Source: a phage
Assembly (NCBI GenBank): GCA_022979955.1
Contig: GCA_022979955.1_3642.1
Length of the DNA stretch: 64,000 nt
Strand: one strand, 5' to 3'
Shown: piece after piece, positions 1-64,000 of the stretch
Numbering within the stretch: position 1 is the stretch's first letter
How the letters are laid out: each line of letters opens with the position of its first letter
Translations under genes and position numbers: made by a program
Notes under the pieces: model-generated
The model's input: only the letters and a program-made list of their open reading frames with translations
Told to the model about the DNA's origin: nothing
The model's database searches: none

Positions 1-120
1 CTACCTACCTTACGGAAAAAGAACTGCTGAACCAGGTAAAGATTCAATCATCAAAGTGTTCCCGTGTGCTTTCTGGCTGGAGATTTTGGTATAAGATTGC
101 AGAGGATTTGGGAGAGAATT

Positions 121-315
121 ATGAGAAACAAGAGAGAGCTTTACTCTGGCGAGTGGATCAACGATCAACAAGTCGGAGAGGTAACCTGCTTCCGGTGTTT
201 TACTCGGTACAATCTTAAAACTGCACCAAAAAGTGTTCCAAAGACTGATGGTTATTACATAAAAGAACCTCATTGCCCAAAATGTAAATGCCGATTGTAC
301 TGGAGCAATCTATAA
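121..315 (+). CDS. hypothetical small protein with two CxxC pairs (zinc-ribbon-like)
   Basis: ORF 64..315 trimmed to in-frame ATG at 121 preceded by GGGAGAG; CFRC...CPKC motif. Confidence 0.45.
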   Translation: MRNKRELYSGEWINDQQVGEVTCFRCFTRYNLKTAPKSVPKTDGYYIKEPHCPKCKCRLYWSNL

Positions 316-378
316 GAGGTTGACATCTGAAAACTGCAGTGTATAGTATACGCATAAACTAAAAGAGAGCGATGTATT

Positions 379-570
379 ATGGTAATTTTTAACCGGGATG
401 GTATCATAGTTAGACAGCACCCGTTCCTTGAATACTATCAAATTGAGCAATGGTGCTACGGAGATTGCAGTCACTCCTATGGGCAAAGTTGGGGATATCG
501 CACAGTTTTTGAATCAACAGACCTTGACAAAGTAAGACAGAAAGTTTTAGAACTTATTAACAACAAGTGA
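379..570 (+). CDS. hypothetical protein
   Basis: ORF track; same strand and spacing as neighbouring early genes; weak SD. Confidence 0.4.
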   Translation: MVIFNRDGIIVRQHPFLEYYQIEQWCYGDCSHSYGQSWGYRTVFESTDLDKVRQKVLELINNK

Positions 571-579
571 GTATGATAT

Positions 580-912
580 ATGGTAACATTAGAAAGACGT
601 AAAGCTATCGCCGCCACACTGGCAGACATCTTTTGGGATTGCAACTTAAAAGATACCAGAAATTGTGGCGCATCTGTAGATGTATTATTCCCACGGCCCA
701 CCATTGTTGCAATGGGAAACCTGTTAAACGTAGTGTACGGAGCATGGGACAAAGAAGGTGGATTCTATATCTGGCAACCTGACTACGGAGCCTGGAAAGA
801 GGTAAGGGGTGCGGTTGACTTTGGGCCTACAAGTGCTAAGATGGATGGCTGGGAAATTTATGTTGGAAACGACATGAAGCTGAAAGGCGAGATTGTTTAC
901 TGGTTGCCTTAA
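580..912 (+). CDS. hypothetical protein
   Basis: ORF track 110 aa; packed head-to-tail with neighbours. Confidence 0.45.
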   Translation: MVTLERRKAIAATLADIFWDCNLKDTRNCGASVDVLFPRPTIVAMGNLLNVVYGAWDKEGGFYIWQPDYGAWKEVRGAVDFGPTSAKMDGWEIYVGNDMKLKGEIVYWLP

Positions 913-932
913 GAACGTGCAGGAGATAAAAT

Positions 933-1178
933 ATGAGCAAAGGGTGGACATTTGTAGACGGCGTTAAAAACATGCCTCTTGGAAAGTATATCGTAGCCAT
1001 GGCTGATGAGGATGGCAATGTAGATTTCGGAGCTTGCGAGGTTGTTCTTGCAGGATCTGGTAACTATGTGGACAAAACCGGGATAATTAACGGTCAGTTC
1101 TACTTTGATCACAACCCTGTTGTAGCGTATATGGCTATGCCAGAGTTCAAGTTCCCAAAGGAGGGTGCAGATGTTTAA
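933..1178 (+). CDS. hypothetical protein
   Basis: ORF track; AGGAG SD 8 nt upstream of ATG. Confidence 0.5.
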   Translation: MSKGWTFVDGVKNMPLGKYIVAMADEDGNVDFGACEVVLAGSGNYVDKTGIINGQFYFDHNPVVAYMAMPEFKFPKEGADV

Positions 1179-1368
1179 GCTTAAATCTGCATGGAACATC
1201 GCTGTGGGGGACGAGATCCGTATCCCAGGTGGAAAGACCATTATGAAGATATCTCGTATTGAGTACGAAGGTGACCGTGTATTCCACATCTTCGCAGAAG
1301 ATGGTCGAGAAATTTATATACAGGCAGGTTCTCACATCTATATCCGTAAGAAAGGGGACGACAAATGA
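1171..1368 (+). CDS. hypothetical protein
   Basis: ORF 1165..1368 (GTG) trimmed to ATG at 1171 with AAGGAGGG SD. Confidence 0.5.
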   Translation: MFKLKSAWNIAVGDEIRIPGGKTIMKISRIEYEGDRVFHIFAEDGREIYIQAGSHIYIRKKGDDK

Positions 1369-1697
1369 CAGAGATCATCGTTTCAACTGCAGGGTATGTA
1401 TTCCTGACAATCATTGCGCTGGCTATTCTGGTGGCGGTGTATGGATTTGTTATCCTGCCTATTCTTGAGACATTTAGTTTGTGTCGGTGTTGGAGAAAAG
1501 CTTACGGACCACAACCGTGGAAAGACTGGTTCCATTTGGTGCGTATAGCGTTCTCTTATGCCTATGACCACTCTAGCAGTGCATGCGTAACCGGGTACCA
1601 TGCCTACAACTGGAACTGGGAAGGGCTGGGGAGATGGACTGTTACAAAAACTATACCCTTACGGTTGTACAAAGGAAAGAACACACTGGGAGCCTGA
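1365..1697 (+). CDS. hypothetical membrane protein
   Basis: ATG overlaps upstream stop (ATGA); hydrophobic N-terminal segment. Confidence 0.5.
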   Translation: MTEIIVSTAGYVFLTIIALAILVAVYGFVILPILETFSLCRCWRKAYGPQPWKDWFHLVRIAFSYAYDHSSSACVTGYHAYNWNWEGLGRWTVTKTIPLRLYKGKNTLGA

Positions 1698-1699
1698 TA

Positions 1700-2300
1700 T
1701 TTTAAGTTATCAGGTTGCCAGAGATCAGGAGGATTTCTAAAATGGATTTCCTCCTTTTGATATTTCACCGGGCCGGATATTTTAAAATTCTTAGAAAATC
1801 AGAAAATGGATCGAAAACTAAAATGGATTTTTCAGAGTAGGCGCGACAAGCTGAATAACTCATCCTATCGTTTGCACCATATTCCAGGCCACCATTATAG
1901 ATTTCCCACACATGCTAACCTCTCTCTACTAGAACTTCCTCCACTTACCCTTGACCTTCTATGGTAACAATCTAACCGCTATCTTGAAGTTGCGGTGCAG
2001 CTTTCCAGGTACTCGATCTACTTTTCATTTCAGGGCTTGGATTTTCTGAAAATTTTTCTCGATAAATTTCTCAGTACTCGATCTGTTTTTCGTTTTCTGA
2101 ATCGGATTTTCTGGAAATCGTTCCGGCTCTCAACCTGAAATTTTGGGGACGAAATCGATTTTTCGTTTTCAGAAATGGATTTTTAAAATTTCTATATGGG
2201 AATATTTTAGTGGATACTATTTTATAGTAAATTGTTACGGAGGGTAATTAGCGTGCTAATTAAATTTATTAAATGCGAGGAGTTCTCATTTAGAATTTTG
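1700..2300. repeat. repeat-rich non-coding region (GGATTTTCTG / CAGAAAATGGAT / GTACTCGATCT / TTTCGTTTTC direct and inverted short repeats)
   Basis: no credible ORF; multiple 9-12 bp motifs recur, e.g. 2009 and 2074, 2038 and 2104, 1801/1819/2171. Confidence 0.5.
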
Positions 2301-2331
2301 AATGATAATCATTCTCGTTTGCAGAATAATG

Positions 2332-2354
2332 GGCAGGCCCGGTGATTGTCTCCC
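2332..2354 (+). repeat. 23-bp element GGCAGGCCCGGTGATTGTCTCCC, copy A (inverted partner at 11757..11779)
   Basis: exact reverse-complement match read between the two sites; degenerate third copy near 2476. Confidence 0.55.
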
Positions 2355-2710
2355 GGCCCCTGCTGCCCCGGCTTGTTATTATAGTATCACACAGGACAAA
2401 GAAAGCAAGGATTTTTTGCATAAACTTTTAAATGATAATGATAACCGTTCTCATTTTATGCAGCGCCCATCCCCGGTGGTTGTCTCCCCCGTCACCGGTG
2501 CCTGCCGTCCTTTCGATAGGTATATTGTGCCACCTGGCGGGGCCGCTGTCAACACTTTTCAAAAAATTTTTCTAACCTGATGCGCTAACCGCTGCAACCT
2601 GGCGGGGCCAGCCTGGCAGGACCTAACTGACCAGGTAGGAGAGAATGAAGGCTTGTAAACCTGGTGGGCCTATGCTATAGGAGAGGTAACAATTGAAGAG
2701 GAGGTACAAA

Positions 2711-2836
2711 AATGGAAGGTAATATGATCCCCCTGGAAAATGTAGCTATTAATGACGCTGAGGCTATCGCCCTGGTTGAAAAGGCTATGGCGGGAGCGTT
2801 GGAATATAAAGAAGAGTACGAAAAAATGATGGTTAA
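2711..2836 (+). CDS. small ORF (41 aa), hypothetical
   Basis: strong GAGGAGG SD 7 nt upstream of ATG; below ORF-track size cut-off. Confidence 0.25.
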
Positions 2837-2973
2837 CCTGGCAGGGGCGGCGGCTGGAGAATTCCGCCCAAAAAATAATTTTAACTAATGGTTGACAGCT
2901 CGGACAGTTCTTGTTATTCTTATCCTCACAAGGTGAACAACACCACACTAATTAACAGAGAGGATAAAAAATC

Positions 2974-3171
2974 ATGAACGCCTACGGAATCAAAGTACGT
3001 CGCAGCACTCGCCAGGTGGTCACCGATCAAATGGTTTGCCAGGTGGATGTAACCATCAACAACGGGCAAGGCCTTTATAAATTTCGTCGCGGTCATAGCT
3101 ATACCCTGCAACAGCTTAATCGTTGCGCCCTGACAAAAGGCCAGATCAACCACTGGTTTAATAAAAAATAA
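2974..3171 (+). CDS. hypothetical basic protein
   Basis: ORF track; GAGAGGATAAAAAATC-ATG leader. Confidence 0.5.
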   Translation: MNAYGIKVRRSTRQVVTDQMVCQVDVTINNGQGLYKFRRGHSYTLQQLNRCALTKGQINHWFNKK

Positions 3172-3173
3172 AT

Positions 3174-3203
3174 ATTGACATATAGTCTGACACAAAATAT
3201 ACT
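3174..3203 (+). promoter_or_regulatory. sigma70-like promoter TTGACA-N18-TATACT
   Basis: near-consensus hexamers upstream of gene 3236. Confidence 0.5.
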
Positions 3204-3235
3204 GAAATCACAAAAGACACTAAGAGGATAAAATC

Positions 3236-3634
3236 ATGAAAACCACAACCTTTAATTTTGATAATGCCGACTTCTCTTTTTCTGATGTCAAGAACTGCCG
3301 CCGTGATCGTGGATTTTACAAGGCTTATAATCTGGTTGGCCTGGACGATGATAATAATTTGCACGAAGTAGCGGAGATCCGGTACTATGCCGCCGCCAGC
3401 GGTAACACTAACTATTGCGTTTTTTGGATACACGACAACAAGAACAATAAGTACGGTTATACTGGCGGCAAGGCGAGCGGTCACGGTTATGATAAAGCTA
3501 ACGCAGCACTTGAGAGCGCATTAAATGCTATGGGGATCACTGCCAACGGCTGGGTCTATGAAGAAGAGTTTTTGTCGGCACTTGCTGACCATCTAGGCTA
3601 TAAAAAGCACATTGTAACATGCGCCCACGAATAA
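3236..3634 (+). CDS. hypothetical protein
   Basis: ORF track; AAGAGGATAAAATC-ATG. Confidence 0.55.
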   Translation: MKTTTFNFDNADFSFSDVKNCRRDRGFYKAYNLVGLDDDNNLHEVAEIRYYAAASGNTNYCVFWIHDNKNNKYGYTGGKASGHGYDKANAALESALNAMGITANGWVYEEEFLSALADHLGYKKHIVTCAHE

Positions 3635-3716
3635 AAATCATTGACACGCTGCAAAATTTAAGTAAACTAGGCACAAAAGGTGGGAATGTTTCCCGCCAAC
3701 ACGAAGGAAAAAGATC

Positions 3717-4121
3717 ATGAATAAGAACATACGCCGCATCATGAACGAACTGGCAAACGATGAAAAAATTATTGACATGCATTTAGTCAACATTTGCCGC
3801 CGTTGTGTAACATATAACAACCGCGCCGCAAAAGCGCGTGAGATGAACGCAAAAGGCACCTTAAAGCCATTCCAGGTGGTGGTAAAGGCCATTAAAGATG
3901 TAACTAATACGGCAAACCAGGTACAGGGGAACACCAACGAGAGTACCAATATTGATCCGGCTTACATCATGAAACGGATCCGGACCTGCAAGAACAAAGA
4001 GCAAGTGTATAATGTCATAGACTGGTTGGATTCTATGGGCGATGTGGTTTACAATAGGTTTTCTGCAGCTATCGAGATCCAGCTTGACAGGTTGGACGGT
4101 AAAGTACTGAAAACTTACTAA
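3717..4121 (+). CDS. hypothetical protein
   Basis: ORF track; promoter TTGACA at 3646 and leader hairpin upstream. Confidence 0.55.
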   Translation: MNKNIRRIMNELANDEKIIDMHLVNICRRCVTYNNRAAKAREMNAKGTLKPFQVVVKAIKDVTNTANQVQGNTNESTNIDPAYIMKRIRTCKNKEQVYNVIDWLDSMGDVVYNRFSAAIEIQLDRLDGKVLKTY

Positions 4122-4122
4122 G

Positions 4123-4168
4123 TTTATTTTTAGATGGCCTTGACTCCAGGGTCATCAATAAAGTAAAC
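4123..4168 (+). promoter_or_regulatory. conserved about 45-bp palindromic cassette (TTTATTTTTAGATGGCC-TTGACTCCAG-GGxCATCAATAAAGTAAAC), copy 1
   Basis: near-identical copies at 4744 and 8456; inverted repeat GATGGCC/GGCCATC encloses a -35-like TTGACT; A/T tract upstream. Confidence 0.45.
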
Positions 4169-4202
4169 TAATCTCAACTAAGCGAAAAAGGGGGGCTTTA
4201 AG

Positions 4203-4322
4203 ATGAGCACTACACGCCAATACACAAAGGTAACTATTATCGTTTGCGTTGTCGGTTACATCCTGGCGCAAATGTTAATGAGTAGCGCTAACAGTTTTGC
4301 AAAATTTTTCTTAAATTTTTAA
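4203..4322 (+). CDS. small hydrophobic peptide ORF (39 aa)
   Basis: AAGGGGGG SD; single predicted TM-like stretch; below track cut-off. Confidence 0.25.
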   Translation: MSTTRQYTKVTIIVCVVGYILAQMLMSSANSFAKFFLNF

Positions 4323-4401
4323 TTGACAAACTAACTTAGATCGATATACTTAAACACGTAAACGGGAAAACTTCCCAGAGCACACAAAAGGAGAAAACAC
4401 C

Positions 4402-4743
4402 ATGACTACTATGACCGCCGCAGAAAAAGCTATGCAGATCGCCGCGCTGAAAAAACAGATCGCAGACCTTGAGAATAAGATCGATAACTTTGAAATCGAC
4501 GAGGACAAGTACGACGAAAACTATGATGAATGGTTAGACGAGATCTACGGCGAAATCATGATCGGAAACATTTCTTTTCTTCCGTCGCGTATCCTCAAGG
4601 AGCTAGATCCTATCGCTTACCGCTGCGGATTTAGCGACTACATCGACAGCCTGGATATTGAGGACGATGAAGAATACCAGGAATTACAGACAGAGCTCGA
4701 AGAAGTGAAAGAAGAGCTTGCAGAACTGGAAGAAAACGAGTAA
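4402..4743 (+). CDS. hypothetical highly acidic protein
   Basis: ORF track; AAAAGGAGAAAACACC-ATG; D/E-rich with coiled-coil-like ends. Confidence 0.55.
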   Translation: MTTMTAAEKAMQIAALKKQIADLENKIDNFEIDEDKYDENYDEWLDEIYGEIMIGNISFLPSRILKELDPIAYRCGFSDYIDSLDIEDDEEYQELQTELEEVKEELAELEENE

Positions 4744-4790
4744 ATTTATTTTTAGATGGCCTTGACTTCAGGGCCATCAATAAAGTAAAC
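4744..4790 (+). promoter_or_regulatory. conserved palindromic cassette, copy 2
   Basis: matches 4123..4168 apart from 2 substitutions. Confidence 0.45.
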
Positions 4791-4832
4791 TTTAGACTGT
4801 TAACACTTAACCAATACAGAGGAGTTAAAACC

Positions 4833-5078
4833 ATGGCCGCACTAATTACCAAATATTATGCCCCTACCAACACCAAAAGCGCCCGTATCATGGTAAAAGG
4901 CTTCGGACGTAAAAAGGTTTACACCTGGGATTATGCCTTAGACACGGAAGACAACTACACCAACGCGATGACCGATTTTATTAATGATCTGAACACGCGG
5001 ATCTTAACAAATTATAAAATTACCGACATTGCTTATATAGGTGAAGGCGGGATCTGTTTTGTAGGCATTGTGAAATAG
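4833..5078 (+). CDS. hypothetical protein
   Basis: ORF track; CAGAGGAG SD. Confidence 0.5.
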   Translation: MAALITKYYAPTNTKSARIMVKGFGRKKVYTWDYALDTEDNYTNAMTDFINDLNTRILTNYKITDIAYIGEGGICFVGIVK

Positions 5079-5152
5079 TTATTTTTTCGGTGGTCCTGGC
5101 TGCAGGGCCATCTATAAAGATAATTTATTAACACAATGAAAGGAGAAAGTAC

Positions 5153-5506
5153 ATGATCAGCGGGGCAAGTTTTATTATTGGCGCTATTGCTACGGCTTTA
5201 ATTGTAAACAAGATCCAATCTAAAAACGAAAAAGAGAGCAACGCGCTCACAGAATACCCATTTTGGGTATTCAACGACAATGAAGACTACATTATCAAGT
5301 ACAAGAATGAGAAGGGCGACCAGGTAACACCGCGACCGATCCCAGCTTACAAGATGCAAGAAACACTATACCGCCTAAAGGCTGGAGGCGCAAAAATCGT
5401 AGACTTTTGGGGATATGATTGCAAGGATCAGGAGGTTATAAAACGGCGTATCCGGGCGATTCAGGCAAATATTGAAGTTAGCAAGGGGGGAATATATGAA
5501 GATTAA
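5153..5506 (+). CDS. hypothetical protein with N-terminal TM segment
   Basis: ORF track; AAAGGAGAAAG SD; preceded by variant of the palindromic cassette at about 5085..5135. Confidence 0.5.
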   Translation: MISGASFIIGAIATALIVNKIQSKNEKESNALTEYPFWVFNDNEDYIIKYKNEKGDQVTPRPIPAYKMQETLYRLKAGGAKIVDFWGYDCKDQEVIKRRIRAIQANIEVSKGGIYED

Positions 5507-5693
5507 TTTTGAGAAGATTGTAAAGCGATCTCATGATTCCGAAGAGTTGCCGGAACGCCGCCAGCGCAACAATAAATTGAATAAGCCAAAAAGATTTGGG
5601 AAGATCTGGCGGAATCATTATGATCGTAAATTGCCGGGCCTACTTTTGGAACGTGAACGACAGGCGGAACGATACCGCCACAAAGGCAAATAA
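5496..5693 (+). CDS. hypothetical basic protein
   Basis: ORF 5472..5693 trimmed to ATG with AAGGGGGG SD; K/R-rich. Confidence 0.4.
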   Translation: MKINFEKIVKRSHDSEELPERRQRNNKLNKPKRFGKIWRNHYDRKLPGLLLERERQAERYRHKGK

Positions 5694-5699
5694 CAACCA

Positions 5700-5728
5700 A
5701 CGCCCCGCCATTGTGCGGGGCTTTTTAT
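5700..5728 (+). terminator. rho-independent terminator
   Basis: CGCCCCGCC-loop-GCGGGGC hairpin followed by TTTTTATTT. Confidence 0.55.
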
Positions 5729-5851
5729 TTCTATCATACGAATAGCGCCCCTGGTTGGCCCTGTAAGCGCCAAAAAGGCCCCCACCTATGCAATCGCCCC
5801 CTTTAACCTGAAAACATCGCCCAGGGCCGTTTTATGGCGTTAAAAATATCA

Positions 5852-5879
5852 TTGACATCGTCAACAGGTTAGCTATACT
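5852..5879 (+). promoter_or_regulatory. sigma70-like promoter TTGACA-N16-TATACT
   Basis: hexamers read directly; upstream A/T tract. Confidence 0.5.
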
Positions 5880-5911
5880 AACCACATCAAAGAGAGGAAG
5901 GAGTAAACGCC

Positions 5912-6172
5912 ATGCGTAAATTAAAAAATTTTGATAAAGTTGATGTTATCCTGAATAATTTTTACTACTGCAACAACAAGGCTATTTGGTGGCGTGATAG
6001 TTCCACCGATAAAGTCAAGGCGCGCTTTCTCCAAGGGCACTGGCAAGGCCGCCCAGTGATTAAAATCATGGGGCAATTGGTAGCGTTTAAAAATTGCCGC
6101 CGTGTTGATGACGTTGAGGAGATTTTAAACATTTTGCGCCACAATAATTTAAAAAATAGTGTTGACAAGTAA
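5912..6172 (+). CDS. hypothetical protein
   Basis: ORF track; GAGGAAGGAG SD. Confidence 0.5.
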   Translation: MRKLKNFDKVDVILNNFYYCNNKAIWWRDSSTDKVKARFLQGHWQGRPVIKIMGQLVAFKNCRRVDDVEEILNILRHNNLKNSVDK

Positions 6173-6189
6173 ATCTCAATAAGTATACT
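6162..6189 (+). promoter_or_regulatory. sigma70-like promoter TTGACA-N16-TATACT
   Basis: followed by leader hairpin GGCGGGAAAACTTCCCGCC then SD. Confidence 0.5.
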
Positions 6190-6246
6190 TAAACACACAG
6201 GCGGGAAAACTTCCCGCCACTAACAAAGAAAATAGGAGAAAATATC

Positions 6247-6870
6247 ATGACCACCGTTAACATTACCGCAGGTTACAATTTATCTTTCGACGTGCTGACC
6301 GACGAACAAAAAGAAAAAGCTATTGAAATGGTCCGCGAAAGAGAAGAACACAGTGGGGATAACTTTTTTGCAGAAAGTGTAATTGAATACTATAAAGAAT
6401 ATGTTTTTCCAGAGTACGGGCTTGAAGATACAAAAGTACATTGGTCAGGCTTTTGGTGCCAGGGTGACGGCGCGTCAATCAGTGCGGAAAACGTGGATTT
6501 AGAAAAATTCTTGCGTAAAGTCAAGTCTCTGACTAAATTCCGCTCAATTCGTCGCTTGTTCGGCACAATGCACGATGGCGAACTATCCGCAAGTGTTGAG
6601 CGTGATCCATATAGCCGCTATAGTCACGAAAACACTGTAAGCGGGTACATCGATACTACATGGCTAGACCTGACCGCCAAACAAGAAAATAAAGTGGAAG
6701 ATCTGGAAGAGCTGATCACCGAGACGGTACGGGAGCTATCCCGCAAGGTTTACGTAGACCTGGAGGAGGCCTATCTAGAACAGTTCACTACCGAAAACCT
6801 GATCGGCCTTATTGAGGCCAATGATTGGCGGTTTGATGTAGATGAATATGGAGAGATGAGTTTTTCATAA
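6247..6870 (+). CDS. hypothetical acidic protein (207 aa)
   Basis: ORF track; AATAGGAGAAAATATC-ATG. Confidence 0.6.
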   Translation: MTTVNITAGYNLSFDVLTDEQKEKAIEMVREREEHSGDNFFAESVIEYYKEYVFPEYGLEDTKVHWSGFWCQGDGASISAENVDLEKFLRKVKSLTKFRSIRRLFGTMHDGELSASVERDPYSRYSHENTVSGYIDTTWLDLTAKQENKVEDLEELITETVRELSRKVYVDLEEAYLEQFTTENLIGLIEANDWRFDVDEYGEMSFS

Positions 6871-6959
6871 ATAAAGTGTTGCAATAATCTAAAAACCTGC
6901 TATATTAAAACTCAAGGGGCAAGACGTTTGCCCCCACACAAAACAAAGAGGAAAACATC

Positions 6960-7340
6960 ATGAAAAACACTACTAAAGCTATTGACACCGTCATGTTTAA
7001 CCTAGTTACCTTTCGCGAGGATATGAAAGATCTTCCACGTGAAACAGTGTGCGATCACATTGAAAACTATCGCAAACTAATCAAAGAGTTGCCTTTAAAA
7101 CGTGATCAGTATGCGGCTAACGCCATGCTTAATGCCATGATCAAAAAGATGATCCAGTGTGATTTAACTCTGGCCTATGACTATGCGGGTGGTCGTTTTG
7201 CAGTATACAATCAGCCCGTGCCCGGTATGGGCACCACCGAAGAATTGCACGCGTTAAATCTGAAGCAAGATGTATGGGATAACATGCCCCGCGTGGTGGT
7301 GTGGGCAGAAAGCGGAAAGATTTACGGCGATAATTTTTAA
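6960..7340 (+). CDS. hypothetical protein
   Basis: ORF track; AAAGAGGAAAACATC-ATG. Confidence 0.55.
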   Translation: MKNTTKAIDTVMFNLVTFREDMKDLPRETVCDHIENYRKLIKELPLKRDQYAANAMLNAMIKKMIQCDLTLAYDYAGGRFAVYNQPVPGMGTTEELHALNLKQDVWDNMPRVVVWAESGKIYGDNF

Positions 7341-7404
7341 TCAGGTAACAGGCGGCATATTTGCCGCCTTATTGTTAAACAGAACTGCAAAAGAGGTACA
7401 TAGA

Positions 7405-7776
7405 ATGGAATTTATTATTTTGGCTGTAGTAGTTGCCTTGTTCAACGCCTGGATCGCTGGCAAGATAGGTAGATCCGCTTTTCTATGGTTTGTTATATCT
7501 ATTTTCCTGGGAGTGGTTGCAACTATTGTATTGGTTATCCTTGCAATTGTTGACAAGGGCGATAATAGAAAGGGTAAAGTGTTTTCCGACCTGTATGACG
7601 CACAAACGTTTGTCAACGCCTATTATAGTGATCTTCCAGTCTCCCTACGCTGCAGCCTGGCACAACAGGTTTTTGATGAGGCTAAAACCAGAGACCAAGC
7701 CCATGAGATATGTTTAACTGAGGCGGATCGCCTATTTGAGAGGAATAGAAAATATGTGGACCAGCCGTTTAAATAA
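7405..7776 (+). CDS. hypothetical membrane protein (2 predicted TM)
   Basis: ORF 7270..7776 trimmed to ATG at 7405 with AAGAGG SD. Confidence 0.5.
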   Translation: MEFIILAVVVALFNAWIAGKIGRSAFLWFVISIFLGVVATIVLVILAIVDKGDNRKGKVFSDLYDAQTFVNAYYSDLPVSLRCSLAQQVFDEAKTRDQAHEICLTEADRLFERNRKYVDQPFK

Positions 7777-7999
7777 CGCCACGTTAATTAATCCCTTTAG
7801 TGAAGATTTGAAGCCAGCCGCCTGGCGTGACGGATTCAATAACGAACGCTTTATTTTCAGGCCTGATCTTGAGGAATTTTATAACAATGGATCGAACAAC
7901 AGCGGAGATAATTTTTCTTGTGATGTGCGTGGTGATGGTACTCCTGGGGGCCATTGTAAACCACGTCACTACTACCAGGAGGAAAGGGGGAGACGATGA
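7754..7999 (+). CDS. hypothetical protein (uncertain; alternative overlapping micro-ORFs at about 7887 and 7996 encode TM peptides)
   Basis: ORF track trimmed to ATG with GAGAGG SD; low-complexity C-terminus. Confidence 0.25.
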   Translation: MWTSRLNNATLINPFSEDLKPAAWRDGFNNERFIFRPDLEEFYNNGSNNSGDNFSCDVRGDGTPGGHCKPRHYYQEERGRR

Positions 8000-8107
8000 C
8001 AACCAAGGATAAGCCCCGCACCGATAAGGTGCGCCAGGTTATGGTATGGCTTGAGATCATCGCCCTTGAAATATTGTTAGGGGTAGGAATGTACTTTATT
8101 GCTATAA

Positions 8108-8137
8108 GTAACTGATAACGCCCCCGATCATGGGGGC
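8108..8137 (+). terminator. rho-independent terminator
   Basis: GCCCCCGATCATGGGGGC hairpin followed by T-rich run. Confidence 0.5.
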
Positions 8138-8254
8138 TTAACTTTTTCAAAAAATTTTTCTTCCAGGGTGTTGCAATCTGGTCCGCAATATGGATAATAA
8201 CAATCAACGGGGAAACATCCCCACCAACACAAAAACCAGAAAGGAGAAACAAAA

Positions 8255-8455
8255 ATGAGCAACAATATCCGCGTTATTAACTTCAAAAAAGAAGAAAAAA
8301 TTGCCGTGCTGATTGACGGTCAAGAAATATTCAAGGGGTATTATGAAGATCATCAAACGGCGATTAGTATCACTCGCGTGATTGGTTACCATAATTTTTA
8401 CCCTCAAGGCGCTGAGGCAGCAGTAAAACGAATTAAAGAGATTGTAGGCCTGTAA
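8255..8455 (+). CDS. hypothetical protein
   Basis: ORF track; AAAGGAGAAACAAAA-ATG; promoter TTGCAA..GATAAT upstream. Confidence 0.5.
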   Translation: MSNNIRVINFKKEEKIAVLIDGQEIFKGYYEDHQTAISITRVIGYHNFYPQGAEAAVKRIKEIVGL

Positions 8456-8503
8456 AATTTATTTTTAGATGGCCTTGACTCCAGGGCCATCAATAAAGTA
8501 AAT
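8456..8503 (+). promoter_or_regulatory. conserved palindromic cassette, copy 3
   Basis: identical core to copy 2. Confidence 0.45.
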
Positions 8504-8546
8504 TTAAACCCTGTTAAAATAATCAGTGCAAAAAGGAGTAATGATC

Positions 8547-8846
8547 ATGTTTATCCAGGCTAATAATCTTTATTTCTTTGATGGTCAGATCGTAGACGGC
8601 GTGGAGGTGGAAATCACCGGGTGCCCTGGCGGTCAGGTTATGACTTTTCGGAATAATGCCTTTGATGATTCTCATATCGTTATGAGAATGGAAGTTAGTA
8701 AGCTGGATGACAAGAAAACACTTATCGACTATTCCGTCAAAGATCATCCAGACTACCACATGATCTATGGTGATTTGTGCATTGTTGACCGTGACAAGGT
8801 GAACGGCATTGTTATAGCCATTGTGAACGATGTTTTCTCTGAATAA
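8547..8846 (+). CDS. hypothetical protein
   Basis: ORF 8526..8846 (GTG) trimmed to ATG at 8547 with AAAGGAG SD. Confidence 0.5.
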   Translation: MFIQANNLYFFDGQIVDGVEVEITGCPGGQVMTFRNNAFDDSHIVMRMEVSKLDDKKTLIDYSVKDHPDYHMIYGDLCIVDRDKVNGIVIAIVNDVFSE

Positions 8847-9069
8847 TTCCGGCAAATGATGCAAAATAAGGCCCCTAGCAGGGCCTGCAGCGATATAATC
8901 ACATAAAGGCTATGCGGTTGCATGTCCTTTATTATTTTAGCGTTACAGCGGCCCCAAGGCGCTTAAAAAAATTTTTAAAGAAGTACTTGCATCAAGCCCT
9001 ACAATATGGATAATAGGACGTGTCAGGGGGAGGCCCCAATCATTAACCGGATAGATAGGAGTTAAAACC

Positions 9070-9354
9070 ATGGCTATTGTTACCGCTGGCGATGTAGTAG
9101 AAATGGAAGCAAAATACTTAAAAGCGGGTATGCATATCCTACGCAACGATCTTGAACTGGTCCTGACAATGGTTGACTATAACCCAGGGCAAGATTATCC
9201 AAGTGTTGACTACTTTTTTGAGTATGTTGATGAAGAGTTGAAAGAGGATGAGGCCTATTGCGGTGAGTTCTGCAACTTCTTTTGTCCTGATGAGGTTGTA
9301 AAGGTTATCTATCAACCTGGCGTAGCTTTCCCGCTGCACGCTATCAATAAATAA
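9070..9354 (+). CDS. hypothetical acidic protein
   Basis: ORF track; ATAGGAG SD. Confidence 0.5.
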   Translation: MAIVTAGDVVEMEAKYLKAGMHILRNDLELVLTMVDYNPGQDYPSVDYFFEYVDEELKEDEAYCGEFCNFFCPDEVVKVIYQPGVAFPLHAINK

Positions 9355-9358
9355 ACCT

Positions 9359-9382
9359 GGCGGGGCCGAAAAGGCCCCCGCC
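9359..9382 (+). terminator. terminator-like GC hairpin (GGCGGGGCC-GAAAA-GGCCCCCGCC)
   Basis: perfect stem read directly; weak U tract. Confidence 0.4.
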
Positions 9383-9416
9383 TGAAATTATGAAAAATAA
9401 AAAGAGGCAAACTATC

Positions 9417-9650
9417 ATGATGGAACAAATTAAACGCGCTGAGGCTATTAATGGCAATGTGATCTATTTTGTCAGCAAAAACGAAAAAGGCGTACCCTAT
9501 GCGGCGGTAATAGTACAGCCTGACGGCGATTATTGGTGCACTGTGTACGGCGCTTATTCTTTTGGGCGTCCAGTGCATGATAAAATTTTGAAAGTAGCGA
9601 ACCCTACCGGGAAAAATATTACAGCAGAAAAATTTTTTGAAAATAGTTGA
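9417..9650 (+). CDS. hypothetical protein
   Basis: ORF 9390..9650 trimmed to ATG at 9417 with AAGAGG SD. Confidence 0.45.
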   Translation: MMEQIKRAEAINGNVIYFVSKNEKGVPYAAVIVQPDGDYWCTVYGAYSFGRPVHDKILKVANPTGKNITAEKFFENS

Positions 9651-9725
9651 CATGACCATATAAAACTGTAGTATATAAATCAAAGGGGGCAACAAGCCCC
9701 ACCAACCACAAAGAGGATAAAAATC

Positions 9726-9905
9726 ATGGCTATTATTGCAAAGACTGAGATCGTAGGCTTAGATTCTATTCTCCTCGCATATGAGGAAGCTATAGAAATG
9801 TATGTAGTTTCCTATGGTGAGTATATCCGTGAATATAAATCTATTGATCTGGCTTTTGAATGTTATATTCGCCAGGTAAATAAAGCATATGATGATTATC
9901 GTTAA
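9726..9905 (+). CDS. hypothetical protein (59 aa)
   Basis: promoter TTGACA at about 9643, leader hairpin, AAGAGGATAAAAATC-ATG; just below track cut-off. Confidence 0.45.
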   Translation: MAIIAKTEIVGLDSILLAYEEAIEMYVVSYGEYIREYKSIDLAFECYIRQVNKAYDDYR

Positions 9906-9996
9906 AATAGTTTGACAACAATTACAAATCGGGTAGAATGTATTTCGTAGGGGAGACAAGCGCCCCATTAAACGCAACAGGAAGAGGATAAACACC

Positions 9997-10242
9997 ATGA
10001 AAAGCAATAAAGGTTATAACGGTTACAAAAACAAAACTCATTGGAATGTAAGCCTTTGGATTAATAACGATGAGTCATTGTACCGGTTGGCCCAAGGCTT
10101 TATTAACGCTAATGCTAATCGTAATGATGCGGCGCGGGATATGATGCTTTTTCTGGAGCTAACCGGACAAGATAAGACCCCGGACGGCTTCAAGTACAGC
10201 ACTACGGCGATCCGTTCCGCGATGGTTGGAATGAAACACTAA
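9997..10242 (+). CDS. hypothetical protein
   Basis: ORF track; promoter TTGACA..TAGAAT; GAAGAGGATAAACACC-ATG. Confidence 0.5.
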   Translation: MKSNKGYNGYKNKTHWNVSLWINNDESLYRLAQGFINANANRNDAARDMMLFLELTGQDKTPDGFKYSTTAIRSAMVGMKH

Positions 10243-10319
10243 AAGCACATAGCCGCCTTACCCTGGGGCTGTAGTAGCGGCCCCATGAATAAGGTTACTA
10301 ACAGAAGAGAATAAACACC

Positions 10320-10424
10320 ATGAAACAGAAATTAATCGATGCAGTGATCTTGGTTATTGCCCTTGGTATTGGCCTGATTGCAACCATGTCTAATATGATC
10401 TTGTCTTCCAACGGTATCGGGTGA
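10320..10424 (+). CDS. small hydrophobic peptide ORF (34 aa)
   Basis: AGAAGAGAATAAACACC-ATG leader as in neighbouring genes. Confidence 0.3.
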   Translation: MKQKLIDAVILVIALGIGLIATMSNMILSSNGIG

Positions 10425-10433
10425 GGTTGGCAA

Positions 10434-10649
10434 ATGATCACTAACAAAACAGGCAAAACAGAATTTTTACGCGGCTTGCAAATAGGTAAGCCTGAGATCT
10501 GGCATTGCACTAAAACACCACGCGACGAAATGAAAGACTTTACCGCCACGCTGAAGCGGGTAAAGATATCCATTACGCAGAAAAAAGCCTTGATAGTGGT
10601 GGAAGGTGAGATCCCTCAAGCCGTTGTTATAGTTGAGCGTACAGCATAG
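10434..10649 (+). CDS. hypothetical protein
   Basis: ORF track; GGTGAGG SD. Confidence 0.45.
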   Translation: MITNKTGKTEFLRGLQIGKPEIWHCTKTPRDEMKDFTATLKRVKISITQKKALIVVEGEIPQAVVIVERTA

Positions 10650-10740
10650 TTTAATTTATACCGATACCCGAAAATTAACCAACAAAGCATAAACAGGCGG
10701 TTGCCGCCGCCTTAAACGTAGCAGAAAGAGGATAGATACA

Positions 10741-11025
10741 ATGAAAAAGATGATCGCAGTGGTTGCCCTGGTTGTTGGACTTAATGCGCCTGTAATGGCC
10801 AAAGAGCTGGCAAAAGAGGTAGATCTAACTGATATCCATGCCGTCAATCAAATCGGTGTTACTTATCGCCTATGCCTTGCCGCTAAAACTTTCCAGGATG
10901 GCACGACAGAGTACTACGGATTCGAGGGCGTTCGGTGCGGTGAACTTGCTCACGACCTTAAAGAAGATCCAGACCTGGAGGATCTGCCGATAACCGTAAA
11001 CGGGAAAACTTACGTGAACCGTTAA
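10741..11025 (+). CDS. hypothetical secreted/periplasmic protein
   Basis: ORF track; signal-peptide-like N-terminus MKKMIAVVALVVGLNAPVMA; AGAAAGAGGA SD. Confidence 0.5.
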   Translation: MKKMIAVVALVVGLNAPVMAKELAKEVDLTDIHAVNQIGVTYRLCLAAKTFQDGTTEYYGFEGVRCGELAHDLKEDPDLEDLPITVNGKTYVNR

Positions 11026-11170
11026 CCATGAGAAAGATAATTATTACCATTGGGATCGTGGCGGCAATGTTGGCGATCTTTCCCTTTATGGTTAGGTATG
11101 TGCTGATTAATGTTGTCCTGGTAGTCAGTGATCTGGTGTTATATATTAACTCATTGTTTTAGGCGCGATA

Positions 11171-11362
11171 ATGACAGCGGAAGAAGTTAAAAAAGTACTG
11201 GCGGTACTGCGTTATCATAATCATTGCAAGGTGAAGAATGATCCTGATTATCTTGATTCATCCCTTGAAGAGGATACACTACAAGCCATAAGCAACATGC
11301 AAGAATTGCTTAAGCGTATGACAGAGAAAAACCGACCGGACTACATAGGGGGTAAAATATGA
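11171..11362 (+). CDS. hypothetical protein
   Basis: ORF track; weak SD. Confidence 0.4.
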   Translation: MTAEEVKKVLAVLRYHNHCKVKNDPDYLDSSLEEDTLQAISNMQELLKRMTEKNRPDYIGGKI

Positions 11363-11670
11363 TCGCTATTACGCCAACCGTTTTAGATTGGTATCGGCAA
11401 CGCATAGCGCCTCCGCTGGCTATCTTCAAAGATGCGGAAGCAAAACAACGCCGGATCTCAATACATGAGATCATCAACCTTAACGCCGGAGGCACACCAT
11501 ACCGCCCAGGACCTGGCCGTGAGATGGACAATACGTTAGCGATCCTGAAGATACGCCGTAAACGGTCCTCCCTTACTCTGGACTCATTACACACAATGCA
11601 GCCTCCGTTCCAGGTGACCGGGAAACGGATCGCCAGGTCCTGGACAAAGGCCAATGATCGGACCGTATAA
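11359..11670 (+). CDS. hypothetical protein
   Basis: ORF track; AGGGGG SD; ATGA overlap with upstream gene. Confidence 0.45.
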   Translation: MIAITPTVLDWYRQRIAPPLAIFKDAEAKQRRISIHEIINLNAGGTPYRPGPGREMDNTLAILKIRRKRSSLTLDSLHTMQPPFQVTGKRIARSWTKANDRTV

Positions 11671-11756
11671 ATAAAAGTGTTTTGGTACTGATTTTGGGGT
11701 TGACTTGTTCGGCCCCTTTTGCTATTCTTATTAAACGGGCGGCACTTGGGAACAGG

Positions 11757-11779
11757 GGGAGACAATCACCGGGCCTGCC
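11757..11779 (-). repeat. 23-bp element, inverted copy B of 2332..2354
   Basis: exact reverse complement of copy A. Confidence 0.55.
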
Positions 11780-11887
11780 TGTCATATAAGAACTATAAAA
11801 ACCGTTGACATCTGCCATGGGGTGAGGTAACATTTATCTTGAAGGGGCAAAAGTGCCCACACAACAACCAGGAGAGAGGAAAACACT

Positions 11888-12160
11888 ATGTCAAGCTGGA
11901 TTAATCAAGAAGTCGAATCACGTTTTAATGCTATTTGGGATCTCATCGAAAAAGAGGACGGAACATCAAGCCCCTATCTCAACAATTTGGAATTCCATTT
12001 TGTGGAAGCGATGAACGCAGAACATGATCACGAAGGTGGCGCGGATGAGTTCGCTAAAGGTTATGGCTTTAACAATGCCAACGAAATGATCGAGGCGGTC
12101 GTACTCCAAGCTGAGGAAGATTATCAATTAAAAACGCTTGAATTCTGCCGCCATAAGTAA
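11888..12160 (+). CDS. hypothetical acidic protein
   Basis: ORF track; promoter TTGACA..TAACAT, leader hairpin, GGAGAGAGG SD. Confidence 0.5.
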   Translation: MSSWINQEVESRFNAIWDLIEKEDGTSSPYLNNLEFHFVEAMNAEHDHEGGADEFAKGYGFNNANEMIEAVVLQAEEDYQLKTLEFCRHK

Positions 12161-12220
12161 TAAGATAATGACACGGGCCAAAAGGCCCACTAATCAGAAC
12201 CGCACAAAGAGGTAAACATC

Positions 12221-12484
12221 ATGAAACGTCTTGATCAGCTCAAATTAGTTCAATATATGGCTTATCGTGTTCTTGAAGTCCAGAAAGGTAGCAAAAAAGA
12301 GGTTTGCGAGAAAGCTTATAAGATCTTCACTCGCAAAAAAGATGACTGGATGCTACGCCAGACTAAAAAGGCTGACATCTTGGGGTACCTGGAAGAAGAG
12401 ATCCGCCTTGAAGAGCAAGAAGAGATCCGCCGTAGTGAGGCAGATTATCAGGCAGCTTGGGAAAACTGGATGAGCAACAAATAA
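12221..12484 (+). CDS. hypothetical protein
   Basis: ORF track; AAAGAGG SD. Confidence 0.5.
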   Translation: MKRLDQLKLVQYMAYRVLEVQKGSKKEVCEKAYKIFTRKKDDWMLRQTKKADILGYLEEEIRLEEQEEIRRSEADYQAAWENWMSNK

Positions 12485-12550
12485 TACAACAAGTTACATG
12501 GTCAGGGGCAATAAAGCCCCTTGATCACATAAAAATTATGCTATCCCTGG

Positions 12551-12579
12551 TTGACAGGGATCGGCAGTTTTGCTATATT
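12551..12579 (+). promoter_or_regulatory. sigma70-like promoter TTGACA-N17-TATATT
   Basis: hexamers read directly upstream of gene 12628. Confidence 0.5.
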
Positions 12580-12627
12580 CTTTTTGAAGGGAAGTTGTAA
12601 GAAAATTAACTAAGAGGTAAAAACACC

Positions 12628-13047
12628 ATGAACATTAAATCTAATAATCCGGCATATAGCTTTGATAACGCTTTTTGTCACGGTCCGGCGGCGAAAGGAT
12701 TCGAAATCGATGGTAAACTAATTATTGTCAATGTTGACGGGGAAGAGGTTGCAGTATATCCGGTGGCAGACGTAAAAAGCCGTTTACAATGCCGCATGGA
12801 TGTTACCGCCTATCAGCTTGATCCGGTCCGCATAGTTGCCCTGGTCCTGGAAGAAGAAATTAAAGCCATGCACCATAGCAACAGATTTATTGGTGACGCG
12901 CAGGATAATATGAAAGTATGCCGCCATAAAGTTAATGAAGTGCTTAAAGAGTACGGCTATAGAGATCTTATGATCAAACGTGAGGAAAAATTCCGCTACC
13001 GTAACGACCTGGCAAATCGGATTTTTGAAATATACGAATCATTATAA
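12628..13047 (+). CDS. hypothetical protein
   Basis: ORF track 139 aa; AAGAGGTAAAAACACC-ATG. Confidence 0.55.
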   Translation: MNIKSNNPAYSFDNAFCHGPAAKGFEIDGKLIIVNVDGEEVAVYPVADVKSRLQCRMDVTAYQLDPVRIVALVLEEEIKAMHHSNRFIGDAQDNMKVCRHKVNEVLKEYGYRDLMIKREEKFRYRNDLANRIFEIYESL

Positions 13048-13065
13048 TTTTTTAACTGAATTATC

Positions 13066-13092
13066 AAGGGGCTTAGGCCCCTTTCTTTTTGT
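13066..13092 (+). terminator. rho-independent terminator ending the + strand early block
   Basis: AAGGGGC-TTAG-GCCCCTT hairpin followed by TCTTTTTG. Confidence 0.55.
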
Positions 13093-13695
13093 CTGCTCTT
13101 CTCCTACCATAAACGGCCCTACCTGGCAAGTGGAATAATTGACTAGCCATCAATCCCACATACTGTACAAATATACATGGAAAATAACTATTGCATAATT
13201 TTTCATTGTGTGGTAGCAAGTCCATTTTTACCCGTTTTCTCTCCCAAAAGTGCACGTAATGCCGCTATTGCACAAATTTTAACCTGATGCACATCTCTAA
13301 TATCTTGTCAACAACTAAAAATCTTTATAAGTCATACACTTACACAGCATCGAAAGCGTGTTCTACGCGAAAAATCGAGTATAACTATAGCCGCCAGATC
13401 TCAGAATTCACGTACGCACGCCATTCTATAGCCTGCAAAGTATTTATTCCAACCACAGAATAACGGAATAGTCAATACCTGCATAAAATAATTATTCGTG
13501 TAAACTGCATAACATAAATCAGCTCAGGTGTCAACATTTTTCGTAAACAGTTCGAAATTGTCACGGTAAGTTATTATACACAGAGAAATCTTTAGTCGTC
13601 TAATGGTTACTATACATTACTAATCTGACTGGAATCATTAGATGACTAATAGAAAGATAAGAAATAATTAACAGTCTAATTATATTAACGATAAC

Positions 13696-13970
13696 AATAA
13701 CAGCGGTTAAAGTCATGGCGCGACGGAGTCGCGACATAATAACACCGAGTAACCCTCACCCCCGTGAGCGTTGCGAATGTTATTATGCCATGACTAAATC
13801 ATTTCAACACGTAACTATAGGCATAACAACATTCCCTCGGTGTTATTATGTCGCTAGTTATTATATAACTGTTAACAATAACGCCTCGGGAATAGTTCTG
13901 CCTGCACGATGTTTATAACAGCAAGTTATGATCAACATTTCACAGATTATAATAACAGCGGTTAAAGTCA
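13696..13970. repeat. 20-bp direct repeat AATAACAGCGGTTAAAGTCA (13696..13715 and 13951..13970)
   Basis: two identical copies read directly. Confidence 0.6.
13731..13854. repeat. 19-bp perfect inverted repeat GCGACATAATAACACCGAG / CTCGGTGTTATTATGTCGC separated by 86 bp
   Basis: arms at 13731..13749 and 13836..13854 are exact reverse complements. Confidence 0.6.
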
Positions 13971-14597
13971 GGCGTAGAAACAGTGGAAGTGTAAACAGTC
14001 AATCATGTAAATGATAAGTATGTGAACAGTTATCCATGTAAACTATTAGACATGTAAACAATCAGGTGTGCAAAAGTGTCAAGGGTGTCACCATTGTGTC
14101 TAAAGTGTCGTATGTCATCAGTATGTCAGACAAGTTTTTCTCCTCTTTGTCAAGTGCTGCATGAAAAATTTACAATCTTGTATGGTAGCATTTTTGCGGT
14201 CCTGTTTACATTCAGAGATGTATGTATAATCCTTGTTGTGTGGGCGTTTAGACGTCTAGACGGTCAGAAGTCTGCAGGTCAATATCTAATCTATTGGCTG
14301 CTAACTATATCCCACACAAATAGTAAGAAATATAATTGTTATATGCGTAAACAGTAACCCATGTTATCAATCCCTGTATGGATCGCCAGTGGTGCGCATA
14401 ATGGGTATTATGTTAAATTGCCCGTAATGATAATGGTTCTCACAATGATATGTATTCTCATTCCCCCACACAAAATAGATTGCAAATGTTGTGCCACTAT
14501 GTGAACGGCCTCACCTATTAATTTGCCTCACTGCCTCGATATTTGAGAATTATTATAAGAATGAGAAGTATTCCCATTTCGTCCGCCTGGCAGCGCT

Positions 14598-14900
14598 CCT
14601 GTAGGTCCTGCAAGGACTCTAGCTGAAAGCTAGACCCTTCGGGCCTCCCTGTAGGTCAGGTCAAAATCGTGGTAGAATTGGGCCTATTCAGATATTTCTG
14701 GCTGGCTCTTCAGGTCTGTGTGGGAAAAGCCAACCTCTCCGGCGGGGCAGGGGGAGGTAAATTAAAAAATTTACGGGGTATATGAAGCGCTCTTCAGGTA
14801 AGGCATGTACTATGGGATGAAACCCTCTTCAGGCAATGATATTTGTGGGTGTGATATTTGCTGGAAAGCCAGATATGACGGGACTCCCGGCGGGGCAGGG
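14598..14900. repeat. cluster of short direct repeats: CCTGTAGGTC x2, CTCTTCAGG x3 (4th at 15238), CCGGCGGGGCAGGG x2
   Basis: motifs read at 14598, 14647; 14706, 14790, 14825; 14739, 14887. Confidence 0.55.
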
Positions 14901-15596
14901 GTAGTACAGACAGGGAAAATATGAGAATGTAGTTGGGGAAATTGATCAGACAGGTAGAGTATGGAATATGTTACAAGTATGTTAAATATGGAGGTTGAAT
15001 ATCTGTAGGATTTGTGTGTAAAATCAAAGACTTAAGGGGTGTTGTGGTATTTTCTATAAATAATTCAAGTTTAATAGGCAATATTTGTCTCTATCCGCTT
15101 TGTGTGGTAAACAGATTCAGATTAGATTGGTTTACAAGTGTATACATAATATACAAATTAAAGATACAAGAAACCCCCCTCCCCCTTCGGCTACCATTCA
15201 CCTTTTCCTCTGACTGGTACTTAAACACTTATTCAGACTCTTCAGGTTATCACCCATATATCATATGGCAGTGACTGGTGTCCTCCGGCCCCTCTTTCGT
15301 CACCCGTCCGCTTCGCCATGCTAATGCCATAGCTAATGGTTCGGTTGTTCACCCTGTTCACTCAGGTGTATCTCTATACCCCTTCAAACCGAAGAGAACA
15401 GAAAACCCGAATTACTCGGTAAAAGAAAAGAGAAGAACTTAATTTTATCAGGATAGGCAAGAATGTCAAGGCATGACTGCTCACTAAACAAGCAAACAGT
15501 CATGTGTGGGAGGTAAGTGATTGTGGTGGTAGGAAATTTAGTTGAAAGATGTGTTATAGGTGCTTCCAGCACTTTAGCCTGGCAGCTAATTGTGTG

Positions 15597-15812
15597 TCAG
15601 TCCAGCGGTTCATCCTCTACTTCACTGAAATCAATGTTCATGGTCTCTTCCCAACCATCGATCTCAGCACAAGAGTGGAGTTCTTTAGGGTTTACTCCCA
15701 AAGCCTCAGCAACAGAGTCTATATTTAACACCTCTGGCAGGTATGTTTCATCGAATTCAAGGTAAATCAGGCCACGAGTGTTGTCAGCTCCACCAAATAT
15801 TTCTATCTTCAT
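15597..15812 (-). CDS. hypothetical small acidic protein (MKIEI... N-terminus)
   Basis: ORF track; last gene of - strand block. Confidence 0.45.
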   Translation of the reverse strand: MKIEIFGGADNTRGLIYLEFDETYLPEVLNIDSVAEALGVNPKELHSCAEIDGWEETMNIDFSEVEDEPLD

Positions 15813-15933
15813 GAAATCTCCTCTGGAAATGAGAGTGTGAACAGGGTTTTATACGTTCCAATGCACTGGAATTATACACGTTTGCCTCTTCAGGCCATGC
15901 TTTAGCATGAGGAGCCTGTGTGGGCTCGGTGCT

Positions 15934-16347
15934 TCATAGTCTACCACCTCTGAACTCTTCGTGCTCAGGCATAATAGAGAACCAGATATCTACGATGTCT
16001 TCCCACGTTAGGTCATCAGCCTCAGGATCTGTCTGGGACGAAGATGGAGAATCTTCAGAATCGAAGTTTTCCTCTTGCACTGGCTCAGTCAAGGGACATA
16101 TAGTCACTCCTTTGGATGTCTCTTCAGATGCATGTGTGTTTATCATGTTCCACCCGTGAGTATTCCGGCAACAGCCACTATGGACGTAATGATCATCAGG
16201 ATCACCACCAAAACCTCTGACAATGTTTTCATTGTGTATCCCATATTCTCCAAACGATGTGTGGATACTATCACTGGAGCGGCAATGTGTCAACAGAAAC
16301 GCCGCGAGGGTTTGGTTAAAATCCGAGCGTATGGTGATTTGGGTCAA
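15934..16347 (-). CDS. hypothetical acidic protein
   Basis: ORF track 137 aa. Confidence 0.4.
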   Translation of the reverse strand: MTQITIRSDFNQTLAAFLLTHCRSSDSIHTSFGEYGIHNENIVRGFGGDPDDHYVHSGCCRNTHGWNMINTHASEETSKGVTICPLTEPVQEENFDSEDSPSSSQTDPEADDLTWEDIVDIWFSIMPEHEEFRGGRL

Positions 16348-16451
16348 AACGGACGTGCGTTCTCGCTACGCTCGAAAGAGAGACTTGTTTGTAGAAAGCT
16401 CTTAAACGCTCTGTAACGAGATTATCTGTCCAAGGTATGCAATCGTGCACC

Positions 16452-16482
16452 AGATAAAGAAAAGGACGCCACAGAGCGTCCT
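16452..16482 (-). terminator. rho-independent terminator (- strand)
   Basis: GGACGC-CACAGA-GCGTCC hairpin followed by U-rich run on - strand. Confidence 0.5.
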
Positions 16483-16506
16483 AGGTGTCTTAAATTTGAT
16501 ATTTTG

Positions 16507-16818
16507 CTATACCCATGAGGGCTTATCAAGGTTGGAGTAGCTGAAAGGTGTCAAAAGGTGACTGTCAAAATCCCTCAAACTATCCAAATCTTTTTCCTCG
16601 TCCTGACACCATCTGTGCCTACATTTATTGTTGTAGTGCATAGAATGCATAGCGTTCTGCAACTTAACAGGTACAAGTGATTCAGGAGTAGATAGTATTG
16701 TTGGGTATGCCAGAATCACCTCAAACAGTGGAAACACATCGAAACTAAAGTCTACCTCTGCAGAGGTTGATGGCATATAGGAGTATTTAGCCGCCTTTGT
16801 AGACATAATCCACCTCAC
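16507..16818 (-). CDS. hypothetical protein
   Basis: ORF track. Confidence 0.4.
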   Translation of the reverse strand: MRWIMSTKAAKYSYMPSTSAEVDFSFDVFPLFEVILAYPTILSTPESLVPVKLQNAMHSMHYNNKCRHRWCQDEEKDLDSLRDFDSHLLTPFSYSNLDKPSWV

Positions 16819-17141
16819 ACAGGTTTGATAATACCTTTACCGAATAATTCTTCGTATCTAATCTTATCCGGATCCCACTCTTGGATAATTTCGAAGACAA
16901 TATCCAACCCAGGGATAATCACTTCTCCAGTGTCAAGTTTGGCAAGAACAAAACCAGAAGGCTGAATGGTTTCCCAGTTGCGCCGATTGGAATAGAAGAC
17001 CTCGAAAATATCGCCGACCTTTATCTGTTGATCAAGATGTTCAAGATTCTCTTTCATATAGACGCAGCGGATTTTTCGTGCAGGCCATAGACCACCTGCA
17101 TCACGTTCATTTAGCTCTTTTACAGTAATCGGTATACCCAT
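16815..17141 (-). CDS. hypothetical protein
   Basis: ORF track; 4-nt overlap with downstream gene. Confidence 0.5.
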   Translation of the reverse strand: MGIPITVKELNERDAGGLWPARKIRCVYMKENLEHLDQQIKVGDIFEVFYSNRRNWETIQPSGFVLAKLDTGEVIIPGLDIVFEIIQEWDPDKIRYEELFGKGIIKPV

Positions 17142-17162
17142 CTCAAATCTCCTTCATAGATA

Positions 17163-17190
17163 GTAAAAAGAGGGGCCCAAGCCCCCCTCT
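17163..17190 (-). terminator. rho-independent terminator (- strand)
   Basis: AGAGGGG-CCCAAGC-CCCCTCT hairpin followed by UUUUU on - strand. Confidence 0.5.
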
Positions 17191-17196
17191 TTGTCA

Positions 17197-17502
17197 TTAT
17201 TCTACAGAGCGTTTGAACAGAATGTCTGCCTCAGACATGTGCTCAACCTCTTCTTCGATTTTAGCGCGACGTTTTTCAGCCTCATAGCGAATATCGAACT
17301 CGGTAGCCACCAGAGATTTGATGAATTTAGGAGAATACAGGTGATCCTGCTTCTCAACGAGAATGATATCCTTAATGGCATCTTTCAGATCTTTAATCTG
17401 AAGTTGGAGTTCTACCAGTTCTTCGATTGTTTTGCGAAGGCGATCACGCTCTGCAGTGTCAGAAGGAAGAGAGGTGAACAGTTCAACTTTAGATTTAGCC
17501 AT
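17197..17502 (-). CDS. hypothetical coiled-coil protein
   Basis: ORF track; charged heptad-like sequence. Confidence 0.5.
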   Translation of the reverse strand: MAKSKVELFTSLPSDTAERDRLRKTIEELVELQLQIKDLKDAIKDIILVEKQDHLYSPKFIKSLVATEFDIRYEAEKRRAKIEEEVEHMSEADILFKRSVE

Positions 17503-17530
17503 AGTAAGAGTCTCCTTATGTTGTTTTAAA

Positions 17531-17782
17531 TTAACGTTCTACAAAAATACCGTTCAGTTCAATAACCAGGAATTTCTGGTCTTCACTATCGTCTCGTGCC
17601 AGCACCTCACAGACGTATCGGTCATCCCCATCATCATCGCAGTCAAATACAAGACTGAGGACTTTATCATGGTAAACCTTCGCCACTACCGCCTCGTAAG
17701 TATTGCCGATTGTGAATCCAAGATAATCTCCGATGCATTTGACAACAACATGGTCTCCAGCATTTAAGTCAATCTTCGTCAT
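17531..17782 (-). CDS. hypothetical acidic protein
   Basis: ORF 17531..17848 trimmed to ATG at 17782 preceded by AAGGAG. Confidence 0.45.
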   Translation of the reverse strand: MTKIDLNAGDHVVVKCIGDYLGFTIGNTYEAVVAKVYHDKVLSLVFDCDDDGDDRYVCEVLARDDSEDQKFLVIELNGIFVER

Positions 17783-17937
17783 TACTGCGCTCCTTGGGTA
17801 ATAATACTGTATGTAAAACTTTAACCAGAGATGTGAATAACGCCCCAAAACACACCGATAGCGCTAAAACAGACAAGGCCATCATTAAAGCTTCAGTAAA
17901 ATCAGTCATTCCTCACCTCTTGTTAGTCACTATACTA

Positions 17938-18201
17938 TCATTTATCCTTGTCGTCAAGAACTTTTTTAAATCTTTCAGGGATATCTCCCGTTCTTAGATA
18001 GTTCATGACCTCGCAAGGTTCCCACTTGAATTTCTTACAGAGCAGGGCGGCTGAGATTGTTTCATTGCGAAAAGAAAGGATATTAATATCCCACTCTGAG
18101 AACCCCAACTTCCGAAGGGTAGCTACAGAAATCCTCACCGCAACCCAGCAGCAAAAACATGCAACAAACGCCACTGCTACAACCCACATCAGGATGTTCA
18201 T
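17938..18201 (-). CDS. hypothetical membrane protein
   Basis: ORF track; N-terminal hydrophobic helix. Confidence 0.45.
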   Translation of the reverse strand: MNILMWVVAVAFVACFCCWVAVRISVATLRKLGFSEWDINILSFRNETISAALLCKKFKWEPCEVMNYLRTGDIPERFKKVLDDKDK

Positions 18202-18290
18202 ATAAGCACCTTACTGAAATACAAGACACAGTGTTAAGGTTACTGACCAGCAAATAATTAACAGTGCCGTTGCAACCTTGGCAAGATTTA

Positions 18291-18578
18291 TCATAGTGCC
18301 TCTAAGATTTCATATCCTTCGGGTCGGAATACAAGCCACTCTGTGGCTCCGTTTGGTCGATACGCTTTATACAGAACAACCTGGTCTCGGCACATGCACA
18401 TGGCTACATAGTTTTCATCCACACCTGCAGCCTGCATTGTATCTTCTTCTCCGGCAACTGCTTTGCTTACAACCTCCTTGGTAGGCAGGTGTGCGATCAG
18501 CTCGTCACCATCATTAATTCCAAAATGGCTGAGTTCTCCATTGGTATCTTTAATCTTAATCTTAACCAGATCTTTCAT
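18291..18578 (-). CDS. hypothetical small acidic protein
   Basis: ORF track; tiled with neighbours. Confidence 0.5.
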   Translation of the reverse strand: MKDLVKIKIKDTNGELSHFGINDGDELIAHLPTKEVVSKAVAGEEDTMQAAGVDENYVAMCMCRDQVVLYKAYRPNGATEWLVFRPEGYEILEAL

Positions 18579-18907
18579 TAGTCTTCCTCCAGGTTCAAAG
18601 GTCCTAAGATTTCATATGCCAGATTAGAAGTTACCAGAGGGTCTTCTGCATCTTTAGTATTATACCACCCGTGAATAACCAGAGTCCCACTCTGTTTCAT
18701 ATCTAACTGGAACTGTTCTGCAGTTTCCTCATCCATCTCTAAGATCTCCATAAGGTACTTGATGTTAGGAAGGTATGCAGCTGTTACAGTTCCCTCTACC
18801 AGACCTTCGGGCCAACCTACATCCGGATGACAAGTAGGAACCAGGTTGGTCAGCTTAATGGTGTACGCTTTTTCTGCACGAGCCTTCAGTAACGGGTCAA
18901 TTTTCAT
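18578..18907 (-). CDS. hypothetical small acidic protein
   Basis: ORF track; start/stop overlaps with neighbours. Confidence 0.5.
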   Translation of the reverse strand: MKIDPLLKARAEKAYTIKLTNLVPTCHPDVGWPEGLVEGTVTAAYLPNIKYLMEILEMDEETAEQFQLDMKQSGTLVIHGWYNTKDAEDPLVTSNLAYEILGPLNLEED

Positions 18908-19257
18908 TATTCGTCCTCCTCTTCGGTGCCTGCTTCCAGTAATAAGTTAAGAATATCTTCTGCACAAGGCTCATAGAACTCTTGGCCTTCATTATCGATG
19001 ATTTTGTAGTCATCTCCACGAATAATCAGGGGATCACTCTCAAAATTATCGAGACCTTTAACAACGACAACACGATCGATTGCCATCATTGTAAGAACTT
19101 TATCGACATTTTCCTCTGCTACACCATACTGCAGCAGAATGTCTTTGGTAGGAGGAACAGCATCCACAACAACACCGTTACCAAAACCTTCCGGAAGTTT
19201 AACTAAAATATCTTCCGGAACAACATTCACATCAAAACCAGTAATTTCTACTTTCAT
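18907..19257 (-). CDS. hypothetical small acidic protein (MKVEITG... N-terminus, acidic tail)
   Basis: ORF track. Confidence 0.5.
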   Translation of the reverse strand: MKVEITGFDVNVVPEDILVKLPEGFGNGVVVDAVPPTKDILLQYGVAEENVDKVLTMMAIDRVVVVKGLDNFESDPLIIRGDDYKIIDNEGQEFYEPCAEDILNLLLEAGTEEEDE

Positions 19258-19518
19258 TTACAGCACCTCTTCGTCAACTACTTCATAAAAATGGCTTGGG
19301 ATTGCAATAGCGTTCTCACCTTCACCCAAGAACACTGTCCCACTAACGATTAACATTAGAAGAACGTCTGCGATACCTTCCTCGGGGACGTTGCCAAAAC
19401 CTTTAATCAGCTCGTAGGTTGGAATATTTACCTCTAAGATGTCACCATCTTTAGAACGGAAATCAACACCGTCCTGAATCTCTGCCGTTTCAAGGTTTTT
19501 CAATTTAATCTTCATCAA
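19258..19518 (-). CDS. hypothetical small acidic protein (MKIK...YEVVDEE termini shared with paralog array)
   Basis: ORF track; own promoter upstream. Confidence 0.5.
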   Translation of the reverse strand: MMKIKLKNLETAEIQDGVDFRSKDGDILEVNIPTYELIKGFGNVPEEGIADVLLMLIVSGTVFLGEGENAIAIPSHFYEVVDEEVL

Positions 19519-19547
19519 TCGGTCTCCTATCTTGTTAAGATGAAGGT

Positions 19548-19586
19548 ATTATTTCACACAGGGTTGGCGTTGTCAACACCTGTGTG
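19548..19586 (-). promoter_or_regulatory. sigma70-like promoter (TTGACA-N17-AATAAT on - strand) overlapped by inverted repeat CACACAGG / CCTGTGTG
   Basis: hexamers and 8-bp inverted repeat arms (19555..19562, 19579..19586) read directly. Confidence 0.45.
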
Positions 19587-19594
19587 CAAGAAAA

Positions 19595-19990
19595 TTACTG
19601 AAACAGTGCGGATAAATTACCTTCTGGTGGGAACTTATCTGCCAAAAACGGTGTTAGCACAGTAGCCTTCTGAAGATCTGGGGTCCACTCGTTGTTCAGA
19701 ACATCCCAGTAGTACGCAATGTTACTGTGTGGGTGCCGCATTACGAACTTTTTCCCCTCGTAGTCATCTGAAACCTCTACAGAAGAAATAACAACAGAAT
19801 CTTCAAGGGTTTCTTCATAGAAAGATCCGCCTTCAAATTTCCAACGAGATGCAAGAGCCCCTGCCTTGAACGCTGCAGATAACGGACTGTCGGCAAGAAC
19901 ATACATTTCTTGCACTCTGTCGCTGCGATCTTTGCTTCTTACGTTGTATACAGTATCTGAGCTATACTCAACACGGTATAGGCTTACCAT
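19595..19990 (-). CDS. hypothetical protein, paralog of 21800..22198
   Basis: shared segment FV.RHP.S...YW......WTP with 21800..22198. Confidence 0.5.
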   Translation of the reverse strand: MVSLYRVEYSSDTVYNVRSKDRSDRVQEMYVLADSPLSAAFKAGALASRWKFEGGSFYEETLEDSVVISSVEVSDDYEGKKFVMRHPHSNIAYYWDVLNNEWTPDLQKATVLTPFLADKFPPEGNLSALFQ

Positions 19991-20322
19991 TACCGCACCT
20001 CCTCAATAACTTCCACATCTGAACCCACCACAAATGCAAAAGGACAGGTTTCATGAAAGACATCCGGATCGCCGCCAAGCTTGCTAACAATTTCTCCACC
20101 ACTAATAAACACAAGCTCACCGATATTCATCAGATTGCTGAAATAGTATCCATAATGATTAAAGAATGCAGCAGGGTCAGGTAGACTAGTAGCCTCAAGT
20201 TCTACATCGGTTGAGATTACTTTCTTATCATAACCTCTCGCCTTCTGAGATGCAAGATCTGCAGAATCTTCAGGCGACCGGAGATGCACAGGAATTGTTT
20301 CACCAATAAATCGTACTTTCAT
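19990..20322 (-). CDS. hypothetical small acidic protein, paralog-family A member
   Basis: ORF 19990..20349 begins at TTG; trimmed to ATG at 20322; motif LVFISGGEIVSKLGG and C-terminal VEVIEE. Confidence 0.45.
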   Translation of the reverse strand: MKVRFIGETIPVHLRSPEDSADLASQKARGYDKKVISTDVELEATSLPDPAAFFNHYGYYFSNLMNIGELVFISGGEIVSKLGGDPDVFHETCPFAFVVGSDVEVIEEVR

Positions 20323-20326
20323 ATTC

Positions 20327-20590
20327 TTACCCAACAACCATAGCTTCAAAAGGAGTCATGAACGAATAAACGGCATCATCATCTGCTTCAGGAAATGCTC
20401 CCAAAGACTTCATATCTGAGCCCTTGACAAATACAAGGTTTTGATCAAAAGCTTCTTGAGGGTCAATCCGATACATATCTCGTAGGATATCGCTTACCTC
20501 CTCATCAAGAGGTGAGTATGCTGTGCACGTTTTTCCGATCAAGCTTTGAGAATCAGGGTATCCACCTGAAGTTTTAAAATAAACAATCAT
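20327..20590 (-). CDS. hypothetical small acidic protein, paralog-family A member
   Basis: motif LIGKT...LVFVKGSDMKSLGA. Confidence 0.5.
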   Translation of the reverse strand: MIVYFKTSGGYPDSQSLIGKTCTAYSPLDEEVSDILRDMYRIDPQEAFDQNLVFVKGSDMKSLGAFPEADDDAVYSFMTPFEAMVVG

Positions 20591-20684
20591 ATAGTATCAC
20601 CTCTGGCAAGAGATGGGGATTCCTTTCCCACAAATAATTACAAACTTTTCTTTTTATTGAGGGAGTATGCTAATCAAAGCAGGA

Positions 20685-20954
20685 TTACTCTTCTACAATC
20701 TCATACACATCAGGAGTTACAATCAACTCTTCTCCGTTACCTGGTGCAACAAACACCACCAAGCCTTCAGGTGTGTGCTTTTTAGCCATCTCGATGACAT
20801 CTTCTCGCAGAGCTGGCTCCATCAGATCAAAGCCTTCACCCAGTGCATCACGAACTACCTTCATGTAGTCCACTGGTTGTGCTTCAACGATCATGCCTTC
20901 AACCAGTCCGCAGTTTTTGTCTGCCAGCTCAGTTTTGAATAATTTAATTTTCAT
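20685..20954 (-). CDS. hypothetical small acidic protein (MKIK...YEIVEE)
   Basis: ORF track; leader hairpin GGGAAAGGAATCCCC upstream. Confidence 0.5.
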   Translation of the reverse strand: MKIKLFKTELADKNCGLVEGMIVEAQPVDYMKVVRDALGEGFDLMEPALREDVIEMAKKHTPEGLVVFVAPGNGEELIVTPDVYEIVEE

Positions 20955-21091
20955 TTAGAGGTCTCCTCGATTATTTGATATTAATAGCCGTAACCTAACA
21001 CATTAACTACAACTGCGATTGCAAACATAATTTCAAAGCATGCAATCTCTACATTTGGGACTAATTTCTTAATCATACCCATTGTAGCACC

Positions 21092-21409
21092 TCAATCCCA
21101 AAAGTCAATCTTTACTTTACCTTTTCCCTTACCTTTCTTTCCACCGCATTTAGCCAACTGGCGTGCTGCAACATCCACCATACGGTCAGTTGCCTCGTAA
21201 GCATCGCTACCTTTAGCTTTGGCGATAACTTCTTTCCCAGAATTGTCAAAAATAAAAGCCATAACTTCCTGGTGATCATTTTCAACTTTTACACTCACAC
21301 GTGCATAGTTGGCAGAGGGGTGCAAGCGCTCCAGCTTGGACATTTTGTGGGAAATGAAAGACACCATACCTTCAGTGATCTCTACGTTGCCAGTGATTTC
21401 AATCTGCAT
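21092..21409 (-). CDS. hpf: ribosome hibernation promoting factor / RaiA (YfiA)-like protein
   Basis: N-terminus MQIEITGNVEITEG and C-terminal DAYEATDRMVDVAARQLAK track the E. coli HPF pattern MQLNITGNNVEITEA...DMYAAIDGLIDKLARQLTK (recalled); followed by lysine-rich tail. Confidence 0.6.
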   Translation of the reverse strand: MQIEITGNVEITEGMVSFISHKMSKLERLHPSANYARVSVKVENDHQEVMAFIFDNSGKEVIAKAKGSDAYEATDRMVDVAARQLAKCGGKKGKGKGKVKIDFWD

Positions 21410-21456
21410 AACGTGCTCCTTTTAAAGAAGAGGGAACCAAACCCTCTTTGAAAATA

Positions 21457-21485
21457 ATGATACTAAAGATCAAATGTTGTGTCAA
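21457..21485 (-). promoter_or_regulatory. sigma70-like promoter TTGACA-N17-TATCAT (- strand) for hpf-like gene
   Basis: hexamers read directly; leader hairpin AGAGGGTTTGGTTCCCTCT then AAAAGGAG SD. Confidence 0.5.
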
Positions 21486-21491
21486 CAGTTT

Positions 21492-21782
21492 TTACAGCTT
21501 GTCGTCGATAGTTTTTAAAATATCTACTGCAAGATCTGCCATTTTACGAACATACTCTGCAAACTCAACAGGATCCTTGATCAATGAGTTCACAGGGTCA
21601 TACCCTAAAGCGTTTAAAATGGCTACAGCATCCACAACCTTCTCATCATTTGCGAAGATCTCACCGTCAAACTTGTAGGTCCATTTTGAGTCAATCTTGG
21701 CATGGCAGGATTGGTCCATGCTTATTACACCATCTTTTTTAAACGATTCGGTGTTATCAGTGTCCAAAACTAAATCCATCAT
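21492..21782 (-). CDS. hypothetical acidic protein
   Basis: ORF track. Confidence 0.5.
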   Translation of the reverse strand: MMDLVLDTDNTESFKKDGVISMDQSCHAKIDSKWTYKFDGEIFANDEKVVDAVAILNALGYDPVNSLIKDPVEFAEYVRKMADLAVDILKTIDDKL

Positions 21783-21799
21783 GTAAGTACCCCACTATT

Positions 21800-22198
21800 T
21801 CAGCTTATTTTTTCTTCAACAACCCCGTAGCTCGGGGCAGAGTCAAGAGCTTTCTGGTTTAAAAGTGGTGTAGCAGAATCTGCAAACGGTGTCCAAGTTT
21901 TTGTTCTGGCATTCCAGTAATGCTTCACTCTGGAATCCGGATGCACTATAACAAAAACTTTTTCACTTGTCAACACATTAATTTCTTCTACACCCTTGCT
22001 GATAATTTCTCCGTCATAGCCCCCAGTCTGGTATCCTTCGTACCAGGTTCTTGCATAGGCATAGCCAGCCTGCCAGCATGCAGCCTCCTCCGAGGTGGAG
22101 ACTACGTAGAAGTCTTTCTCAAATTCCGGAATACGCCCTTGCTTTACGCTCCAAGCTCCGCGAATTTTCATTGTAACTTTGAACAGTTTATTTTTCAC
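21800..22198 (-). CDS. hypothetical protein, paralog of 19595..19990
   Basis: shared FVIVHPDSRVKHYWNARTKTWTP-like segment. Confidence 0.5.
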   Translation of the reverse strand: MKNKLFKVTMKIRGAWSVKQGRIPEFEKDFYVVSTSEEAACWQAGYAYARTWYEGYQTGGYDGEIISKGVEEINVLTSEKVFVIVHPDSRVKHYWNARTKTWTPFADSATPLLNQKALDSAPSYGVVEEKIS

Positions 22199-22210
22199 AA
22201 CGGTTACCCA

Positions 22211-22465
22211 TCACAGCTCTACAATATCTGCATCTGACCCTGCCCCAAAGGCATAATAGGACTCTTCCCCGAAATAATATTCAGGTGCACCAGCGGTGAT
22301 CAGGTCTGCTCCTAAGATAAACACCACGTTGTGGCCTACATAACTGTGATGTTGCCGCACAGGATCATCCCACGGCAACCCTTCGAAGTATACCGCAGGA
22401 ACGACCTTTCCATTCAGGAAGGATTGTCCCAAGTAGACGTTAGAATCAAGAATTTTAACCTTCAT
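22211..22465 (-). CDS. hypothetical small acidic protein, paralog-family A member
   Basis: MKVKILDS...NGKVV...VVFILGADLITAGA. Confidence 0.5.
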   Translation of the reverse strand: MKVKILDSNVYLGQSFLNGKVVPAVYFEGLPWDDPVRQHHSYVGHNVVFILGADLITAGAPEYYFGEESYYAFGAGSDADIVEL

Positions 22466-22682
22466 GATCGTCCTCCACTACCTCTACATCCTCACCTAGG
22501 GCAAAGTTGTAGGTCCACTGACTGTCAAAGCATTCCTGAGATGCACCAGCGGCAATAAGATCTGCTCCTTTTATTTTTAAAAGGTCATGGTAATCTTCGT
22601 TAGGGACAGCAGTAAACACTTTTCCTACTAAAGGATCCTGACCAATATAGAAGCTTGAATCTAAAACTTTAACTTTCATCAA
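22455..22682 (-). CDS. hypothetical small acidic protein, paralog-family A member
   Basis: MKVKVLDS...VGKVF...LLKIKGADLIAAGA...VEVVED. Confidence 0.5.
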   Translation of the reverse strand: MMKVKVLDSSFYIGQDPLVGKVFTAVPNEDYHDLLKIKGADLIAAGASQECFDSQWTYNFALGEDVEVVEDDHEG

Positions 22683-22963
22683 CGGTCTCCATCAGGTGGT
22701 TGTGGGACGTAAACACTGTTACGAATATCGTCCGCAGTATAGTAATAAGTGTCTCCAACCCTATCTCTGGCTGCAATGTACTCTGCTATACCAATAAGTG
22801 CCATTGATTTGGTGGCGTATCTTCCCCATTCGTTAGCTCCCCAGCAAAATCTCTGCCAAAACGGTATGAAACCGAATAGGTACACCTTCTGTTTCACTAT
22901 CCAATAAGTTCCTTTACAGATCACTTTAAACTCTGCAGCACTGTTACTGACACCATTGTTCAT
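22679..22963 (-). CDS. hypothetical protein
   Basis: ORF track; 4-nt overlaps. Confidence 0.5.
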   Translation of the reverse strand: MNNGVSNSAAEFKVICKGTYWIVKQKVYLFGFIPFWQRFCWGANEWGRYATKSMALIGIAEYIAARDRVGDTYYYTADDIRNSVYVPQPPDGDR

Positions 22964-22975
22964 TATCTTCTCCTT

Positions 22976-23296
22976 TTATTTTTCTGGGTTTGGCAGATAT
23001 TGCACATTGGCAGGAGGAACACCGGATAGCTCCCAAACAACCATAGTGCTGTACCCTGGCACACTTCTAACATTTAAAAGAGTAGGAGCACCAACACATT
23101 TAAACTTCCTTTTCCCAAATCCGTTCTCCATCATAACCCAGTATCCGGTATCCTGATCACCTGGAATTTGTGTTCCATCATCGTCCACCCAGCGGACGGT
23201 CCATTTTGATACAGCAACGGCTCGGTATTTAAACTTTTTAAACCACTCAAACAGTTTCATCTTCAGCCTCGCTTGGCAGCTCTTCCATTTTGACAT
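22976..23296 (-). CDS. hypothetical protein (true start possibly at internal ATG near 23260)
   Basis: ORF track. Confidence 0.45.
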   Translation of the reverse strand: MSKWKSCQARLKMKLFEWFKKFKYRAVAVSKWTVRWVDDDGTQIPGDQDTGYWVMMENGFGKRKFKCVGAPTLLNVRSVPGYSTMVVWELSGVPPANVQYLPNPEK

Positions 23297-23444
23297 ACCG
23301 GAAAGTGTTGCCGTAATAGTTGATCCATGACATCAGCTCGCTTTCTTGCTCTTCCTCTGGGATTGACTCTCGGATGCTGACAAGTTTTAAGAAAATCCAA
23401 TCACAATCTACACCCATCCTACCAGACAGGCAATAGTGCTTCAT
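23247..23444 (-). CDS. hypothetical protein
   Basis: ORF track. Confidence 0.4.
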   Translation of the reverse strand: MKHYCLSGRMGVDCDWIFLKLVSIRESIPEEEQESELMSWINYYGNTFRYVKMEELPSEAEDETV

Positions 23445-23462
23445 AGAACCCTCCCGACTGGT

Positions 23463-23657
23463 TTAGAATATTGCTTCTTCCATTGCACCTGAGAGCAACA
23501 AAGAGGTAATATGGCTAACATTCATCTCAGACTCTACTTCCTCCCCTTTGAAAGGTTCGCGGCAGAATAGGACTGTTTCAGGACTTTTACTTCGAACAAT
23601 ATAATACAAATCATTCAAAGTGTTGTAGTAATAAGTGTTAAAACGTAAGTTTTTCAT
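23463..23657 (-). CDS. hypothetical protein
   Basis: ORF track. Confidence 0.4.
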   Translation of the reverse strand: MKNLRFNTYYYNTLNDLYYIVRSKSPETVLFCREPFKGEEVESEMNVSHITSLLLSGAMEEAIF

Positions 23658-23941
23658 TTTCTAGTCCCCTTCTTAGATTTTTGTGCAGAAACGCTTTCTG
23701 CAATACGAGACAGGCGTTCTTCTGAAGCTTTACCTACCCCAGGTTTCTTGAGCGGGTTATCTTTATGACCGCAATCCAATTGGATGCTAGATACCTCCCC
23801 AACCTTGTAAGTCAATTCTAACAAAAGGTTGTCGTCCTTGTCAAATGTTTTTACGATAAATTTTTTATCGTCCTCCTGAACCTCATATCGGGTACCTGCA
23901 GTATACAGCATGGTGCCATCAGTATAGGATATCCAGATCAT
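23654..23941 (-). CDS. hypothetical protein
   Basis: ORF track; overlaps neighbours by 4 nt. Confidence 0.45.
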   Translation of the reverse strand: MIWISYTDGTMLYTAGTRYEVQEDDKKFIVKTFDKDDNLLLELTYKVGEVSSIQLDCGHKDNPLKKPGVGKASEERLSRIAESVSAQKSKKGTRK

Positions 23942-24285
23942 TGAGCCTCCTTCTGCTGCAACAGCATTAACTCTTTGTTAGAGATCTTTACTGCTGTTTT
24001 TATTGTTCCATCTTCACGGAACCACGACCAGAACTCTACAGTGTCACCACTATCAAGCAAAGCATGCCCATGGTAAAAATCCTTGTCCTTAGACAGTTTC
24101 TCATCTATATCTGCATCAACACATTCGTGATCCATAGCATTTTGCCTGAATGCATCGGTTATGCCAATGCATGCCTTGCTCTCAAGACTGGTATATCCGA
24201 TATCTTTTAATTCAGTTTCCCAAGTCCAGTATCCTACAAAAGCTACAACAGCTGCCCACATTAATACCGACTTAATCTTTGGCAT
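23938..24285 (-). CDS. hypothetical membrane-anchored protein
   Basis: ORF track; N-terminal TM-like helix. Confidence 0.45.
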   Translation of the reverse strand: MPKIKSVLMWAAVVAFVGYWTWETELKDIGYTSLESKACIGITDAFRQNAMDHECVDADIDEKLSKDKDFYHGHALLDSGDTVEFWSWFREDGTIKTAVKISNKELMLLQQKEAQ

Positions 24286-24345
24286 TCTCTCTACCTCTTT
24301 CTTAGTTTATTTAATCATGGCACATCCTTTGTGCCTTGTTGCACA

Positions 24346-24807
24346 CTACTTGAACAACAGTTCAAGATAGTGCAAAATTAACAGAAGTTGAATTACGCCT
24401 AGCACAACGGCGAGTATGTTAATCTTAGAATCAAAAAACTTCTTAACTTTTACCCTAAAAGGCTCTTTAATGTCCTTTACGATCCTATTTATAGATGATT
24501 TCATATCCCTGATTACCATCCTAAACATTAGAGACGGATCCTCCTTCTCTGTAACAGAATCGAAAACATACTCTCTTCGGTCATAAGGCCCTCCAGATCT
24601 GCGTATTAACCTCTCCACAGAGACCTCGTACGACACACCTGTAACGTAATCATCTATGACAAGTAGTGACGGGTCTTTATCATCCAAGGGTATCAAAGTT
24701 ATCTTTCCAGATCTTGTTAAAATTTCTCCTTTTTCAAGCAAGGTGTACCAATGCTCTCTACCAAGGTTGTTGAGGCACGTTTTTACATATTTAACAAACA
24801 TCGTCAC
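24346..24807 (-). CDS. hypothetical protein with C-terminal TM anchor
   Basis: ORF track; hydrophobic C-terminus. Confidence 0.5.
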   Translation of the reverse strand: MTMFVKYVKTCLNNLGREHWYTLLEKGEILTRSGKITLIPLDDKDPSLLVIDDYVTGVSYEVSVERLIRRSGGPYDRREYVFDSVTEKEDPSLMFRMVIRDMKSSINRIVKDIKEPFRVKVKKFFDSKINILAVVLGVIQLLLILHYLELLFK

Positions 24808-25007
24808 CCCTCATCACACGTCTGATATAACCATTCTATGAAATCTTGATACCACTCTCCCTCTGAGCGCTCCGTAGGCCAATAATCTTCCCCCTCTCTT
24901 GCATTAAAATCTGAGTATTCGACTTTCCACTCCTTTACCAGCTCGTGGAGAAGGTTTTCAGCCTGTTCTAAGGATTTATTTTTTGTCATTACTGTCCCCT
25001 TTTTCAA
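24804..25007 (-). CDS. hypothetical acidic protein
   Basis: ORF track. Confidence 0.45.
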   Translation of the reverse strand: MKKGTVMTKNKSLEQAENLLHELVKEWKVEYSDFNAREGEDYWPTERSEGEWYQDFIEWLYQTCDEG

Positions 25008-25209
25008 GATAATTATACATTAGTGCCGCACCACCCAAAATGGCTACCAGCAGTAATACTCCGGAGAGCATTTCAATAAACATGGCTTGAAACATTAGAA
25101 GGTCCCCTCTAATTTCACGCACCATTTTAAATACACACTCTTTTCCCATGAAGATACTGAACTAAGGTCTGTATAGAATGCAATCTCCCTAAGAACAGTA
25201 TAAACAGTT

Positions 25210-25446
25210 TCAGTCACTGTTACCATTCTTATCTTCCTCCTTCATTTTTCTGACGGTTTTACAGTGATCTACCAAGCACATAACAACAATGAAGAGAACG
25301 ACAGGCCAAAAAGGTGCGGCAGTGATTATAGTTATAAAGTCGTCAAACTTAATTTTTCTACAAGATATGATGCAAAGAGTTGCTAAAACAACCATTGTCA
25401 GAAAGGTCAATGCGCAATACCAAACCAACACAGTATCTATGGCCAT
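25210..25446 (-). CDS. hypothetical membrane protein
   Basis: ORF track; two hydrophobic segments. Confidence 0.4.
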   Translation of the reverse strand: MAIDTVLVWYCALTFLTMVVLATLCIISCRKIKFDDFITIITAAPFWPVVLFIVVMCLVDHCKTVRKMKEEDKNGNSD

Positions 25447-25447
25447 A

Positions 25448-25975
25448 TTACATCTCCTGGTTCAAACTGTTAAGAAAGGATACTCTGTCTTCGCTATTTT
25501 TCTCTGTGATATACCCTCCAAACATGGAAAGAATCACATGCTTCAAGTAATCTTTTTCTGGGTCGCTTAGATGATTGCGTGGCTTTATTTCCACATCATG
25601 GTAGTCATACAATCCACAATCATGATACCCCCAGTATCGACACACCTCAATACTGATCGGGAGTTTTTTGTCACACGAAACTTTCCAACGGGTTACGTTG
25701 TTACCAGGGGATAAATCCTCGCCCACCTTCACGAATGACAAATCGTAATTCATAAACTTTTCGTGCAGTTTAAGTACAAAACCCTCTACCTGTGGAGAAA
25801 CACCAGCCACTAGCTGGGCGTATCTATATTTACTTTCAATAATTTTTCGGCGCTTTGCTGTAAGGTTTATTGCAGCAATTTGACTCTCTGAGTATCTCCA
25901 AGGCTTATATATAAATGCTTTCGGGTCTTTATCGCCATAAAAATCTTTCCAATCAACCAGTAGCATACCTGTCAC
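25448..25975 (-). CDS. hypothetical protein
   Basis: ORF track 175 aa. Confidence 0.5.
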   Translation of the reverse strand: MTGMLLVDWKDFYGDKDPKAFIYKPWRYSESQIAAINLTAKRRKIIESKYRYAQLVAGVSPQVEGFVLKLHEKFMNYDLSFVKVGEDLSPGNNVTRWKVSCDKKLPISIEVCRYWGYHDCGLYDYHDVEIKPRNHLSDPEKDYLKHVILSMFGGYITEKNSEDRVSFLNSLNQEM

Positions 25976-26205
25976 TCCTCCACAACTTCAAGGCCTTTGC
26001 CGCCTCGTTCTGGTAGATTACTTAAAGACAGGTAATACGTATAGTCAGGAGAGATCCTGCCAGACTCTGCACCTGCAGATAGTAAATCTTTTCCCTTAAC
26101 CATGACAACATTATCGTTTGCAGATAGTCGTTTTGCTTCCACAATTTTACCAACGCAGTCAACCAAGGAAGGGTACCCTAAATCTGTAAGAAATTTAACT
26201 TTCAT
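25972..26205 (-). CDS. hypothetical small acidic protein, paralog-family A member
   Basis: MKVKFLTD...VGKIVEA...VVMVKGKDLLSAGAE...LEVVEE. Confidence 0.5.
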   Translation of the reverse strand: MKVKFLTDLGYPSLVDCVGKIVEAKRLSANDNVVMVKGKDLLSAGAESGRISPDYTYYLSLSNLPERGGKGLEVVEE

Positions 26206-26244
26206 GCTACCTCCTACTTCTACCGTCCCTGGTAAGATAAATTA

Positions 26245-26643
26245 TTACTGAACAGAGCGCGGAGCTGGGAAGGATAACTCTTCTAAAGAGAAGATTTCAT
26301 TCCCCACAATCCATGTTGCAGGATCATCTGGGTTGACTGGATAGATAATCATCACCTCGTCAGTGTTACATACCCGCTTTTTACCTGTGGAGTCATCAGC
26401 GACCAGCATGCGCGGTTCTTCAGAAATGCACAGGTAGCCTCCTCGGCCCACTGTTCCTTCCACAGGATCTTGTCCTTTGATCACGATGATTATCTTCTCT
26501 CCTGAGGTGATATTACCTTGCACACTCACCGTTTGACCAACTTTAGATGTGCCGAACTTGGTGGTTTCAAACATTAAATCTCGAATTACTGTTGCATAGT
26601 CTCCAGACACTTTCTTACCTTCTTTAGTGATCTCAATCTTCAT
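26245..26643 (-). CDS. hypothetical protein
   Basis: ORF track. Confidence 0.5.
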   Translation of the reverse strand: MKIEITKEGKKVSGDYATVIRDLMFETTKFGTSKVGQTVSVQGNITSGEKIIIVIKGQDPVEGTVGRGGYLCISEEPRMLVADDSTGKKRVCNTDEVMIIYPVNPDDPATWIVGNEIFSLEELSFPAPRSVQ

Positions 26644-26906
26644 ACACTGGGCTCCTTAAATGAATCTATGTAATCAATTAAATCCCAAGCATCCCTATGA
26701 CCTGTCAGAGGGTATACTTCTCCAAGAGGGATCATAGCAATAAGTCTATCAAAAACCCAATCTGGGCGCAACATTTTATGGTGATACTCCCACTCACCTT
26801 CTACAGATTTTTTCTGAGTAATCAGGATCTCTGTGTAGTGTTTCGCCTGTCTTGAGTAAATTGAAAATGACTTGTACATAAATGACCCCCTTGTTGAGAA
26901 CAACAA
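26640..26906 (-). CDS. hypothetical protein
   Basis: ORF track. Confidence 0.45.
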   Translation of the reverse strand: MLFSTRGSFMYKSFSIYSRQAKHYTEILITQKKSVEGEWEYHHKMLRPDWVFDRLIAMIPLGEVYPLTGHRDAWDLIDYIDSFKEPSV

Positions 26907-26913
26907 TACATAA

Positions 26914-27198
26914 CTACCAGGTTACTGTCAAGTAGGCAACCGTGTTATTTTTCTCTGGAGAGATGCCAACAACATCTACCTGCAGACCTCCTGCCCTCAA
27001 ATCCCCAACAATATGCGGGAAGTAATCTGAGAGATGTGAGGGTAGATTTATCGAAAATCCGCATCCCAGAAAGCCTGCTAACGCTTTATTTTGTATCTCC
27101 CCTACAATCGCATCATAAATGGAGTTAAGCTCGTCAGGGAGCGTTACAGGACGTTTTAGCGCTAACTGGTGCAACTTGTCCTTAGCACTCATTTTCAT
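26914..27198 (-). CDS. hypothetical protein
   Basis: ORF 26914..27267 trimmed to ATG at 27198 giving ATGA overlap with upstream methyltransferase. Confidence 0.45.
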   Translation of the reverse strand: MKMSAKDKLHQLALKRPVTLPDELNSIYDAIVGEIQNKALAGFLGCGFSINLPSHLSDYFPHIVGDLRAGGLQVDVVGISPEKNNTVAYLTVTW

Positions 27199-27728
27199 TT
27201 CAAATCTGCCTCTGGTGGTGCCAACCACATAAATGGCGGCAAGTTTAGACGGTTTTTCTTGTCCCATACAAAATATGCATATGCCTGCCCATCCGTTCTA
27301 CCATTGGATTGGAATGACGGGCGCTTAGATATTGTGATCACAGTGGTAGGTGCATTATCAAGCCACCATTCAAATCTGGCCTTGCTTTCCAGAAAATTAA
27401 GACGCAAAAGCATAATAACTACGTCAGCATCTTTCAACGCCTTGTCTACAAACTCACGAGCCAGGCTGTATGGTGGGTTGGTGATAATACAGTCAACATG
27501 GTTGTATTCTGTATTCAGATAGTCAACACCTTCTTGGATTTCTCCCCATGCAGATCCTAACGGCATACGGGAGTAGAACACACCTGAGGCACTATTCCTG
27601 CAAGGCTCTAAGTAGGTCCAGTCTTCTGGGAACGGAATAAGGTCATACAGCCCTTCTGCACACCACTCCGGTGTCACATACTCATCGTAGGCGTTACGTT
27701 GTTCATCAGGTTTTCTAGCACAAGTCAT
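27195..27728 (-). CDS. small DNA N6-adenine methyltransferase-like protein
   Basis: motif IV DCIITNPPYS; motif I-like LEPCRNSASG upstream. Confidence 0.55.
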   Translation of the reverse strand: MTCARKPDEQRNAYDEYVTPEWCAEGLYDLIPFPEDWTYLEPCRNSASGVFYSRMPLGSAWGEIQEGVDYLNTEYNHVDCIITNPPYSLAREFVDKALKDADVVIMLLRLNFLESKARFEWWLDNAPTTVITISKRPSFQSNGRTDGQAYAYFVWDKKNRLNLPPFMWLAPPEADLK

Positions 27729-27741
27729 GCAAATCTCCAGA

Positions 27742-27770
27742 TCATAAAAGCCCTCCGAAGAGGGCTTTAG
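27742..27770 (-). terminator. hairpin terminator (bidirectional-looking)
   Basis: AAAGCCCTC-CGAA-GAGGGCTTT flanked by A and T runs. Confidence 0.5.
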
Positions 27771-27779
27771 AATTAATGT

Positions 27780-28826
27780 TTAAGCTTCTTCGACAATTCC
27801 TGCACCCAGGATTTTTTCATTGAGCTCTTTTGCTGTTTTAATAATATTGTCCACCAGACGCTTGCGAGTCTTATCTTTCACCTTAACCTCTTCACCGCCG
27901 TTCAGAGTAGTCTTCAATTGAGACAGAATATCCTGAAGTTCAACGACAGAGAATCTCTGCAGATCTTCTGAAGTAATCTCACCTAGGGCAATTCTGACGG
28001 TCTCGCCACTTTCCATCTGCAGATTCAGGAACACAGTGTGAACATCACCTTTCGAACCAACCGCTTTCGCAGATTCAACAGCATGAACTAACTCATCTAA
28101 AGAGGTGCACTGGTGAATCTCAGGAAGACCTGCTTCACCTAACACTCCTTCATCACCTTTTGCCAGAAGCTTTTTAGGTTTTTGTCCGTTCTGGATGCGT
28201 TGTATGTTACCTTCATCCAGAATAATAGCTCCAGTGCGTGCTGCCAGCTCTTCTCCGTCCAACCACACTTCGCCACCAGCTGTGATGGATGCGATCTCAT
28301 CTTCTGTCAGCACCCCACCGTAGTATTTTTCGATCAGGCGTTCGAAACGTTTTTTCCAGTAGCTGACCTGAGTATTCATGTTCACACCGTTACCATAAGT
28401 GCCGCCTTGATAGTAGTGGAACATAAACTCTGTGTCCGGAGCCACGGTGCGTTCTTTGCAACCCAGCCATAGGATTGTTCCAGCAGAGCAGCACATCCCT
28501 TCAGCATGTGCAACAACGCTTGCCTGAGATTCGCGGAATGCCTGCAGATAAGCCATTGCAATGTGCACGCAACCCCCAGGGCTATTGATGATTACCCGAA
28601 TGCTTTCTTCCGGCTGAGCCATACGGATCGTCTGCAGACGAGACATATGATCCTGCAGGTCTTCCAAATCGTCGATATAAAGAACGTGGTCAACAACAGG
28701 TGTTGGGTAGCTGTATGTTTCCATGATACCGCCCGGCATACCAAACATTTTATTACTCATAGGTTCGAAACCGTTCTGTTTTTCTTTCATGCCGTGTACC
28801 ATGGTGCTGCGAGGTGTTAAATTCAT
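27780..28826 (-). CDS. ClpP-like (S14 family) serine protease with C-terminal coiled-coil extension
   Basis: INSPGG motif; Ser in GMCCSAG, His in FMFHYYQGG, Asp in WLDGEE; about 150-aa Ala/Glu/Lys-rich tail. Confidence 0.6.
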   Translation of the reverse strand: MNLTPRSTMVHGMKEKQNGFEPMSNKMFGMPGGIMETYSYPTPVVDHVLYIDDLEDLQDHMSRLQTIRMAQPEESIRVIINSPGGCVHIAMAYLQAFRESQASVVAHAEGMCCSAGTILWLGCKERTVAPDTEFMFHYYQGGTYGNGVNMNTQVSYWKKRFERLIEKYYGGVLTEDEIASITAGGEVWLDGEELAARTGAIILDEGNIQRIQNGQKPKKLLAKGDEGVLGEAGLPEIHQCTSLDELVHAVESAKAVGSKGDVHTVFLNLQMESGETVRIALGEITSEDLQRFSVVELQDILSQLKTTLNGGEEVKVKDKTRKRLVDNIIKTAKELNEKILGAGIVEEA

Positions 28827-28886
28827 GAGAAATCCTTAATATTGGAAGTTGAAAGCTATTTATTTAAACCTGATTCACATTTACCT

Positions 28887-29321
28887 TTATTTAGCAATCA
28901 CTATGGAATACTTACGATTGTCAGAAGCATCACAACTCAATGATTGCCAGTCTACCACATACCACGTATCATTGTCAACAATTACTTTATCGCCTGTTCT
29001 GTAGCAGGTGCTGCTTTCAATAATCCGAGACTCGATAAAGAATCTGTGTCGGCGCTCACGTAGCAACGCTAAGTTGATTATATTACCACCACTGTCCTTG
29101 ATCCACACATTCTTGGATCCTTTATTTGCCAAAATTGTCTCGCCGTTATAGACAAACAGGCAGTATATTTTATTCAGTTTCTCTTGTATTGTAGCCATAC
29201 TGTCCTCCTCCTTGTTTTGTCCGATAATAATATCTAAAGCTTGCCTATTTGTCAACAACTGTTTTAGATATTTAAGGGTGGAATAACCACCCTTCTGTAT
29301 TACTCGGAAACAGGGGTCCAA
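28887..29321 (-). CDS. hypothetical protein
   Basis: ORF track. Confidence 0.45.
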   Translation of the reverse strand: MDPCFRVIQKGGYSTLKYLKQLLTNRQALDIIIGQNKEEDSMATIQEKLNKIYCLFVYNGETILANKGSKNVWIKDSGGNIINLALLRERRHRFFIESRIIESSTCYRTGDKVIVDNDTWYVVDWQSLSCDASDNRKYSIVIAK

Positions 29322-30088
29322 ATATGATTTGCACGATCCTCAATAAGATTGAGTGCAATCTGACGACCCAACCCGGAACGAACGACATCATCTGGACTAT
29401 CAAAGCTGATCATTCCAACCTCAGGATCTGGATGACGAGTAAAGAAATCCGTCACCCATGCAAGGCCAGATTTACCAGGGATGTCACGTTGGCTATTATC
29501 GCCCATAATTACAAGGGTTGCCTGATCAGAGATCCTTGTGATAATTGACAACATTTCTTCAGGGTTAGTTTGCTGTGCCTCGTCAATCAGGACAAAGCAT
29601 CGCTCATCGAAACTACGACCACGAATGCTTTCAACTTCACAAATCTCGATACGGCTGTTCTGACCGTCTCCCAGCATTGCGGCAAAAGCACCTTTACCAA
29701 CACGACGACAAATCGTGTCCATCATGCTTCGAAGATAGGGCCACAGTTTCTGCATTGCATTTCCGGGTTTAAATCCTGAAGTCTTTCCTGTCTGGACGTA
29801 AGGACGTGCAACAATGATCTTATCAATCTCGTTCTTACGCAGAAGATCACCTGCATATGCAGATGCCATGAATGTCTTACCGGATCCAAACACACCGTTT
29901 ACAATAATAATCTTACGTGACCCTAGATAATCAAGATACTTTTGCTGCTTCTTATTCATTGGTCGGAGAGCTGGAGCGGTGTGCTCTCGTTCGTCAGCAA
30001 ATTTCTCAGCAGCCTTACGCAGGCGATCAGATTTGCGAGCCTCTCTAGCTTCATCACGCATGCGTTTTGTTTCTTTAGCTCGACCCAT
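29300..30088 (-). CDS. phoH: PhoH-like ATPase
   Basis: Walker A GVFGSGKTF; Walker B-like FVLIDEAQ; size typical of phage PhoH. Confidence 0.7.
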   Translation of the reverse strand: MGRAKETKRMRDEAREARKSDRLRKAAEKFADEREHTAPALRPMNKKQQKYLDYLGSRKIIIVNGVFGSGKTFMASAYAGDLLRKNEIDKIIVARPYVQTGKTSGFKPGNAMQKLWPYLRSMMDTICRRVGKGAFAAMLGDGQNSRIEICEVESIRGRSFDERCFVLIDEAQQTNPEEMLSIITRISDQATLVIMGDNSQRDIPGKSGLAWVTDFFTRHPDPEVGMISFDSPDDVVRSGLGRQIALNLIEDRANHIWTPVSE

Positions 30089-30126
30089 GTTGGGACTCCT
30101 TTCAGATTGAGATGTGCCAAGTACTT

Positions 30127-30477
30127 TTACTGCAACAGTTTTTCAATAGCCGCTTCCATGCTGCTTGCAACAGCCTGAACTCGGATATTCATCTCTTCTT
30201 GGTGGATCAGCTCCTTAAGCTCTTTAATGGTAAATTCTTTAGAGAAACCTTCCACCATAATCTTGTGTAAGGCTTCTTGCGTATCTACTTGCAAGAACTT
30301 TTCCAGTTTGTTGGCAGAGGCTTCTAAATCAGCCCGAATACGAGGGTCATCTGTGCGATTCAGCATTAGGCGTAAGCCATCAAGATTAGTAGAAATAGCA
30401 TCTGCATGTTGAGTAACTAACCGTGGCAAAATGAGATCTACAAACTTATTAGCCAAATCGATACGTTCTTGTGTCAC
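30127..30477 (-). CDS. hypothetical protein (GTG start)
   Basis: ORF track; first codon read as GTG. Confidence 0.4.
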   Translation of the reverse strand: MTQERIDLANKFVDLILPRLVTQHADAISTNLDGLRLMLNRTDDPRIRADLEASANKLEKFLQVDTQEALHKIMVEGFSKEFTIKELKELIHQEEMNIRVQAVASSMEAAIEKLLQ

Positions 30478-30587
30478 TGTTGCACCCCCTCTTCATCTTC
30501 ATGATGTTTCTTTTCACGCTTGTGTTTTTTCTTAAGCTCAAGCGCAATCTCTTTCTTGTACGCCTTCTTCAAGGCTTTTTTAGCCAT
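30474..30587 (-). CDS. small basic peptide ORF (37 aa)
   Basis: GGAGGTG SD upstream of ATG; K-rich; coordinates hand-counted. Confidence 0.3.
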   Translation of the reverse strand: MAKKALKKAYKKEIALELKKKHKREKKHHEDEEGVQQ

Positions 30588-30649
30588 TTGGCACCTCCTC
30601 TGCTTTCATTACGGCAATTATAACCAACTCAACAAAGCTTTGTCAACAA

Positions 30650-31123
30650 CTAGTCCACCTGAACCCAACCGCCTGATACTTTTTTAAACATTCTTTGGTT
30701 ATCACTGCCTCGGAACGGTTTCTTGGTTGGTAAATCTTTTACATACTTACCGTCAATGATGATATCAGCCAGTTTAAGAACATCACTAGAGATATGGTCA
30801 AATGTGAACCCAGTATATACAAGAATAGTTTTCTTGTCACCAAATTTTTCCTTAATTTTCTCCATCAGGCTAATAATATCTGGCTCATTATAGTATGCTA
30901 AGGGTTCTCCACCCAGTAGAGAGATACCGCACACAGACGGGTTATCTAAATCTGACAAGATTTTTTGCAAATCTTCTTCAGTGAACTCTCTCCCCTTATC
31001 CTTTGACCAAAATGCCTGATTAAAGCAACCAGGGCAAGCGTGTGGGCACCCAGATACCCACAAGGCAGTTCTAATACCTGGCCCTTCGATGTAAGATATT
31101 TCTGTATATCCGGCAATGTTCAT
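30650..31123 (-). CDS. nrdG: anaerobic ribonucleotide reductase activating protein (radical SAM)
   Basis: CPHACPGCFN radical-SAM cysteine motif; size about 157 aa; adjacent to nrdD. Confidence 0.7.
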   Translation of the reverse strand: MNIAGYTEISYIEGPGIRTALWVSGCPHACPGCFNQAFWSKDKGREFTEEDLQKILSDLDNPSVCGISLLGGEPLAYYNEPDIISLMEKIKEKFGDKKTILVYTGFTFDHISSDVLKLADIIIDGKYVKDLPTKKPFRGSDNQRMFKKVSGGWVQVD

Positions 31124-31236
31124 AGATACTCCGCATCACATTTGGGGCAATGCCAAATAAAATCGTCCAGTGCCTTGCACCAACGAAGATTGCAATGACA
31201 ACCACACTTGCAAATTTTATAAATACCTGATGACAT
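31120..31236 (-). CDS. Cys-rich micro-protein (38 aa, zinc-ribbon-like)
   Basis: AGGAGGTG SD; CKCGCHC...HCPKC; stop overlaps nrdG ATG. Confidence 0.35.
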   Translation of the reverse strand: MSSGIYKICKCGCHCNLRWCKALDDFIWHCPKCDAEYL

Positions 31237-31299
31237 ACTGCACCTCCTAGCTCGCTGTGTGTCAATAATATGCCACATCCTTGTGGCTTTTGTCAAGAA

Positions 31300-32292
31300 T
31301 CAGCAACCACAACTTCCGTAGTGCTTAACTCGCTCGATAACTTCCGCTTGCTTACCTTTATTGTAAGGACGGGAGTTAGGACTGGAAAGATATCCAGACA
31401 CTCTTCGGATCACTGAGATATATTGTTCATCGTGGCATCCACACGCAGGGCAGCAGAACCCTTTAGCTGTTGCACTGAACTCACCAGAGAAACCGCACTT
31501 AAGACATTTATCCACAGGCTGGTTAATACCAAAATACATAATGTGTTTATATCCGAAATCAACAAGAGCTTCCAAAGCATCTAAGTTGTTTTTCAGATTT
31601 GGTGTCTCTATGTACCCAATGTTGCCACCAGAGGAGATCATAGCAAAACCTTCCTCATACTTCCACTTATCAAAAGGCGAGCTATTTATCCATACTGGCT
31701 GATGGAAACTGTTGGTGAGATATTCATGCTCATGCTTCAACACTTCAGGATATTCACGATCCAGACAGGTTGCAGCTTTATAGCATAGACTCTCAGAAGG
31801 GGTGCCGTACAAGCTAAACGCTAGTCTACTTTCCTTCTTGTATCGCTCACAAGCATCTCTCATGTGCTGAAGGATTCCAAGAGCTAAAGCCTTGTCACCC
31901 TCTCTGCCCAAAATCTGACAGGTTTCATACACACCAATATACCCAATACTGATGGAAGCGTACCCGTCATAGAAGAGTTTATCAATACTCTCTTCAGGAT
32001 CCAGGCGAGCAAGAGCGCCTTCACACCACATGATAGGGTTCTGCCCTGCCTTGGTGCCTTTCAGACGGTTAACCCTTACAAGGTGAGCTTCATATGCCAA
32101 ATCCAGATACTCGTCAAGAACGGCAAAGAAATCAACACCTTCCGTCTTAGCTTTTGCCGCAATCATTGGTAGGTTAAGGCTAACAACACCCAAGTTGAAT
32201 CTGCCGAGGTATTTCTCCTCGCCTGTTACAGGGTCGCTATATTTCGATAAGAAACTTCTACACATTATGTTCAGGGTGGTTCGCAAGTCCAC
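31300..32292 (-). CDS. nrdD: anaerobic ribonucleoside-triphosphate reductase, C-terminal exon (glycyl-radical domain)
   Basis: GRFNLGVVSLNLP, Zn-site cysteines CLKCG...CPACGC, glycyl radical motif RVSGY; exon boundary upstream of 32292 not resolved. Confidence 0.7.
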   Translation of the reverse strand: MDLRTTLNIMCRSFLSKYSDPVTGEEKYLGRFNLGVVSLNLPMIAAKAKTEGVDFFAVLDEYLDLAYEAHLVRVNRLKGTKAGQNPIMWCEGALARLDPEESIDKLFYDGYASISIGYIGVYETCQILGREGDKALALGILQHMRDACERYKKESRLAFSLYGTPSESLCYKAATCLDREYPEVLKHEHEYLTNSFHQPVWINSSPFDKWKYEEGFAMISSGGNIGYIETPNLKNNLDALEALVDFGYKHIMYFGINQPVDKCLKCGFSGEFSATAKGFCCPACGCHDEQYISVIRRVSGYLSSPNSRPYNKGKQAEVIERVKHYGSCGC

Positions 32293-33015
32293 CCCCGCAC
32301 CTTTACGTGCTGCTGCATGTTCCCATGCAGATCAGACTATATCTTCACACTTAGTGTGTCTACCATTTCGAGTGTCATCGGCTTACACCCTACACCGCTA
32401 CATTCATCACGGTTAGTCGTTAGGCATTTCGTAACAGAACTCGTAATCATAGTTATTAGGCGCACCACGTTTCAGGATAGCAGATATTCTTTTTCTATCC
32501 ACTCCTAAAACATCAGCACAACATCTCAGACTTTTAAAGTGGAAAACCTCACCAGTTAATTTGTTGGTGGCTTTCACACCGTGGCATCTTGTGTAAAAAG
32601 CATAACAGTTGTTGTTGTATCCTTCTTGCGTATTGTCTGGGCAAGCTCCCCACTCAAGGTTGTATACACTGTTATCTTTCCTGTTGTCCCCTTTGTGCTT
32701 AACATAGGGTAAATTGTCTGGATTTGGTAAGAACGCTTCAGCAACAAGTCTGTGAACCCTTAGGCAAACAGTCTTTTTGTTCTTGCGTATCCTAACAAGA
32801 CGGTAACCTGTGTTTATCTCTTCCCACGAATGAATAATTCTTTCATTTTCGTAGCGGGTGCAATAAACATTGCCCATCTCGTCAATTTCATAACCTTCAA
32901 AATCACGAATTTGTTTTCTCATTTCAGGACTCCTCTTGGTCAGGAGTTCTGTTACGTTTAGCACGGGATTGTCCGTTCTGGAGTTTCCCCGTTTAGATAG
33001 ATTTTACATGAGCAG
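32293..33015 (-). mobile_element. putative group I intron in nrdD carrying an HNH homing endonuclease gene
   Basis: nrdD reading frame interrupted; free-standing HNH ORF with own start inside. Confidence 0.5.
32413..32964 (-). CDS. HNH homing endonuclease
   Basis: HRLVAEAFLPNPDNLPYVKHKGDNRKDNSVYNLEW pattern typical of phage HNH endonucleases. Confidence 0.7.
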   Translation of the reverse strand: MLNVTELLTKRSPEMRKQIRDFEGYEIDEMGNVYCTRYENERIIHSWEEINTGYRLVRIRKNKKTVCLRVHRLVAEAFLPNPDNLPYVKHKGDNRKDNSVYNLEWGACPDNTQEGYNNNCYAFYTRCHGVKATNKLTGEVFHFKSLRCCADVLGVDRKRISAILKRGAPNNYDYEFCYEMPND

Positions 33016-33270
33016 TTATAGTTTACCCATGCTCGTTACTTTACCATCTGTCGATCCTGTCACTTTACGATTTAGTGGAACAGAGACAAAGTCAGGATAA
33101 ATCCGCTCTGCAGAGCATTCCAGAGCTAATCGTTTCAAATCATAGTTAGGATCTCCAGGGTTCATGTTGACACCATCTTCTAGGAAGAACAGCACTTTAG
33201 GGAACACAGGTGTGATACGTTCTTCACCAAGACCCATTTTGTGGACTTTCAAGTAGTTTTTGGTAATCAT
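33016..33270 (-). CDS. nrdD: probable middle exon of nrdD
   Basis: segment PVFPKVLFFLEDGVNMNPGDPNYDL..CSAERIYPDF resembles class III RNR core; boundaries not resolved. Confidence 0.4.
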   Translation of the reverse strand: MITKNYLKVHKMGLGEERITPVFPKVLFFLEDGVNMNPGDPNYDLKRLALECSAERIYPDFVSVPLNRKVTGSTDGKVTSMGKL

Positions 33271-33578
33271 TCTACCAAATACTGAGGTGTCCAGACCTAA
33301 ACTTAATGTGATAAAAGGGGTTTGCGGTCCCCACCCTTATGTTTCCACAAGGCCAGACTATCTCTTGCCTGAAATCACACCGTGTGATTCTTAATCAGAC
33401 CTCTGCGTTTCGGAATCTTCCATAATCCCTACACCAAAAGGTTAGTCGTTACAACCGCCTCACTCCTTGTGAAGCTAGTCACGGGATTGGCATAGCTTGA
33501 GCCTTAGCGTTCCCCGTTAGCCAGCGATCAGCTGACCCCTCATACTGAGGTTAGCAGAGTTTTAAAACGGCCAGCTTG
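33271..33578 (-). other. putative ORF-less group I intron (or spacer) within nrdD
   Basis: about 300 nt GC-balanced, stop-rich sequence between two nrdD-like reading frames. Confidence 0.35.
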
Positions 33579-34442
33579 TTAACCGTTGACAGAAGTTAAC
33601 GTATTGATTTGATAGAGCAAAGTCTGCATGCTGTCAAATACGTCTTTATCTGTCATTTGCATTGCAACAGTCTCAGCATCTGGCAACCAATGTTCCTGGC
33701 AAAATTTAAGGTTCTTCTCATAGGTCGCTTCAGCATACTGTGCCAGATAATGATCAATATGGCTCATAGTCTGACCCCCATATTGAGCACTAGCTACTGC
33801 ACTAGAGATTTGGCTAAGGATTGTTGTTGCAACCCCTATTGACTTAGGCTTACTGACATGGGCGTTACCAATGTTGAATCCGTTTTCCAACATATCTGGA
33901 TAATTTACCAAACAACAGTTTGTTAACGGACTAATCAAGTAGTCAAGATCATGCACATGGATGAAGCCTCTATTGTGCTCTTCTGAGACACGGTCTGGCA
34001 GGATCTGTGTTGATGCAAGGTGTTTGCTAAGGATGCCTGCAAGCAGGTCACGATGAGTGTGTACATGATTGGTAGGCTTATTTGCGTTTTCTTTTGTAAA
34101 TTCATCACAAGTGCGATCCAAGAAGCCACTAATATCTGCAAGCAGTTTTCCACCTGCCTCTCTGTTATTATCTCTTGTCTGCCTATACTGGATGTATTCT
34201 CTGGCTGCACATTTTAAACCCATATCCATAAAAGCGTCTTCAACAAGGGTATGGATATTTTCTACAGAGATCGTGCACTGGTCGGTTGGTAGATTGTTAG
34301 CAACAACTTCATTAACCGCGCAGGCGATCCGGTAAGCTTCTTCTTCAGTATGTCCAGACTCAAGTAAGGCGGACTCTGCCGCCTTGATCACCTTAATCCC
34401 GTTATATACCTCTTCTCTACCGTCCCGTTTTACAACTTTCAC
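33579..34442 (-). CDS. nrdD: anaerobic ribonucleoside-triphosphate reductase, N-terminal exon (ATP-cone)
   Basis: N-terminal ATP-cone-like MKVVKRDGREEVYNGIKV; continues into class III RNR-like sequence. Confidence 0.7.
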   Translation of the reverse strand: MKVVKRDGREEVYNGIKVIKAAESALLESGHTEEEAYRIACAVNEVVANNLPTDQCTISVENIHTLVEDAFMDMGLKCAAREYIQYRQTRDNNREAGGKLLADISGFLDRTCDEFTKENANKPTNHVHTHRDLLAGILSKHLASTQILPDRVSEEHNRGFIHVHDLDYLISPLTNCCLVNYPDMLENGFNIGNAHVSKPKSIGVATTILSQISSAVASAQYGGQTMSHIDHYLAQYAEATYEKNLKFCQEHWLPDAETVAMQMTDKDVFDSMQTLLYQINTLTSVNG

Positions 34443-34717
34443 TTTTTCTCTCCAAAACCATTCTTAACAAAAGAGATGAAATCGTCGGCACCGCCTATAT
34501 GGACACTTTCAAGATTGCTTTCTAAGAAGATCTGCGGCAACGTTCTGGGTACGATTGGACTGCACTTCTCAATAAGCTCTTCTTTTGTGTAACCCTCGCC
34601 AAGTGTCTTATACACAAAAGGTATGCCTTTGCTGACTGCAAATTCTTTTGCTCTTACACAATGTGGGCAGTTATCTTTACCGTAAATAATAAAGAAAAAA
34701 GATTTTTCACAGCTCAT
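34439..34717 (-). CDS. glutaredoxin-like redoxin
   Basis: CPHC active site, TLPQIF motif; sits between nrdB and nrdD. Confidence 0.6.
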   Translation of the reverse strand: MSCEKSFFFIIYGKDNCPHCVRAKEFAVSKGIPFVYKTLGEGYTKEELIEKCSPIVPRTLPQIFLESNLESVHIGGADDFISFVKNGFGEKK

Positions 34718-34720
34718 GTA

Positions 34721-35809
34721 TTAAAACTCCCAAATTTCTTCTTCAGCGTCATTAACAGTTGTGTTGACGCGGTAGTCAGTGTTCGACATTTCTTGGTTCG
34801 CCGTCTGTTGCAATGAAGGTTTCATCCACACCTGCATAAACGGTAGCGGGTCCTTTGTTGGCGGCACAAAGTCTTTGTCGATGTCGTAGTAATCATAAAT
34901 AGGTGAGCAGTTATAGTCAACCCATTCTTTAAGCAACGGTGAGTTAAGACCTATAATCGCTCTTCCTTCGCTGAAAATATAGTCACTCCAACCGTACTCC
35001 TTGGTTCGTACTTCATCAAGAATCTCTTTTAACTCTCCTTTTATCTCAAGGAAGCTTTTCTCCCATGCTGGATCATTAAGCAAGATATCAATGATGGCAA
35101 AATCACCTTTCGAATGCAGCATTTCGTCAAGCATGATTTTTTGAACAAGCTGCGCCACCTGAACAAAAATACCCTGTTCAGCTACTGCGAAAGTGCATGC
35201 AAAACTTGCAATAAACTCAATACTTTCCAGGGCTAAAAGTGCAAAAAGCGCTCTAAGAATGCATTTCCGCACAATATCTTCTTCAACACTAGAAGGATCC
35301 AGTCGGTATTTTGCACCAATAACCTCAAGCTCTTGCATGTATTTGACAATAACGCCAGATCTGCTCAGAACGTTTTGGTTTTCCTGAATCTCTTCTATAA
35401 TCTCACGGGCATTGGGGAGGCATTGTCTAACAATCTCTGAGTAAGTTAGTGCGTGAAGAACTTCAATCTCTGACTGTTTCATCAATAGAGTGAAAAGCTC
35501 ACTATTAGTGATGAATGGTGAAAAGAGGCAGATGATCGATCTTGCCGCAACGCTATCAGCCTCCCATTGCCACATCAAGGTCTGCACCATCACATCATAA
35601 GTTGACTTGGAGCATGTTACAAAATCTGAAATAGATTGCGACAAATCCACTTCATCCTCTGCCCAGTCTTGTTCTTTTTGTTTTTTGTATAGTTCAAACA
35701 GTTGTGGATATTTTTTGTTGATAGAGTCGTACATACCCATTTGCTGTCCTAGAAACAGCGGATAGTCACCAGTTTTATGAGCGGTGTTCTCAGCATTAAA
35801 TACAGCCAT
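34721..35809 (-). CDS. nrdB: ribonucleotide reductase class Ia beta subunit
   Basis: 362 aa; ATG verified; diiron-site-like EXXH segments and C-terminal aromatic tail; adjacent to nrdA. Confidence 0.8.
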   Translation of the reverse strand: MAVFNAENTAHKTGDYPLFLGQQMGMYDSINKKYPQLFELYKKQKEQDWAEDEVDLSQSISDFVTCSKSTYDVMVQTLMWQWEADSVAARSIICLFSPFITNSELFTLLMKQSEIEVLHALTYSEIVRQCLPNAREIIEEIQENQNVLSRSGVIVKYMQELEVIGAKYRLDPSSVEEDIVRKCILRALFALLALESIEFIASFACTFAVAEQGIFVQVAQLVQKIMLDEMLHSKGDFAIIDILLNDPAWEKSFLEIKGELKEILDEVRTKEYGWSDYIFSEGRAIIGLNSPLLKEWVDYNCSPIYDYYDIDKDFVPPTKDPLPFMQVWMKPSLQQTANQEMSNTDYRVNTTVNDAEEEIWEF

Positions 35810-35848
35810 TATTCTAACCTCTAAAATGGGGCCGAAGCCCCTTTAAAA

Positions 35849-38164
35849 TTATAGTGCACAACTTTCGCAATACGGATCTTCAACTGAACTATCTGCAATC
35901 AAAGGATAGTTCTTTCTGGTTTCATCTTCAGCCTGTTTCTTGGCATGAAGTTCCTCTGCCAAGGAGTCCCCCGCACCAACCCTAGAGTTTAAATAATACC
36001 ATGTCTTCATTCCGAATTTAGTGGCACGGATAAGGTACCCTAGCTGCTCCTTCATTGAAATTTTACCATCTTTCAACTTGGTGTAGTCTATGTATAAATC
36101 CGCGCTGATTGCCTGACCTGTGAATTTTTGAATCACAGCATACATATCGATCATGTCGTTAGTATCAACGTCCCAAGCCGAAGTGTAATACTCTTTCAAC
36201 TCATCATAGTCAGGAACGATAAACAGCACCTGCCCTTGTGGCGATTTTTTAAAGATAATGTGCTCACGAACAGGATAAACCCCATTAGTGGTGTTTGTTG
36301 CCAGCGAAGAGCTTTCATTAGGCATATATGCTTCAAGAACGCTATTACGTAGCCCACCATTTTCAATGATTTCTTTACGTAACCCTTCCCAATCCTGTTT
36401 AAGAGAAGGATCTTTCACCACACTATCGACCTCTTTGTTATAGGTGTCGATTGGTAACCAACCTTCTGGATATTTTGTTTTATGCATCCACTCGCAGACA
36501 CCACGCTCTTTTGCCAACCGTAAACTTGCCTTATGCAAGCTGTAGCTGTGAAGTTCTGCAAGATCGTGAACAAGCTGTTTACTTTCAGGAGATCCGTAAG
36601 TAACCTTGTGGCTGGCAATAAAATGTGCAACATTGGTAAGGCCAACCCCGATGGATCTGCGTTTTTTAACAGTGCTCTCCATATTTTCATACGGATATGT
36701 CATGATTTCCATAACATTGTCAATCATAAGCACCGTGTAGTATGCAACATCCTCATACTCCTCTGGGGTAACCCTTCCAGCTACAAGAGATGACAGGAAG
36801 CACAATGCAACCTCACCATCATCAACATCGTACTTGAAGATATTACGCATATCTGAATAGCCTTTTGTCGGGAGGGCTATTTCTGCACACAGGTTACTTG
36901 AATAGATCACATCTTTAAAGGGTGTATGTCTATTCATCTCATCTGTCCAGTATACGTACAGCCTTCCCACCTCGGTACGCTGCGTGATCAGCTCAACAGC
37001 AAGATCTCTAGCTCGGATCCATGTTTTAGGAATACTGTCATCTTTAGCGATACGATCAACCTCTGCATCAAACTCCTCCATAGACATGGTGAAGATACCC
37101 TCATGCAGTTGAGGAGCGTGCTTATAAGAAACAAGCATCCAATCTAAATTCTTAGCCACACGGTTGATAAACGACCTATTAATACCGATGGAGTAGTCCA
37201 TGGTGTTGATTCTTTTTGAAGCAACAGTCATAGGGTTTCTCAAGCGTATTAGCTCATCAATCTGCGGGTCTAGTGCAAGGAATGATACTGTTGCAGAACC
37301 GCCACGTGATTGTTGCCTGTTCTCCTTAACCCCAGCGTCAATACCTCGATAATATGGAATCTTACCCATGTGTTTAATAGTGTTACCACGAACACCATCG
37401 CCTGCAGATCTTGATGATAGATAGTAGCCGATACCTGCTTGGTTAACCGTCATTGTGTACGCAACTTCACGTGCCACACCAATAGATTTTGCTGTATCGT
37501 CAGCTTTTATTACACAACAAGATGCATACCCTGTCTTACCTGTGCGCAGCCCGTTTAAGTATGGTGTCGGGGCATTGATCTTTAGGTCGGACAGATAGGT
37601 GTATAATTTTACAACATCGTTGATACGACGTTCTTTCGGCATATTCTTCATGACAGCCATTGCTATCCCCATAAACATCATCTGGGGAGATTCAAACAAG
37701 GTGTCTTTAAGAGTATCCTTGATCCCGTATTTGTCGCGAAACTGTTTAAGTACTGCATAGCCATAACCGAGATCTTTACTGTGGTCAATAACAGCTCCTA
37801 AAGTGTTTAGCTCGGTAAAGCTATAACCCATATCCTCCCAATACCCTTTCTCAACCATGGTATTGTAAAATGATGGTAAGGAAGGGATCTTTGTAAACCC
37901 TCCAAAAGCCTCTTTATAAATCTGACCAATAAGAACACGACCAGCCATACGGGAATGTGCTTCGTCTTTACGGCTAACACAGGAGTCTATGATAGCTTGG
38001 TTAACTTCTTTGGTTGTACATCCATCATACAGTCGTTTGTATGCATCCAGTGCAATGTGTGACCAATTGCCGTTACCGTCGTCACCGAAAATAGCTGCCT
38101 TATTTAAACGTTCTGGATCGAATGCCACTTCACATCCGTTGCTTTTAATTACCTTGGTGATCAA
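35849..38164 (-). CDS. nrdA: ribonucleotide reductase class Ia alpha subunit (TTG start)
   Basis: 771 aa; N-terminal ATP cone ITKVIKSNGCEVAFDP; start codon read as TTG preceded by GGAGGA SD. Confidence 0.85.
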   Translation of the reverse strand: MITKVIKSNGCEVAFDPERLNKAAIFGDDGNGNWSHIALDAYKRLYDGCTTKEVNQAIIDSCVSRKDEAHSRMAGRVLIGQIYKEAFGGFTKIPSLPSFYNTMVEKGYWEDMGYSFTELNTLGAVIDHSKDLGYGYAVLKQFRDKYGIKDTLKDTLFESPQMMFMGIAMAVMKNMPKERRINDVVKLYTYLSDLKINAPTPYLNGLRTGKTGYASCCVIKADDTAKSIGVAREVAYTMTVNQAGIGYYLSSRSAGDGVRGNTIKHMGKIPYYRGIDAGVKENRQQSRGGSATVSFLALDPQIDELIRLRNPMTVASKRINTMDYSIGINRSFINRVAKNLDWMLVSYKHAPQLHEGIFTMSMEEFDAEVDRIAKDDSIPKTWIRARDLAVELITQRTEVGRLYVYWTDEMNRHTPFKDVIYSSNLCAEIALPTKGYSDMRNIFKYDVDDGEVALCFLSSLVAGRVTPEEYEDVAYYTVLMIDNVMEIMTYPYENMESTVKKRRSIGVGLTNVAHFIASHKVTYGSPESKQLVHDLAELHSYSLHKASLRLAKERGVCEWMHKTKYPEGWLPIDTYNKEVDSVVKDPSLKQDWEGLRKEIIENGGLRNSVLEAYMPNESSSLATNTTNGVYPVREHIIFKKSPQGQVLFIVPDYDELKEYYTSAWDVDTNDMIDMYAVIQKFTGQAISADLYIDYTKLKDGKISMKEQLGYLIRATKFGMKTWYYLNSRVGAGDSLAEELHAKKQAEDETRKNYPLIADSSVEDPYCESCAL

Positions 38165-38469
38165 TTTGCTTCCTCCACTTCATTAACGTATTTATCAAGG
38201 CAGGTATCAGTATTTTGCTGTATAAAGGTATCCTCTTCTACAGAGATATTTATAATTTTACCTGTATACTCGTCATAATAAACATCATCATACATTTTAA
38301 TATCGTTTGTCAGACCGTTGAACCAAAGCCAACCAACATATTCTGCCCGACTTGCAAAACCAAGATCCTTCCACTTGGAGTTATGACTCATCTTCACCAC
38401 CTTAGCTTTCAATACCGAATAATTTTTCCAGGCGATGCAGATCTTCAAAATTGAAAGGTTCATCAACAA
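38161..38469 (-). CDS. hypothetical protein
   Basis: ORF track. Confidence 0.45.
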   Translation of the reverse strand: MLMNLSILKICIAWKNYSVLKAKVVKMSHNSKWKDLGFASRAEYVGWLWFNGLTNDIKMYDDVYYDEYTGKIINISVEEDTFIQQNTDTCLDKYVNEVEEAN

Positions 38470-38902
38470 TATGAATATCTTCAGCCTTTTCAGATTGTTT
38501 TGTATACTTTCTTACATTAACACGATCTTCTACAGGGATATCATACGGGAGATCTTGAACAAGCATTGCCTCACCAGGTGCTTTATCTACATCTAAAATA
38601 TCTACACCGTTATACATTTGTGGGTATCTAAAGTCTGCACGCATGACACCAGCAAATACATCTGCCTTTCGATAATGTGTTGGCTTATTTTTGCATCGAA
38701 CGTTTTTTCCACGAAGAACATCAATACTTTTTAAATCAAACCCTACGGCAAAGAGTGCAGCTCGGAGACCGTTTCGTGTGCGAACGTTAAACCCGGGGAC
38801 GGTAGATAGAAAATCTAAAGTAACTGAAATAAATGTCTTTTTAGGAATCATAACATTACTCATATCTGTCTCCATTTCTGGCTCACCAACAAAGTGAGCC
38901 AT
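38402..38902 (-). CDS. hypothetical protein
   Basis: ORF track 166 aa. Confidence 0.45.
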   Translation of the reverse strand: MAHFVGEPEMETDMSNVMIPKKTFISVTLDFLSTVPGFNVRTRNGLRAALFAVGFDLKSIDVLRGKNVRCKNKPTHYRKADVFAGVMRADFRYPQMYNGVDILDVDKAPGEAMLVQDLPYDIPVEDRVNVRKYTKQSEKAEDIHIVDEPFNFEDLHRLEKLFGIES

Positions 38903-38961
38903 TATTATAGATTATCTAATACTATTAGTCAACACAAAAGTTACCTATCGCTGTGATAGGA

Positions 38962-39945
38962 TTAACCTTTCACGAAGTGGTTATTAAGCAGTTGTCTGTG
39001 CTGAACCCACCCACAAAAGTTGGCAGACCAGAATTTACCATCACGGTCTTGATGGGTTACACCTTCCTGCCAAGTACTGATGTCTTGTGTGATTTCACAT
39101 GAAGACAGGTAGTAGTTTAAACGTTCCATTGCGTTATCGTGATCCATAGGTGTTGCCTGGTGCTCGTAAGGGCTTGCATGAATACGATCCCCACCAATCA
39201 ATTTTTTAGCCACACTATCTGCCTTTTCAAACGTGCTGTCAATATTTCGATAAGATACTTGTGCACAGCAACTAGCACTGATAGACAGAGCTTCTTTAGT
39301 ATCGAGAATGCAGAGCTTTCCTTCTGTGTCACGTACAGCGTAGTTAAACTCTCCGTCCAAATAAACGTGCTCTACATATGGGGTGTGCCATTGACCCGGT
39401 TTAAGGATTTCAGGAGTGCTATTCTCAAGAGCCTCCCACATACAATTAGCTAACATCTGAATCGTAGGATCCGCATCGTGCCAGCAACGGAGGTGGAAAA
39501 AATTATTCCACTCGGTGCTTGTTACAACTGTTTTCATGCGCTGGAACGGCTCCACTAAGCGGTTACATACTTGCTTATGGTAACCAGCAAGGGCGAACTT
39601 CTCTGCATGCCAAGCGGCGTTTTTTGCAGCTTCTTTCCAAAACTCTTCAGGAGTTAGCTCCATGTCAGTGTACTCTACACGGATCTTTTGATCGTGTTCC
39701 CCACCATCTTCCATTCCTCGCTTATTTACACCGAAGCGAACTGGCATTGCCGGATTCTCCACAATCTGTTGCAGCATCTTGCCGACAGGTACTGCACGGG
39801 AAGACATGGCGTTTCGGCTGAACACTCGGTGCGTCATAAGCTCTGAGTGAATAATTCGAGGATACTCTAGTTCAAAAGTGGTGATACGCTTACCTTTCTC
39901 GGAAATGCTGTCAGCAATAATCTTTGCAGTGCACAGTTTTAGCAT
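38962..39945 (-). CDS. thyX: flavin-dependent thymidylate synthase (ThyX)-like protein
   Basis: THRVFSRNAMSSR resembles ThyX motif RHRx7S; placed in dNTP-synthesis module; longer than typical ThyX. Confidence 0.45.
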   Translation of the reverse strand: MLKLCTAKIIADSISEKGKRITTFELEYPRIIHSELMTHRVFSRNAMSSRAVPVGKMLQQIVENPAMPVRFGVNKRGMEDGGEHDQKIRVEYTDMELTPEEFWKEAAKNAAWHAEKFALAGYHKQVCNRLVEPFQRMKTVVTSTEWNNFFHLRCWHDADPTIQMLANCMWEALENSTPEILKPGQWHTPYVEHVYLDGEFNYAVRDTEGKLCILDTKEALSISASCCAQVSYRNIDSTFEKADSVAKKLIGGDRIHASPYEHQATPMDHDNAMERLNYYLSSCEITQDISTWQEGVTHQDRDGKFWSANFCGWVQHRQLLNNHFVKG

Positions 39946-40145
39946 TATTTAGCTCTCCTTGTTTTAATTTTGGAAATTTCGTCTGGGTTTATGTTGGCCT
40001 TAAATGCAAGGTATCTGTTGAACATGTCAGAGCACATATCTTGGGTGATCCTAGAGGCATACACTAGCTTACCTCCTAGATCATACACCTCTAGCCAGTC
40101 ACCGTATCTGACTACAGGATCGCCACCTTTAGAACATCTGCCCAT
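39945..40145 (-). CDS. hypothetical protein
   Basis: ORF track. Confidence 0.4.
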   Translation of the reverse strand: MGRCSKGGDPVVRYGDWLEVYDLGGKLVYASRITQDMCSDMFNRYLAFKANINPDEISKIKTRRAK

Positions 40146-40146
40146 T

Positions 40147-40740
40147 TCAAATACCTTCTAAAAATTTTCCTATTTTATACCAGCTATTAGCGGTATAGTC
40201 AACACTGACCTTTAACTCCTCGAATTGCTCATAAGGCGTATCTTTTAGGATTTTAATAACTTCAGGTCGTGAAGCGAATTGGTTCAGGTATTCATGCCTG
40301 TCGTCAATTATAACATCTACAGCCACATTCCCTTTGAAATGTGTGGCGTAGAAGCCGTGGCCCTGGGTGTGATCGTCCAGATCCATAAAATCACTGGTCC
40401 AACGCTTTAAGAACCTTGATTTAGATGCAAGGTGACCTTTCTTGCATACCGAGATAAATGCAAGCTTGTGACCACGAGCCACCAAATCTTTCATAACCTC
40501 AATAGCCCCCTCTTCAGGCTTAAGGAAGTCGTAGAGGAACGGATCACTCCAGAAATCAAAAGGTCCTATGATGTTTTCTTTGGGACGATCAGGCCAATAC
40601 TTTGACAGATCGTAATACATTAGCCCATTAGAAGGTTTAGCTACTGTCTTACTGGCTGGACCATACAAACGCTCCAACCACTCCCACCATGCTGTTCCTG
40701 AATCTACCAGTGTCAGATCTACATCAATTCCGATTAACAT
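40147..40740 (-). CDS. HAD-superfamily phosphatase (5'-deoxynucleotidase-like)
   Basis: N-terminal IGIDVDLTLVDS (DxDxT) motif. Confidence 0.55.
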   Translation of the reverse strand: MLIGIDVDLTLVDSGTAWWEWLERLYGPASKTVAKPSNGLMYYDLSKYWPDRPKENIIGPFDFWSDPFLYDFLKPEEGAIEVMKDLVARGHKLAFISVCKKGHLASKSRFLKRWTSDFMDLDDHTQGHGFYATHFKGNVAVDVIIDDRHEYLNQFASRPEVIKILKDTPYEQFEELKVSVDYTANSWYKIGKFLEGI

Positions 40741-41348
40741 TCTTCTTGGGCCTCTTTAGCATCAATATACTTGCACACAATCTCCGATGCACACTCCCAA
40801 GGTGCACCTTCAGGGTTTACAACATCAAACTCAACCCCTTTTATTCCGTTCTTTTCCAGACTTAGATAGGTTCTGGAATCATTTCCCCAGTCATATCCTA
40901 CACGGTGAATACGGAACAACAACAGATCTCCACCTGTGCTGTATGCGTACTCGCTAAGGCATGCCAGCTCCTCTTTGAATCCCCCATCGGAGTAAACAAT
41001 AACCCCTTTACCTTCAGGGAAATCTTTCTTCAAAGATGCGACTGCGGCTTTACCGAAAGCATCTTCACCAAAGATAGGTTTAATCAGATTTTCACTACAA
41101 TGGATCATCCATTCTCGCGGAGAAACATGCTTGCCGTCTATCATTAAGAAAGGGCAAGGCTCTTCTTTGTAGTGGCGGTCATAAAGTGCATTCCAGAGTT
41201 GAGGAGTTACACCAGCTGCCTTAATTGCCACACTGAAGAGCATTTCCTTAACCTCACGGTGGTGTGAGTTAGGAATAGCTTCCAACAAGAGATCTGCAAT
41301 GTGATCCTTACCACTGCTGGGTGGGGCGTTAAGAACAATAATATCCAT
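40734..41348 (-). CDS. P-loop nucleotide kinase (dNMP kinase-like)
   Basis: N-terminal P-loop NAPPSSGKD; size about 200 aa; context. Confidence 0.45.
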   Translation of the reverse strand: MDIIVLNAPPSSGKDHIADLLLEAIPNSHHREVKEMLFSVAIKAAGVTPQLWNALYDRHYKEEPCPFLMIDGKHVSPREWMIHCSENLIKPIFGEDAFGKAAVASLKKDFPEGKGVIVYSDGGFKEELACLSEYAYSTGGDLLLFRIHRVGYDWGNDSRTYLSLEKNGIKGVEFDVVNPEGAPWECASEIVCKYIDAKEAQEEC

Positions 41349-41551
41349 TAAAAACCTCCGTGGTATTCTTCAACTGCATCAATAATACTTTTACACTTAT
41401 CTACCAGCTCGTTAGCCACTACAGCATCGTCTTCCCAAACAGCCTCCTCAATCTGATCAAGCAATGATCGCATCTTACTCATCATTTCTGGGATAAAGTT
41501 TTCTGAAAAGCTGTCTGGAATTGTTAACTCTAGTGTCATTTCGGTCTCCAA
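41348..41551 (-). CDS. hypothetical acidic protein
   Basis: ORF track. Confidence 0.4.
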   Translation of the reverse strand: METEMTLELTIPDSFSENFIPEMMSKMRSLLDQIEEAVWEDDAVVANELVDKCKSIIDAVEEYHGGF

Positions 41552-41566
41552 TCATACTATGCGTTA

Positions 41567-42025
41567 TTAGAAGTTTGTTTTTACACGTCCCTTCTCATCA
41601 ACCTCGTTGTTAGCTAAAAGCGTTACAAAGTCTGTGAAACGAACATGAAGAACCCTTTTCTTATCAAGGTATCCTAAAGCCACCCCTGAGAAATTTAGCA
41701 TCAAAGGGGCTAAAGAAGCTCTGGCACTGAAATGCTGTTGTTCTACCCTTCCAACACCCTTAGTGTAGGATGGGTTAAGATTGTAAGTTCTGAATCCCAG
41801 TTTTGTTGGAGCTTTAGAATTAAAAACGACTTTATAGCGTTTCTTACTCAACTTATGCTCCAGGATAAGCATTCCCTTATCACCTTTGATAAGTTGAAAA
41901 TCTGTAAAGTGCTCTTTTAAGACGAAAGGTAGTGCCAGTCCCATCGCCTGTCCTCTTTGTACCGCTGTCTCACCAAAAGCTTTTGCATCAGTAAGTTCTT
42001 TGGTCAAGTCTATGCTTTTGATCAT
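41567..42025 (-). CDS. hypothetical protein
   Basis: ORF track; ATG verified. Confidence 0.45.
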   Translation of the reverse strand: MIKSIDLTKELTDAKAFGETAVQRGQAMGLALPFVLKEHFTDFQLIKGDKGMLILEHKLSKKRYKVVFNSKAPTKLGFRTYNLNPSYTKGVGRVEQQHFSARASLAPLMLNFSGVALGYLDKKRVLHVRFTDFVTLLANNEVDEKGRVKTNF

Positions 42026-42836
42026 ACCTGGTCTCCAAAATGTATTGTAGTTCTTTCTTACCTATACTCTTCATTCCAGCAGTCTTACCTGCTTCTTCTT
42101 GAAAAGAAGAATAGCATTCAGCAAACACTCTGTCAACACCGTTAACTAAAGATTTTATGAAATATGTTGATTCTTCAGATTTTGGGTCATCATCCCCCAA
42201 TACTTTTCCAGCATTATACCCAACACGTCTTACACAGAAGTCGTAGTCATCTGGTGTGCTAAAAGAAAATAACTTATTCTCTCCAATCTCTACAGGATCC
42301 CTATTGCACGCCTTTTTCTCCCAAATTTGGAAAACACATGGCACGTCATAAGGTTTGCCATTAAGTAAAAACGAATTCTTAGGGCACCTTTCGCTGTAGA
42401 CAAGGTGCATCGACATGTCCAGTTTGTTTGCAAAAAATATTTTTTCAAATGTCCGTGGCAAGATGAAGGCTATAGCCCCTCCAAGCTCTAGCAATGATGC
42501 ACAATGGTTAAAGAATTTGCAAGCTAAGGATGAATTCTTGCCAAATGGTGGGTTACCTATGAAGACATCTGCCTTGGGATGCACCTCCAAGAAGTTTGCC
42601 TGAATGCACGGTGTTGGTCCTTCAAATTCAGGATCTGGTACTAAATCGTACGACAGTATCTCTGAAAATAGTTTTGAAAAAGAACCCCTTCCAGCAGAAG
42701 GCTCAACGTATGCACAATTCCCATACTTATCTTTTACTTTACCAACAAGATATTCTGCATACTCAGGGTTTGTGTAGTATTTGTCGTTGGACTCTTTCTT
42801 GCTCAAAGTGCCTCCAAAAGGAAAAGGGAGGCGCAA
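41988..42836 (-). CDS. DNA N6-adenine methyltransferase
   Basis: motif I VEPSAGRGSF and motif IV VFIGNPPFG. Confidence 0.6.
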   Translation of the reverse strand: MRLPFPFGGTLSKKESNDKYYTNPEYAEYLVGKVKDKYGNCAYVEPSAGRGSFSKLFSEILSYDLVPDPEFEGPTPCIQANFLEVHPKADVFIGNPPFGKNSSLACKFFNHCASLLELGGAIAFILPRTFEKIFFANKLDMSMHLVYSERCPKNSFLLNGKPYDVPCVFQIWEKKACNRDPVEIGENKLFSFSTPDDYDFCVRRVGYNAGKVLGDDDPKSEESTYFIKSLVNGVDRVFAECYSSFQEEAGKTAGMKSIGKKELQYILETRYDQKHRLDQRTY

Positions 42837-42851
42837 GCCTCCCTATAATTG

Positions 42852-43835
42852 TTAGATTATCTGAATCAGGGTATTTTTCATTTCTTCTCTGGTGCGGATG
42901 TTGTTACGGTCACGAACAACAGATCCACAACCTTCGCAGCGGTATGTTTTAAATGCACTCAGTTGAGTATATGCCAAAGCTTCTTCCTCGTGAAGGTGTT
43001 CTCCACCACATCGTGGGCAACGAACCTTTGGCTCCTCGTCCTGGTAGTACAATGACATGTTTGGGTGCTGCTTAGCAAACGGGCGAGCCAGCAAATACAG
43101 TCCTTCCAGAGACAGGATATCACCAACATTATACTCCCGCATCTGTTTAAATGCCTCAAGATCGCCATGGACACACTTGATCCACATTTCAAATGTGTGA
43201 TCAATCAGTTTCTGTCGGGCCAGTTGGAAGTATTTGCATGCATACTCCAAAGTGTTTGCATTCAAACGGAATGCCTTCTTGATCATTTTAAGGGTGTCAA
43301 CCTCTTTGTAGGGGCTTGTTGGAGGCAACCCGTGAAATGCAAATCGTTGGTTGGCCCACCCGCAGTCAAAACCTGAATTGTGGGCTACTGCGACATCGCA
43401 TTTATCCAGATAATACCACAAATCCTGAATCAATTCGAGATCATTGTGAATATCCTCATCCCACATTTTGTAATCGGGAAGAGCGCAGTCAACCACACTA
43501 GGGCTGTCTAACCACTTACCTGCGAAAGTTAGCATATAAGGCATAACTTCAATACCACAGGTTTGAATGTTGGTCTTATAGTGCCCAAAGAACCAGCCGT
43601 TTGTTGGGGATGTCTCTGTATCATACACCCAAACTTTAGCGCCTTTGTGCTCTTCAAGGAAGCGCTCCGTTGCTTCTCCTACAATCTCTGACATATTCTC
43701 TTGTGCACGTTTAAGCTGTAGTCGGATCCAGCTCTCACGTGACTCACGACCTAAAAATTCACGAGCAATTTGTCTATTAGTGTATCCCTGTTGCTTTAGT
43801 GTTAAAATTTGCTCAAGAGTTAACTTTGTCATCAT
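42852..43835 (-). CDS. DEDD-family 3'-5' exonuclease with N-terminal HTH and C-terminal Cys-rich ribbon
   Basis: Exo I VYDTETS, Exo II VAHNSGFDCGW, Exo III YNVGDILSLEGLY; N-terminal TNRQIAREF; C-terminal CPRCGG...CEGCG. Confidence 0.6.
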   Translation of the reverse strand: MMTKLTLEQILTLKQQGYTNRQIAREFLGRESRESWIRLQLKRAQENMSEIVGEATERFLEEHKGAKVWVYDTETSPTNGWFFGHYKTNIQTCGIEVMPYMLTFAGKWLDSPSVVDCALPDYKMWDEDIHNDLELIQDLWYYLDKCDVAVAHNSGFDCGWANQRFAFHGLPPTSPYKEVDTLKMIKKAFRLNANTLEYACKYFQLARQKLIDHTFEMWIKCVHGDLEAFKQMREYNVGDILSLEGLYLLARPFAKQHPNMSLYYQDEEPKVRCPRCGGEHLHEEEALAYTQLSAFKTYRCEGCGSVVRDRNNIRTREEMKNTLIQII

Positions 43836-43847
43836 CGTTAAGATTCC

Positions 43848-44069
43848 TTAGTAAAACTGAAGAATGTCTTTTAAAGCGAAGTCACGATATTCGCCCTTGT
43901 CTACATCGAAGGCACGCATCAACCACTGCTCTTCTTTATGATACTCTGTAGAACCAAACCATAAATTAGGCTCAGTAACGCAGCGATCTGCAACAACACC
44001 TTTCCAGTTACGGTATTTCATCCTGATCAGGACCGAGTCGCAAGGATTGAATACCTTTTTCATCCCCAT
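43848..44069 (-). CDS. hypothetical protein
   Basis: ORF track. Confidence 0.4.
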   Translation of the reverse strand: MGMKKVFNPCDSVLIRMKYRNWKGVVADRCVTEPNLWFGSTEYHKEEQWLMRAFDVDKGEYRDFALKDILQFY

Positions 44070-44613
44070 AGAAATCTCTCTCCTCAGTTTTCTTTATAAA
44101 CTCCTGCATGTAGAACTCAATAGCCTCATGCTTGGTGCACTCCGGATTAATGACAAGATTGAGATCTGATTCTGCTCGTGCAATAATCGTAGCTTTAGAG
44201 CATCTCCTCAAGAATTTTGTCATATCATCTCTGTAGTTTTTGTGGAGCGGGAAGTCGCTGTAGTCTTTCTCCAAATAGTCAGCCATCCGGCGCAACGCCT
44301 CTGATAAACTGCAATCTGTATACTCGTTACAGTATTTCATCCAGTATTTAAGCACATACCCCTCAAAGGTATTAGTGCATTGAGACAAAACACCCCTGCA
44401 ACGACCAGTCAGATGATCATGATCTAAACAAGGCTTACGAAGTGGCTCGCACAAGATCGGATCAAGACCATCCTGCTCCTCTGACAATTCTTTTCGAAAG
44501 TTGGCTATGTCCTTAGAATCTTTTAACCACCCGTTATGAACTGGGGCTTTGACAGCTTTCTTTCTTATTTTACGCTTTGCGATAATCCCTCCAGATGAGC
44601 CCTGCCTATCCAA
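44008..44613 (-). CDS. endonuclease VII-type HNH nuclease (TTG start, overlaps RuvC-like gene)
   Basis: CLDHDHLTGRCRGVLSQCTN motif; first codon read as TTG; no in-frame ATG before motif. Confidence 0.4.
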   Translation of the reverse strand: MDRQGSSGGIIAKRKIRKKAVKAPVHNGWLKDSKDIANFRKELSEEQDGLDPILCEPLRKPCLDHDHLTGRCRGVLSQCTNTFEGYVLKYWMKYCNEYTDCSLSEALRRMADYLEKDYSDFPLHKNYRDDMTKFLRRCSKATIIARAESDLNLVINPECTKHEAIEFYMQEFIKKTEERDFYGDEKGIQSLRLGPDQDEIP

Positions 44614-45194
44614 TAAGCATCTGCGAGATCGGCCTTACCTTGTACCAAATTGATCCCGTCTAGGAACCCAGGTTCAGATACTTCGCAGGCCTTAACCATC
44701 AACTTTTTATCCATTGTAACAGGTTTCTTCACAGTATGCTCTTTACCTGTCTTTTTGTCAAGCTTTTTCTTCTCCTCAAAAGCAAGTTCTTCAGGAAGAT
44801 GACTACGAGCAAACTTTTTGGCAGTTGTTGGTGTCACTGTGTGGACCTTAAACAGGCCGTCATTTTCACAATCAGCTAAGGCATCCCAAAGCATAATTTC
44901 AAGACCGTAAAACAACCCAGCCAGTTCACGTGTGGCATCCCCGCGTGATCCAAAGGAAAGCCCTTCCATAACCACGGTGTCAATGTGATGCGTGTGGATA
45001 TAATATCTGACCTGTTTGCAGATCCAGTCAATACGCTCAGCAGCTGTTGCAAAAGAAACCGTCCCTGGTTTCTTCTCTTTTGCAGATGAGCTTTGAGTTC
45101 GTAACACAACCTTGTGAACAGGCTTTCCATCGTCCCATACAACGCAAGCTGTGTGTGTCAACGACTGGTCTATGGATAATAGACGCTCTCTCAT
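44565..45194 (-). CDS. RuvC-like Holliday junction resolvase
   Basis: N-terminal LSIDQSLTHTACVVW and HIDTVVMEGLSF resemble RuvC-fold catalytic segments. Confidence 0.45.
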   Translation of the reverse strand: MRERLLSIDQSLTHTACVVWDDGKPVHKVVLRTQSSSAKEKKPGTVSFATAAERIDWICKQVRYYIHTHHIDTVVMEGLSFGSRGDATRELAGLFYGLEIMLWDALADCENDGLFKVHTVTPTTAKKFARSHLPEELAFEEKKKLDKKTGKEHTVKKPVTMDKKLMVKACEVSEPGFLDGINLVQGKADLADAYWIGRAHLEGLSQSVK

Positions 45195-45526
45195 GCTTCC
45201 TCATCCTCCTCTCCTTCATCAGGAGCATAAGCCTTATCTTTGAACAAGACGAGAGAGCAAAGCTTAACATCTGTTTCCACACTGGTGAACATGCATAACC
45301 GCTCGCCCTCAATCAACTCACAATCCTCTTTTAAAACAGCAGACCATACACGGTCATCTGCGTAATCATCTGTGTACAGGATGTATGAAATGGTGTCATC
45401 TTCATACAACCGCCACATACCTGTGGCAACAACGAATGTATTTTTTGTTTTAAGGGCCCCTGTTGTATGATCATCCTCAAAAACAGCTTCCATAATTGCA
45501 CTATCTACAGAGTTTTTAGTCATCAA
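45191..45526 (-). CDS. hypothetical acidic protein
   Basis: ORF track. Confidence 0.45.
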   Translation of the reverse strand: MMTKNSVDSAIMEAVFEDDHTTGALKTKNTFVVATGMWRLYEDDTISYILYTDDYADDRVWSAVLKEDCELIEGERLCMFTSVETDVKLCSLVLFKDKAYAPDEGEEDEEA

Positions 45527-46662
45527 ATTGCTCCAACATTTCTAAGAACGTTAACAAGTTTTGTTTGATCATTGAATGTCCGCTTCATATACAAACAGTC
45601 AAAAATTATACTCATCCACTGACCTACGGAAATTCTACGATCAATACCATTGAAATCAGTATACTTAACAACACCTTTCGGGAACCACTTCTTGTACTGA
45701 TCAATAATAGCCACCCACATCTCCTTTGGAGTGCTGCACTGAGACAGCAGGTAGAATGCTGAGGCATCCCCGAACTTACCCTTACCGATAAGTCCTTGAT
45801 ACGGCTTGATGTTGTCGGCAGAGTCACCACACAGCATTTGGTATCCGAAGAACAGCATTCCGTAACCACCAACCTCTCCATTAGGCTTCATGAAGATGTT
45901 ACCCATACCGTTATCGATCAGCATAGGGGTTTCCCTTACAAAATCTCCCTTATCGTTTCGCATGGGATCGAACACAAGCCCCGGTAGTGTTCTTTGGTCC
46001 TTATCAATAGAGATAATAAACTTGTTGAACTTACCTGTTTTTTGGTAGTGGTTCCAACCTTCAAATTGCTGGATAGCTAACCAGTCATCAGCCTCGATAC
46101 CGTTGATCACTTGAGCATTATACTGCTTTTGGAGATACTGTCTTGCATCTCCAAGCAGCAGTGGTCGAAGAGTATTGTTACGGTTGGCTTTATATCTTTC
46201 CGGCATGGGAAGATCTAGTCTGAAATTACCTGTGCCTCCAAGTACCCCCACGCACCGATCTTCCGGAATACCGAGATAATTAAGGACTGCATTAGCTTTA
46301 CACTTAATTGTGTGCAAGCAGTTCTCTACAGGATCAGGGGTTTGGATATCCAAGACATCGAAATCTTCCCGTGTCCACGGAATAAACTCCTTGCCAGCCT
46401 TTTTACATGCAGCTTCACGGTTGGTATTCTCAGCTTTTAACCAACCACCAACGGTGTTCTTCTGCCGCCCCCAGAACTCTGTTCGTGTTTTAAACATCTT
46501 CTTACGTCCGGAGGCTTTGTGTGTTACCTCAATTGTCCTTTTTTCACAACTTGCTGCAGCTTGATATGCAACCTGATCGAAGTCATAATAAACTATAGCG
46601 TCAGGTTCAAGAAGATCAGCCAGACAATCTATGGACTCAATAAGTGGATATTCTCTACTCAA
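45523..46662 (-). CDS. 5'-3' exonuclease / flap endonuclease (RNase H-like, FEN family)
   Basis: GIEADDW and CGDSADNI motifs. Confidence 0.55.
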   Translation of the reverse strand: MSREYPLIESIDCLADLLEPDAIVYYDFDQVAYQAAASCEKRTIEVTHKASGRKKMFKTRTEFWGRQKNTVGGWLKAENTNREAACKKAGKEFIPWTREDFDVLDIQTPDPVENCLHTIKCKANAVLNYLGIPEDRCVGVLGGTGNFRLDLPMPERYKANRNNTLRPLLLGDARQYLQKQYNAQVINGIEADDWLAIQQFEGWNHYQKTGKFNKFIISIDKDQRTLPGLVFDPMRNDKGDFVRETPMLIDNGMGNIFMKPNGEVGGYGMLFFGYQMLCGDSADNIKPYQGLIGKGKFGDASAFYLLSQCSTPKEMWVAIIDQYKKWFPKGVVKYTDFNGIDRRISVGQWMSIIFDCLYMKRTFNDQTKLVNVLRNVGAI

Positions 46663-46963
46663 AGACCCTCCTGTTAGTTATTCTGCAAGATGGTTGGATG
46701 CTGTAATGGAATGCATCATCACTTTCTGCAATAAGTGACTCAACATCCCAATACTTTTCAAAAAGGAACGGATTAGAACCCCAGTGATGAGTTATTTTCA
46801 TCAAGGAGTCTGGTATCAGATAACCAGAGATCTTAACTACATCGCCAGGTTGAATTGTGTTTTCATGAAGGTTGCTTGCCTTCTTCAGGATCATACCTTT
46901 ATGATTCTCGTTTGCATACAACTGGACAATATCTTTATCTTCAACAATAAAAATTTTAAGCAT
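46655..46963 (-). CDS. hypothetical protein
   Basis: ORF track. Confidence 0.45.
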   Translation of the reverse strand: MLKIFIVEDKDIVQLYANENHKGMILKKASNLHENTIQPGDVVKISGYLIPDSLMKITHHWGSNPFLFEKYWDVESLIAESDDAFHYSIQPSCRITNRRVFE

Positions 46964-47022
46964 ATCTAGTTCTCCTGGTTTATAAATATCTGAACGATAA
47001 TATCAGATTAATAACACTTTTG

Positions 47023-47316
47023 TCAAGACTTTTTAGTCTTTCTTGGAGAGCTTTTTGTTGATCTTTTCCTTTTGTGGTAGATTCCAAGTGCAGCGTTTTC
47101 TTGGGCGCACGTTTTAACAGTTCTCAGACAAGAACTTTCAGCTTTAGGCAGGTTTAACTCCCACCAACCAAGCCAGTAAAGTTCTGATTCAGACAACTGC
47201 TCAGATTCAGCCTTCCGATACAAGGCTTGCATACCTCTGATGATATCGTCCAGAGGTGTATCGAATACAAAAGCTGTCTTATCGAATTTCTCTTTTACAG
47301 GTTTCTTAGCCATCAA
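47023..47316 (-). CDS. hypothetical basic protein
   Basis: ORF track. Confidence 0.4.
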   Translation of the reverse strand: MMAKKPVKEKFDKTAFVFDTPLDDIIRGMQALYRKAESEQLSESELYWLGWWELNLPKAESSCLRTVKTCAQENAALGIYHKRKRSTKSSPRKTKKS

Positions 47317-47770
47317 GGTAACCCTCTATCCACGAAAAGTCAGTCTTCCATTCTGGAACTTTACTAAGCTCACGCCACTCTGCAAAGCAGTCTCGGTAAT
47401 AGGCCTCTGCCATACCCTTGGTGATCTTATTCACCTTAGCTAACTGACTAACTGCCTGAGCATACTTTCCACGGATACTTGCTAACCCAGGATGCACCGA
47501 TGTGTGACAATCTGGGCACAACGCTATCAGTCCGACAAGCCGGATCACTCCCTCTTCGAAAGTGTAAAGTTCATGACACTCCACTGGGTGTTTGCTGCCT
47601 TTACCGCCGCACACCTCACAGGTGTAGTTGGCTTCTCTATAGCACTTCTTGCGGATCTTATCCCACTCACTCTTCTTCACAGCGTTTCGGAGGTTATTAT
47701 ACCAAGCTGTTTCTGGGATCAGTTGCACAATAAGCCTGCGTTCAGACTTCATTAAACGTCCGTCTTCCAC
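47306..47770 (-). CDS. zinc-finger / HNH-like protein
   Basis: CEVCGG...H....CPDCH cysteine/histidine pattern. Confidence 0.4.
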   Translation of the reverse strand: MEDGRLMKSERRLIVQLIPETAWYNNLRNAVKKSEWDKIRKKCYREANYTCEVCGGKGSKHPVECHELYTFEEGVIRLVGLIALCPDCHTSVHPGLASIRGKYAQAVSQLAKVNKITKGMAEAYYRDCFAEWRELSKVPEWKTDFSWIEGYLDG

Positions 47771-47779
47771 GTATTCTCC

Positions 47780-47986
47780 TCACTCAAAGAAATGGGTGCG
47801 AGGACAAGATCCAGCCTCGCCTTGTTTCACAAGCTCGTAGAGCTCACCTTGACTTGTCTCATAAAGGCAAATACGTTTACCATTGTCCCGATATACATCG
47901 ACAAGATACGCTGTTTCACCTGCAAACACGACACCACAGGCCAGACATGCTGCCATGAACAAAATTGCCAACAGAAAGTCTTTCAT
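47780..47986 (-). CDS. putative small lipoprotein
   Basis: hydrophobic N-terminus with lipobox-like FMAAC. Confidence 0.4.
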   Translation of the reverse strand: MKDFLLAILFMAACLACGVVFAGETAYLVDVYRDNGKRICLYETSQGELYELVKQGEAGSCPRTHFFE

Positions 47987-48049
47987 GGTTAAACCCTCCT
48001 AAACATTTTATGAGGTAACAATACCACGTCCGTGTGGTTATGTCAATGA

Positions 48050-48520
48050 TCAATCAAGGACAACACCGCCTGCCTTTTTAAACACCTCGATCAACTTCTC
48101 AATCTTCTGTTCATGCTGACCATATCCAGCACCAGGCAACGAAGCCCAGCGGGAACGGCATTTATGGATAGCCTCGTGGATACGCCCTTCGTCAATGTCG
48201 GCGAGAGCCTTGCACTCACGGATCAGTTGCAACGCAATCTTGTCCTGACTGGCAGGGCCAAAATCTGGCAATCCTAACTGTTCCATGTAGTGTTTAGCAA
48301 ACTTCTCCAAAACCTGGTAACGCCCAGCAGCGGAGGAGGTAAGTTTAGCATTTAGCTTAACGTAAACACCGGGATGCTTGCTGTAATCGCTGAACAGCTT
48401 GCCTCCGACTATGACATCGTATCCCCGATCCTTGGTAGGTTGTCTACCATTATCTGTGCCTTCCGAATATGCGATCATATCCAAGAAAGCCTTTCGTTGA
48501 ACATTTTTATCAAGTTTCAT
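48050..48520 (-). CDS. endolysin, lambda R-type lytic transglycosylase
   Basis: NVQRKAFLDMIAYSEGTDNGRQ...YDVIVGG...SAAGRYQ...WASLPGAGYGQ closely tracks lambda R (recalled). Confidence 0.85.
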   Translation of the reverse strand: MKLDKNVQRKAFLDMIAYSEGTDNGRQPTKDRGYDVIVGGKLFSDYSKHPGVYVKLNAKLTSSAAGRYQVLEKFAKHYMEQLGLPDFGPASQDKIALQLIRECKALADIDEGRIHEAIHKCRSRWASLPGAGYGQHEQKIEKLIEVFKKAGGVVLD

Positions 48521-48662
48521 TTTTCATACTCTCCAGTTCACTCATAACGAGCCCCGATCAGCACCACTGTGTGGTGTGGCTAGGTTGCACAGTTCATACA
48601 TCAGGGCATATGTAGGTGCAAATTGAAAACACTTATTCAATTGGCTACTAAACATACCTAAA

Positions 48663-49946
48663 TTATTCCAGCACCTCCCAAGTGTCTGGGTTAACATTTC
48701 GGACGCAGATACCGACAGGGAATTGGTAGTTGTTGTCTTCTGTCCTTGCTTGATATTTGAAGGTGACAAACTTGCCGATCATTTCCTGCATTCTGTCATA
48801 GCTACGCTCCTCGTGCGTACCTTTCATCTTCATTTTAACAACAATACCTTCCTTGTCAACACAGATAAGAACACCTTCATCATTCTTATCTTTCTCAACG
48901 TCAATAACTTTCACCTCTGCGTCGTTGAACTTTTTCCATTTCAATGCTTCAGATGTTCGCTGACCGTACTCATATTTACCACAGAAGTTACGCATAATGG
49001 TACCTTCATATCCTTCGGACATGAATATACCAACAGATTCTTCGCAATGATCAACTGTGTACGCAAGCTCTGCGTCAACAACCTTGATATGGTCAAGCAT
49101 CAGAGTGGTAACGGTATCCTCTGCATCCATAAGATCCTTGCAGCGTCCAGACTCTGTTTCGGGATCCCACCACACCTTGTCGCTAGGAATATCAAAAATG
49201 TGATACTCCAGATCGTAGCTACAGTACCCACCGTAACGCAAATCATCACGAACAGGCTCAACATCGACAGGAATATCTACCTTGTTGAAGTTTTTGTATG
49301 TTGATAAGCCGGACTTAATTGCGGCATGACGGCGTTTTTTATCTGCCTCATAGTCTTTATCGATCTCGGCCTGAATCTCTTCCTGTGTGCGCCACCGTTT
49401 AGCAAGAGACACTATTTTCTGCAAAGGAAGACCATGAATGTATAGTTCCCCATCAAGTTGTTTAATCCCAGTGGTAGAATGGAAAGAACGAAGTTGCTCT
49501 AAAAGCTTTCCTTGAATAGGGTAGGACTTATTACCACGGGAAATAAATTTAGGCTCACCATTTTGGAAAACAACAAGCAGACGAAGGCCATCTAACTTAC
49601 GCAAGATCCAGCAAGGTAGTTTAAGTGCCTTGCCACGCTTCAGGTAGTCATGCACCAGCATGGGTAAAAGATCAACACCCTGCTCGCAATCTTCCATGTT
49701 TTCAACATACCCAAGACGGACTTGTTTTTCCCACTTGCTGATAGCCTCAAGCTCGGCCTGTTGCTCAGCTGTAGTCTCATTGGCACGACCTACGTTCTTA
49801 GGTGTGCATACCGTCTCTTTGTACTGCAATTTACCGTCAAGCTTGCCAAACTCTACGATAACCTTTTCGCCATCAGTGAATACTTTCCACTGTTGGTAGC
49901 TGCCATCTTTGTTCAGTGCGTACAGTGTTGTTTTGATTTGATGCAT
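48663..49946 (-). CDS. ATP-dependent DNA ligase
   Basis: motif I KLDGLR, motif III GELYIHG, motif IV EGTIMRN, motif V KWKKF. Confidence 0.65.
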   Translation of the reverse strand: MHQIKTTLYALNKDGSYQQWKVFTDGEKVIVEFGKLDGKLQYKETVCTPKNVGRANETTAEQQAELEAISKWEKQVRLGYVENMEDCEQGVDLLPMLVHDYLKRGKALKLPCWILRKLDGLRLLVVFQNGEPKFISRGNKSYPIQGKLLEQLRSFHSTTGIKQLDGELYIHGLPLQKIVSLAKRWRTQEEIQAEIDKDYEADKKRRHAAIKSGLSTYKNFNKVDIPVDVEPVRDDLRYGGYCSYDLEYHIFDIPSDKVWWDPETESGRCKDLMDAEDTVTTLMLDHIKVVDAELAYTVDHCEESVGIFMSEGYEGTIMRNFCGKYEYGQRTSEALKWKKFNDAEVKVIDVEKDKNDEGVLICVDKEGIVVKMKMKGTHEERSYDRMQEMIGKFVTFKYQARTEDNNYQFPVGICVRNVNPDTWEVLE

Positions 49947-50215
49947 TACTCGGCCTCTTCCTTAAAAATTTTAAACATCTCTTCTTTACTCATTACCAAC
50001 CAGTCTCCCATAAAGTCAACTAGCCAATCTCCCTGGTACAAGACAAGGTTACCAAAAGGCTCGACAAGCTCACACATGCGACGAAGATCTCTGGTCCGAA
50101 CAGGTGACGATGTAAACACACCTGTATCAATCCACCGTTGCAGATCAGATACTGATGAAGAGCTTCCGTCAAACTGGTGGGCTTCTACAGGTTTAGCAAG
50201 ATTAAATAACGGCAT
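49946..50215 (-). CDS. hypothetical protein
   Basis: ORF track. Confidence 0.4.
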   Translation of the reverse strand: MPLFNLAKPVEAHQFDGSSSSVSDLQRWIDTGVFTSSPVRTRDLRRMCELVEPFGNLVLYQGDWLVDFMGDWLVMSKEEMFKIFKEEAE

Positions 50216-50540
50216 TGCAGTCCTCCTTATCTAATAGATCTTTTATTGGGTAAACAAGCAGGTGTGGATCGTAATAATTTATAGTTTTATTCTGCCACAC
50301 TATGAACTTAATTACAACTAAATTTACCACATCTTTATCTCCATGTAGTCCAACACACAGATTTGTCCATATTTTGTGGTTGAATACTTTGCTGTCGATG
50401 TAGATCTTAGTGTCAAACTTATCCTCTATCCTGCCTATAAGTTTAACCAACTCTTTCATCTGATCCCCAAACACAGCATCGTTTTCAAGATCTCTAGAGT
50501 GCTTGTACATAACTATCTGCCTCACTTGCATACTTTCCAC
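50202..50540 (-). CDS. hypothetical protein
   Basis: ORF track. Confidence 0.4.
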   Translation of the reverse strand: MESMQVRQIVMYKHSRDLENDAVFGDQMKELVKLIGRIEDKFDTKIYIDSKVFNHKIWTNLCVGLHGDKDVVNLVVIKFIVWQNKTINYYDPHLLVYPIKDLLDKEDCNAVI

Positions 50541-50573
50541 AACAAGTAAAGCCGGGTAATCCCGGCCATGTTG

Positions 50574-51287
50574 TTAAATATACTCTGCTACATCCTTGAA
50601 GCTCGAAGGCTTCATGATCTTACCTTTACTGTCAAGGAATATGATAACTTTATTACCGTTGTAGAATTCTTCCTTAGCAACAAAACCTTCATATCGACCA
50701 TCAAAGCGTCGCTCAAGATCTTTAATCTCCAACTCTATGAGTTGTTCAGCAGGCATATCTGCACTGGCACCGTGTGAATACCGTAGATGGTTGACCCGTG
50801 CAAACTTGCTGTCATTCGATTTGAGAACCTTACGCATCATCCCGCACACATCGCCGCGAAGCTGGAACAGCAAAGCTGTTGACAACTCCGCTAAACGGTA
50901 AGCTGACGCTCTTTGCTTGGATGTGTTTTTCGCAGCGATCAGTGTGTCATAGAACTCACCGATCTTGAACTTAAGACCTCGTGGATTATCAAACAGGTTT
51001 GACCACTTTTCGTGATTGTCATTAACAAGATAAGCTGCATAACTTGTGACAACGTGAAGATCGCAGGCCTCCTTTAGCAGGTGATCTCCACCATCACCTT
51101 TCTCCAGCTCTTCCAAAACTTCATTGAACTCTTCCTCAATGAAGCTAAGCTGTAATTCGAATGGTGTGTATGATTTTTTCACTTTAGCTGCCACACGGTT
51201 CCAGTTTTCCACCCAGTTGGCAGACCAAAGGTAGTTTTCAGGTTGGGATAGTTTTTCCAGGTTGTCAATTAATTTAGTATTCAGCAT
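50574..51287 (-). CDS. MazG-like all-alpha NTP pyrophosphohydrolase domain protein
   Basis: SFIEEEFNEVLEELEKGD...KEACDL resembles EExxE/ExxD metal-binding helices of MazG/HisE. Confidence 0.4.
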   Translation of the reverse strand: MLNTKLIDNLEKLSQPENYLWSANWVENWNRVAAKVKKSYTPFELQLSFIEEEFNEVLEELEKGDGGDHLLKEACDLHVVTSYAAYLVNDNHEKWSNLFDNPRGLKFKIGEFYDTLIAAKNTSKQRASAYRLAELSTALLFQLRGDVCGMMRKVLKSNDSKFARVNHLRYSHGASADMPAEQLIELEIKDLERRFDGRYEGFVAKEEFYNGNKVIIFLDSKGKIMKPSSFKDVAEYI

Positions 51288-51300
51288 TAAAGGTCTCCTT

Positions 51301-52062
51301 TTAAAGTTCCATAAAGTTTTCTACAGTCTCAATGAATGTTTTATCAGAGAAGGCATCAACCGCACCGTTAAACCAAACTGGGATGCCACGATCCTCATAC
51401 TGGTAAATATCACTACGTGAAATGCCATTCTCCTCTAGATGCTGTGAGTCGTATTTATTAACGATCAGTAGTTTGGTTCCCTTATTGCAGGCAGGGAATA
51501 GCTCCCAGTTAAAATTGATAACTGTGTTGGAGCACCCTACAAGGATAACCATATCATTGCTCGTAAGAGAAGTCAACAGGTCATACATGTCTGTATACTT
51601 CGGAGCTACTTCTCCGAAGAACACCACATTAGGCTTAACCCAGGTATACTTTCCTGCGTCTACCTCAGAGTATCCAATGTCCTTAATGACGTCACTTCCT
51701 TCATCGTCCTCATAGACTATTTCTGGCAAATACCCGTGGACATGTAAAATATCTTCATGTTTTACACCAGCACGCTCCAGCAAATCATCTACATTGGTGG
51801 TAAGGTTGATCACACGACCAGACCAGCGGGAATACCACTCAGCGATCCGAAGATGTGCAAGGTTAGGCTCAACACTGCCTAAAGCTACACGACGTGCATT
51901 GTAAAAGTCATGCACCTTATAGTAGTTCTTGGCAAAGGTGTGGATGTTGCACACCTCATCGATGCTGAAATTCTCCCACATTGCAGTGCTACCAGATCGG
52001 AAAGTGGGAATACCAGATTCAGCGCTCAAACCAGCACCGGAGATAATAATCAGTCGTCGCAT
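51301..52062 (-). CDS. Sir2-family (sirtuin-like) NAD-dependent protein, apparently lacking Zn-ribbon
   Basis: GAGLSAESGIPTFR, TTNVDDLLERAG, VHGYL, VVFFGE motifs; no CxxC pairs between them. Confidence 0.7.
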   Translation of the reverse strand: MRRLIIISGAGLSAESGIPTFRSGSTAMWENFSIDEVCNIHTFAKNYYKVHDFYNARRVALGSVEPNLAHLRIAEWYSRWSGRVINLTTNVDDLLERAGVKHEDILHVHGYLPEIVYEDDEGSDVIKDIGYSEVDAGKYTWVKPNVVFFGEVAPKYTDMYDLLTSLTSNDMVILVGCSNTVINFNWELFPACNKGTKLLIVNKYDSQHLEENGISRSDIYQYEDRGIPVWFNGAVDAFSDKTFIETVENFMEL

Positions 52063-52070
52063 AAGTGTCC

Positions 52071-52421
52071 TCAGTAGATGTTTTGTTTAATCTCTATTCC
52101 AAACTTTTTAAACGAGTCAGCTGCAAGCATGAATTTACGAGCCGCTGATGGGTTAGAAGTATGCACGAAAATCTTCACGTTGTCAACTACAGGAGGCTTA
52201 CCAAATACAAATTTTTCCTCCAACATAGATAGGCAATCGTACCCTTCGAATACCTCTCCAAGGTCGTTGTCCATATGCCACTCAGAAACGCGTCTGTAGA
52301 GCTTTCTATTATCGTTAATAAAATCTATAAACTCGGAGGAATTCTTTAGCCAAACAGCGTCTTGGAGCCCGTACTTTGACGGATCTCTCAAGTCATCCAG
52401 CCACACAATCAACTTCTTCAT
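52071..52421 (-). CDS. hypothetical protein (possible CheY-like receiver fold)
   Basis: ORF 52071..52451 trimmed to MKKLIV start at 52421 abutting RNA ligase stop; DD...D...T pattern IVWLDD / HMDNDLGE / VHTSNP. Confidence 0.4.
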   Translation of the reverse strand: MKKLIVWLDDLRDPSKYGLQDAVWLKNSSEFIDFINDNRKLYRRVSEWHMDNDLGEVFEGYDCLSMLEEKFVFGKPPVVDNVKIFVHTSNPSAARKFMLAADSFKKFGIEIKQNIY

Positions 52422-53353
52422 TGCATATAGTCCTCGTTGTGAAAATAGCAATCAAGTATCTCACGGCGTTCCTGCTCCAGGAGGCAGTTCCACACATCTT
52501 CTGTGTAATTGCTACGAATGAAGTTTACCATGCCGTAAAACTCTTCGTCAATACGTTTAAAGATATCATCATCCCAAATCTTCCAAGCTTTACCCCTCAT
52601 TACGGCCTTCCGTGCCAAATAGTATGGAGACTTGATCTTCAGCTGCAGGTCATAAGGGTAGTAAGGCTTACGGATCATATACCCTTCGCCCCTTGTTTCT
52701 GCAGCTAATTCTTTTGCATAGCTGAACGGGATTTCACGCACAGTGTGAGGACGTTTTGCACCAAGGTATTTGGCAATCCCATCTAAAGCTGCTTCTGGTA
52801 GCATTATTCCAGAATCATTATATCTGCAACCTATCAAATATGCGCCATGGTCTTCTTGAACAATATGCGGATCTGAAGGGTGACAAATTTCAAACATGAA
52901 TGTCATGTTTTCATTGCCCATAACCTTCTTGATAAGATCTAAATTACCACATTGCTCTTGGATGGTTTCCTTTGCAAGGTTACAATATGGAGAATCAAGA
53001 GACCCGGTTGTTGAGAACAATAGGTCACCTTTATGAGATGATACCACACCAAGGAATCCGTTCTTTTTCTCTACCGCAGTCACAAGCTTATTGTCAGGCA
53101 GGTTGGTGGAGTTTTCTCCCAAGTTAAACACTTTTGTGAAGGGCCATGCCACAACATTTCCTTCATTACCTACAACAATGCCTCGGCACTCCAGTAAACG
53201 AGGGGACAAATGCCATAAATTGTTGTAAAATACTTTTCTAGCATATTTATAGATCTTTAACCCGAGATCTGGGTAATACCTACTGGTTACAAGACCTTTG
53301 TCAACTAGGTCGTCTGCATTAAAATACTTCATCATACGTTCCTCATTTGTCAT
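52418..53353 (-). CDS. Rnl1-family RNA ligase
   Basis: LLECRGIVVGNEG...TKVFNLGEN...TAVEKKNGFLGVV tracks T4 Rnl1 segment ALECRGIMF...KFFNLNEN...TKEDGSLVS (recalled), incl. motif I lysine. Confidence 0.65.
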   Translation of the reverse strand: MTNEERMMKYFNADDLVDKGLVTSRYYPDLGLKIYKYARKVFYNNLWHLSPRLLECRGIVVGNEGNVVAWPFTKVFNLGENSTNLPDNKLVTAVEKKNGFLGVVSSHKGDLLFSTTGSLDSPYCNLAKETIQEQCGNLDLIKKVMGNENMTFMFEICHPSDPHIVQEDHGAYLIGCRYNDSGIMLPEAALDGIAKYLGAKRPHTVREIPFSYAKELAAETRGEGYMIRKPYYPYDLQLKIKSPYYLARKAVMRGKAWKIWDDDIFKRIDEEFYGMVNFIRSNYTEDVWNCLLEQERREILDCYFHNEDYMQ

Positions 53354-53396
53354 TTTGTCAGTCTATCCTGCCACACAAATAACCTGGTGTCAACAC

Positions 53397-53425
53397 TTGA
53401 AATTAACAAAACAGTTAGGTATACT
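53397..53425 (+). promoter_or_regulatory. sigma70-like promoter TTGAAA-N17-TATACT
   Basis: divergent intergenic region; hexamers read directly. Confidence 0.45.
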
Positions 53426-53453
53426 ATCGTTGAAATTAAAACGGAGGGTCACT

Positions 53454-53864
53454 ATGTCTAAAATGCTATATATCGTGCGTGGTCTGCCAGGGTCTGGCAA
53501 ATCAACACTGGCAAATGCGCTATCTTTAGAGGGTCTGTATCCACATTTTGAGAACGACATGTTCTGGTATGACGATGACGGCAATTACAACTGGGATGCA
53601 AGTAAAGTAACACTCGCAGCGAAATGGTGCAAAGATAACGTAGAAGATATGATGCGTATGGGATACGACCGTATCGTGGTAAGTAATACGTTTACAAAAG
53701 AAAAACATGTGCAGGAATATGTTGACATGGCAATCAGTCATGGGTATAGTTATACCGTGATCGTGGTTGAAAACCGCCACGGTAATAAAAGCATTCATGA
53801 TGTTCCAGACAAGGTTGTGGATCGTATGGAACGCCAGCTTAAAAACTGCATTAAACTTAAATGA
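53454..53864 (+). CDS. polynucleotide kinase-like P-loop kinase
   Basis: ORF 53298..53864 trimmed to ATG with GGAGGG SD; P-loop GLPGSGKST as in T4 Pnk kinase domain. Confidence 0.55.
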   Translation: MSKMLYIVRGLPGSGKSTLANALSLEGLYPHFENDMFWYDDDGNYNWDASKVTLAAKWCKDNVEDMMRMGYDRIVVSNTFTKEKHVQEYVDMAISHGYSYTVIVVENRHGNKSIHDVPDKVVDRMERQLKNCIKLK

Positions 53865-53871
53865 GGAATGT

Positions 53872-54426
53872 ATGAAATACTTTGTAACAAGCGACACACA
53901 CTTTCTCCACCAGCGGGTCATGGAGTTCGATTCATGTCAAAAACACAGATCTCAGTATGATCACAATCTTGACAGTATGAATGCGGGAATCATCACCAAG
54001 TGGAACTCTGTTGTGTCACCTGCAGACACTGTGTTTCACTTGGGAGATATTGCGTGCACTAATGATAAGAATATCAACAAATTGCTCCCAGATGTTCTAA
54101 ATATGTTGAACGGACATATTATTCTTGTTCGTGGTAACCATGACACAAGGACGACTGTCAGAATTATGAAAGAGTTCGGTCATGAGGTTGTAGATTATTA
54201 CGAGCTTCGCCACAACAAGAATTTGATCTGTATGAGCCATTACCAGTTTGCAAAGTGGAACAGAAAGCCTCACGGATCAGTCCAACTGTTCGGTCATGCT
54301 CACGGAACCACACAGCAGTTGTTTGGCAGGCAGTTTGATGTCGGTTGGGATGTGTGGGGGAGACTCTTACCATTAGAAGAGGCATACCGTATTGCAATGA
54401 GTCTTGCTATTGACAGCGGGGAGTAA
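53872..54426 (+). CDS. metallophosphoesterase (calcineurin-like phosphatase)
   Basis: ORF 53767..54426 trimmed to ATG with GAGGA SD; VTSDTHF, HLGDI, VRGNHD motifs. Confidence 0.6.
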   Translation: MKYFVTSDTHFLHQRVMEFDSCQKHRSQYDHNLDSMNAGIITKWNSVVSPADTVFHLGDIACTNDKNINKLLPDVLNMLNGHIILVRGNHDTRTTVRIMKEFGHEVVDYYELRHNKNLICMSHYQFAKWNRKPHGSVQLFGHAHGTTQQLFGRQFDVGWDVWGRLLPLEEAYRIAMSLAIDSGE

Positions 54427-54473
54427 TCCCTGCTATTTTAAAGAAAATTGCCACACAAGGAGAATCAGGAGAT

Positions 54474-54824
54474 ATGAAAGATGGGGATAAGCTGCTATAT
54501 CTTAAAGTCCCCCTTGAAATACTGTCTATGTCAAAAGTTTTGAATGACACAACTGGGGAGGTTGTTGTTCTTGACTTATATGACAAGATCGTATACTGCT
54601 ACCTGCACAACTGGTATAAGCTTGGAGGAAATTCACGCTTCACACCCAGCACAAGGAAAATTGCAGCAGATGTTGGGATAAAGAAAACAAAAGCAGCAGC
54701 GTGCGTTAAAACTTTAGAATGTGCAGGAGTGGTTGAAATATCCACACAAGGGAGAGGTAAAAGATGTACATTTTCCAAAGTTTTGCCACCAGAAGAGGTT
54801 ATTCGAATGTCAACAACTGGTTAG
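54474..54824 (+). CDS. winged-helix/HTH DNA-binding protein (candidate origin-binding or regulatory protein)
   Basis: TRKIAADVGIKKTKAAACVKTLECAGVV HTH-like segment; GAATCAGGAGA SD; iterons immediately downstream. Confidence 0.45.
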   Translation: MKDGDKLLYLKVPLEILSMSKVLNDTTGEVVVLDLYDKIVYCYLHNWYKLGGNSRFTPSTRKIAADVGIKKTKAAACVKTLECAGVVEISTQGRGKRCTFSKVLPPEEVIRMSTTG

Positions 54825-54895
54825 ACCAGTAAAAACTTAAATATCTGTACTATAAGGATTCGTATGTTTTATGTTCGCTCTGGAACAGAGGTCAG

Positions 54896-54981
54896 TAACT
54901 GTCCGTGATACGGACACTACTGTCCGTCACGCGGACACATCTGCCCGTAATACGGACACTAACTGTCCGTGATACGGACAC
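54896..54981. repeat. four tandem 21-22 bp iterons, each with core GTCCGT-N3/4-ACGGACAC
   Basis: 54896..54917, 54918..54938, 54939..54959, 54960..54981 read directly; copies 1 and 4 identical. Confidence 0.7.
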
Positions 54982-55125
54982 ATAAAGAATATAACTAAAA
55001 TAACTAAATAATAAAAATAAAAGATCTAGTACTTATGGTACTAAGTACATATACTTAACTTATGTAGAATATACTAGATCCTAAGTACCATGTTTTAAAA
55101 TTATTACTTACTATAGGTAGTGTCG
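54982..55125. other. AT-rich tract with short palindromes next to the iterons (candidate DNA-unwinding element)
   Basis: ATAACTAAA x2, AGTAC...GTACT palindromes; no ORF. Confidence 0.45.
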
Positions 55126-55400
55126 GCCCTTCATTGGCACTCGCCTACGAGGGGCGAGATGCCGGGCCTCCTTGGTGCACACAATAACAGAAGTGCATAC
55201 ATGCAGGTCTGTTAACATGTGTGGGAGCGAAGCGATAGCGCAGGCCAAAGGCCGAGCACTGATGTGGACCACCGACGAAAGCTTGCCAGCGCCGTAAGGA
55301 GTCGGTTGAGAGTCTCCCGCGCGAGCTTGGATGAAGTTTATGTGTGGAAACTGACAAGAAGGCCCCTAAATCGCTCCACAGCTATATAAACTATACCAGG
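55126..55400. ncRNA. candidate structured non-coding RNA (GC-rich, nested hairpins)
   Basis: no SD-associated ORF; nested stem GGCCC..GGCA/CTCGCC-TACGAG-GGCGAG/TGCC..GGGCC and further hairpins. Confidence 0.35.
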
Positions 55401-55483
55401 TAATGCAATCGCACCAGTTTGATAGAAAAGCTCGTTACAAAGTGATACAGTGAGTTTTTCTATAACTTGAAGAGGAGGCAGCT

Positions 55484-56062
55484 ATGGGTTCACGCAAAGA
55501 TGACCGTGAAAAGATTGCAAAACGTTATCAGAATGAAGAACAGATGGAGAAAACTTTCAAGTGGAAGCCTGGTTTCCAGCGTAATCATTCTAACGCTCGT
55601 GATCGTAAGCATCCGGATAAGTGGCTAACACCGCCAAATGATGGCATGCAGGTTGGTGATGAGAAGGAGATGTCACCTGGAAAAGATGGCAACTACATTC
55701 GCACTAAGGAAGCTGGTCCAAAGGATGACAGCTATCTTGTAGATAAGGTTCTTAATGGTATTGATGTAGATGTTGACACTGCACGAAACCTTTTTCTTGG
55801 TTGGTATCGTACAGGGTTTTTCGACATCAAGGCTATTCGTCGTGTTTGCGATATTAAAAAGTCTGCCTATGATGATGACTCCCTACATCGCACTCTGAGA
55901 CAATACTCAGAGAGATACGGTCATCCAGTTATCACTCTTGACGATATTAACGAAGTGATGTATCATGCAGAGGTTGTTGCAGGTAGATTCGGTGATGCAT
56001 ATCTAGATATCCTTTCTGCAAAGGATGAGGTAATGTTAAATAAGATTTACTATGAACGCTGA
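55484..56062 (+). CDS. hypothetical protein
   Basis: ORF track; GAGGAGG SD. Confidence 0.5.
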   Translation: MGSRKDDREKIAKRYQNEEQMEKTFKWKPGFQRNHSNARDRKHPDKWLTPPNDGMQVGDEKEMSPGKDGNYIRTKEAGPKDDSYLVDKVLNGIDVDVDTARNLFLGWYRTGFFDIKAIRRVCDIKKSAYDDDSLHRTLRQYSERYGHPVITLDDINEVMYHAEVVAGRFGDAYLDILSAKDEVMLNKIYYER

Positions 56063-56072
56063 GGGGTGCTTA

Positions 56073-56261
56073 ATGAACAATCCGGTAGCAAAGAACTGTA
56101 CTAAGTTTAACAAGTCTGCGATTCACACTGACAGGAAAAAGGGCTGGTCTCCTGACATTGACGAGGAGCTTGAGAGTTACTTTGAAGACCTGGTCACTAA
56201 TGCAGATGAGGTTGCGATTAAAGAATACGCAGACAGGAAGGATAAGGCCGGAATCTGTTGA
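56073..56261 (+). CDS. hypothetical acidic protein
   Basis: ORF 56052..56261 trimmed to ATG with GAGGGG SD. Confidence 0.35.
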   Translation: MNNPVAKNCTKFNKSAIHTDRKKGWSPDIDEELESYFEDLVTNADEVAIKEYADRKDKAGIC

Positions 56262-56337
56262 CAAAAATAGTGTTACCTGATAAGATCTGCAATATGATGT
56301 GATGCAATTTTAACTTACGAGGTCTACAGGTAATGCT

Positions 56338-56580
56338 ATGTTTAAGGTTAAGCTCGTTTTTCGTTCCATGAATGAGGATTATTTAGAAGATGAAGGTGAA
56401 TTTCGTGCACTGGATGATGCAATAGATTTTGCCAACGACTTAGCTTGTATGAATACAGGTTATGGGCTATGTTGTTGGGATGGTGGTGTTCAGATCGGTG
56501 ATAGCAAGATCTTCTACTTCTACCCTGAGCCTGATAACAAACAAATTAAGTATGTTTTATTTATTTGTGCTTTACAATGA
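56338..56580 (+). CDS. hypothetical protein
   Basis: ORF track; promoter-like TTGACA at about 56270. Confidence 0.35.
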   Translation: MFKVKLVFRSMNEDYLEDEGEFRALDDAIDFANDLACMNTGYGLCCWDGGVQIGDSKIFYFYPEPDNKQIKYVLFICALQ

Positions 56581-56589
56581 GGTTGTTTT

Positions 56590-56900
56590 CGTGTATCATG
56601 ATGAATATCCAATTTAAAGATGAATTTGATGGCTTTATCTCCGGATGCTTTGAAACAGGGTTCGGAGAAGACTGAGTTCCCCTCAGAGGGCTTGATAGTG
56701 CACCACACTTAAAATGGTAGGGGCAGCCAGCACATGACGATGTGACCCCAGCCAACCTGTAACAAGGTCGAGCCGAAGCGCGGGTAATAGGCCTCTGGTA
56801 ACCCACTTGTTGGGTCTTGCTGGTCCAGGACGCTGGACAAGTCGCAGGGAATACCACCCTGCGGCGAACTTGACAATCAGTATTTGCTATGATAAAATCC
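56590..56900. ncRNA. candidate structured non-coding region (several GC hairpins)
   Basis: hairpins CACATGACGATGTG, GTCCAGG-ACG-CTGGAC, CGCAGGG-AATACCA-CCCTGCG; ORF 56807 start lacks SD. Confidence 0.3.
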
Positions 56901-56926
56901 ACCTATCACGTGATAATGGAGGAAAC

Positions 56927-57265
56927 ATGGCGGATACAACTAAAAAGCGTCGCCGTAGAGGCAGACCTCTGAAAGAGGAGTCCAACGCCATTCAGCTAGA
57001 GAAGAACATCCTTGATATGAAGGAATCTTTTATAGCGATGGTTCCAGAAGCTCACAAAGTTTTAAGAGAGCTGATGTTGGACCCGAAAACCAAACAAAAC
57101 ATTCGTCAAAGCATTGCAGAGTATGTTCTTGATAAGGCAGACCGAATGCAGGAAGAATATGATGAGATGTTTGGTGAAGAGGAAGAGGTGGTAGTAGAAG
57201 AGGCTGAAAAACCAGCACCTTTTATGCCATTTACTACAGAAATACAGCCTGTTAGCAATAGCTAA
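56927..57265 (+). CDS. hypothetical protein (basic N-terminus, acidic C-terminus)
   Basis: ORF 56807..57265 trimmed to ATG with GGAGGAAAC SD; promoter TTGACA..TAAAAT upstream. Confidence 0.5.
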   Translation: MADTTKKRRRRGRPLKEESNAIQLEKNILDMKESFIAMVPEAHKVLRELMLDPKTKQNIRQSIAEYVLDKADRMQEEYDEMFGEEEEVVVEEAEKPAPFMPFTTEIQPVSNS

Positions 57266-57274
57266 AATATTTTC

Positions 57275-57303
57275 TTGACAAACTTTGCTTAACAGTGTAA
57301 TAT
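57275..57303 (+). promoter_or_regulatory. sigma70-like promoter TTGACA-N17-TAATAT upstream of tRNA cluster
   Basis: hexamers read directly. Confidence 0.45.
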
Positions 57304-57361
57304 TGTAAACATGGTCTCCCACCTTTTCTGGCGGCTAAGGTGTAAAAGAAAGCCACCCAGT

Positions 57362-57436
57362 GCCCTGTTAGCTTAGTGGATAAAGCAGCGGCCTTCTAAG
57401 CCGTTGACACTGGTTCGAGTCCAGTACGGGGTGCCA
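57362..57436 (+). tRNA. tRNA-Arg (anticodon UCU)
   Basis: hand-folded cloverleaf: acceptor GCCCTGT/ACGGGGT, anticodon loop CTTCTAA, T-loop TTCGAGT, 3' CCA encoded. Confidence 0.7.
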
Positions 57437-57440
57437 AATT

Positions 57441-57527
57441 GGGGAGTTATCCCGTAGAGGTAGCGGTGTAGACTGTAAATCTATTGTCATTGCGACTCGG
57501 GTGGTTCGACTCCACCACTCCCCACCA
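57441..57527 (+). tRNA. tRNA-Tyr (anticodon GUA), type II long variable arm
   Basis: acceptor GGGGAGT/ACTCCCC, anticodon loop CTGTAAA, T-arm GGTGG-TTCGACT-CCACC, CCA encoded. Confidence 0.7.
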
Positions 57528-57641
57528 AATTTATATTTTTAGATGCGTAAATAATACAGATAATGGCATTGATATTTATCGTCGTTTATACTAGTCACTA
57601 ACTGCTCGAAAATCAGTGTCATTATCAGTATAATTTATAAA

Positions 57642-57732
57642 GGAGGGTAGGGAGCAATGGTGCTCAAGCGGTCTTGAAAACCGTCCCATTGAGGATGACT
57701 CGATGATGGTTCGATTCCATTACTCTCCGCCA
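57642..57732 (+). tRNA. tRNA-Ser (anticodon UGA), type II
   Basis: acceptor GGAGGGT/ACTCTCC, anticodon loop CTTGAAA, long variable arm, T-loop TTCGATT, CCA encoded. Confidence 0.65.
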
Positions 57733-57830
57733 CATTGTTGACCTTGTAATTAAGCGAAAGCCGGAAGCAGAACCGGATTATCAAATGTTACAGTCGTCAT
57801 CGCCGACTAGCAACATGGTCAACATACTGA

Positions 57831-57927
57831 GCTAGGTAAGCCCTTTGGCAAGGGCGAGGATTTTTAATCCTGAAAATAGACGAGGTAGTCGTTGAATACA
57901 TAGGTGGTTCGATTCCACCGCCTAGCA
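57831..57927 (+). tRNA. atypical tRNA-like gene (anticodon loop TTTTTAA, nominal Lys-UUU) with about 30-nt extra arm
   Basis: acceptor GCTAGGT/GCCTAGC, D-arm GCCC-TTTGGCAA-GGGC, T-arm GGTGG-TTCGATT-CCACC; 4-bp anticodon stem; no encoded CCA. Confidence 0.35.
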
Positions 57928-57933
57928 CCTTTT

Positions 57934-58009
57934 GCTGATGTAGCACAATTGGCAGTGCAATTGATTTGTAATCAATAGGTTGCAGGTTCAAGTCCTGCCA
58001 TCAGCACCA
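57934..58009 (+). tRNA. tRNA-Thr (anticodon UGU)
   Basis: acceptor GCTGATG/CATCAGC, anticodon stem ATTGA/TCAAT with loop TTTGTAA, T-arm GCAGG-TTCAAGT-CCTGC, CCA encoded. Confidence 0.75.
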
Positions 58010-58010
58010 T

Positions 58011-58085
58011 GGCCCTGTAGCTGGAAGGTTCAAGCAAGCGACTCATAATCGCCAGATGGTGGTTCAATTCCACCCAGGGCCACCA
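58011..58085 (+). tRNA. tRNA with CAU anticodon (Met, or Ile if lysidine-modified)
   Basis: acceptor GGCCCTG/CAGGGCC, anticodon loop CTCATAA, T-arm GGTGG-TTCAATT-CCACC, CCA encoded. Confidence 0.65.
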
Positions 58086-58096
58086 AATTATAAATA

Positions 58097-58163
58097 CTCC
58101 GCGTAGCTCAGCTTGGTAGAGCGCCTGATTTGGGATCAGGAGGTCGAGTGTTCGAATCACTCC
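58097..58163 (+). tRNA. tRNA-Pro (anticodon UGG)
   Basis: acceptor CTCCGCG/CGTGGAG, anticodon stem CCTGA/TCAGG with loop TTTGGGA, T-loop TTCGAAT, CCA encoded. Confidence 0.7.
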
Positions 58164-58219
58164 GTGGAGACCACCTTTAGTTATACTTTAAACATATACA
58201 AACGAAAGGAACCTTTAAA

Positions 58220-58489
58220 ATGTATACACTTAAAATTGTAGAGCGTGTAAATCCAACAAATACTGTAGATTTTCGTGACGATTTCAATCCTCTGGCTGTA
58301 AATCTTCGAGAGTCATATCATGAACTCAGCTGCGATGCAGTGGTGGTCTTTTTTGAAGACAACTCTGAAGGGGCGGTAGCTTGTGTTGTTGATAGTGAGC
58401 AGAAGTTTTATATTTACAGAGATGTAGATGCATACTTGATGAATGAAAATGCAGTTACTGTTAGAATCATCCACAGAGTGCCTCGATAA
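58220..58489 (+). CDS. hypothetical protein
   Basis: ORF track; AAAGGAACC SD-like. Confidence 0.45.
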   Translation: MYTLKIVERVNPTNTVDFRDDFNPLAVNLRESYHELSCDAVVVFFEDNSEGAVACVVDSEQKFYIYRDVDAYLMNENAVTVRIIHRVPR

Positions 58490-58544
58490 GTATTAGTCTC
58501 CTTTTAGTTAGTTTCGATCTATTTAGGTTACTCAATTTTAACCC

Positions 58545-58575
58545 GCCCCGTTAGCTGTATAGCTGCGGGGTTTTT
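58545..58575 (+). terminator. rho-independent terminator
   Basis: GC hairpin CCCCG...CGGGG followed by TTTTTTCGTTT. Confidence 0.5.
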
Positions 58576-58594
58576 TCGTTTCTGGAGCCTTAAA

Positions 58595-58993
58595 ATGATT
58601 TCAGGTTTAACATGGCTGAGTAGGTATAGAGGGATCATAAAAGGTTTAGTTTTTGCAGCGGCTATAGGTGCAGCTTATCTTGGGGCCGTGTATTGGTTTA
58701 ACTCTAAGCTTAATGATGCCTACCAAGAGGGTGTGTCAGCAACAGAGTTAAAGTGGGAACGGATCCTTGATCAGCAACAAAAGCAGGCCGACAAAATTAA
58801 AATGGGCCACGCAGAGGAGGTTAAAAACCTTGAAAAATCTCTTTCTGATTTGCAGGATAAATTAAATATAGCTGAGAGGGCAGGTAGAGAAAAGCAGATT
58901 ATCTACCTCCAATCACCTGAAGGTAAGAAGTCAACACTTCCTGATCAGCTTATAGATATTTATAATGAGAGTATCAATCAGGAGGATCGATGA
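58595..58993 (+). CDS. putative i-spanin (Rz-like)
   Basis: N-terminal TM helix then charged coiled-coil-like periplasmic domain; followed by overlapping lipoprotein gene. Confidence 0.5.
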   Translation: MISGLTWLSRYRGIIKGLVFAAAIGAAYLGAVYWFNSKLNDAYQEGVSATELKWERILDQQQKQADKIKMGHAEEVKNLEKSLSDLQDKLNIAERAGREKQIIYLQSPEGKKSTLPDQLIDIYNESINQEDR

Positions 58994-59277
58994 GAGTTGC
59001 TACACTGTTTATTGCGTGCTTGTTATTATGTGGGTGTGCAACCAGTGTTGAGAAAGAATACAAGATTGACCCTCCAGATGTAGGAAGGTTGATTGTTAAA
59101 CCCCCAGAAGGTGCCATGAAACCACCTGCTAAAGCTATGCCTTTGAAGAAAGGTGCGCCAGATGCAGTGAACTCTGGCATTATGAGGGATAATAATCTGT
59201 CTTGTAGCAATGATAGAGCTAAATTGATCATTTTGCAAGACTATATTAGAACACTGTTTCCAAAGGAGAGAGGTTAA
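58990..59277 (+). CDS. putative o-spanin (Rz1-like lipoprotein)
   Basis: signal peptide with lipobox LLCGC; Pro-rich mature region; ATGA overlap with upstream gene. Confidence 0.5.
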   Translation: MRVATLFIACLLLCGCATSVEKEYKIDPPDVGRLIVKPPEGAMKPPAKAMPLKKGAPDAVNSGIMRDNNLSCSNDRAKLIILQDYIRTLFPKERG

Positions 59278-59705
59278 TGTCTAAGATTTACGGACCGTGT
59301 TCTGAAAAGCAGAAGATGATCCTAGAAAACGATGCAGATATTTTGGTAATCGGCGGTGCCGCAGGGTCTGGCAAGTCGTTCCTCTTGCAGTTGATGCCAC
59401 TTAAAATTATTGATGACCCCCACAGCTCTGTGGTTATGTTCCGAAGAACAACCCCACAGTTGGAAGGTGAGGGTGGACTATGGCCTAAAGCAGTAGCTAT
59501 TTATAGTGATCTGCCTGAAAACATTAAGCCAAAGTTCAGAGAGAAGGATCATAAGTTCATTTTTCCACGGTTTGATCCGAACACTGGCAAGTGGGATAGG
59601 AGCAAAAAGGGAGCTGTTGTAAAATACTGCCACATGGAGTATGTACAAGATAAGCTTAACCATCAAGGGCTTGAGTACACCATGGTTTGCTTCGATGAGG
59701 GTTAA
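59277..59705 (+). CDS. terL: terminase large subunit, N-terminal exon (ATPase Walker A/B)
   Basis: Walker A VIGGAAGSGKS, Walker B-like MVCFDEG immediately before stop; C-terminal part resumes at about 60619. Confidence 0.6.
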   Translation: MSKIYGPCSEKQKMILENDADILVIGGAAGSGKSFLLQLMPLKIIDDPHSSVVMFRRTTPQLEGEGGLWPKAVAIYSDLPENIKPKFREKDHKFIFPRFDPNTGKWDRSKKGAVVKYCHMEYVQDKLNHQGLEYTMVCFDEG

Positions 59706-60640
59706 TTTGTAGCTCTCGTAAAACCTCCCTAATTGCGGGGAAATCTTTATTATTGACACCACCAACCTGTTATGGTAACATAATAGAGGCTTCGAAGAGA
59801 GATCGAAGGTATGGTAATAGTGTGTTAATTTAGATAATCCGCAGCGAAGCATCCGAGAGGATGAACGTTCAACGACTAGTCGAAAGACGTAGAATCAAGC
59901 GATTCGAAACGGGAGGGTGAATGTGTAATACTAAAAAATGTATGGATTGTCAAAGAGTTCTACCTATTGATGATTTCTTTTTATCATCTAAGAGCAAGGA
60001 TGGATACTCAGGTACATGCAAGGAATGCTATATGTACTACAGGAAGGGTGGATCTCGTAAAAACAAAAATATGGTTAAGAGAGATGACGCAGCATTGTTT
60101 ATTCAAGACTTGCTGAAGAAAGGTGAACTTTTTGAATGCAAATCTTGTCATGAAAGTATGCTCGCTGATAGTTTTTACACAAAACGTGACTATGGTAAAG
60201 TATACCTGGTTACGAACAGGTGTAAGATGTGTGAAAAGTTTTATCAGATTGAGAAAAAATTTCACATAACAAAAGATGAATACTATCGTCTACTCTCAGA
60301 TCAAGATCATAAGTGTGCCATTTGTAGAATATCTCTTGATGAGTATAGGACGCAAGGGTACAGAGATTTCTTTTGTGTTGATCATGACCATAAAACTGGC
60401 GCTGTAAGAGGGTTGCTTTGTGATAAATGCAACAGAGCTTTAGGTTTCTTCCAAGAGGATGAGGAAACTATTCTTAGAGCGGCAGAGTATTTGCACATTC
60501 ATAAGATATAGTCTGGTCTGCATGGAGACATGCAGCTGCCTGAAAATGGCGGGGCAAGACTAGCGACCTTGCCCGAACATAAACGACACAATTCGAATGG
60601 GAGCAGATAGACTACCTGATGTCTCGTTTGCGATCTCAGT
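59706..60640 (+). mobile_element. putative group I intron in terL carrying an HNH homing endonuclease gene
   Basis: terL frame interrupted right after Walker B; structured-looking flanks; free-standing HNH ORF with own SD; boundaries approximate. Confidence 0.5.
59921..60511 (+). CDS. HNH homing endonuclease (endonuclease VII-type motif)
   Basis: CVDHDHKTGAVRGLLCDKCNRALG motif plus N-terminal Cys-rich region; GGGAGGGTGA SD. Confidence 0.7.
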   Translation: MCNTKKCMDCQRVLPIDDFFLSSKSKDGYSGTCKECYMYYRKGGSRKNKNMVKRDDAALFIQDLLKKGELFECKSCHESMLADSFYTKRDYGKVYLVTNRCKMCEKFYQIEKKFHITKDEYYRLLSDQDHKCAICRISLDEYRTQGYRDFFCVDHDHKTGAVRGLLCDKCNRALGFFQEDEETILRAAEYLHIHKI

Positions 60641-61707
60641 CAAAGTATCCATCAAGGATGGTTATCAGCTGTAACCCTGATTCAGAACACATGCTTGCCA
60701 AACTGGTTAGATGGTGGTTGGACGATGAAGGGTATCCAGATCCGGAGAAATGTGGTAAGAAAAGATATTTTATCCGACGCGACGGTGAATTTATTTGGGG
60801 AGACTCTAAGGAAGAGTTGATAGAGAAATACACCACGGTTAACGGACTGGGTGTAGAGATCAAGCCAAGACCGTTGTCATTCTCGTTCATAGGCGCAACA
60901 ATATTTGATAATCCTGTCTGTTTGAGAGACAACCCAGAATACCTTGCTTTCCTCGAAGGTCTGCCAGAGCTGGAAAAAGCTCAGCTTCTCCATGGTAACT
61001 GGTTTGCAAAGCCTGAGGGTGCAAACTATTTTCAAAGATCTTTCCTTCGTGATGCCGATAGAGTACCCCTTGGATCAGTATCTTGCAGGGCATGGGATAA
61101 GGCAGGAACCGAGAGAACTTCTGGCAATAAATTTCCTGACTTTACTGCCAGTATTAAGGTAAGTAAAGATAGCGACGGCTTTTATTACCTGTCAGGGGAT
61201 TATTGTCCTGAAAACGTGGATGACGGGAGGTATTCCACAGGTCTGGAAGGCAAGTTCTGTAAAAAGGCTGGTGAACGAGATGTGATCATCAGGAAACAGG
61301 CGCAGTTTGATGGTGATGATTGCATAATCGTATTCTCTGTGGACCCTGGTCAGGCAGGTAAGAGTGAGTTCTTAACCTCATCCAGATCCTTGCTCGCCGA
61401 AGGGTTCAGGGTTGAAGAAGACCCAATGCCTTCCAACAAATCTAAACTGACAAGGTTCTCACCTTTTGCCAATCTTGCACAACAAGGGATGGTGAGGATT
61501 GTAAAATCCAGTTTCCATCCTGATACTCTGGAAGCATTTCTGACTGAACTTGAAAAATTCAACGGGGAAAGATCAACATTTAACAGAAAAGACGACTGGG
61601 CAGACTGTGTAGCTTCTGCGATTAATTTCCTGGAGAAAGAGGAGGTAGCACTTCCTTGTGTGATTCCATCAATCTCATCACCTTCTATGTTCAAGCGTTT
61701 TATCTAA
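60619..61707 (+). CDS. terL: terminase large subunit, C-terminal exon (nuclease domain); true exon start unresolved
   Basis: continues terminase after the intron (ISCNPD segment near start); size and position before portal. Confidence 0.55.
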   Translation: MSRLRSQSKYPSRMVISCNPDSEHMLAKLVRWWLDDEGYPDPEKCGKKRYFIRRDGEFIWGDSKEELIEKYTTVNGLGVEIKPRPLSFSFIGATIFDNPVCLRDNPEYLAFLEGLPELEKAQLLHGNWFAKPEGANYFQRSFLRDADRVPLGSVSCRAWDKAGTERTSGNKFPDFTASIKVSKDSDGFYYLSGDYCPENVDDGRYSTGLEGKFCKKAGERDVIIRKQAQFDGDDCIIVFSVDPGQAGKSEFLTSSRSLLAEGFRVEEDPMPSNKSKLTRFSPFANLAQQGMVRIVKSSFHPDTLEAFLTELEKFNGERSTFNRKDDWADCVASAINFLEKEEVALPCVIPSISSPSMFKRFI

Positions 61708-61809
61708 GTGTTGCCAATCTTAATTAGATGTGGTAGAATAGAGTAATCGGAGATACTAGCCCTCTAACACGAGGGCTATTTTGTTATACTGTTTTGAGGG
61801 GTAAAGCTT

Positions 61810-63366
61810 GTGTCCAAAAAGAACCGCAGGAAACACAACGCCACAGCCAAAACTGTGAATAAATCTGGGAACGCAGGCGCACCAACTCATAATGTTCGTA
61901 TGAGTGAGATCGGTTCTGGCGCACTTTCCCAAATTATGGCAGAATCGCAATCTATGATGGTTGAGGAATTGCGTTGGCCTCAGCTGATTGCCACAGTGGA
62001 GACTATGAAATGTGATTCCACAGTTGCTACTGCCTTAGATACAAAATATGTTTTCATCACGAAAGCATTCAATGATTTTAAGATCCTTTATAATGTTAAA
62101 AGTGAAGACTCTAAGAAAGCTGCTGAGCTTATAGAGTATTCTTTGCGTAATTTGGCAAACCAACAAACTCTTCGAGATATTGCAAGAAGCGCAGCTACCT
62201 TTAACGAGTATGGTTTTTCACTGTTTGAGAAAGTATACCGCAGAGAGAAAGAAGGTAAATATGCCGGGATGCTTCTTATTGATAAAATTGCATTCCGACC
62301 TCAGGCCAGTTTGTCCAGATCAGAGCCGTTTGTCTTTGACAAGAATAGTAGAACACTGACAGGTATTTATCAGTCACCTAATGCATTTCTAAACACTCAG
62401 AATGCACGCTGGGCTGGACCTCTTGCTGCAATGCCTTCAAAAGGCTTTAATGAGCCTGAAATTTTCATCCCTGCTAAAAAGCTTATGCTCATGACCCTGT
62501 CAGGAACAGAATCTAACCCTGCAGGTGTGTCACCGATGATAGGTTGCTACAGATCTTTCCGTGAGAAAGTTCTGATTGAAAACCTTGAGGTTGTTGGCTG
62601 TTCCAAAGACCTTGGTGGTGTGCTTGAGCTGAAAATTCCTTCCAATATTTTGAACAAGGCCAGCATTGACCCGAATTCAATGGAAGGGAGAATGGTTGCA
62701 GACCTTATGCTTGACGCAGCAAACGCCCATAGTGGTGAGCAAAGTTTCTTTATACTTCCGTCTGATAGAGATAAGTCTGGTAAAGAGCTTTACTCCATGA
62801 CCCTGAAGGGGGTTGACGGTATGGGTAAGCAATATTCCACTAAAGATTTGATCGATGCCCGTAAGAAGGCGATTCTTGACCGTTTCGGTGCTGGCTTTAT
62901 TAACCTCGGTAACGATAACGTTGGATCCTTCTCTCTGTCTGAGTCAAAACAGTCTATCCATGGTCATTTTGTTCAGCGTGATATAGATATTATCACTGAA
63001 GCCTTCAATAAGGATCTTATTCCACAGCTTCTGGCATTGAATGGTATCATCCTTGAAGATGATGATATGCCTAAACTGAAACCTGGTCTGATTGAAGAGG
63101 TGGACATGGAGAGCTTCTCCAAGTTTGTCCAGAGGATCGGTGCTGTAGGTTACTTGCCAAAAACTCCTGCAGTAATTAATAAGATTCTTGAAGTAGGCGG
63201 GTTTGATGAAAGATTTGACGAGGACATGGATCAGGAAGAGCTGATGAAGCTCTTGGGCCAGGACATCAGTAGGGCTGGTGATGGAATGGCTGCAGGATCC
63301 ACTGGTAACGGCACTTCTAAGATGTCATCAACCAGAGATAATTCCATATCCAACATGGAAAATTAA
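61810..63366 (+). CDS. putative portal protein (GTG start)
   Basis: 518 aa directly downstream of terL; GAGGGG SD before GTG; call by position and size only. Confidence 0.45.
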   Translation: MSKKNRRKHNATAKTVNKSGNAGAPTHNVRMSEIGSGALSQIMAESQSMMVEELRWPQLIATVETMKCDSTVATALDTKYVFITKAFNDFKILYNVKSEDSKKAAELIEYSLRNLANQQTLRDIARSAATFNEYGFSLFEKVYRREKEGKYAGMLLIDKIAFRPQASLSRSEPFVFDKNSRTLTGIYQSPNAFLNTQNARWAGPLAAMPSKGFNEPEIFIPAKKLMLMTLSGTESNPAGVSPMIGCYRSFREKVLIENLEVVGCSKDLGGVLELKIPSNILNKASIDPNSMEGRMVADLMLDAANAHSGEQSFFILPSDRDKSGKELYSMTLKGVDGMGKQYSTKDLIDARKKAILDRFGAGFINLGNDNVGSFSLSESKQSIHGHFVQRDIDIITEAFNKDLIPQLLALNGIILEDDDMPKLKPGLIEEVDMESFSKFVQRIGAVGYLPKTPAVINKILEVGGFDERFDEDMDQEELMKLLGQDISRAGDGMAAGSTGNGTSKMSSTRDNSISNMEN

Positions 63367-63433
63367 AAATTATCAACACAGGGGGTTGCAAAACCTCCTT
63401 TGGCGTGATAAAATAATCCACATGGGGAATAAT

Positions 63434-63853
63434 ATGCCACAGGAAGAAATGATTTCCTACGAAATCATCTACGAGCCTGACACTAAAGATGCTCACGGTG
63501 AGTGGATGAGTAAAGACACCATCAAAAAGGCTAAAGATAACTGGGACGCAGCATACGCCGCAGGCCTAGTTTCTGAGAACCTTTTCCACTTGACCTCTAC
63601 AGATGCTTTCACCATTGAAAAAACGTGGATTCAAGAAGAGTTTGATGTTGTAGTAATTGGCACTGAGCAGGTCATCAAGGCTGGCTCTTGGGTTGCTAAA
63701 GTTAAATACAATAATCCTGAACTATGGGAAGCTAAGAAGGCTGGCATTGTTGGTGGCCTAAGCATTCAGGCAACAGGTAATGTTGATGAAGAAACTGGTG
63801 AAATTACCAACGTAAACTTCGGGATCAGTGTTGTAGAAGAGGGCAATGAATAA
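63434..63853 (+). CDS. hypothetical head-module protein
   Basis: ORF 63278..63853 trimmed to ATG with GGGG SD; follows portal gene. Confidence 0.4.
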   Translation: MPQEEMISYEIIYEPDTKDAHGEWMSKDTIKKAKDNWDAAYAAGLVSENLFHLTSTDAFTIEKTWIQEEFDVVVIGTEQVIKAGSWVAKVKYNNPELWEAKKAGIVGGLSIQATGNVDEETGEITNVNFGISVVEEGNE

Positions 63854-64000
63854 TGTCTGAAAAAACGATTACTATTAAAGAGAAGGGGATTGCCCTGTGC
63901 CACAAGGCGCAAGGCTATAGCGCTAACAATAGACCTGTATCTCTTTTGATGAAGAGTGATCTTAAGCCTGAGCAGTTAACAGACGATATTGTTAAGGCAC
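63853..64000 (+). CDS. hypothetical protein, 5' partial (runs off window)
   Basis: ATG overlaps upstream stop (TAATG); open to window end. Confidence 0.3.
   Translation, partial: MSEKTITIKEKGIALCHKAQGYSANNRPVSLLMKSDLKPEQLTDDIVKA

Follow-up and report, generated by a model that had tools for sequence, protein, structure and literature searches.

HDV-like ribozymes are nested double pseudoknots with helices in the order P1-P2-P3-P1′-P4-P2′; their P3 is 3 bp long, and the L3 loop forms P1.1 with the nucleotides that follow the 3′ strand of P1. In both the HDV-like and the theta ribozymes, a catalytic cytosine occupies the first position of J4/2 (PMC10879173). The theta subgroup cleaves within ∼5 nt of the 3′ end of a tRNA, and these ribozymes are encoded by tailed phages, frequently beside tRNA genes. 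A different architecture is found in the THF-I-type riboswitch aptamers, which combine a three-way junction with a long-range pseudoknot. Among RNAs found in the company of tRNAs, the large ROOL and GOLLD RNAs are often near tRNAs, and the tRNA region of phage T5 contains stable RNAs similar to those of T4. The T4 RNAs, rnaC and rnaD (species 1 and 2), are small stable RNAs of unknown function from the tRNA region (annotation of NC_000866) and are presumably matured from tRNA transcripts. Finally, more than 10,000 candidate structured RNA motifs, unnamed, have been collected from phages and metagenomes (PMC10690425).

The window, a 64,000-nt stretch of phage DNA (contig GCA_022979955.1_3642.1), contains an element that, on comparative evidence, is a real and widely conserved structured RNA. 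Its predicted topology is reminiscent of the HDV-like ribozymes, but judging from its sequence the element is not a member of that family. Similar to T4 rnaC and rnaD, it is a small non-coding RNA of virulent coliphages with tRNA genes; unlike them, it is common to several phage families. In T4 the element lies ∼6 kb from rnaC/rnaD, and a model of its 40-nt core only (R1), run with filters off, matched T4 at 64,860–64,899 and nowhere else, with no match at rnaC/rnaD (70,908–71,171). The element is much smaller than ROOL or GOLLD. It shares with the THF-I type a compact junction, invariant junction nucleotides and fixation by a pseudoknot, but differs in having no Rfam match and neither a conserved downstream gene nor an expression platform. 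The orphan motifs of PMC10690425 are likewise defined by covariation, borne by phages and often near tRNA genes, and the element was not described in the literature that we searched on denV, vs.8, Vequintavirus, the core sequence and phage tRNA-cluster RNAs. We therefore file it, provisionally, as a new RNA family within this known kind of orphan phage structured RNAs, new relative to Rfam 15 and the literature searched.

The region surrounding the element (56300–57300) matches 119 phage records at an identity of at least 95%, all of which are rV5-like (Vequintavirus). As a side observation, 18 of these 119 near-identical records carry a Campylobacter phage label. The annotation of phage Mangalyan has no feature between a 25-aa ‘hypothetical protein’ and the 112-aa gene that precedes the tRNA cluster. 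The sequence-only reading had described 56590–56900 as a GC-rich, structured stretch. This description applies to ∼56650–56870, where GC content is 0.53–0.59 compared to ∼0.40 in the flanks; it fails for 56590–56673, which is not GC-rich, lies outside the conserved RNA, and contains the end of a promoter-like site (56571–56599) and a conserved 21-nt block. The three hairpins on which that reading was based are all present, CACAU-GACG-AUGUG at 56731–56744, GUCCAG-GACG-CUGGAC at 56823–56838 and CGCAGGG-AAUACCA-CCCUGCG at 56843–56863, although the second had been split one base off, as GTCCAGG-ACG. Two of them (H4 and H5 below) are lineage-specific additions and the third is the variable hairpin Pa. 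The truly conserved feature, as far as sequence comparison can tell, is a pseudoknotted three-way-junction core common to T4. The features of the locus are as follows.

56571–56599, + strand: promoter-like site TTTACA-17-TATCAT, 10 of 12 matches
56616–56636, + strand: 21-nt block AAAGATGAATTTGATGGCTTT, invariant in alignment A2, 5′ of the RNA
56674–56866, + strand: structured RNA, approximate full extent (5′ module, core and 3′ module), conserved block in alignment A2
56679–56709, + strand: 5′ module, in rV5-like phages only, with putative hairpins H1 CCCCUCAGAGGG (56679–56690) and H2 AGUG-CACCA-CACU (56697–56709)
56720–56723, + strand: P1 5′ strand GGGG, partner 56746–56749, compensatory changes across lineages
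56727–56730, + strand: PK1 5′ strand CCAG, pseudoknot partner 56795–56798
56731–56744, + strand: Pa, variable hairpin CACAU-GACG-AUGUG
56746–56749, + strand: P1 3′ strand CCCC
56751–56790, + strand: 40-nt core, matched by core model R1 (40 positions) with 49.3 bits, E = 4e-14
56751–56753, + strand: P2 5′ strand GCC, partner 56790–56792, closes the three-way junction
56755–56768, + strand: Pb ACCU-GUAACA-AGGU, invariant stem, loop GURNNA
56770–56781, + strand: Pc, short hairpin GAGCCGAAGCGC (G3-C12, C4-G11)
56782–56789, + strand: conserved junction strand GGGUAAUA; GGUAAU in most lineages
56790–56792, + strand: P2 3′ strand GGC
56795–56798, + strand: PK1 3′ strand CUGG
56802–56863, + strand: 3′ module, in rV5-like phages only, with H3 CCCA-CUUGU-UGGG (56802–56814), H4 (56823–56838) and H5 (56843–56863)
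56870–56898, + strand: promoter-like site of the next gene, TTGACA-17-TAAAAT with TG, 11 of 12 matches, kept in relatives
56927–57265, + strand: downstream 112-aa gene, outside the RNA, ATG at 56927, SD GGAGG at 56918–56922

The extent given for the RNA is that of the block conserved with relatives at ∼70% protein identity (alignment A2) and bounded by promoters, and its ends are approximate. In the window phage, transcription of the RNA likely begins at the site at 56571–56599, which is the nearest promoter-like site and lies ∼70 nt 5′ of the conserved RNA. The AAAGATGAATTTGATGGCTTT block between them is, in the relatives, an 8-codon mini-ORF (MKDEFDGF*) with a strong SD, just 5′ of the −35 element. 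On the other side, the near-consensus site at 56870–56898 marks the presumptive 3′ limit of the RNA unit. A promoter-like site and an SD thus both precede the downstream gene, in agreement with the sequence-only reading. ARAGORN found seven tRNAs at 57362–58173, and neither ARAGORN nor the Rfam tRNA model found a cloverleaf at 56590–56900. Within the window the core model found no second copy, 56751–56790 being the sole match; the other GC-rich region, at 55110–55390, is unrelated and occurs in rV5-like phages only.

The predicted fold is an H-type pseudoknot in which P1 is crossed by PK1, with Pa in one loop and a three-way junction in the other. From 5′ to 3′, the P1 5′ strand is followed by an A-rich linker of 3–4 nt, the PK1 5′ strand, Pa, the P1 3′ strand, the P2 5′ strand, Pb, a single C, Pc, GGUAAU, the P2 3′ strand, a linker and the PK1 3′ strand. 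The junction formed by P2, Pb and Pc is nearly invariant and occupies the last loop of the pseudoknot. The helices around it vary in sequence and keep their pairing (L numbers are our handles for sequences that carry the element). Compensatory changes occur at all five pairs of P1 (GGGG/CCCC, GGAAC/GUUCC, GGGAA/UUCCC, AAAGG/CCUUU, GAAUG/CAUUC and others) and at three of the four pairs of P2 (GCC/GGC, ACC/GGU, ACU/AGU, CCC/GGG, CUGG/CCAG and CGC/GCG). Pa is fully compensated in relatives (CUACG-GACG-CGUAG), reads CCUCAU/AUGAGG in T4, is long in other T4-like phages and is missing in the copies from phages like Klebsiella phage KP591P1.

Within the core, Pc is the hairpin that varies. Most copies have C-G at its pair 4-11; this is replaced by G-C in L124 and L168, by U-A in L208, L176, L200 and L170, and by A-U in L186. 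Tandem second copies have GCC/GGC or GUC/GAC. The alternative register proposed for Pc by RNAalifold (G1-C12, G3-U10, C4-G9) was rejected, since L124, L208, L186, L164 and L170 fit only G3-C12 with N4-N11. Pb is invariant in all copies, so covariation neither supports nor refutes its pairing, and the later search patterns required part of Pb. Similarly, the 5′ module is nearly invariant in A2, which leaves no covariation to test, and is absent from the T4-like versions. In the 3′ module, H4 is compensated in L124 and L199 (GCUCAG-GACG-CUGAGC), and H5 is missing in the relatives L125–L128.

We examined this pairing in three alignments. The first comprised 25 distinct sequences, curated by hand, with Pa cut out and gaps treated as N; 99.0% of its cells are paired, compared to 75.5 ± 1.3% when shuffled (none of 500 shuffles as high) and 21–51% when slid, and changes on both sides of a pair are found at 12 of 18 pairs. 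The second was an untouched MAFFT alignment of 12 T4-like copies, in which P1, PK1, Pb and Pc were counted. Here RNAalifold, which is unable to draw pseudoknots, picked the PK1 helix unaided, and 97.6% of cells are paired compared to 19–49% when slid; PK1 is 100% paired, its middle pair being CG in five copies, AU in three, UA in three and GC in one. The third alignment held 11 metagenomic lineages, none of which had been used in deriving the model. Here 98.9% of the cells are paired, compared to 34–40% when slid, with a covariation score of 0.751 versus 0.158, and the second Pc pair is CG in four, UA in four, AU in one and GC in one.

These values are to be read with the way in which the alignments were made. 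The first and third were fitted by eye to the structure, and the P1 5′ strands and the non-T4 PK1 partners were picked by complementarity. Moreover, most family members were found with patterns that fix parts of the core, and the invariance of the core is therefore in part a retrieval effect. When PK1 was tested by shuffling each sequence separately, few sequences reached significance, the helices being short; the case for PK1 thus rests on aligned covariation, rather than on per-sequence significance, and the helix is put forward as a prediction on that basis. G-U pairs are present in P1, P2 and PK1; their compatibility with the + strand alone is indicative of RNA and not of duplex DNA.

Single-sequence folding adds little to this evidence. 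The minimum free energy of the + strand gave z = −1.57 for 56640–56900 and z = −1.40 for 56674–56866, and that of the − strand z = −0.42; the + strand values are not beyond those of shuffles. The evidence that the predicted structure exceeds chance is comparative, from covariation and from conservation across lineages, and not from folding energy. An alternative helix in the minimum free energy structure, 56684–56689 (CAGAGG) with 56792–56797 (CCUCUG), was rejected, as only 3–4 bp of it are present in L123 and L124, in which PK1 is kept.

The element extends well beyond the rV5-like phages. A sensitive blastn search with 56600–56900 retrieved 119 rV5-like records and ∼460 T4-like phages, the latter over ∼44 nt (window 56744–56791) at 86–88% identity and on the sense strand. 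In T4 itself the match is on the transcribed strand, directly after the denV stop codon, between denV and vs.8. The flanks of the T4 match differ in sequence and keep the pairing: the window has GGGG..CACAU-GACG-AUGUG..CCCC and T4 has GGGAA..CCUCAU-GAUUAU-AUGAGG..UUCCC. We collected ∼70 distinct copies by scanning IMG/VR with patterns, searching with the downstream protein and scanning one metagenome. The lineages that carry the element include several types of T4-like phage, in some of which two copies lie in tandem; the rV5 relatives L125–L128, at ∼70% protein identity; ∼46 kb phages like Klebsiella phage KP591P1; one ∼70 kb contig with a tRNA cluster; Kagunavirus (Guernseyvirinae), where the element lies in an unannotated gap after the lysin gene; and metagenomic contigs from ocean (TARA), soil and gut.

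We did not find the element in bacteria: there was no match in 5,426 genomes of E. coli, and a pattern scan of 185,579 bacterial species genomes, one per species, did not recover it. A host origin was rejected, since all 93 of the bacterial pattern matches were chance matches in GC-rich coding sequence without the CCTGT context. Searches with Rfam 15 (4,227 models) gave nothing but tRNA in 54700–57400 at E ≤ 10 and only tRNAs across the whole window; there was likewise no match on the element in KP591P1-like or rV5-relative loci, and none at E ≤ 1 in nine divergent metagenome loci.

The possibility that the region encodes a protein deserves consideration, since several open reading frames cross it. 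The ORF starting at TTG 56807 does overlap the region, as the sequence-only reading had noted, and extends the gene with its ATG at 56927 upstream in the same frame; a 113-aa ORF (56561–56902) is present on the minus strand; several rV5-like GenBank records annotate a hypothetical protein over the region; and in NC_000866 the annotated vs.8 gene (64,253–64,912) covers the core at 64,860–64,899, at the start of the gene. However, all six frames carry stops across the RNA in the relatives L125–L127, the minus-strand ORF is not conserved in relatives, the putative extension from 56807 contains a near-consensus promoter, and the substitutions in the helices are compensatory. Among 20 T4-like units, 18 have a stop that ends the in-frame extension of vs.8 before the core. 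The gene as annotated in T4 is thus most likely too long, which may explain how the element was overlooked in that phage; we place the true start of vs.8 at 64,792 and the T4 version of the RNA at 64,810–64,938. A coding function, whether as the TTG-56807 extension, the minus-strand ORF or vs.8 in T4, is so improbable that we give it almost no weight, and on this comparison we take it that 56674–56866 on the + strand is not coding. The proposal that the stretch is non-coding, structured and possibly a small RNA thus stands, with no conserved frame in relatives, covarying helices and, in relatives, a consensus promoter directly upstream.

The genomic context of the element differs among lineages. 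No ORF cluster is common to different lineages, proteins being shared only within lineages; Pfam searches with the neighbouring proteins gave nothing useful, and no homologue of vs.8 was found in the window. tRNA genes, on the same strand, are the only recurrent neighbours. A tRNA-Glu ends 48 nt before the core in L208 and a tRNA-Gly 56 nt before it in L186, and in L171 the element is inside a tRNA cluster. The distances are greater elsewhere: in KP591P1-like phages the element is 0.2–0.4 kb upstream of the tRNA clusters, in the 70-kb lineage 0.7–1.2 kb downstream of the cluster, and in the window ∼500 nt upstream of the tRNAs with one gene between. The association is not universal, as the element of T4 lies ∼6 kb from the tRNAs, phage fEg-Eco19 has no annotated tRNA within 1.2 kb of the element and several short contigs are likewise without a nearby tRNA. 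In all loci the element is oriented in the direction of transcription.

Signals for transcription were found next to several copies. In L125–L128, a TTGACA-17-TATACT site (11 of 12 matches) is located immediately 5′ of the RNA, and L168 and L216 also have a promoter-like site directly upstream. L216 has in addition a terminator with a 13-bp stem after the RNA, ∼55 nt past the core. There are no terminator-like sites in 56200–57400 of the window: no U-tract comes after any of the hairpins, and H5 is followed by GCGAACUUG, so the earlier suggestion of a termination element at this locus is not borne out; the processing role suggested along with it is conceivable. In T4-like phages the RNA is always directly before vs.8 or one gene away, and lies 60–100 nt before the vs.8 start. 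The KP591P1-like copies are enclosed by a long stem (∼20 bp) built from repeated sequence, which suggests that the RNA could be excised by a double-strand-specific RNase.

The reading that we favour, with a probability of about 0.5, is that the element is a stand-alone, early-expressed structured RNA that acts in trans. The host RNA polymerase would transcribe such a small RNA early, from a sigma-70-type promoter, and the RNA would arise either independently or by being processed out of tRNA-operon transcripts. The P1/PK1 pseudoknot would clamp the invariant junction so that it keeps a single shape, and the surface that is recognised would be made up of the invariant loops and the strands of the junction. 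The most speculative step is that the RNA would act in trans by binding a host or phage protein or RNA, rather than by regulating the adjacent gene, perhaps serving as decoy or cofactor in processes linked to tRNA or translation; that its partner might be a host or phage macromolecule tied to tRNA or translation is a guess, at about even odds among the alternatives. We propose action in trans rather than in cis because each lineage has a different downstream neighbour and the lineages have no protein neighbour in common, and a separate transcription unit because promoters lie directly upstream in L126, L168 and L216 and one is upstream in the window. There are counterpoints to each: the constant position relative to vs.8 in T4-like phages would also suit a cis-acting leader, and the promoter in the window is ∼70 nt upstream of the conserved RNA, with no terminator after it.

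A cis-acting sensor, a leader or attenuator in the manner of a riboswitch whose junction binds a small molecule or protein and controls the genes downstream (vs.8 in T4-like phages; the 112-aa gene and the tRNAs in the window), would account for the ∼40-nt near-invariant core held by covarying helices and a pseudoknot, which is the usual look of an aptamer. In T4-like phages the position 60–100 nt before the vs.8 start, with GGA-containing motifs and a hairpin between, is also consistent with such a role, as is the strong terminator ∼55 nt after the core in L216. Although this explanation suits the T4-like phages, the contexts in other lineages do not agree with it. The gene downstream varies from lineage to lineage; in the window and in L125–L128, a promoter close to consensus stands between the RNA and that gene; in L208 and L186, the element follows tRNAs rather than preceding a gene; and no riboswitch model of Rfam matches. 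A constant position before a conserved class of gene, together with an expression platform, is what identifies a riboswitch, and only the T4-like phages, with vs.8, show such constancy. We consider a cis-acting sensor unlikely for the family. Slightly less likely again is that the RNA is catalytic, by self-cleavage or otherwise, and processes tRNA-operon transcripts, which would make it a new ribozyme class with the HDV-like helix order. The helices can be equated one by one (P1, P2 = PK1, P3 = Pa, P1′, P4 = the P2 domain, P2′), with covariation support here for P1 and PK1, and tRNAs are likewise found with the HDV-like theta ribozymes of gut phages (PMC10879173). Nucleotide-by-nucleotide invariance is typical of active sites, and the T4 element starts directly after the denV stop codon. 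However, the position equivalent to the catalytic cytosine is not conserved: the linker that corresponds to J4/2 starts with C in the window, G in T4 and L123, and U in L124, L125 and type B T4-like phages, and is absent in L168. Pa, the equivalent of P3, is a stem of 5–6 bp with a GACG tetraloop, a long hairpin or absent, as in the KP591P1-like copies, so that the L3/P1.1 interaction of HDV-like ribozymes is impossible. P4 is dispensable in HDV-like ribozymes, yet the equivalent domain is the conserved part of this element. The tRNAs closest to the core end 48 nt (L208) and 56 nt (L186) before it, which leaves ∼20–25 nt to P1, rather than within 5 nt as in the theta subgroup, and neither the HDV or drz models nor any other ribozyme model of Rfam matches the element.

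A passive role, as terminator or attenuator hairpins, as a GC-rich remnant of transfer or as a DNA site (for replication origin, recombination or packaging), might be entertained given that the GC content is unlike that of the rest of the genome and that the same short sequence in unrelated phages with common hosts could reflect DNA exchange. It is nonetheless very improbable, as no terminator-like site was found, the flanking helices change sequence and keep pairing, including through G-U pairs that fit one strand, as neither a transfer remnant nor a duplex DNA site would be expected to do, and the orientation is the same as that of transcription in all loci. We also entertain, tentatively and well below the stand-alone reading, the broader possibility that the element represents a new functional RNA class. 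Its junction would then act as the active site of a new ribozyme that cleaves itself or processes phage tRNA transcripts, as a pocket for a ligand, or as a decoy against a host defence directed at tRNA or translation. Resemblances to the 16S 530 loop (GCGGUAAU), to the 4.5S RNA and to a tRNA-Tyr anticodon loop (CUGUAAU) were dropped as no test supported them, and CsrA sites were likewise set aside, the RNA of the window showing no enrichment of GGA.

Although few genomes have been studied as closely as that of T4, the element appears to be unannotated there, under vs.8. Its core is found almost base-for-base in unrelated virulent phages (Straboviridae, Vequintavirinae, Guernseyvirinae and the unclassified ∼46 kb phages) and in metagenomes from ocean, soil and gut, and the combination of an invariant core with compensating helices indicates strong selection on a defined three-dimensional RNA surface. 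Both T4 and the rV5-like phages are genetically easy to manipulate, and the function of the RNA is thus directly testable. The repeated association with tRNA clusters bears on the role of non-tRNA RNAs in the tRNA clusters of phages.

Upstream of the conserved pseudoknotted RNA, a 21-nt block, AAAGATGAATTTGATGGCTTT, is found at window 56616-56636 and at about 1175-1200 in the loci L125-L128 of rV5 relatives, and does not vary among phages whose neighbouring genes encode proteins of just about 70% identity. In L125-L128, the block forms an ORF of 8 codons (MKDEFDGF*) with a strong SD, located directly before the -35 element of the promoter for the RNA; the window copy falls within an ORF of 25 aa whose ATG would be upstream of the predicted start of the transcript. 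The promoter search gave eight promoter-like sites, compared to 2.7 expected; four strong sigma-70-like sites are:

window 56258-56286, sigma-70-like promoter site
window 56571-56599, sigma-70-like promoter site
window 56870-56898, sigma-70-like promoter site
window 57275-57303, sigma-70-like promoter site

These four form a regular series, with one ahead of each short unit leading to the tRNA cluster. The -35 element is TTGACA in three of them and TTTACA in the other; the spacer is 17 nt in all four, and two carry a TG extension. Within the cluster, ARAGORN reports a 99-nt tRNA at 57831-57929 with a four-base ‘anticodon’ (atcc) and assigns it no type; the Rfam tRNA model is below threshold at this position, and the homologue in the annotated rV5-like phage Mangalyan is annotated as tRNA-Lys.

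Elsewhere in the window, the gene for an HTH protein (54474-54824; HTH_36 and DUF6945 matches, both just under the curated cut-offs) is followed by four copies, one of them degenerate, of the inverted-repeat unit GTCCGT-N4-ACGGAC, spaced about 20 bp apart (54880-54985), and then by about 120 bp of 22-28% GC (54985-55110). The 54880-55110 region resembles an operator or iteron array adjoining an AT-rich unwinding region. The ‘first’ GC-rich gap (55110-55390; GC 0.51-0.59) has no Rfam match, is annotated in Mangalyan with just two tiny CDSs and no long ORF, and its conservation is confined to the 119 rV5-like records. This gap is not a second copy of the RNA. In the RNA region, 18 records (MG0656xx) named ‘Campylobacter phage’, with C. 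jejuni as host, show 99% identity to rV5-like phages of E. coli, and these host labels look doubtful.

In T4, the RNA core (64,860-64,899) is covered by the annotated CDS of vs.8, the gene that follows the RNA in T4-like phages, either directly or after one other gene:

NC_000866 64,253-64,912 (1754-2413 of the T4 reference locus, L220), minus strand, vs.8 CDS of 219 aa (reference annotation)

The in-frame extension of vs.8 is closed by stops in 18 of the 20 T4-like units, so translation of vs.8 probably begins at the ATG of MRTFLTGPYL, at about 64,792, and the CDS annotated in T4 is too long.

T4-like loci (e.g. L004 and L133) have conserved GGA motifs 20-100 nt past the core, in the tail that separates the pseudoknot from the start of vs.8: AUACAUGGAUGA together with the hairpin GCC-AAGGAAU-GGC, with about five to seven GGA in L133. 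These motifs resemble CsrA-binding sites; GGA enrichment is absent from the window RNA. In some T4-like phages the element is present twice, in tandem (L016, about 5100-5245; L021, 9028-9170; L211, 366-517). In the second copy, Pc, the short hairpin of the three-way junction, is shortened to AGCCCGCGGC or AGUCCGCGAC, and the shortened stem covaries.

In KP591P1-like and related contigs, AGTGCYMTTWCCGTTGTGRNGA is present twice per locus:

L007 5233-5438, locus with the repeated stem sequence
L009 10524-10734, locus with the repeated stem sequence
L018, L023, L131 and L143, loci with the repeated stem sequence

Here AGTGCYMTTWCCGTTGTGRNGA, together with GTCACAAC..AGGTAAKAGCAYT, forms a long stem enclosing the RNA, and the next unit in L009 (10660-10715) contains a tRNA T-arm-like fragment, GCGGTTCGATTCCGC. 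This arrangement may be an array of excised small RNAs.

What the first reader, a model, noticed from the sequence alone, without database searches (positions are those of the whole stretch)
57831..57927. Atypical tRNA-like gene with a 30-nt extra arm inside the tRNA cluster
Between tRNA-Ser and tRNA-Thr lies a sequence with perfect acceptor, D- and T-arms (T-loop TTCGATT) but only a 4-bp anticodon stem (loop TTTTTAA, nominal UUU). It carries about 30 nt between anticodon and T-arm, far longer than normal, and no encoded CCA. It may be a pseudo-tRNA, a tRNA with an unusual insertion, or a tRNA-like regulatory or decoy RNA.
Basis: seen in the sequence. Interest (0 to 1): 0.55.

Follow-up and report, generated by a model that had tools for sequence, protein, structure and literature searches.

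The report
Conserved five-armed tRNA-like phage RNA
The odd "tRNA" is a real, strongly conserved tRNA-shaped RNA gene found in the tRNA clusters of about 200 virulent enterobacterial phages; its anticodon end is not conserved, so it probably acts as a tRNA mimic rather than a decoder, and its function is unknown.

Summary
Window 57831-57929 (+) encodes a 99-nt RNA with a 7-bp acceptor stem, D arm, T arm (TTCGATT), a short anticodon-like hairpin (AGGA/UUUUUAA/UCCU), 31 nt between that hairpin and the T arm, and a 3' end of A-CC-T (no CCA).

The window is an rV5-like Vequintavirus. The element is not a decaying pseudo-tRNA. Homologues occur in every Vequintavirinae genus sampled, in Stephanstirmvirinae, and in one N4-like Salmonella phage that gained it as a clean 113-nt insertion.

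Across 24 distinct sequences, 99.6% of cells pair and 12 of 22 pairs show compensatory changes. These include the tertiary elbow pair G19:C56, which becomes U:A.

Conserved features are the acceptor/T half, the D arm, the stem of the anticodon-like hairpin, and two purine-rich linkers (GAAAA, AAUAC). The "anticodon" loop varies in length and sequence (UUU, UAU, UCC, GCC, UCA). The extra hairpin is swapped as a cassette between otherwise identical bodies.

Best reading: a tRNA mimic that is matured like a tRNA, does not decode, and binds a tRNA-recognising factor. I favour a decoy for tRNA-targeting defence nucleases. In this lineage the hairpin copies UUUUAAUC of E. coli tRNA-Lys(UUU), which carries the PARIS AriB site. 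Function is inferred, not shown. No matching Rfam family or paper was found.

The parts
57275..57303 (+). sigma-70-like promoter (TTGACA-17-TAATAT) upstream of the whole tRNA cluster. It is the presumed source of the polycistronic transcript that contains the element.
   Evidence: 10 of 12 consensus matches. Use of this promoter is inferred, not shown.
57831..57929 (+). The whole tRNA-like gene ('X'), 99 nt including the discriminator A and CC.
   Evidence: ARAGORN; Rfam tRNA 31.0 bits; family model R1 scores 106 bits, E=1e-25.
57831..57837 (+). Acceptor stem, 5' strand (GCTAGGT). It pairs with 57920-57926.
   Evidence: 7 pairs, 100% paired in 24 sequences, 4 pairs with compensatory changes.
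57840..57855 (+). D arm: GCCC / TTTGGCAA / GGGC. It may form a 6-bp stem with a 4-nt loop (UGGC) through the invariant pairs U14-A21 and U15-A20a.
   Evidence: 3 of 4 stem pairs are compensatory. The minimum-free-energy folds extend the stem to 6 bp. The extension pairs never vary, so they are untested.
57857..57871 (+). Anticodon-like hairpin AGGA-UUUUUAA-UCCU, flanked by G57856 and G57872. It is 15 nt, against 17 nt in a canonical tRNA.
   Evidence: The stem is conserved with compensatory changes: pair 1 is A-U or G-C, and pair 4 is A-U, U-A or C-G. The loop differs between lineages in sequence and length.
57872..57879 (+). 5' linker GAAAATAG. GAAAA is conserved in nearly the whole family; UTK0002 has GUAAAA.
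   Evidence: Invariant columns.
57880..57892 (+). Extra ('variable-arm') hairpin ACGA-GGTAG-TCGT.
   Evidence: A hairpin is present in every homologue but its sequence is unrelated between classes. In Av-05 it is ACGG/CCGT, a compensatory change.
57893..57902 (+). 3' linker TGAATACATA. AAUAC is invariant in all lineages.
57903..57919 (+). T arm GGTGG-TTCGATT-CCACC. C57910 (position 56) is the partner of D-loop G57848 (position 19).
   Evidence: 3 of 5 stem pairs are compensatory. The tertiary pair is G:C in 19 sequences and U:A in 5, and is never unpaired.
57920..57926 (+). Acceptor stem, 3' strand (GCCTAGC).
57927..57929 (+). Discriminator A73 plus CC. The next base is T, so the terminal A would have to be added after transcription.
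   Evidence: Most other lineages encode U73-CCA.

Best explanation
X is a gene for a tRNA-shaped non-coding RNA that belongs to an undescribed family carried in the tRNA arrays of virulent enterobacterial phages.

Shown here: it has an acceptor stem, D arm, T arm and the D-loop/T-loop elbow pair of a tRNA, all maintained by compensatory evolution. It also has a short anticodon-like hairpin, and an extra hairpin held between two conserved purine-rich linkers (GAAAA... and ...AAUAC).

Inferred: it is transcribed with the neighbouring tRNAs from the early sigma-70 promoter. RNase P cuts its 5' end. The ACC-UUUU tail is trimmed and completed to CCA by the host CCA-adding enzyme, and the RNA folds into an L shape.

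The anticodon-like loop changes in length (5 to 8 nt) and sequence between lineages, and usually lacks U33. The extra hairpin is exchanged as a cassette. As a family, therefore, the RNA most likely does not decode codons. It more likely works by occupying a protein that recognises tRNA shape.

My preferred mechanism, which is inference only, is a decoy or competitor for tRNA-targeting anti-phage nucleases. Under that reading the two variable hairpins are the parts that track the enemy. In the window's lineage the hairpin reproduces U33-C40 (UUUUAAUC) of E. coli tRNA-Lys(UUU). This includes the UAAUC motif next to the PARIS AriB cut site, but with C41, a change that inhibits cleavage in tRNA-Lys.
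For: Distribution:
- The window is an rV5-like Vequintavirus, 99.7% identical to phage LL12.
- Homologues are present in Vequintavirus, Avunavirus, Seunavirus, Mydovirus and Henunavirus, in about 31 Stephanstirmvirinae, in metagenomic contigs, and in one Schitoviridae phage.

Structure:
- In 24 distinct sequences 99.6% of cells are paired.
- 12 of 22 pairs carry compensatory changes.
- The covariation score is 0.430 against 0.157 in shuffles (0 of 500 reach it) and at most 0.10 when partners are slid.
- The tertiary pair G19:C56 becomes U:A in 5 sequences.
- Every homologue folded gives the same five-arm shape.

Selection: identity between lineages is 0.63-0.91, similar to 0.59-0.92 for the neighbouring genuine tRNA-Thr.

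Non-decoding signature:
- The triplet at the anticodon position is UUU, UAU, UCC, GCC or UCA.
- Loops are 5-8 nt, and position 33 is A or C in most lineages.
- KB57 and GAP31 have 100% identical bodies but unrelated extra hairpins.

Autonomy: UTK0002 differs from its relative FSL SP-076 by a clean 113-nt insertion of X alone, with no protein gene.

tRNA-like maturation: X starts 2 nt after the CCA of the upstream tRNA in most lineages, and most members encode U73-CCA.

Decoy idea:
- It needs U16, and is inhibited by A41C.
- The authors propose that phage tRNAs may form non-productive complexes with effectors (PMC12409363).
- X has UAAUCC and a run of U's in the D loop that would supply U16 (14-16 by my numbering). 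It sits next to tRNA-Thr(UGU) here, and next to tRNA-Asn(GUU) in UTK0002.
Against: There is no expression, processing, charging or binding data for any family member. The mechanism is entirely inferred.

The AriB-like motif exists only in the Vequintavirus and Avunavirus lineages, so it cannot explain the family. UAAUC also occurs in tRNA-Met(CAU), as the window's own copy shows, and AriB does not cleave tRNA-Met.

The most conserved parts, the two purine-rich linkers, are not explained by a decoy model. Variability of the loop and hairpin could reflect lack of constraint rather than an arms race.

In this window the loop is a canonical 7-nt loop (U33, UUU, A37) and the discriminator is A73, both Lys-like. 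A decoding role in this lineage is therefore not excluded.

Phage V18 has lost the 5' half of X through a deletion, so the element is dispensable at least in some settings.
Confidence: 0.45

Rival explanations
1. X is a working, if unusual, decoder. In this lineage it would be a tRNA-Lys(UUU) with an oversized variable arm, for example a surrogate that survives tRNA-Lys-targeting nucleases. In other lineages it would read AUA (UAU), GGN (UCC, GCC) or UGA (UCA), like the anticodon-drifting 'allo-tRNAs'.
For: The window copy has a canonical 7-nt loop U32 U33 UUU A37 A38. It has discriminator A73 where most relatives have U73. UUU plus A73 are E. coli LysRS identity elements (my own knowledge). 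Several GenBank annotators, using tRNAscan-SE, call it tRNA-Lys. rV5-like phages have no other tRNA-Lys. UUU and UAU fit the set of A-ending codons that phage tRNAs typically read. Most members encode CCA. Long-variable-arm tRNAs with drifting anticodons have been proposed as suppressors or regulatory RNAs (PMC5389517).
Against: The anticodon arm is 15-16 nt, not 17: either 4 bp or a G.G mismatch with no N26. Seuna and Mydo members have 6-nt (or 8-nt) loops. Most lineages have A or C at position 33. The triplet changes between near-identical bodies: KE22 has UCC and NINP13076 has UCA. The discriminator varies (A, U, C) and the 3' tail varies (CCA, CC-U, ACA, UCA, CCC), so no single synthetase identity is kept. 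LL12's annotator flagged the tRNAscan isotype as inconsistent. Stephanstirmvirinae carry X as well as a normal tRNA-Lys(ttt).
Confidence: 0.25
2. X is a structural or processing element. As a tRNA-shaped punctuation mark, it recruits RNase P and 3' trimming enzymes so that the polycistronic tRNA transcript is cut correctly or stabilised. It has no function of its own after release.
For: X is always embedded in tRNA arrays, usually 2 nt after the CCA of the upstream tRNA or 4 nt before the next tRNA. Its acceptor/T half, the part recognised by RNase P, is the best-conserved half.
Against: Neighbouring tRNAs are themselves RNase P substrates and need no extra signal. The neighbours of X differ between lineages (Ser/Thr, Thr/Ile, Leu, Ser/Asn). 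The invariant linkers, the D arm and the elbow pair would not be needed for punctuation. Acquisition of X alone between two already adjacent tRNAs in UTK0002 argues for a function of its own.
Confidence: 0.1
3. X is a base-pairing regulatory RNA displayed on a tRNA scaffold. The conserved single-stranded linkers or the extra-hairpin loop would act as a seed against a host or phage RNA.
For: The linkers are invariant. The class-D hairpin loop GAAYUAACAGUA is conserved on five different bodies while its stem covaries: GCC/GGC, GUC/GAC, AGUC/GACU, AGCG/CGCU.
Against: The complement of the 3' linker is not enriched in the window (7 matches against 6.2 expected). The 5' linker 8-mer is enriched on both strands (9 against 2.8), but most copies have the same sense as X, so they are not targets. 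Hairpin loops of the other classes share no sequence. No target was identified.
Confidence: 0.07
4. X is a degenerating tRNA pseudogene, or a chance cloverleaf with no function.
For: Phage tRNA arrays do contain degenerate tRNAs, for example the ARAGORN 'tRNA-???' calls in 4MG and VLCpiM5b. X scores only 2 bits above the Rfam tRNA threshold. V18 has lost part of it.
Against: 99.6% of cells are paired, with 12 compensatory pairs, across lineages whose X sequences are only 63-75% identical. Conservation equals that of a genuine tRNA. The linkers are invariant. X spread horizontally into another phage family.
Confidence: 0.03

Closest known systems
Class II (long variable arm) tRNAs and tRNA-Sec (Rfam RF00005, RF01852)
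   Same: 7-bp acceptor stem, 5-bp T stem with a UUCGAUU loop, the G19:C56 elbow pair, a hairpin between the anticodon arm and the T arm, and a position in a tRNA operon. Possibly a 6-bp D stem with a 4-nt loop, as in tRNA-Sec. A UCA triplet occurs in several lineages.
   Different: The anticodon arm is 15-16 nt and its loop is not conserved. The extra hairpin hangs on 8-nt and 10-nt conserved purine-rich linkers, rather than emerging directly from the core. A8 replaces U8. The acceptor/T arrangement is 7/5, not 8/5. There is no G73. Rfam scores are 31 bits (tRNA) here and 39 bits (tRNA-Sec, gathering score 47) in Hena1 and UTK0002. There is no hit at all for the Stephanstirmvirinae copy.
Allo-tRNAs (8/4 and 9/3 cloverleaf tRNAs; Mukai et al. 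2017, PMC5389517)
   Same: A conserved body with a long variable arm and many different anticodons. Found in bacteria and phages. Proposed to be suppressors and/or regulatory non-coding RNAs.
   Different: X has the canonical 7/5 acceptor/T arrangement. It has non-7-nt loops and lacks U33 in most lineages. The conserved linker motifs are not an allo-tRNA feature.
Phage anti-defence tRNAs, e.g. [quoted passage not shown]
   Same: Encoded in the tRNA array of a virulent coliphage. In this lineage the hairpin resembles the tRNA-Lys(UUU) anticodon stem-loop, with a change at position 41 like the resistant T5 variant. X sits next to tRNA-Thr(UGU).
   Different: The T5 molecules are canonical, chargeable tRNAs that replace the cleaved host tRNA. 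X has a remodelled anticodon half and an extra arm, and no experiment links it to any defence system.
T4 stable RNAs 'species 1' and 'species 2' (rnaC, rnaD) in the T4 tRNA cluster (my own knowledge, not checked here)
   Same: Small stable RNAs of unknown function encoded inside a phage tRNA operon and processed with the tRNAs, with tRNA-like termini.
   Different: No sequence relationship was tested. Those RNAs are longer and are not full cloverleaves.
Bacterial tRNA mimics: Y-RNA-like YrlA (PMC4201824) and B. cereus tRNA-Other (PMC3399842)
   Same: RNAs that copy tRNA arms, do not act in translation, and work through tRNA-binding proteins or regulation.
   Different: In YrlA the tRNA-like module is internal to a Ro-binding stem. 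X is closed by a terminal acceptor stem with a discriminator and CC(A). There is no Rfam YrlA hit on X. X is confined to phages.

Membership tests
Canonical elongator tRNA (RF00005) | 7-bp acceptor stem, 4-bp D stem, 5-bp T stem with a GTTCRANYC loop, and the G18/G19-T-loop elbow | tested here: met
   All stems pair fully, and G19:C56 covaries to U:A.
Canonical elongator tRNA (RF00005) | 5-bp anticodon stem plus a 7-nt loop with U33 and a purine at 37, kept among orthologues | tested here: not met
   The window copy has 4 bp plus a 7-nt loop, or a G.G mismatch with N26 missing. Across the family, loops are 5-8 nt, position 33 is A or C in most lineages, and the triplet is UUU, UAU, UCC, GCC or UCA.
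Canonical elongator tRNA (RF00005) | Variable region of 4-5 nt (class I) or a hairpin of roughly 10-24 nt emerging directly from the core (class II) | tested here: not met
   The region is 31 nt here and 38-41 nt in other lineages, counting the linkers with the hairpin. It has conserved 8-nt and 10-nt linkers on either side of the hairpin.
Canonical elongator tRNA (RF00005) | Score above the Rfam gathering threshold | tested here: inconclusive
   31.0 bits against a threshold of 29 in the window. The Hena1, UTK0002 and KE22 copies hit only tRNA-Sec, below threshold. The Stephanstirmvirinae copy has no hit at E<=0.5.
Canonical elongator tRNA (RF00005) | Aminoacylation and use on the ribosome | not testable with these tools
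   This needs charging assays or tRNA sequencing. The discriminator (A, U, C) and 3' tail vary between lineages.
tRNA-Sec (RF01852) | 13-bp acceptor/T domain (8/5 in bacteria), G73 and a UCA anticodon | tested here: not met
   The arrangement is 7/5. The discriminator is A73 or U73. The triplet is UUU here, and UCA only in some lineages, where it comes with A33. The best score is 39 bits against a threshold of 47, no better than genuine tRNA-Ser scores on the same model.
tRNA-Sec (RF01852) | 6-bp D stem with a 4-nt D loop | tested here: inconclusive
   The minimum-free-energy folds form it. U14-A21 and U15-A20a are invariant in 24 sequences, so there is no covariation for or against.
Allo-tRNA (8/4 or 9/3) | A 12-bp acceptor branch split 8/4 or 9/3 | tested here: not met
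   The split is 7/5, supported by covariation in every pair that varies.
tmRNA | A tRNA-like domain plus a tag reading frame | tested here: not met
   ARAGORN reports no tmRNA. The insert is a non-conserved hairpin, too short for a tag frame.
Y-RNA-like YrlA (RF02553) | Match to the family model, with a Ro-binding stem enclosing the tRNA-like module | tested here: not met
   There is no hit on X. The only YrlA hit (25 bits against a threshold of 69) spans tRNA-Met and tRNA-Pro.
Phage anti-defence tRNA or decoy (functional class) | Neutralises a tRNA-targeting immune effector | not testable with these tools
   Only a resemblance exists: UUUUAAUC and C41 compared with the AriB site described in PMC12409363.

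The most novel reading that the evidence does not exclude
X defines a new class of phage counter-defence RNA. It would be a self-contained, horizontally mobile tRNA mimic whose conserved L-shaped body and purine-rich core dock onto tRNA-targeting immune effectors (for example the PARIS AriB Toprim nuclease in E. coli). Its two swappable hairpins, the anticodon-like loop and the extra-arm cassette, would set which effector or host tRNA is mimicked. It would act as an RNA decoy with exchangeable specificity modules.
Probability: 0.2. Interest if true: 0.85.

Novelty: new variant of a known kind. Interest (0 to 1): 0.62.

Why it matters
tRNAs have recently emerged as major targets of bacterial anti-phage systems, including PARIS, PrrC, RloC and retrons Eco2 and Ec78. 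Phage tRNA genes are being reinterpreted as counter-measures.

X is a conserved, structured member of those tRNA arrays, about 100 nt long. Gene finders mostly miss it, or label it inconsistently as tRNA-Lys, tRNA-OTHER, tRNA-TERM or 'hypothetical protein'. It appears not to decode.

If it is a decoy or inhibitor, it would be a compact RNA-only anti-defence module with exchangeable parts. Several of the phages in which it was found here are therapy or biocontrol candidates infecting E. coli, Salmonella, Klebsiella, Cronobacter and Erwinia.

Whatever its function, it deserves an RNA family of its own. That would let it be annotated consistently and stop it being counted as a lysine or suppressor tRNA.

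Tried and rejected
- **ARAGORN's four-base anticodon 'atcc' fold.** Rejected. Its stem (ATTTT/AAAAT) has no counterpart in homologues, whereas the AGGN/NCCU hairpin covaries.
- **tRNA-Sec or opal suppressor.** The arrangement is 7/5 rather than 8/5, there is no G73, position 33 is A, and the score is below threshold.
- **Kissing interaction between the anticodon-like loop and the extra hairpin.** UCCA/UGGA pairing, and GCCA/UGGC in 4MG, looked suggestive by eye. However, the UGGAG motif lies in the hairpin stem, and classes A, D and the Stephanstirmvirinae hairpin lack it. Dropped.
- **H-type pseudoknot UUUU(loop):AAAA(linker).** Possible only in the rV5 type, so not a family feature.
- **Linkers as an antisense seed.** The complement of the 3' linker is not enriched in the window.
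- **Wider search for relatives.**
  - A 15-mer and a gapped pattern in IMG/VR gave mostly noise. The weak model hits L149 and L101 are not homologues.
  - The GTDB genomes scan gave 0 matches.
  - 5,426 E. coli genomes gave 0 matches.
  - PLSDB gave one record, which is a mis-filed rV5-like phage.
  - The metagenome scan added only L231 and Stephanstirmvirinae-like contigs.
- **Literature.** Six completed full-text searches (a seventh failed on a term-length error) and several papers read in part contained no description of this element.
- **Protein partner by co-transfer.** The UTK0002 insertion carries no ORF. The ORFs that overlap X in the window are short and are incompatible with the compensatory pattern.
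Full report
**Observation.** The sequence at 57831-57929 on the + strand reads: GCTAGGT AA GCCC TTTGGCAA GGGC G AGGA TTTTTAA TCCT GAAAATAG ACGA GGTAG TCGT TGAATACATA GGTGG TTCGATT CCACC GCCTAGC A CC, followed by TTTT and then tRNA-Thr. Every detail in the finding is correct:
- The acceptor, D and T arms are perfect, with one U.G wobble at pair 7:66.
- There is a 4-bp anticodon-like stem with loop TTTTTAA.
- 31 nt separate that stem from the T arm.
- There is no encoded CCA, whereas the six flanking tRNAs (Arg, Tyr, Ser, Thr, Met, Pro) all encode it.

ARAGORN reports the element as 'tRNA-??? (atcc)'. The Rfam tRNA model scores it 31.0 bits, 2 bits above threshold. To do so it deletes position 26, accepts a G.G mismatch at 27:43, and inserts 26 nt in the variable region.

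**Context.** The window is an rV5-like myovirus (Vequintavirus, 99.7% identical to Escherichia phage LL12). A sigma-70-type promoter (TTGACA-17-TAATAT, 57275-57303) precedes the cluster. The order is Arg, Tyr, Ser, X, Thr, Met, Pro, then a small ORF and a terminator-like hairpin near 58546-58578 (seen in the sequence). GenBank annotators label X as tRNA-Lys ('isotype prediction inconsistent'), tRNA-OTHER, tRNA-TERM or tRNA-???(atcc), or do not annotate it at all.

**A family, not an accident.** BLAST and pattern searches recovered homologues from:
- about 114 rV5-like genomes;
- Avunavirus Av-05 and 18-1-2;
- about 65 Seunavirus, Mydovirus and Henunavirus genomes, including Cronobacter phages (loci);
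- about 31 Stephanstirmvirinae, where it is never annotated as an RNA;
- a few IMG/VR and metagenome contigs.

It is absent from 185,579 GTDB genomes by pattern. It is also absent from 5,426 complete E. coli genomes. The single PLSDB hit is a 137.6-kb rV5-like phage filed as a plasmid. The family is therefore confined to virulent phages of Enterobacterales.

One member sits in an unrelated N4-like phage, Salmonella phage UTK0002 (Schitoviridae). Alignment with its relative FSL SP-076 shows a clean 113-nt insertion of X alone between tRNA-Ser(tga) and tRNA-Asn(gtt). The junctions lie in the CCA-AAT(T) spacers. Other Ithacaviruses appear to lack it too: they matched in two pieces spanning about 181-188 nt of the 301-nt query. 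X therefore moves as a single gene with no protein partner. Conversely, phage V18 carries a deletion that fuses the 5' part of tRNA-Tyr to the 3' part of X.

**Structure.** I aligned 21 and then 24 distinct sequences (A1; A3, which is model-fitted). I counted pairs for the cloverleaf plus the tertiary pair D-loop position 19 with T-loop position 56. The results were:
- 99.6% of 528 cells are standard pairs.
- 12 of 22 pairs show changes on both sides.
- The covariation score is 0.430, against 0.157 +/- 0.015 in shuffles (0 of 500 reach it) and at most 0.10 for slid partners. The MAFFT-only alignment gives the same picture.
- Compensatory pairs occur in the acceptor stem (4 of 7), D stem (3 of 4), T stem (3 of 5) and the outer anticodon-like stem.
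- G19:C56 becomes U19:A56 in all five sequences whose D loop is TTTGTCAA and whose T loop is TTAGATT. This is direct evidence for a tRNA-like elbow, and hence an L shape.
- The fourth pair of the anticodon-like stem is A-U, U-A or C-G, depending on lineage.

Each sequence folded on its own gives the same five-arm cloverleaf. The D arm may be a 6-bp stem with a 4-nt loop, but the two extra pairs never vary, so this is untested. Identity between lineages is 0.63-0.91, comparable with 0.59-0.92 for the neighbouring genuine tRNA-Thr(UGU). Decay is excluded.

**What is conserved and what is free.**

Conserved features:
- G1:C72 and A8.
- The D arm, with U14, U15 and A20a, A21.
- G26.
- The anticodon-like stem.
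- A 5' linker beginning GAAAA.
- A 3' linker containing AAUAC, mostly (U)GAAUACAUA.
- The T arm.

Variable features:
- The anticodon-like loop. It is UUUUUAA in the rV5 type and UUUAUAA in Av-05. It is CAUCCA, CAGCCA, CCUCCA or CCUCAA on a 5-bp stem in Seunavirus and Mydovirus. It is CAUCAAA in Henunavirus, UTK0002, L231, the L062 type and Stephanstirmvirinae, and this form is probably ancestral.
- The triplet at the anticodon position, which is UUU, UAU, UCC, GCC or UCA. It differs even between near-identical bodies: KE22 has UCC and NINP13076 has UCA.
- The extra hairpin, which behaves as a cassette. KB57 (Mydovirus) and GAP31 (Seunavirus) have 100% identical 5' (47 nt) and 3' (36 nt) bodies but unrelated hairpins.
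- The 'class D' hairpin. Its loop GAAYUAACAGUA is conserved while its stem covaries (GCC/GGC, GUC/GAC, AGUC/GACU, AGCG/CGCU). It sits on five different bodies.
- The 3' ends. U73-CCA is encoded in most lineages. The rV5 type has A73-CC-U, Avunavirus has U73 or C73 followed by ACA, and Stephanstirmvirinae have U73-UCA or U73-CCC.
- Spacing: X usually begins 2 nt after the CCA of the upstream tRNA.

**Interpretation.** The conserved half is the half read by RNase P, the CCA-adding enzyme, the 3' exonucleases and elbow-binding factors (established tRNA biology, my own knowledge). Maturation like a tRNA is therefore the natural inference.

The anticodon end is the least conserved part of the molecule. 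This is the opposite of what is expected for a decoder, and the arm is 1-2 nt shorter than canonical. As a family, X is best described as a tRNA mimic that does not decode. The invariant purine-rich linkers must either build an unusual core under the extra arm or form a binding site, and I could not tell which. Read outward from the hairpin, they can be drawn as an irregular helix (G-U, A.G, U-A, A.A, A-U, ...). With no variation in these positions, this cannot be tested.

[quoted passage not shown] It needs U16 in the D loop. It is blocked by U39A and inhibited by A41C. The authors suggest that phage tRNAs may also compete by forming non-productive complexes (PMC12409363).

With the G.G pair counted as 27:43, the window's hairpin reads U33 UUU A37 A38 U39 C40 C41. 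It therefore shares UUUUAAUC with the host tRNA-Lys(UUU) but has C41. The D loop starts with UUU. The discriminator is A73 rather than the family's usual U73. X is adjacent to tRNA-Thr(UGU) here, and to tRNA-Asn(GUU) in UTK0002.

This fits either a decoy or a nuclease-resistant surrogate for tRNA-Lys in the E. coli-specific lineages. It remains a resemblance only. UAAUC also occurs in tRNA-Met, which AriB does not cut. The motif is absent from the other lineages. Nothing links Vequintavirinae to PARIS in the papers read.

Separately, the Seunavirus and Mydovirus forms carry UCC or GCC together with U73, G1:C72, C2:G71 and CCA. That is a partly tRNA-Gly-like identity set (my own knowledge), though 3:70 is never G:C. 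I leave this unexplained.

**Comparison with known families.** X fails defining features of a canonical tRNA (anticodon arm, variable region, conserved anticodon). It fails those of tRNA-Sec (8/5 arrangement, G73, score), allo-tRNAs (8/4 or 9/3), tmRNA and YrlA. In its setting it most resembles the small stable RNAs of unknown function in the T4 tRNA cluster (my own knowledge). In concept it resembles tRNA mimics such as YrlA and B. cereus tRNA-Other (PMC4201824, PMC3399842), and phage anti-defence tRNAs (PMC11464382, PMC12409363). Six completed full-text searches found no description of it.

**Verdict.** The element is a genuine, conserved and horizontally mobile tRNA-like RNA gene, and a new variant within the broad class of tRNA mimics and non-canonical tRNAs.
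- That it is a functional structured RNA: confidence about 0.95.
- That it is a non-decoding mimic acting on a tRNA-binding factor: about 0.45.
- That this copy decodes AAA as an odd tRNA-Lys: about 0.25.
- The specific PARIS or defence-decoy reading: about 0.2.

Expression, end mapping, charging state and deletion phenotypes on defence-carrying hosts would settle the question.

Noticed in passing
window 57748-57832: The spacer between tRNA-Ser(tga) and X is 83-88% identical to an unannotated stretch of phage lambda (44866-44952, between orf-64 and S) and of phage P7 (72367-72432). In P7 it also lies just 3' of a tRNA-Ser(tga). This suggests a shared 'tRNA-Ser(UGA) plus trailer' module that moves between unrelated coliphages.
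   Followed up: partly
GenBank MG0656xx records (hits H11-H14, H19-H20, H43, H46-H50); PLSDB CP057073.1: Nineteen records named 'Campylobacter phage' are 98-99% identical to E. coli rV5-like phages over this region. A 137,565-bp 'E. coli plasmid' is an rV5-like phage genome. Both are probably mislabelled deposits.
   Followed up: no
L198 (Escherichia phage EmilieFrey) 1408-1486: A second odd tRNA-like gene lies about 70 nt downstream of the X homologue, behind a TTGACA...TATAGT promoter-like site. Rfam tRNA scores it 38.6 bits, but ARAGORN and the GenBank annotation miss it. By eye it appears to have a TCT anticodon, a long variable region and an irregular D region.
   Followed up: no
L006 1351-1425; L005 2763-2832; L003 1419-1494: Other irregular tRNAs occur in the same arrays. 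ARAGORN reports 'tRNA-???' with two-base anticodons in VLCpiM5b and 4MG. KE22 has a 'tRNA-Ile(gat)' whose anticodon loop reads ACGATTC, without U33.
   Followed up: no
L003 1605-1796; L005 1538-1729; L002 1300-1480: A stretch of about 190 nt between X and tRNA-Leu(taa) is conserved between KE22 and 4MG (a related stretch follows X in Av-05). It contains tRNA-fragment-like sequence (for example GCATTAGCTCAG, GGTCGTAGAGCGCC...GGTGGAGTCACC). It could be degenerate tRNAs or another RNA.
   Followed up: no
window, 9 sites (e.g. 6228, 9639, 38087, 42664, 52441 on +; 7499, 49412, 61026 as complement): The 5' linker 8-mer GAAAATAG and its complement occur 9 times in the window against 2.8 expected (0 of 100 shuffles reach 9). 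This may simply be oligonucleotide bias.
   Followed up: no
L231 2791-2865: A 28-kb metagenomic phage contig that carries X also encodes a tRNA with a CTA anticodon (ARAGORN 'tRNA-Pyl'), which is an amber-suppressor-type tRNA, among 17 tRNAs.
   Followed up: no
L004 (Escherichia phage V18) about 1455-1546: A deletion joins the 5' part of tRNA-Tyr to the 3' part of X (GTCGTTGAATACATAGG...) and removes tRNA-Ser. This shows that X can be lost.
   Followed up: partly
window 57934-58009 versus L003, L072, L198 tRNA-Thr(tgt): The window's tRNA-Thr(UGU) keeps the exact AriB-type site UGUAAUCAA (U36AAUC|A41). The tRNA-Thr(UGU) of the Seunavirus, Mydovirus, Avunavirus, Henunavirus and Stephanstirmvirinae phages compared have changes at positions 39 or 40 (UAAGCA, UAAGGA, UAAUGA) (motif from PMC12409363).
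   Followed up: no
window about 59279 onward (LL12 CPT_LL12_064): The LL12 annotation marks the terminase large subunit gene, just downstream of the cluster, as containing an intron.
   Followed up: no

Follow-up and report, generated by a model that had tools for sequence, protein, structure and literature searches.

The large terminase (TerL) gene of an rV5-like E. coli phage (Vequintavirus) is interrupted by a group I intron that carries a homing endonuclease gene. This arrangement is real and well supported, and it is also an ordinary and already known one. We are highly confident that the interruption, at 59703..60585, is a self-splicing intron belonging to the T-even lineage (td-like, IA-type). 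Coordinates refer to the window, which is the whole stretch of 64,000 nucleotides analysed here (GenBank assembly GCA_022979955.1, contig GCA_022979955.1_3642.1).

The locus contains three ORFs. The first (59277..59705, 142 aa) ends in ...MVCFDEG followed by TAA, and the second (59921..60511, 196 aa) begins 215 nt past the end of the first, with a GGAGG Shine-Dalgarno (SD) sequence 4 nt upstream of its ATG; both were correctly described in an earlier note on this DNA. The third ORF (60619..61707) encodes 362 aa. The features of the locus are as follows.

59277..59702, + strand: TerL exon 1, 142 codons (ORF, Pfam, PHROG and alignment)
59703..60585, + strand: group I intron, 883 nt (Rfam RF00028, insertion relative to intron-less alleles, helix map)
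59921..60511, + strand: putative homing endonuclease, 196 aa (Pfam PF02945, PHROG and PDB matches)
60586..61707, + strand: TerL exon 2, 373 codons and stop, encoding the remainder of the ATPase domain and an RNase H-like nuclease domain

The start codon of exon 1 overlaps the o-spanin stop codon (TAATG), and the exon encodes the Walker A motif GGAAGSGKS, the Walker B motif MVCFDE, and then Gly142. Comparison with intron-less alleles by blastn revealed an 883-nt insertion at gene nt 426/427, directly after the codon following the Walker B Asp-Glu. Exon 1 aligned with nt 1-426 of the intron-less TerL gene of bov25_3, and exon 2 with nt 427-1548. Alignment with uninterrupted terminases, a check proposed in the earlier note, located the splice sites, the insertion being exactly 59703..60585. 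Its first three bases are an in-frame stop codon, UAA, and its last base is the terminal guanosine (omega-G) G60585 directly before exon 2, a boundary set by the alignment with the intron-less alleles. The terminase frame resumes downstream of the endonuclease gene as had been noted, not at about 60619 but at 60586; the frame is open from 60583, and the ATG at 60619 is not the true restart.

The two exons together encode one T4-type large terminase, with an N-terminal ATPase carrying Walker A/B and a C-terminal RNase H-like nuclease on a single polypeptide. The Pfam Terminase_6N profile is divided between the first ORF (profile 2-104) and the third (117-211), and the third ORF also contains the Terminase_6C nuclease domain. 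PHROG 979 crosses the junction without a gap (profile 147-273 in exon 1 and 274-621 in exon 2; 8e-153 for exon 2). The predicted spliced protein of 515 aa is 100% and 99.8% identical to the single-ORF TerL proteins of bov25_3 and Murica, respectively, and the uninterrupted alleles are joined as ...MVCFDEG/TQFEWEQ.... At least 80% of the spliced protein is spanned by 1228 phage records. A PDB sequence search with the spliced TerL gave no match, and an NCBIfam search gave only sub-threshold matches for TerL and none for the endonuclease. The ligated mRNA is predicted to carry the junction GATGAGGGT/ACACAATTC, and the protein the junction-spanning peptide ...CFDEGTQFEWEQ....

The proposal of a group I intron in TerL was borne out by the Rfam group I model RF00028, which matched 59693..60535 over the full model (cmscan, E=1e-9, 45.6 bits; gathering score 50), as well as by the intron-less alleles, the splice-site U·G pair and terminal G, and the covarying helices described below. 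At the gathering threshold, the whole window yielded tRNAs only; the TerL intron is missed there because the ORF in P8 costs score, and its detection needed the E-value mode. The ORF-less copy of the intron in rV5 scored 84.9 bits (E=6.5e-21), which exceeds the curated threshold of 50. Related introns usually score 24-35 bits under RF00028 when they bear an ORF and 75-94 bits when they do not, so a sub-threshold score of 45.6 bits is typical of ORF-bearing introns under this model. An authentic T4-type td intron, that of RB3, gave no Rfam match at E<0.01. The model is thus weak on ORF-bearing introns, and 45.6 bits is not negative evidence. No Rfam match was obtained with the intron-less TerL locus.

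The conserved group I core is present, with P3-P8, a P3/P7 pseudoknot, and the R/S-type strands GACUA / UAGUC. Helices P1 and P3–P9.2, including P7.1/P7.2, are arranged in canonical order.

59697..59717, + strand: P1 hairpin (Rfam alignment and MFE fold of 59695-59722)
59724-59729 / 59911-59916, + strand: P3, CCUCCC / GGGAGG (Rfam alignment and fold)
59734-59739 / 59838-59843, + strand: P4, inside P3
59743-59835, + strand: extended P5 domain, inside P3
59844-59868, + strand: P6/P6a, inside P3
59874-59878, + strand: 5' strand of P7, GACUA, inside P3
59879-59888, + strand: P7.1, GUC-GAAA-GAC, inside P3
59892-59905, + strand: P7.2, GAAUC-AAGC-GAUUC, inside P3
59919..60500, + strand: P8 region, stem GAAUGUG 59919-59925 / CACAUUC 60494-60500, whose loop contains the endonuclease ORF
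60501..60585, + strand: 3' domain, from J8/7 and the 3' strand of P7 (UAGUC, 60509-60513) through the terminal G60585
60518-60524 / 60529-60535, + strand: P9, GAGA loop, in the 3' domain
60538-60540 / 60548-60550, + strand: P9.1, in the 3' domain
60552-60558 / 60568-60574, + strand: P9.2, in the 3' domain

P1 comprises 8 bp, in which exon GAGGGU and intron UA (59697-59704) pair with UAGCUCUC (59710-59717), and the wobble U59702·G59712 marks the 5' splice site. A P10 pairing between ACA (60586-60588) and UGU (59708-59710) is possible, of only 3 bp. No P2 helix is present between P1 and P3, where the spacer is only GUAAAA, and the Rfam alignment deletes P2. Features of subgroup IA2 were found, namely P7.1/P7.2 between P7 and P3, the P9.1/P9.2 extension, and T-even sequence kinship. 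Because P2 is missing, we call the intron td-like or IA-type and not a strict IA2 member.

Over 79 nt, the 3' domain shares 83.5% identity with the 3' end of the T4 td intron. In an alignment of 11 phage introns, 96.8% of the cells in P9/P9.1/P9.2 were paired, compared with 31-38% when the partners were slid. Compensatory (double) changes were found in 10/17 pairs of these helices, and the observed values were reached in 0/500 shuffles; these counts are slightly too low, as the MAFFT alignment of this domain places rV5 intron 2 one column off register in P9.1. A by-hand comparison of four introns, including those of PA7 and BSP9, showed compensatory changes in P4, P6a, P7.1, P7.2, and P8, with P7.1 and P7.2 both co-varying in PA7 and BSP9. 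This covariation comes from more distant introns, as the Vequintavirus copies are at least 98% identical and too alike to gauge selection on the ribozyme within the genus. One match, to ΦTE, was taken at first for the TerL intron of ΦTE/CB7 and is actually located in nrdA. Two more group I introns are present in nrdD, in the same window.

The endonuclease consists of two N-terminal CxxC...CxxC zinc-ribbon repeats and a C-terminal ββα-Me nuclease of the Endo VII type (...CVDHDHKTGAVRGLLCDKCN...). Residues 110-192 matched Pfam Endonuclease_7 (PF02945) at 2e-21, and this was the sole Pfam report at E up to 0.01; the canonical HNH profile (PF01844) was unmatched. The best match to PHROG endonuclease VII families was 3.4e-33, and the PDB matches were Hpy99I (9.6e-6) and T4 Endo VII (5.7e-4). 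The enzyme had been described as an HNH endonuclease, which holds at the level of the superfamily, as PMC5714182 places Endonuclease_7 and HNH in one His-Me finger superfamily; the subfamily is PF02945 and not canonical HNH. The gene is woven into the ribozyme: its SD is the 3' strand of P3, its ATG lies in the 5' strand of P8, and its stop codon UAG lies in the 3' strand of P7. The ORF occurs in about 30 records at protein identities of at least 95%, and is unrelated to rV5 ORF65, another Vequintavirus intron endonuclease.

Six genomes were compared, with TerL exons at least 96.5% identical, and four allelic states were distinguished: an empty site, the intron by itself, the intron bearing the ORF, and both introns together. 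The near-identical bov25_3 and Murica are without the insertion. The ORF-bearing form is present and annotated in JES2013, APECc02, MaxBurger, and others, and the MaxBurger record (BASEL) annotates TerL as a join. The first intron of rV5 is at the same nucleotide position as the window intron, with a core about 99% identical. This copy is ORF-less and 319 nt long, and its P8 is a different, perfectly paired hairpin, AAGCGA/UCGCUU, in the same place. The endonuclease gene is an optional one associated with a mobile intron, present in some close relatives and absent from others. A second TerL intron of rV5 (about 982 nt, bearing an unrelated HNH ORF) is at gene nt 743/744, a site that is empty in the window, at 60902/60903. 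The codon before the shared insertion site is GGT in 4/4 intron-bearing alleles compared and GGC in 2/2 intron-less alleles, and the GGT provides the U for the U·G pair of P1.

The TerL introns of rV5 were reported in 2013 (Kropinski et al. 2013, Virol J 10:76, PMC3606486), and its GenBank record (DQ832317) contains a CDS, 'ORF64ABC', joined from 3 pieces. The window resembles rV5 in gene, genus, and first-intron site, and differs from it in that rV5 has an ORF-less first intron and an extra second intron. The JES2013 homologue has been listed as an Endo VII-type endonuclease encoded within an intron (Fang et al. 2018, Mob DNA 9:27, PMC6083498). No splicing experiment on this particular intron was found in the searchable literature. 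In Pectobacterium phage CB7 (Certrevirus, Vequintavirinae), the TerL intron splices in vivo, as demonstrated by RT-PCR and sequencing (Buttimer et al. 2020, PMC7344957). The CB7 and window introns are alike in subfamily, gene, Walker B motif, and group I type; both contain an endonuclease ORF, and their 3' domains are similar. However, the CB7 intron is 6 nt upstream of the window site (...GVD/EGTQF... versus ...FDEG/TQF...), and its endonuclease is HNH/NUMOD-like, whereas that of the window is of the Endo VII type. The difference in position rules out the same insertion, and the CB7 intron is a neighbouring, independent insertion and not the same element.

The T4 td intron (group I, subgroup IA2, encoding I-TevI) is like the window intron in P7', P9, P9.1, P9.2, and P7.1/P7.2. 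Both have a stop codon at their very start and an endonuclease ORF looped from a peripheral helix. The td ORF is in the P6 loop and that of the window intron in P8; I-TevI belongs to the GIY-YIG enzymes and not to those with an Endo VII motif. The host gene of the td intron encodes thymidylate synthase and that of the window TerL, and the window intron differs from td in being without P2 and with a long P5 extension. The Endo VII-motif homing endonuclease family of F-CphI shares its catalytic domain with the window enzyme (PF02945, T4 Endo VII, Hpy99I); F-CphI is free-standing beside an intron, whereas the putative window enzyme is encoded inside one. By description, the locus can also be likened to the first group I intron-interrupted large terminase, that of an unrelated siphovirus of a Gram-positive host.

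TerL might instead remain split and unspliced, the insertion being a degenerate intron or a cassette with a free-standing endonuclease, and its two polypeptides would then associate post-translationally. Essential phage genes with endonuclease insertions that do not splice exist: NrdA of Aeromonas phage Aeh1, split by mobE, is reported to be made as two assembling polypeptides, and there is one case in CB7 (PMC7344957). The in-frame ATG at 60619 could serve as a second start. However, this ATG has no Shine-Dalgarno sequence at a usable distance, and a start there loses 11 conserved residues, TQFEWEQIDYL, which are exactly as in the uninterrupted alleles, with codons that differ only synonymously. 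The split also falls inside the ATPase fold, directly past Walker B, and the ribozyme core is complete, at 84.9 bits in the ORF-less form, with a U·G pair and a terminal G at the boundaries. We regard two separate polypeptides as very unlikely.

Still less probable, to the point of being negligible, is a reading in which the 142-aa ORF encodes a separate protein, a small ATPase or one resembling a small terminase, and the real large terminase is encoded downstream. The first ORF does begin at a start codon of its own and contains both Walker A and Walker B, but both parts are in one ORF in homologues of 34-100% identity from Escherichia, Cronobacter, Klebsiella, Vibrio, and Pseudomonas phages, and the Pfam and PHROG terminase profiles are divided between the two ORFs without overlap. 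These uninterrupted homologues and split profiles refute a distinct small ATPase, an outcome the earlier note had named as one that would overturn its interpretation. Nothing specific speaks for an artefact of sequencing or assembly, for a defective genome with TerL as a pseudogene, for an intein, or for programmed frameshifting, and we give these readings equally little credence. The arrangement recurs at 95-99% identity in the independently sequenced genomes of about 50 viable, plaque-forming phage isolates, so it is not due to chance or an assembly artefact. The insertion opens with the stop codon TAA and its 883 nt are not a multiple of 3, which excludes both an intein and a recoding site.

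Under the self-splicing group I intron that we favour, TerL pre-mRNA would be transcribed through the intron, and ribosomes would halt at its opening UAA. The RNA would fold into the P1-P9.2 core, in which free guanosine would attack after U59702, held in the U·G wobble of P1, and the freed exon end would then attack after G60585. Ligation of 59702 to 60586 would create a 1548-nt ORF encoding the 515-aa TerL (...MVCFDEG-TQFEWEQIDYLMSRLRS...). We infer that the intron splices in this manner in vivo. Mobility of the intron would depend on the 196-aa Endo VII-motif protein, whose gene occupies the P8 loop. When intron-bearing and intron-less phages infect the same cell, this protein would cleave the TerL alleles without the intron close to the insertion site, and recombinational repair would copy the intron and flanking synonymous exon markers into the cut alleles. 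Endonuclease translation and ribozyme folding are probably mutually exclusive, since the ribosome-binding site and start codon of the endonuclease are paired in P3 and P8; translation would be controlled in this way.

With at least four TerL allele states in Vequintavirus, the Endo VII-type enzyme may exceed the role of a selfish homing factor. Tentatively, and with less than even expectation, we propose that it acts as a weapon, cutting an essential gene, that for packaging, in co-infecting relatives without the intron, that its expression is gated by the ribozyme fold, as the position of its SD in P3 and ATG in P8 would allow, and that the wholly different P8 hairpins of the ORF-less and ORF-bearing copies record the invasion of a pre-existing intron by an endonuclease gene. 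Weapon-like cutting of a gene of co-infecting relatives has been shown for the endonuclease of the RNA-polymerase intron of ΦPA3 (Birkholz et al. 2024, PMC11620839).

The TerL intron leaves current understanding unchanged. It matters for annotation, as many deposited genomes of this phage group list two 'terminase' CDSs and a 'recombination endonuclease VII', and the curated Rfam threshold misses the intron whenever it bears the ORF. It is also a clean textbook example: the mobile group I intron occupies an essential gene at its most conserved motif, and alleles with an empty site, with the ORF-less intron, and with the ORF-bearing intron co-exist in one genus. They could provide a natural system for studying the life cycle of introns and homing endonucleases and phage-phage competition.

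The large terminase gene (TerL) is divided over a stretch that holds three open reading frames (ORFs):

59277..59705, plus strand: 142-aa ORF, ending in MVCFDEG followed by TAA
59921..60511, plus strand: 196-aa ORF, with GGAGG upstream
60619..61707, plus strand: 362-aa ORF

Pfam analysis placed Terminase_6N profile positions 2-104 in the 142-aa ORF and 117-211 in the 362-aa ORF, which also contains the Terminase_6C nuclease domain. The PHROG 979 terminase profile stops at 273 in the first TerL piece and picks up at 274 in the second. These results confirm the layout described in an earlier note, in which a terminase frame ending at MVCFDEG is followed by an endonuclease ORF and a further terminase frame. 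Its reading of a group I intron with an endonuclease splitting TerL was also right, as indicated by the Rfam match and the intron-less alleles described below. The region 59000..62000 matched 143 phage records by megablast, nearly all of them rV5-like coliphages (Vequintavirus); the best match was 98.7% identical.

TerL is preceded by genes for the i-spanin and o-spanin and by a tRNA cluster (57362..58173: Arg, Tyr, Ser, Thr, Met, Pro), and it is followed by a Mu-type portal gene. Inside the cluster, ARAGORN predicted a 'tRNA-???' of 99 nt whose anticodon has 4 bases (57831..57929). The Rfam tRNA model did not match this feature, which is possibly a tRNA that has degenerated or acquired an insertion. 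Between TerL and the portal gene, a hairpin (UAGCCCUC-UAACAC-GAGGGCUA) followed by a T-run was found at 61757..61778. The annotations of rV5, Murica, and HdK5 all give a rho-independent terminator here. A weak Rfam 'Phe_leader' match at this position is spurious.

The 5' splice site, after U59702 (GAGGGU/UAA, slash at the junction), was read off the Rfam P1 pairing, and the 3' splice site, after G60585, was determined from the reading frame and the required terminal G. These sites give an 883-nt intron and a 515-aa TerL joined as ...MVCFDEG/TQFEWEQIDYLMSRLRS.... By tblastn, the predicted 515-aa protein is encoded without interruption in two natural intron-less alleles: bov25_3 matches it at 100% over one continuous stretch of 1545 nt, and Murica at 99.8%. 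In blastn against bov25_3, TerL nucleotides 1-425 and 427-1548 aligned, flanking the 883-nt insertion, and only the junction of 59702 with 60586 yielded an in-frame 1548-nt gene. Thus, the alignment with uninterrupted terminases proposed in the earlier note fixes the splice sites. The site reads GGT/ACA in all four intron-bearing alleles compared and GGC/ACG in both intron-less alleles; the T accounts for the uridine in the U·G wobble pair.

Six genomes with TerL exons at least 96.5% identical showed four allele states:

bov25_3 and Murica: both TerL intron sites empty
the window and MaxBurger: intron 1 present and carrying the Endo VII ORF, no intron 2
rV5: ORF-less intron 1 plus intron 2
HdK5: intron 1 and intron 2, each with an ORF

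In our own search, roughly 121 phage records carried TerL at ≥99% protein identity. Intron 1 was present in about 53 of these and the Endo VII ORF in about 30, approximate counts from separate searches not reconciled per record. The empty site of intron 2 is at 60902/60903 in the window, where rV5 and HdK5 hold an intron of ~982 nt (ACC AU/A UUC; Rfam 35 bits) with an unrelated HNH endonuclease (rV5 ORF65). About 18-25 'Campylobacter phage' records (C15, A12a, A116, A141, and others; GenBank MG0656xx, e.g. MG065654) are ~95-99% identical to the TerL and nrdD regions of the window and are therefore genomes of rV5-like coliphages; their host labels look doubtful.

The Rfam group I intron model RF00028 matched 59693..60535 over the whole model (E=1e-9), and this check, also suggested earlier, supports the intron even though its 45.6 bits lie below the gathering score of 50. 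At the same TerL position, rV5 carries a 319-nt intron without an ORF. It scored 84.9 bits (E=6.5e-21), and outside P8 only three substitutions separate its core from that of the window. In other phages, ORF-less relatives scored 75-94 bits and ORF-bearing ones 24-35, the range for ORF-bearing phage introns more widely being 24-47 bits, and the authentic td intron of phage RB3 gave no RF00028 match at E<0.01. The score in the window is therefore in line with ORF-bearing introns, which scans at the gathering threshold systematically miss.

P1, P3, P4, extended P5, P6/P6a, P7, P7.1, P7.2, P8, P9, P9.1, and P9.2 were found in canonical order; helix mapping gave no P2. Across 11 phage introns, 96.8% of cells in the P9-P9.2 domain were paired, versus 31-38% when the partners were displaced by 1-3 columns. 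Of the 17 pairs, 10 showed compensatory double changes, and none of 500 shuffles reached the observed values. P4, P6a, P7.1, P7.2, and P8 showed compensatory changes relative to the PA7 and BSP9 phage introns, compared by hand. The last 79 nt of the intron share 83.5% identity with the T4 td intron.

The endonuclease ORF is located in the P8 loop. The earlier note had called its product HNH; the ORF is present, but its family match is Endonuclease_7 (PF02945, 2e-21, Pfam). In the protein, two CxxC...CxxC repeats are followed by a C-terminal Endo VII-type ββα-Me domain. The nearest relatives with solved structures are Hpy99I (1e-5) and T4 endonuclease VII (6e-4), and sequence comparison showed no relation to the HNH protein of the second rV5 TerL intron. 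The Shine-Dalgarno GGAGG forms the P3 3' strand, the ATG is part of the P8 5' strand, and the UAG stop falls inside the P7 3' strand. P8 is GAAUGUG...CACAUUC (59919..59925 / 60494..60500) in the window versus AAGCGA-UUGUUG-UCGCUU in the ORF-less rV5 form (locus L004, 1243..1260). Because the rV5 P8 hairpin is different and perfectly paired, the forms differ by whole-P8 replacement rather than by a sequence gained or lost in the loop. Within the P5 extension, at 59753..59781 and 140 nt 5' of the ATG, there is a strong sigma-70-like match (TTGACA, 17 nt, TG-TAACAT). It may represent an internal promoter driving the endonuclease ORF, although resemblance to a consensus is not evidence by itself.

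Two more group I introns, both missing from Murica, interrupt nrdD (anaerobic ribonucleotide reductase, 34442..31300, minus strand):

33581..33325, minus strand: ORF-less group I intron, 257 nt (Murica nrdD comparison; Rfam)
33024..32263, minus strand: group I intron, 762 nt, with a td-like 3' domain (Rfam 35.3 bits)
32964..32413, minus strand: HNH_3 / I-HmuI-NUMOD-like ORF in the 762-nt intron

Attention was drawn to nrdD by scanning the entire window with Rfam at permissive settings. The 257-nt intron follows exon GGU (Murica GGG), begins with UAA, and ends with G; it scored only 28.9 bits (E=1e-5, local stretch), and whole-window scans missed it. The six exon codons directly 3' of the 762-nt intron were all reported as synonymously recoded (TGT AGA AGT TTC TTA TCG vs Murica TGC CGG AGT TTT CTT AGC), the pattern expected close to the target of a homing endonuclease. 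Of the 304 phage records that matched this region, only 18 covered at least 80% of it.

The main alternative for TerL is that the split gene is not spliced and two polypeptides are made. The intact ribozyme and canonical intron boundaries argue against this; moreover, the ATG at 60619 has no usable ribosome-binding site, and starting there would cost 11 conserved residues. The possibility raised in the earlier note that the 142-aa ORF is a distinct small-terminase-like ATPase is refuted by the uninterrupted TerL homologues. Neither an intein nor a frameshift is compatible with the stop codon and with an insertion of 883 nt. The best explanation, and very probably the correct one, is that guanosine-initiated self-splicing would restore TerL, while the Endo VII-type protein would drive homing into empty TerL alleles.

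Introns in this gene have been described previously. Kropinski et al. 2013 (PMC3606486), under 'Introns in terminase', reported rV5 TerL in three segments, one with a homing endonuclease, and thanked D. Shub for the intron location; in GenBank, the rV5 gene is likewise joined from three pieces. Phage JES2013 shares 98% identity with the window in the TerL region, and Fang et al. 2018 (PMC6083498) entered its Endo VII-motif protein as intron-encoded. The MaxBurger record (BASEL) gives TerL as a join and includes a 'putative homing endonuclease', and the BASEL paper identified intron boundaries through comparative genomics. We found no splicing experiment on this TerL intron of Vequintavirus in the searchable literature. 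In the related Certrevirus CB7, RT-PCR showed in vivo splicing of a TerL intron (PMC7344957), which lies 6 nt upstream of the site in the window and has a different endonuclease. The finding of the earlier note is real and its interpretation right, and the TerL intron is an ordinary trait already known from this genus of phages.
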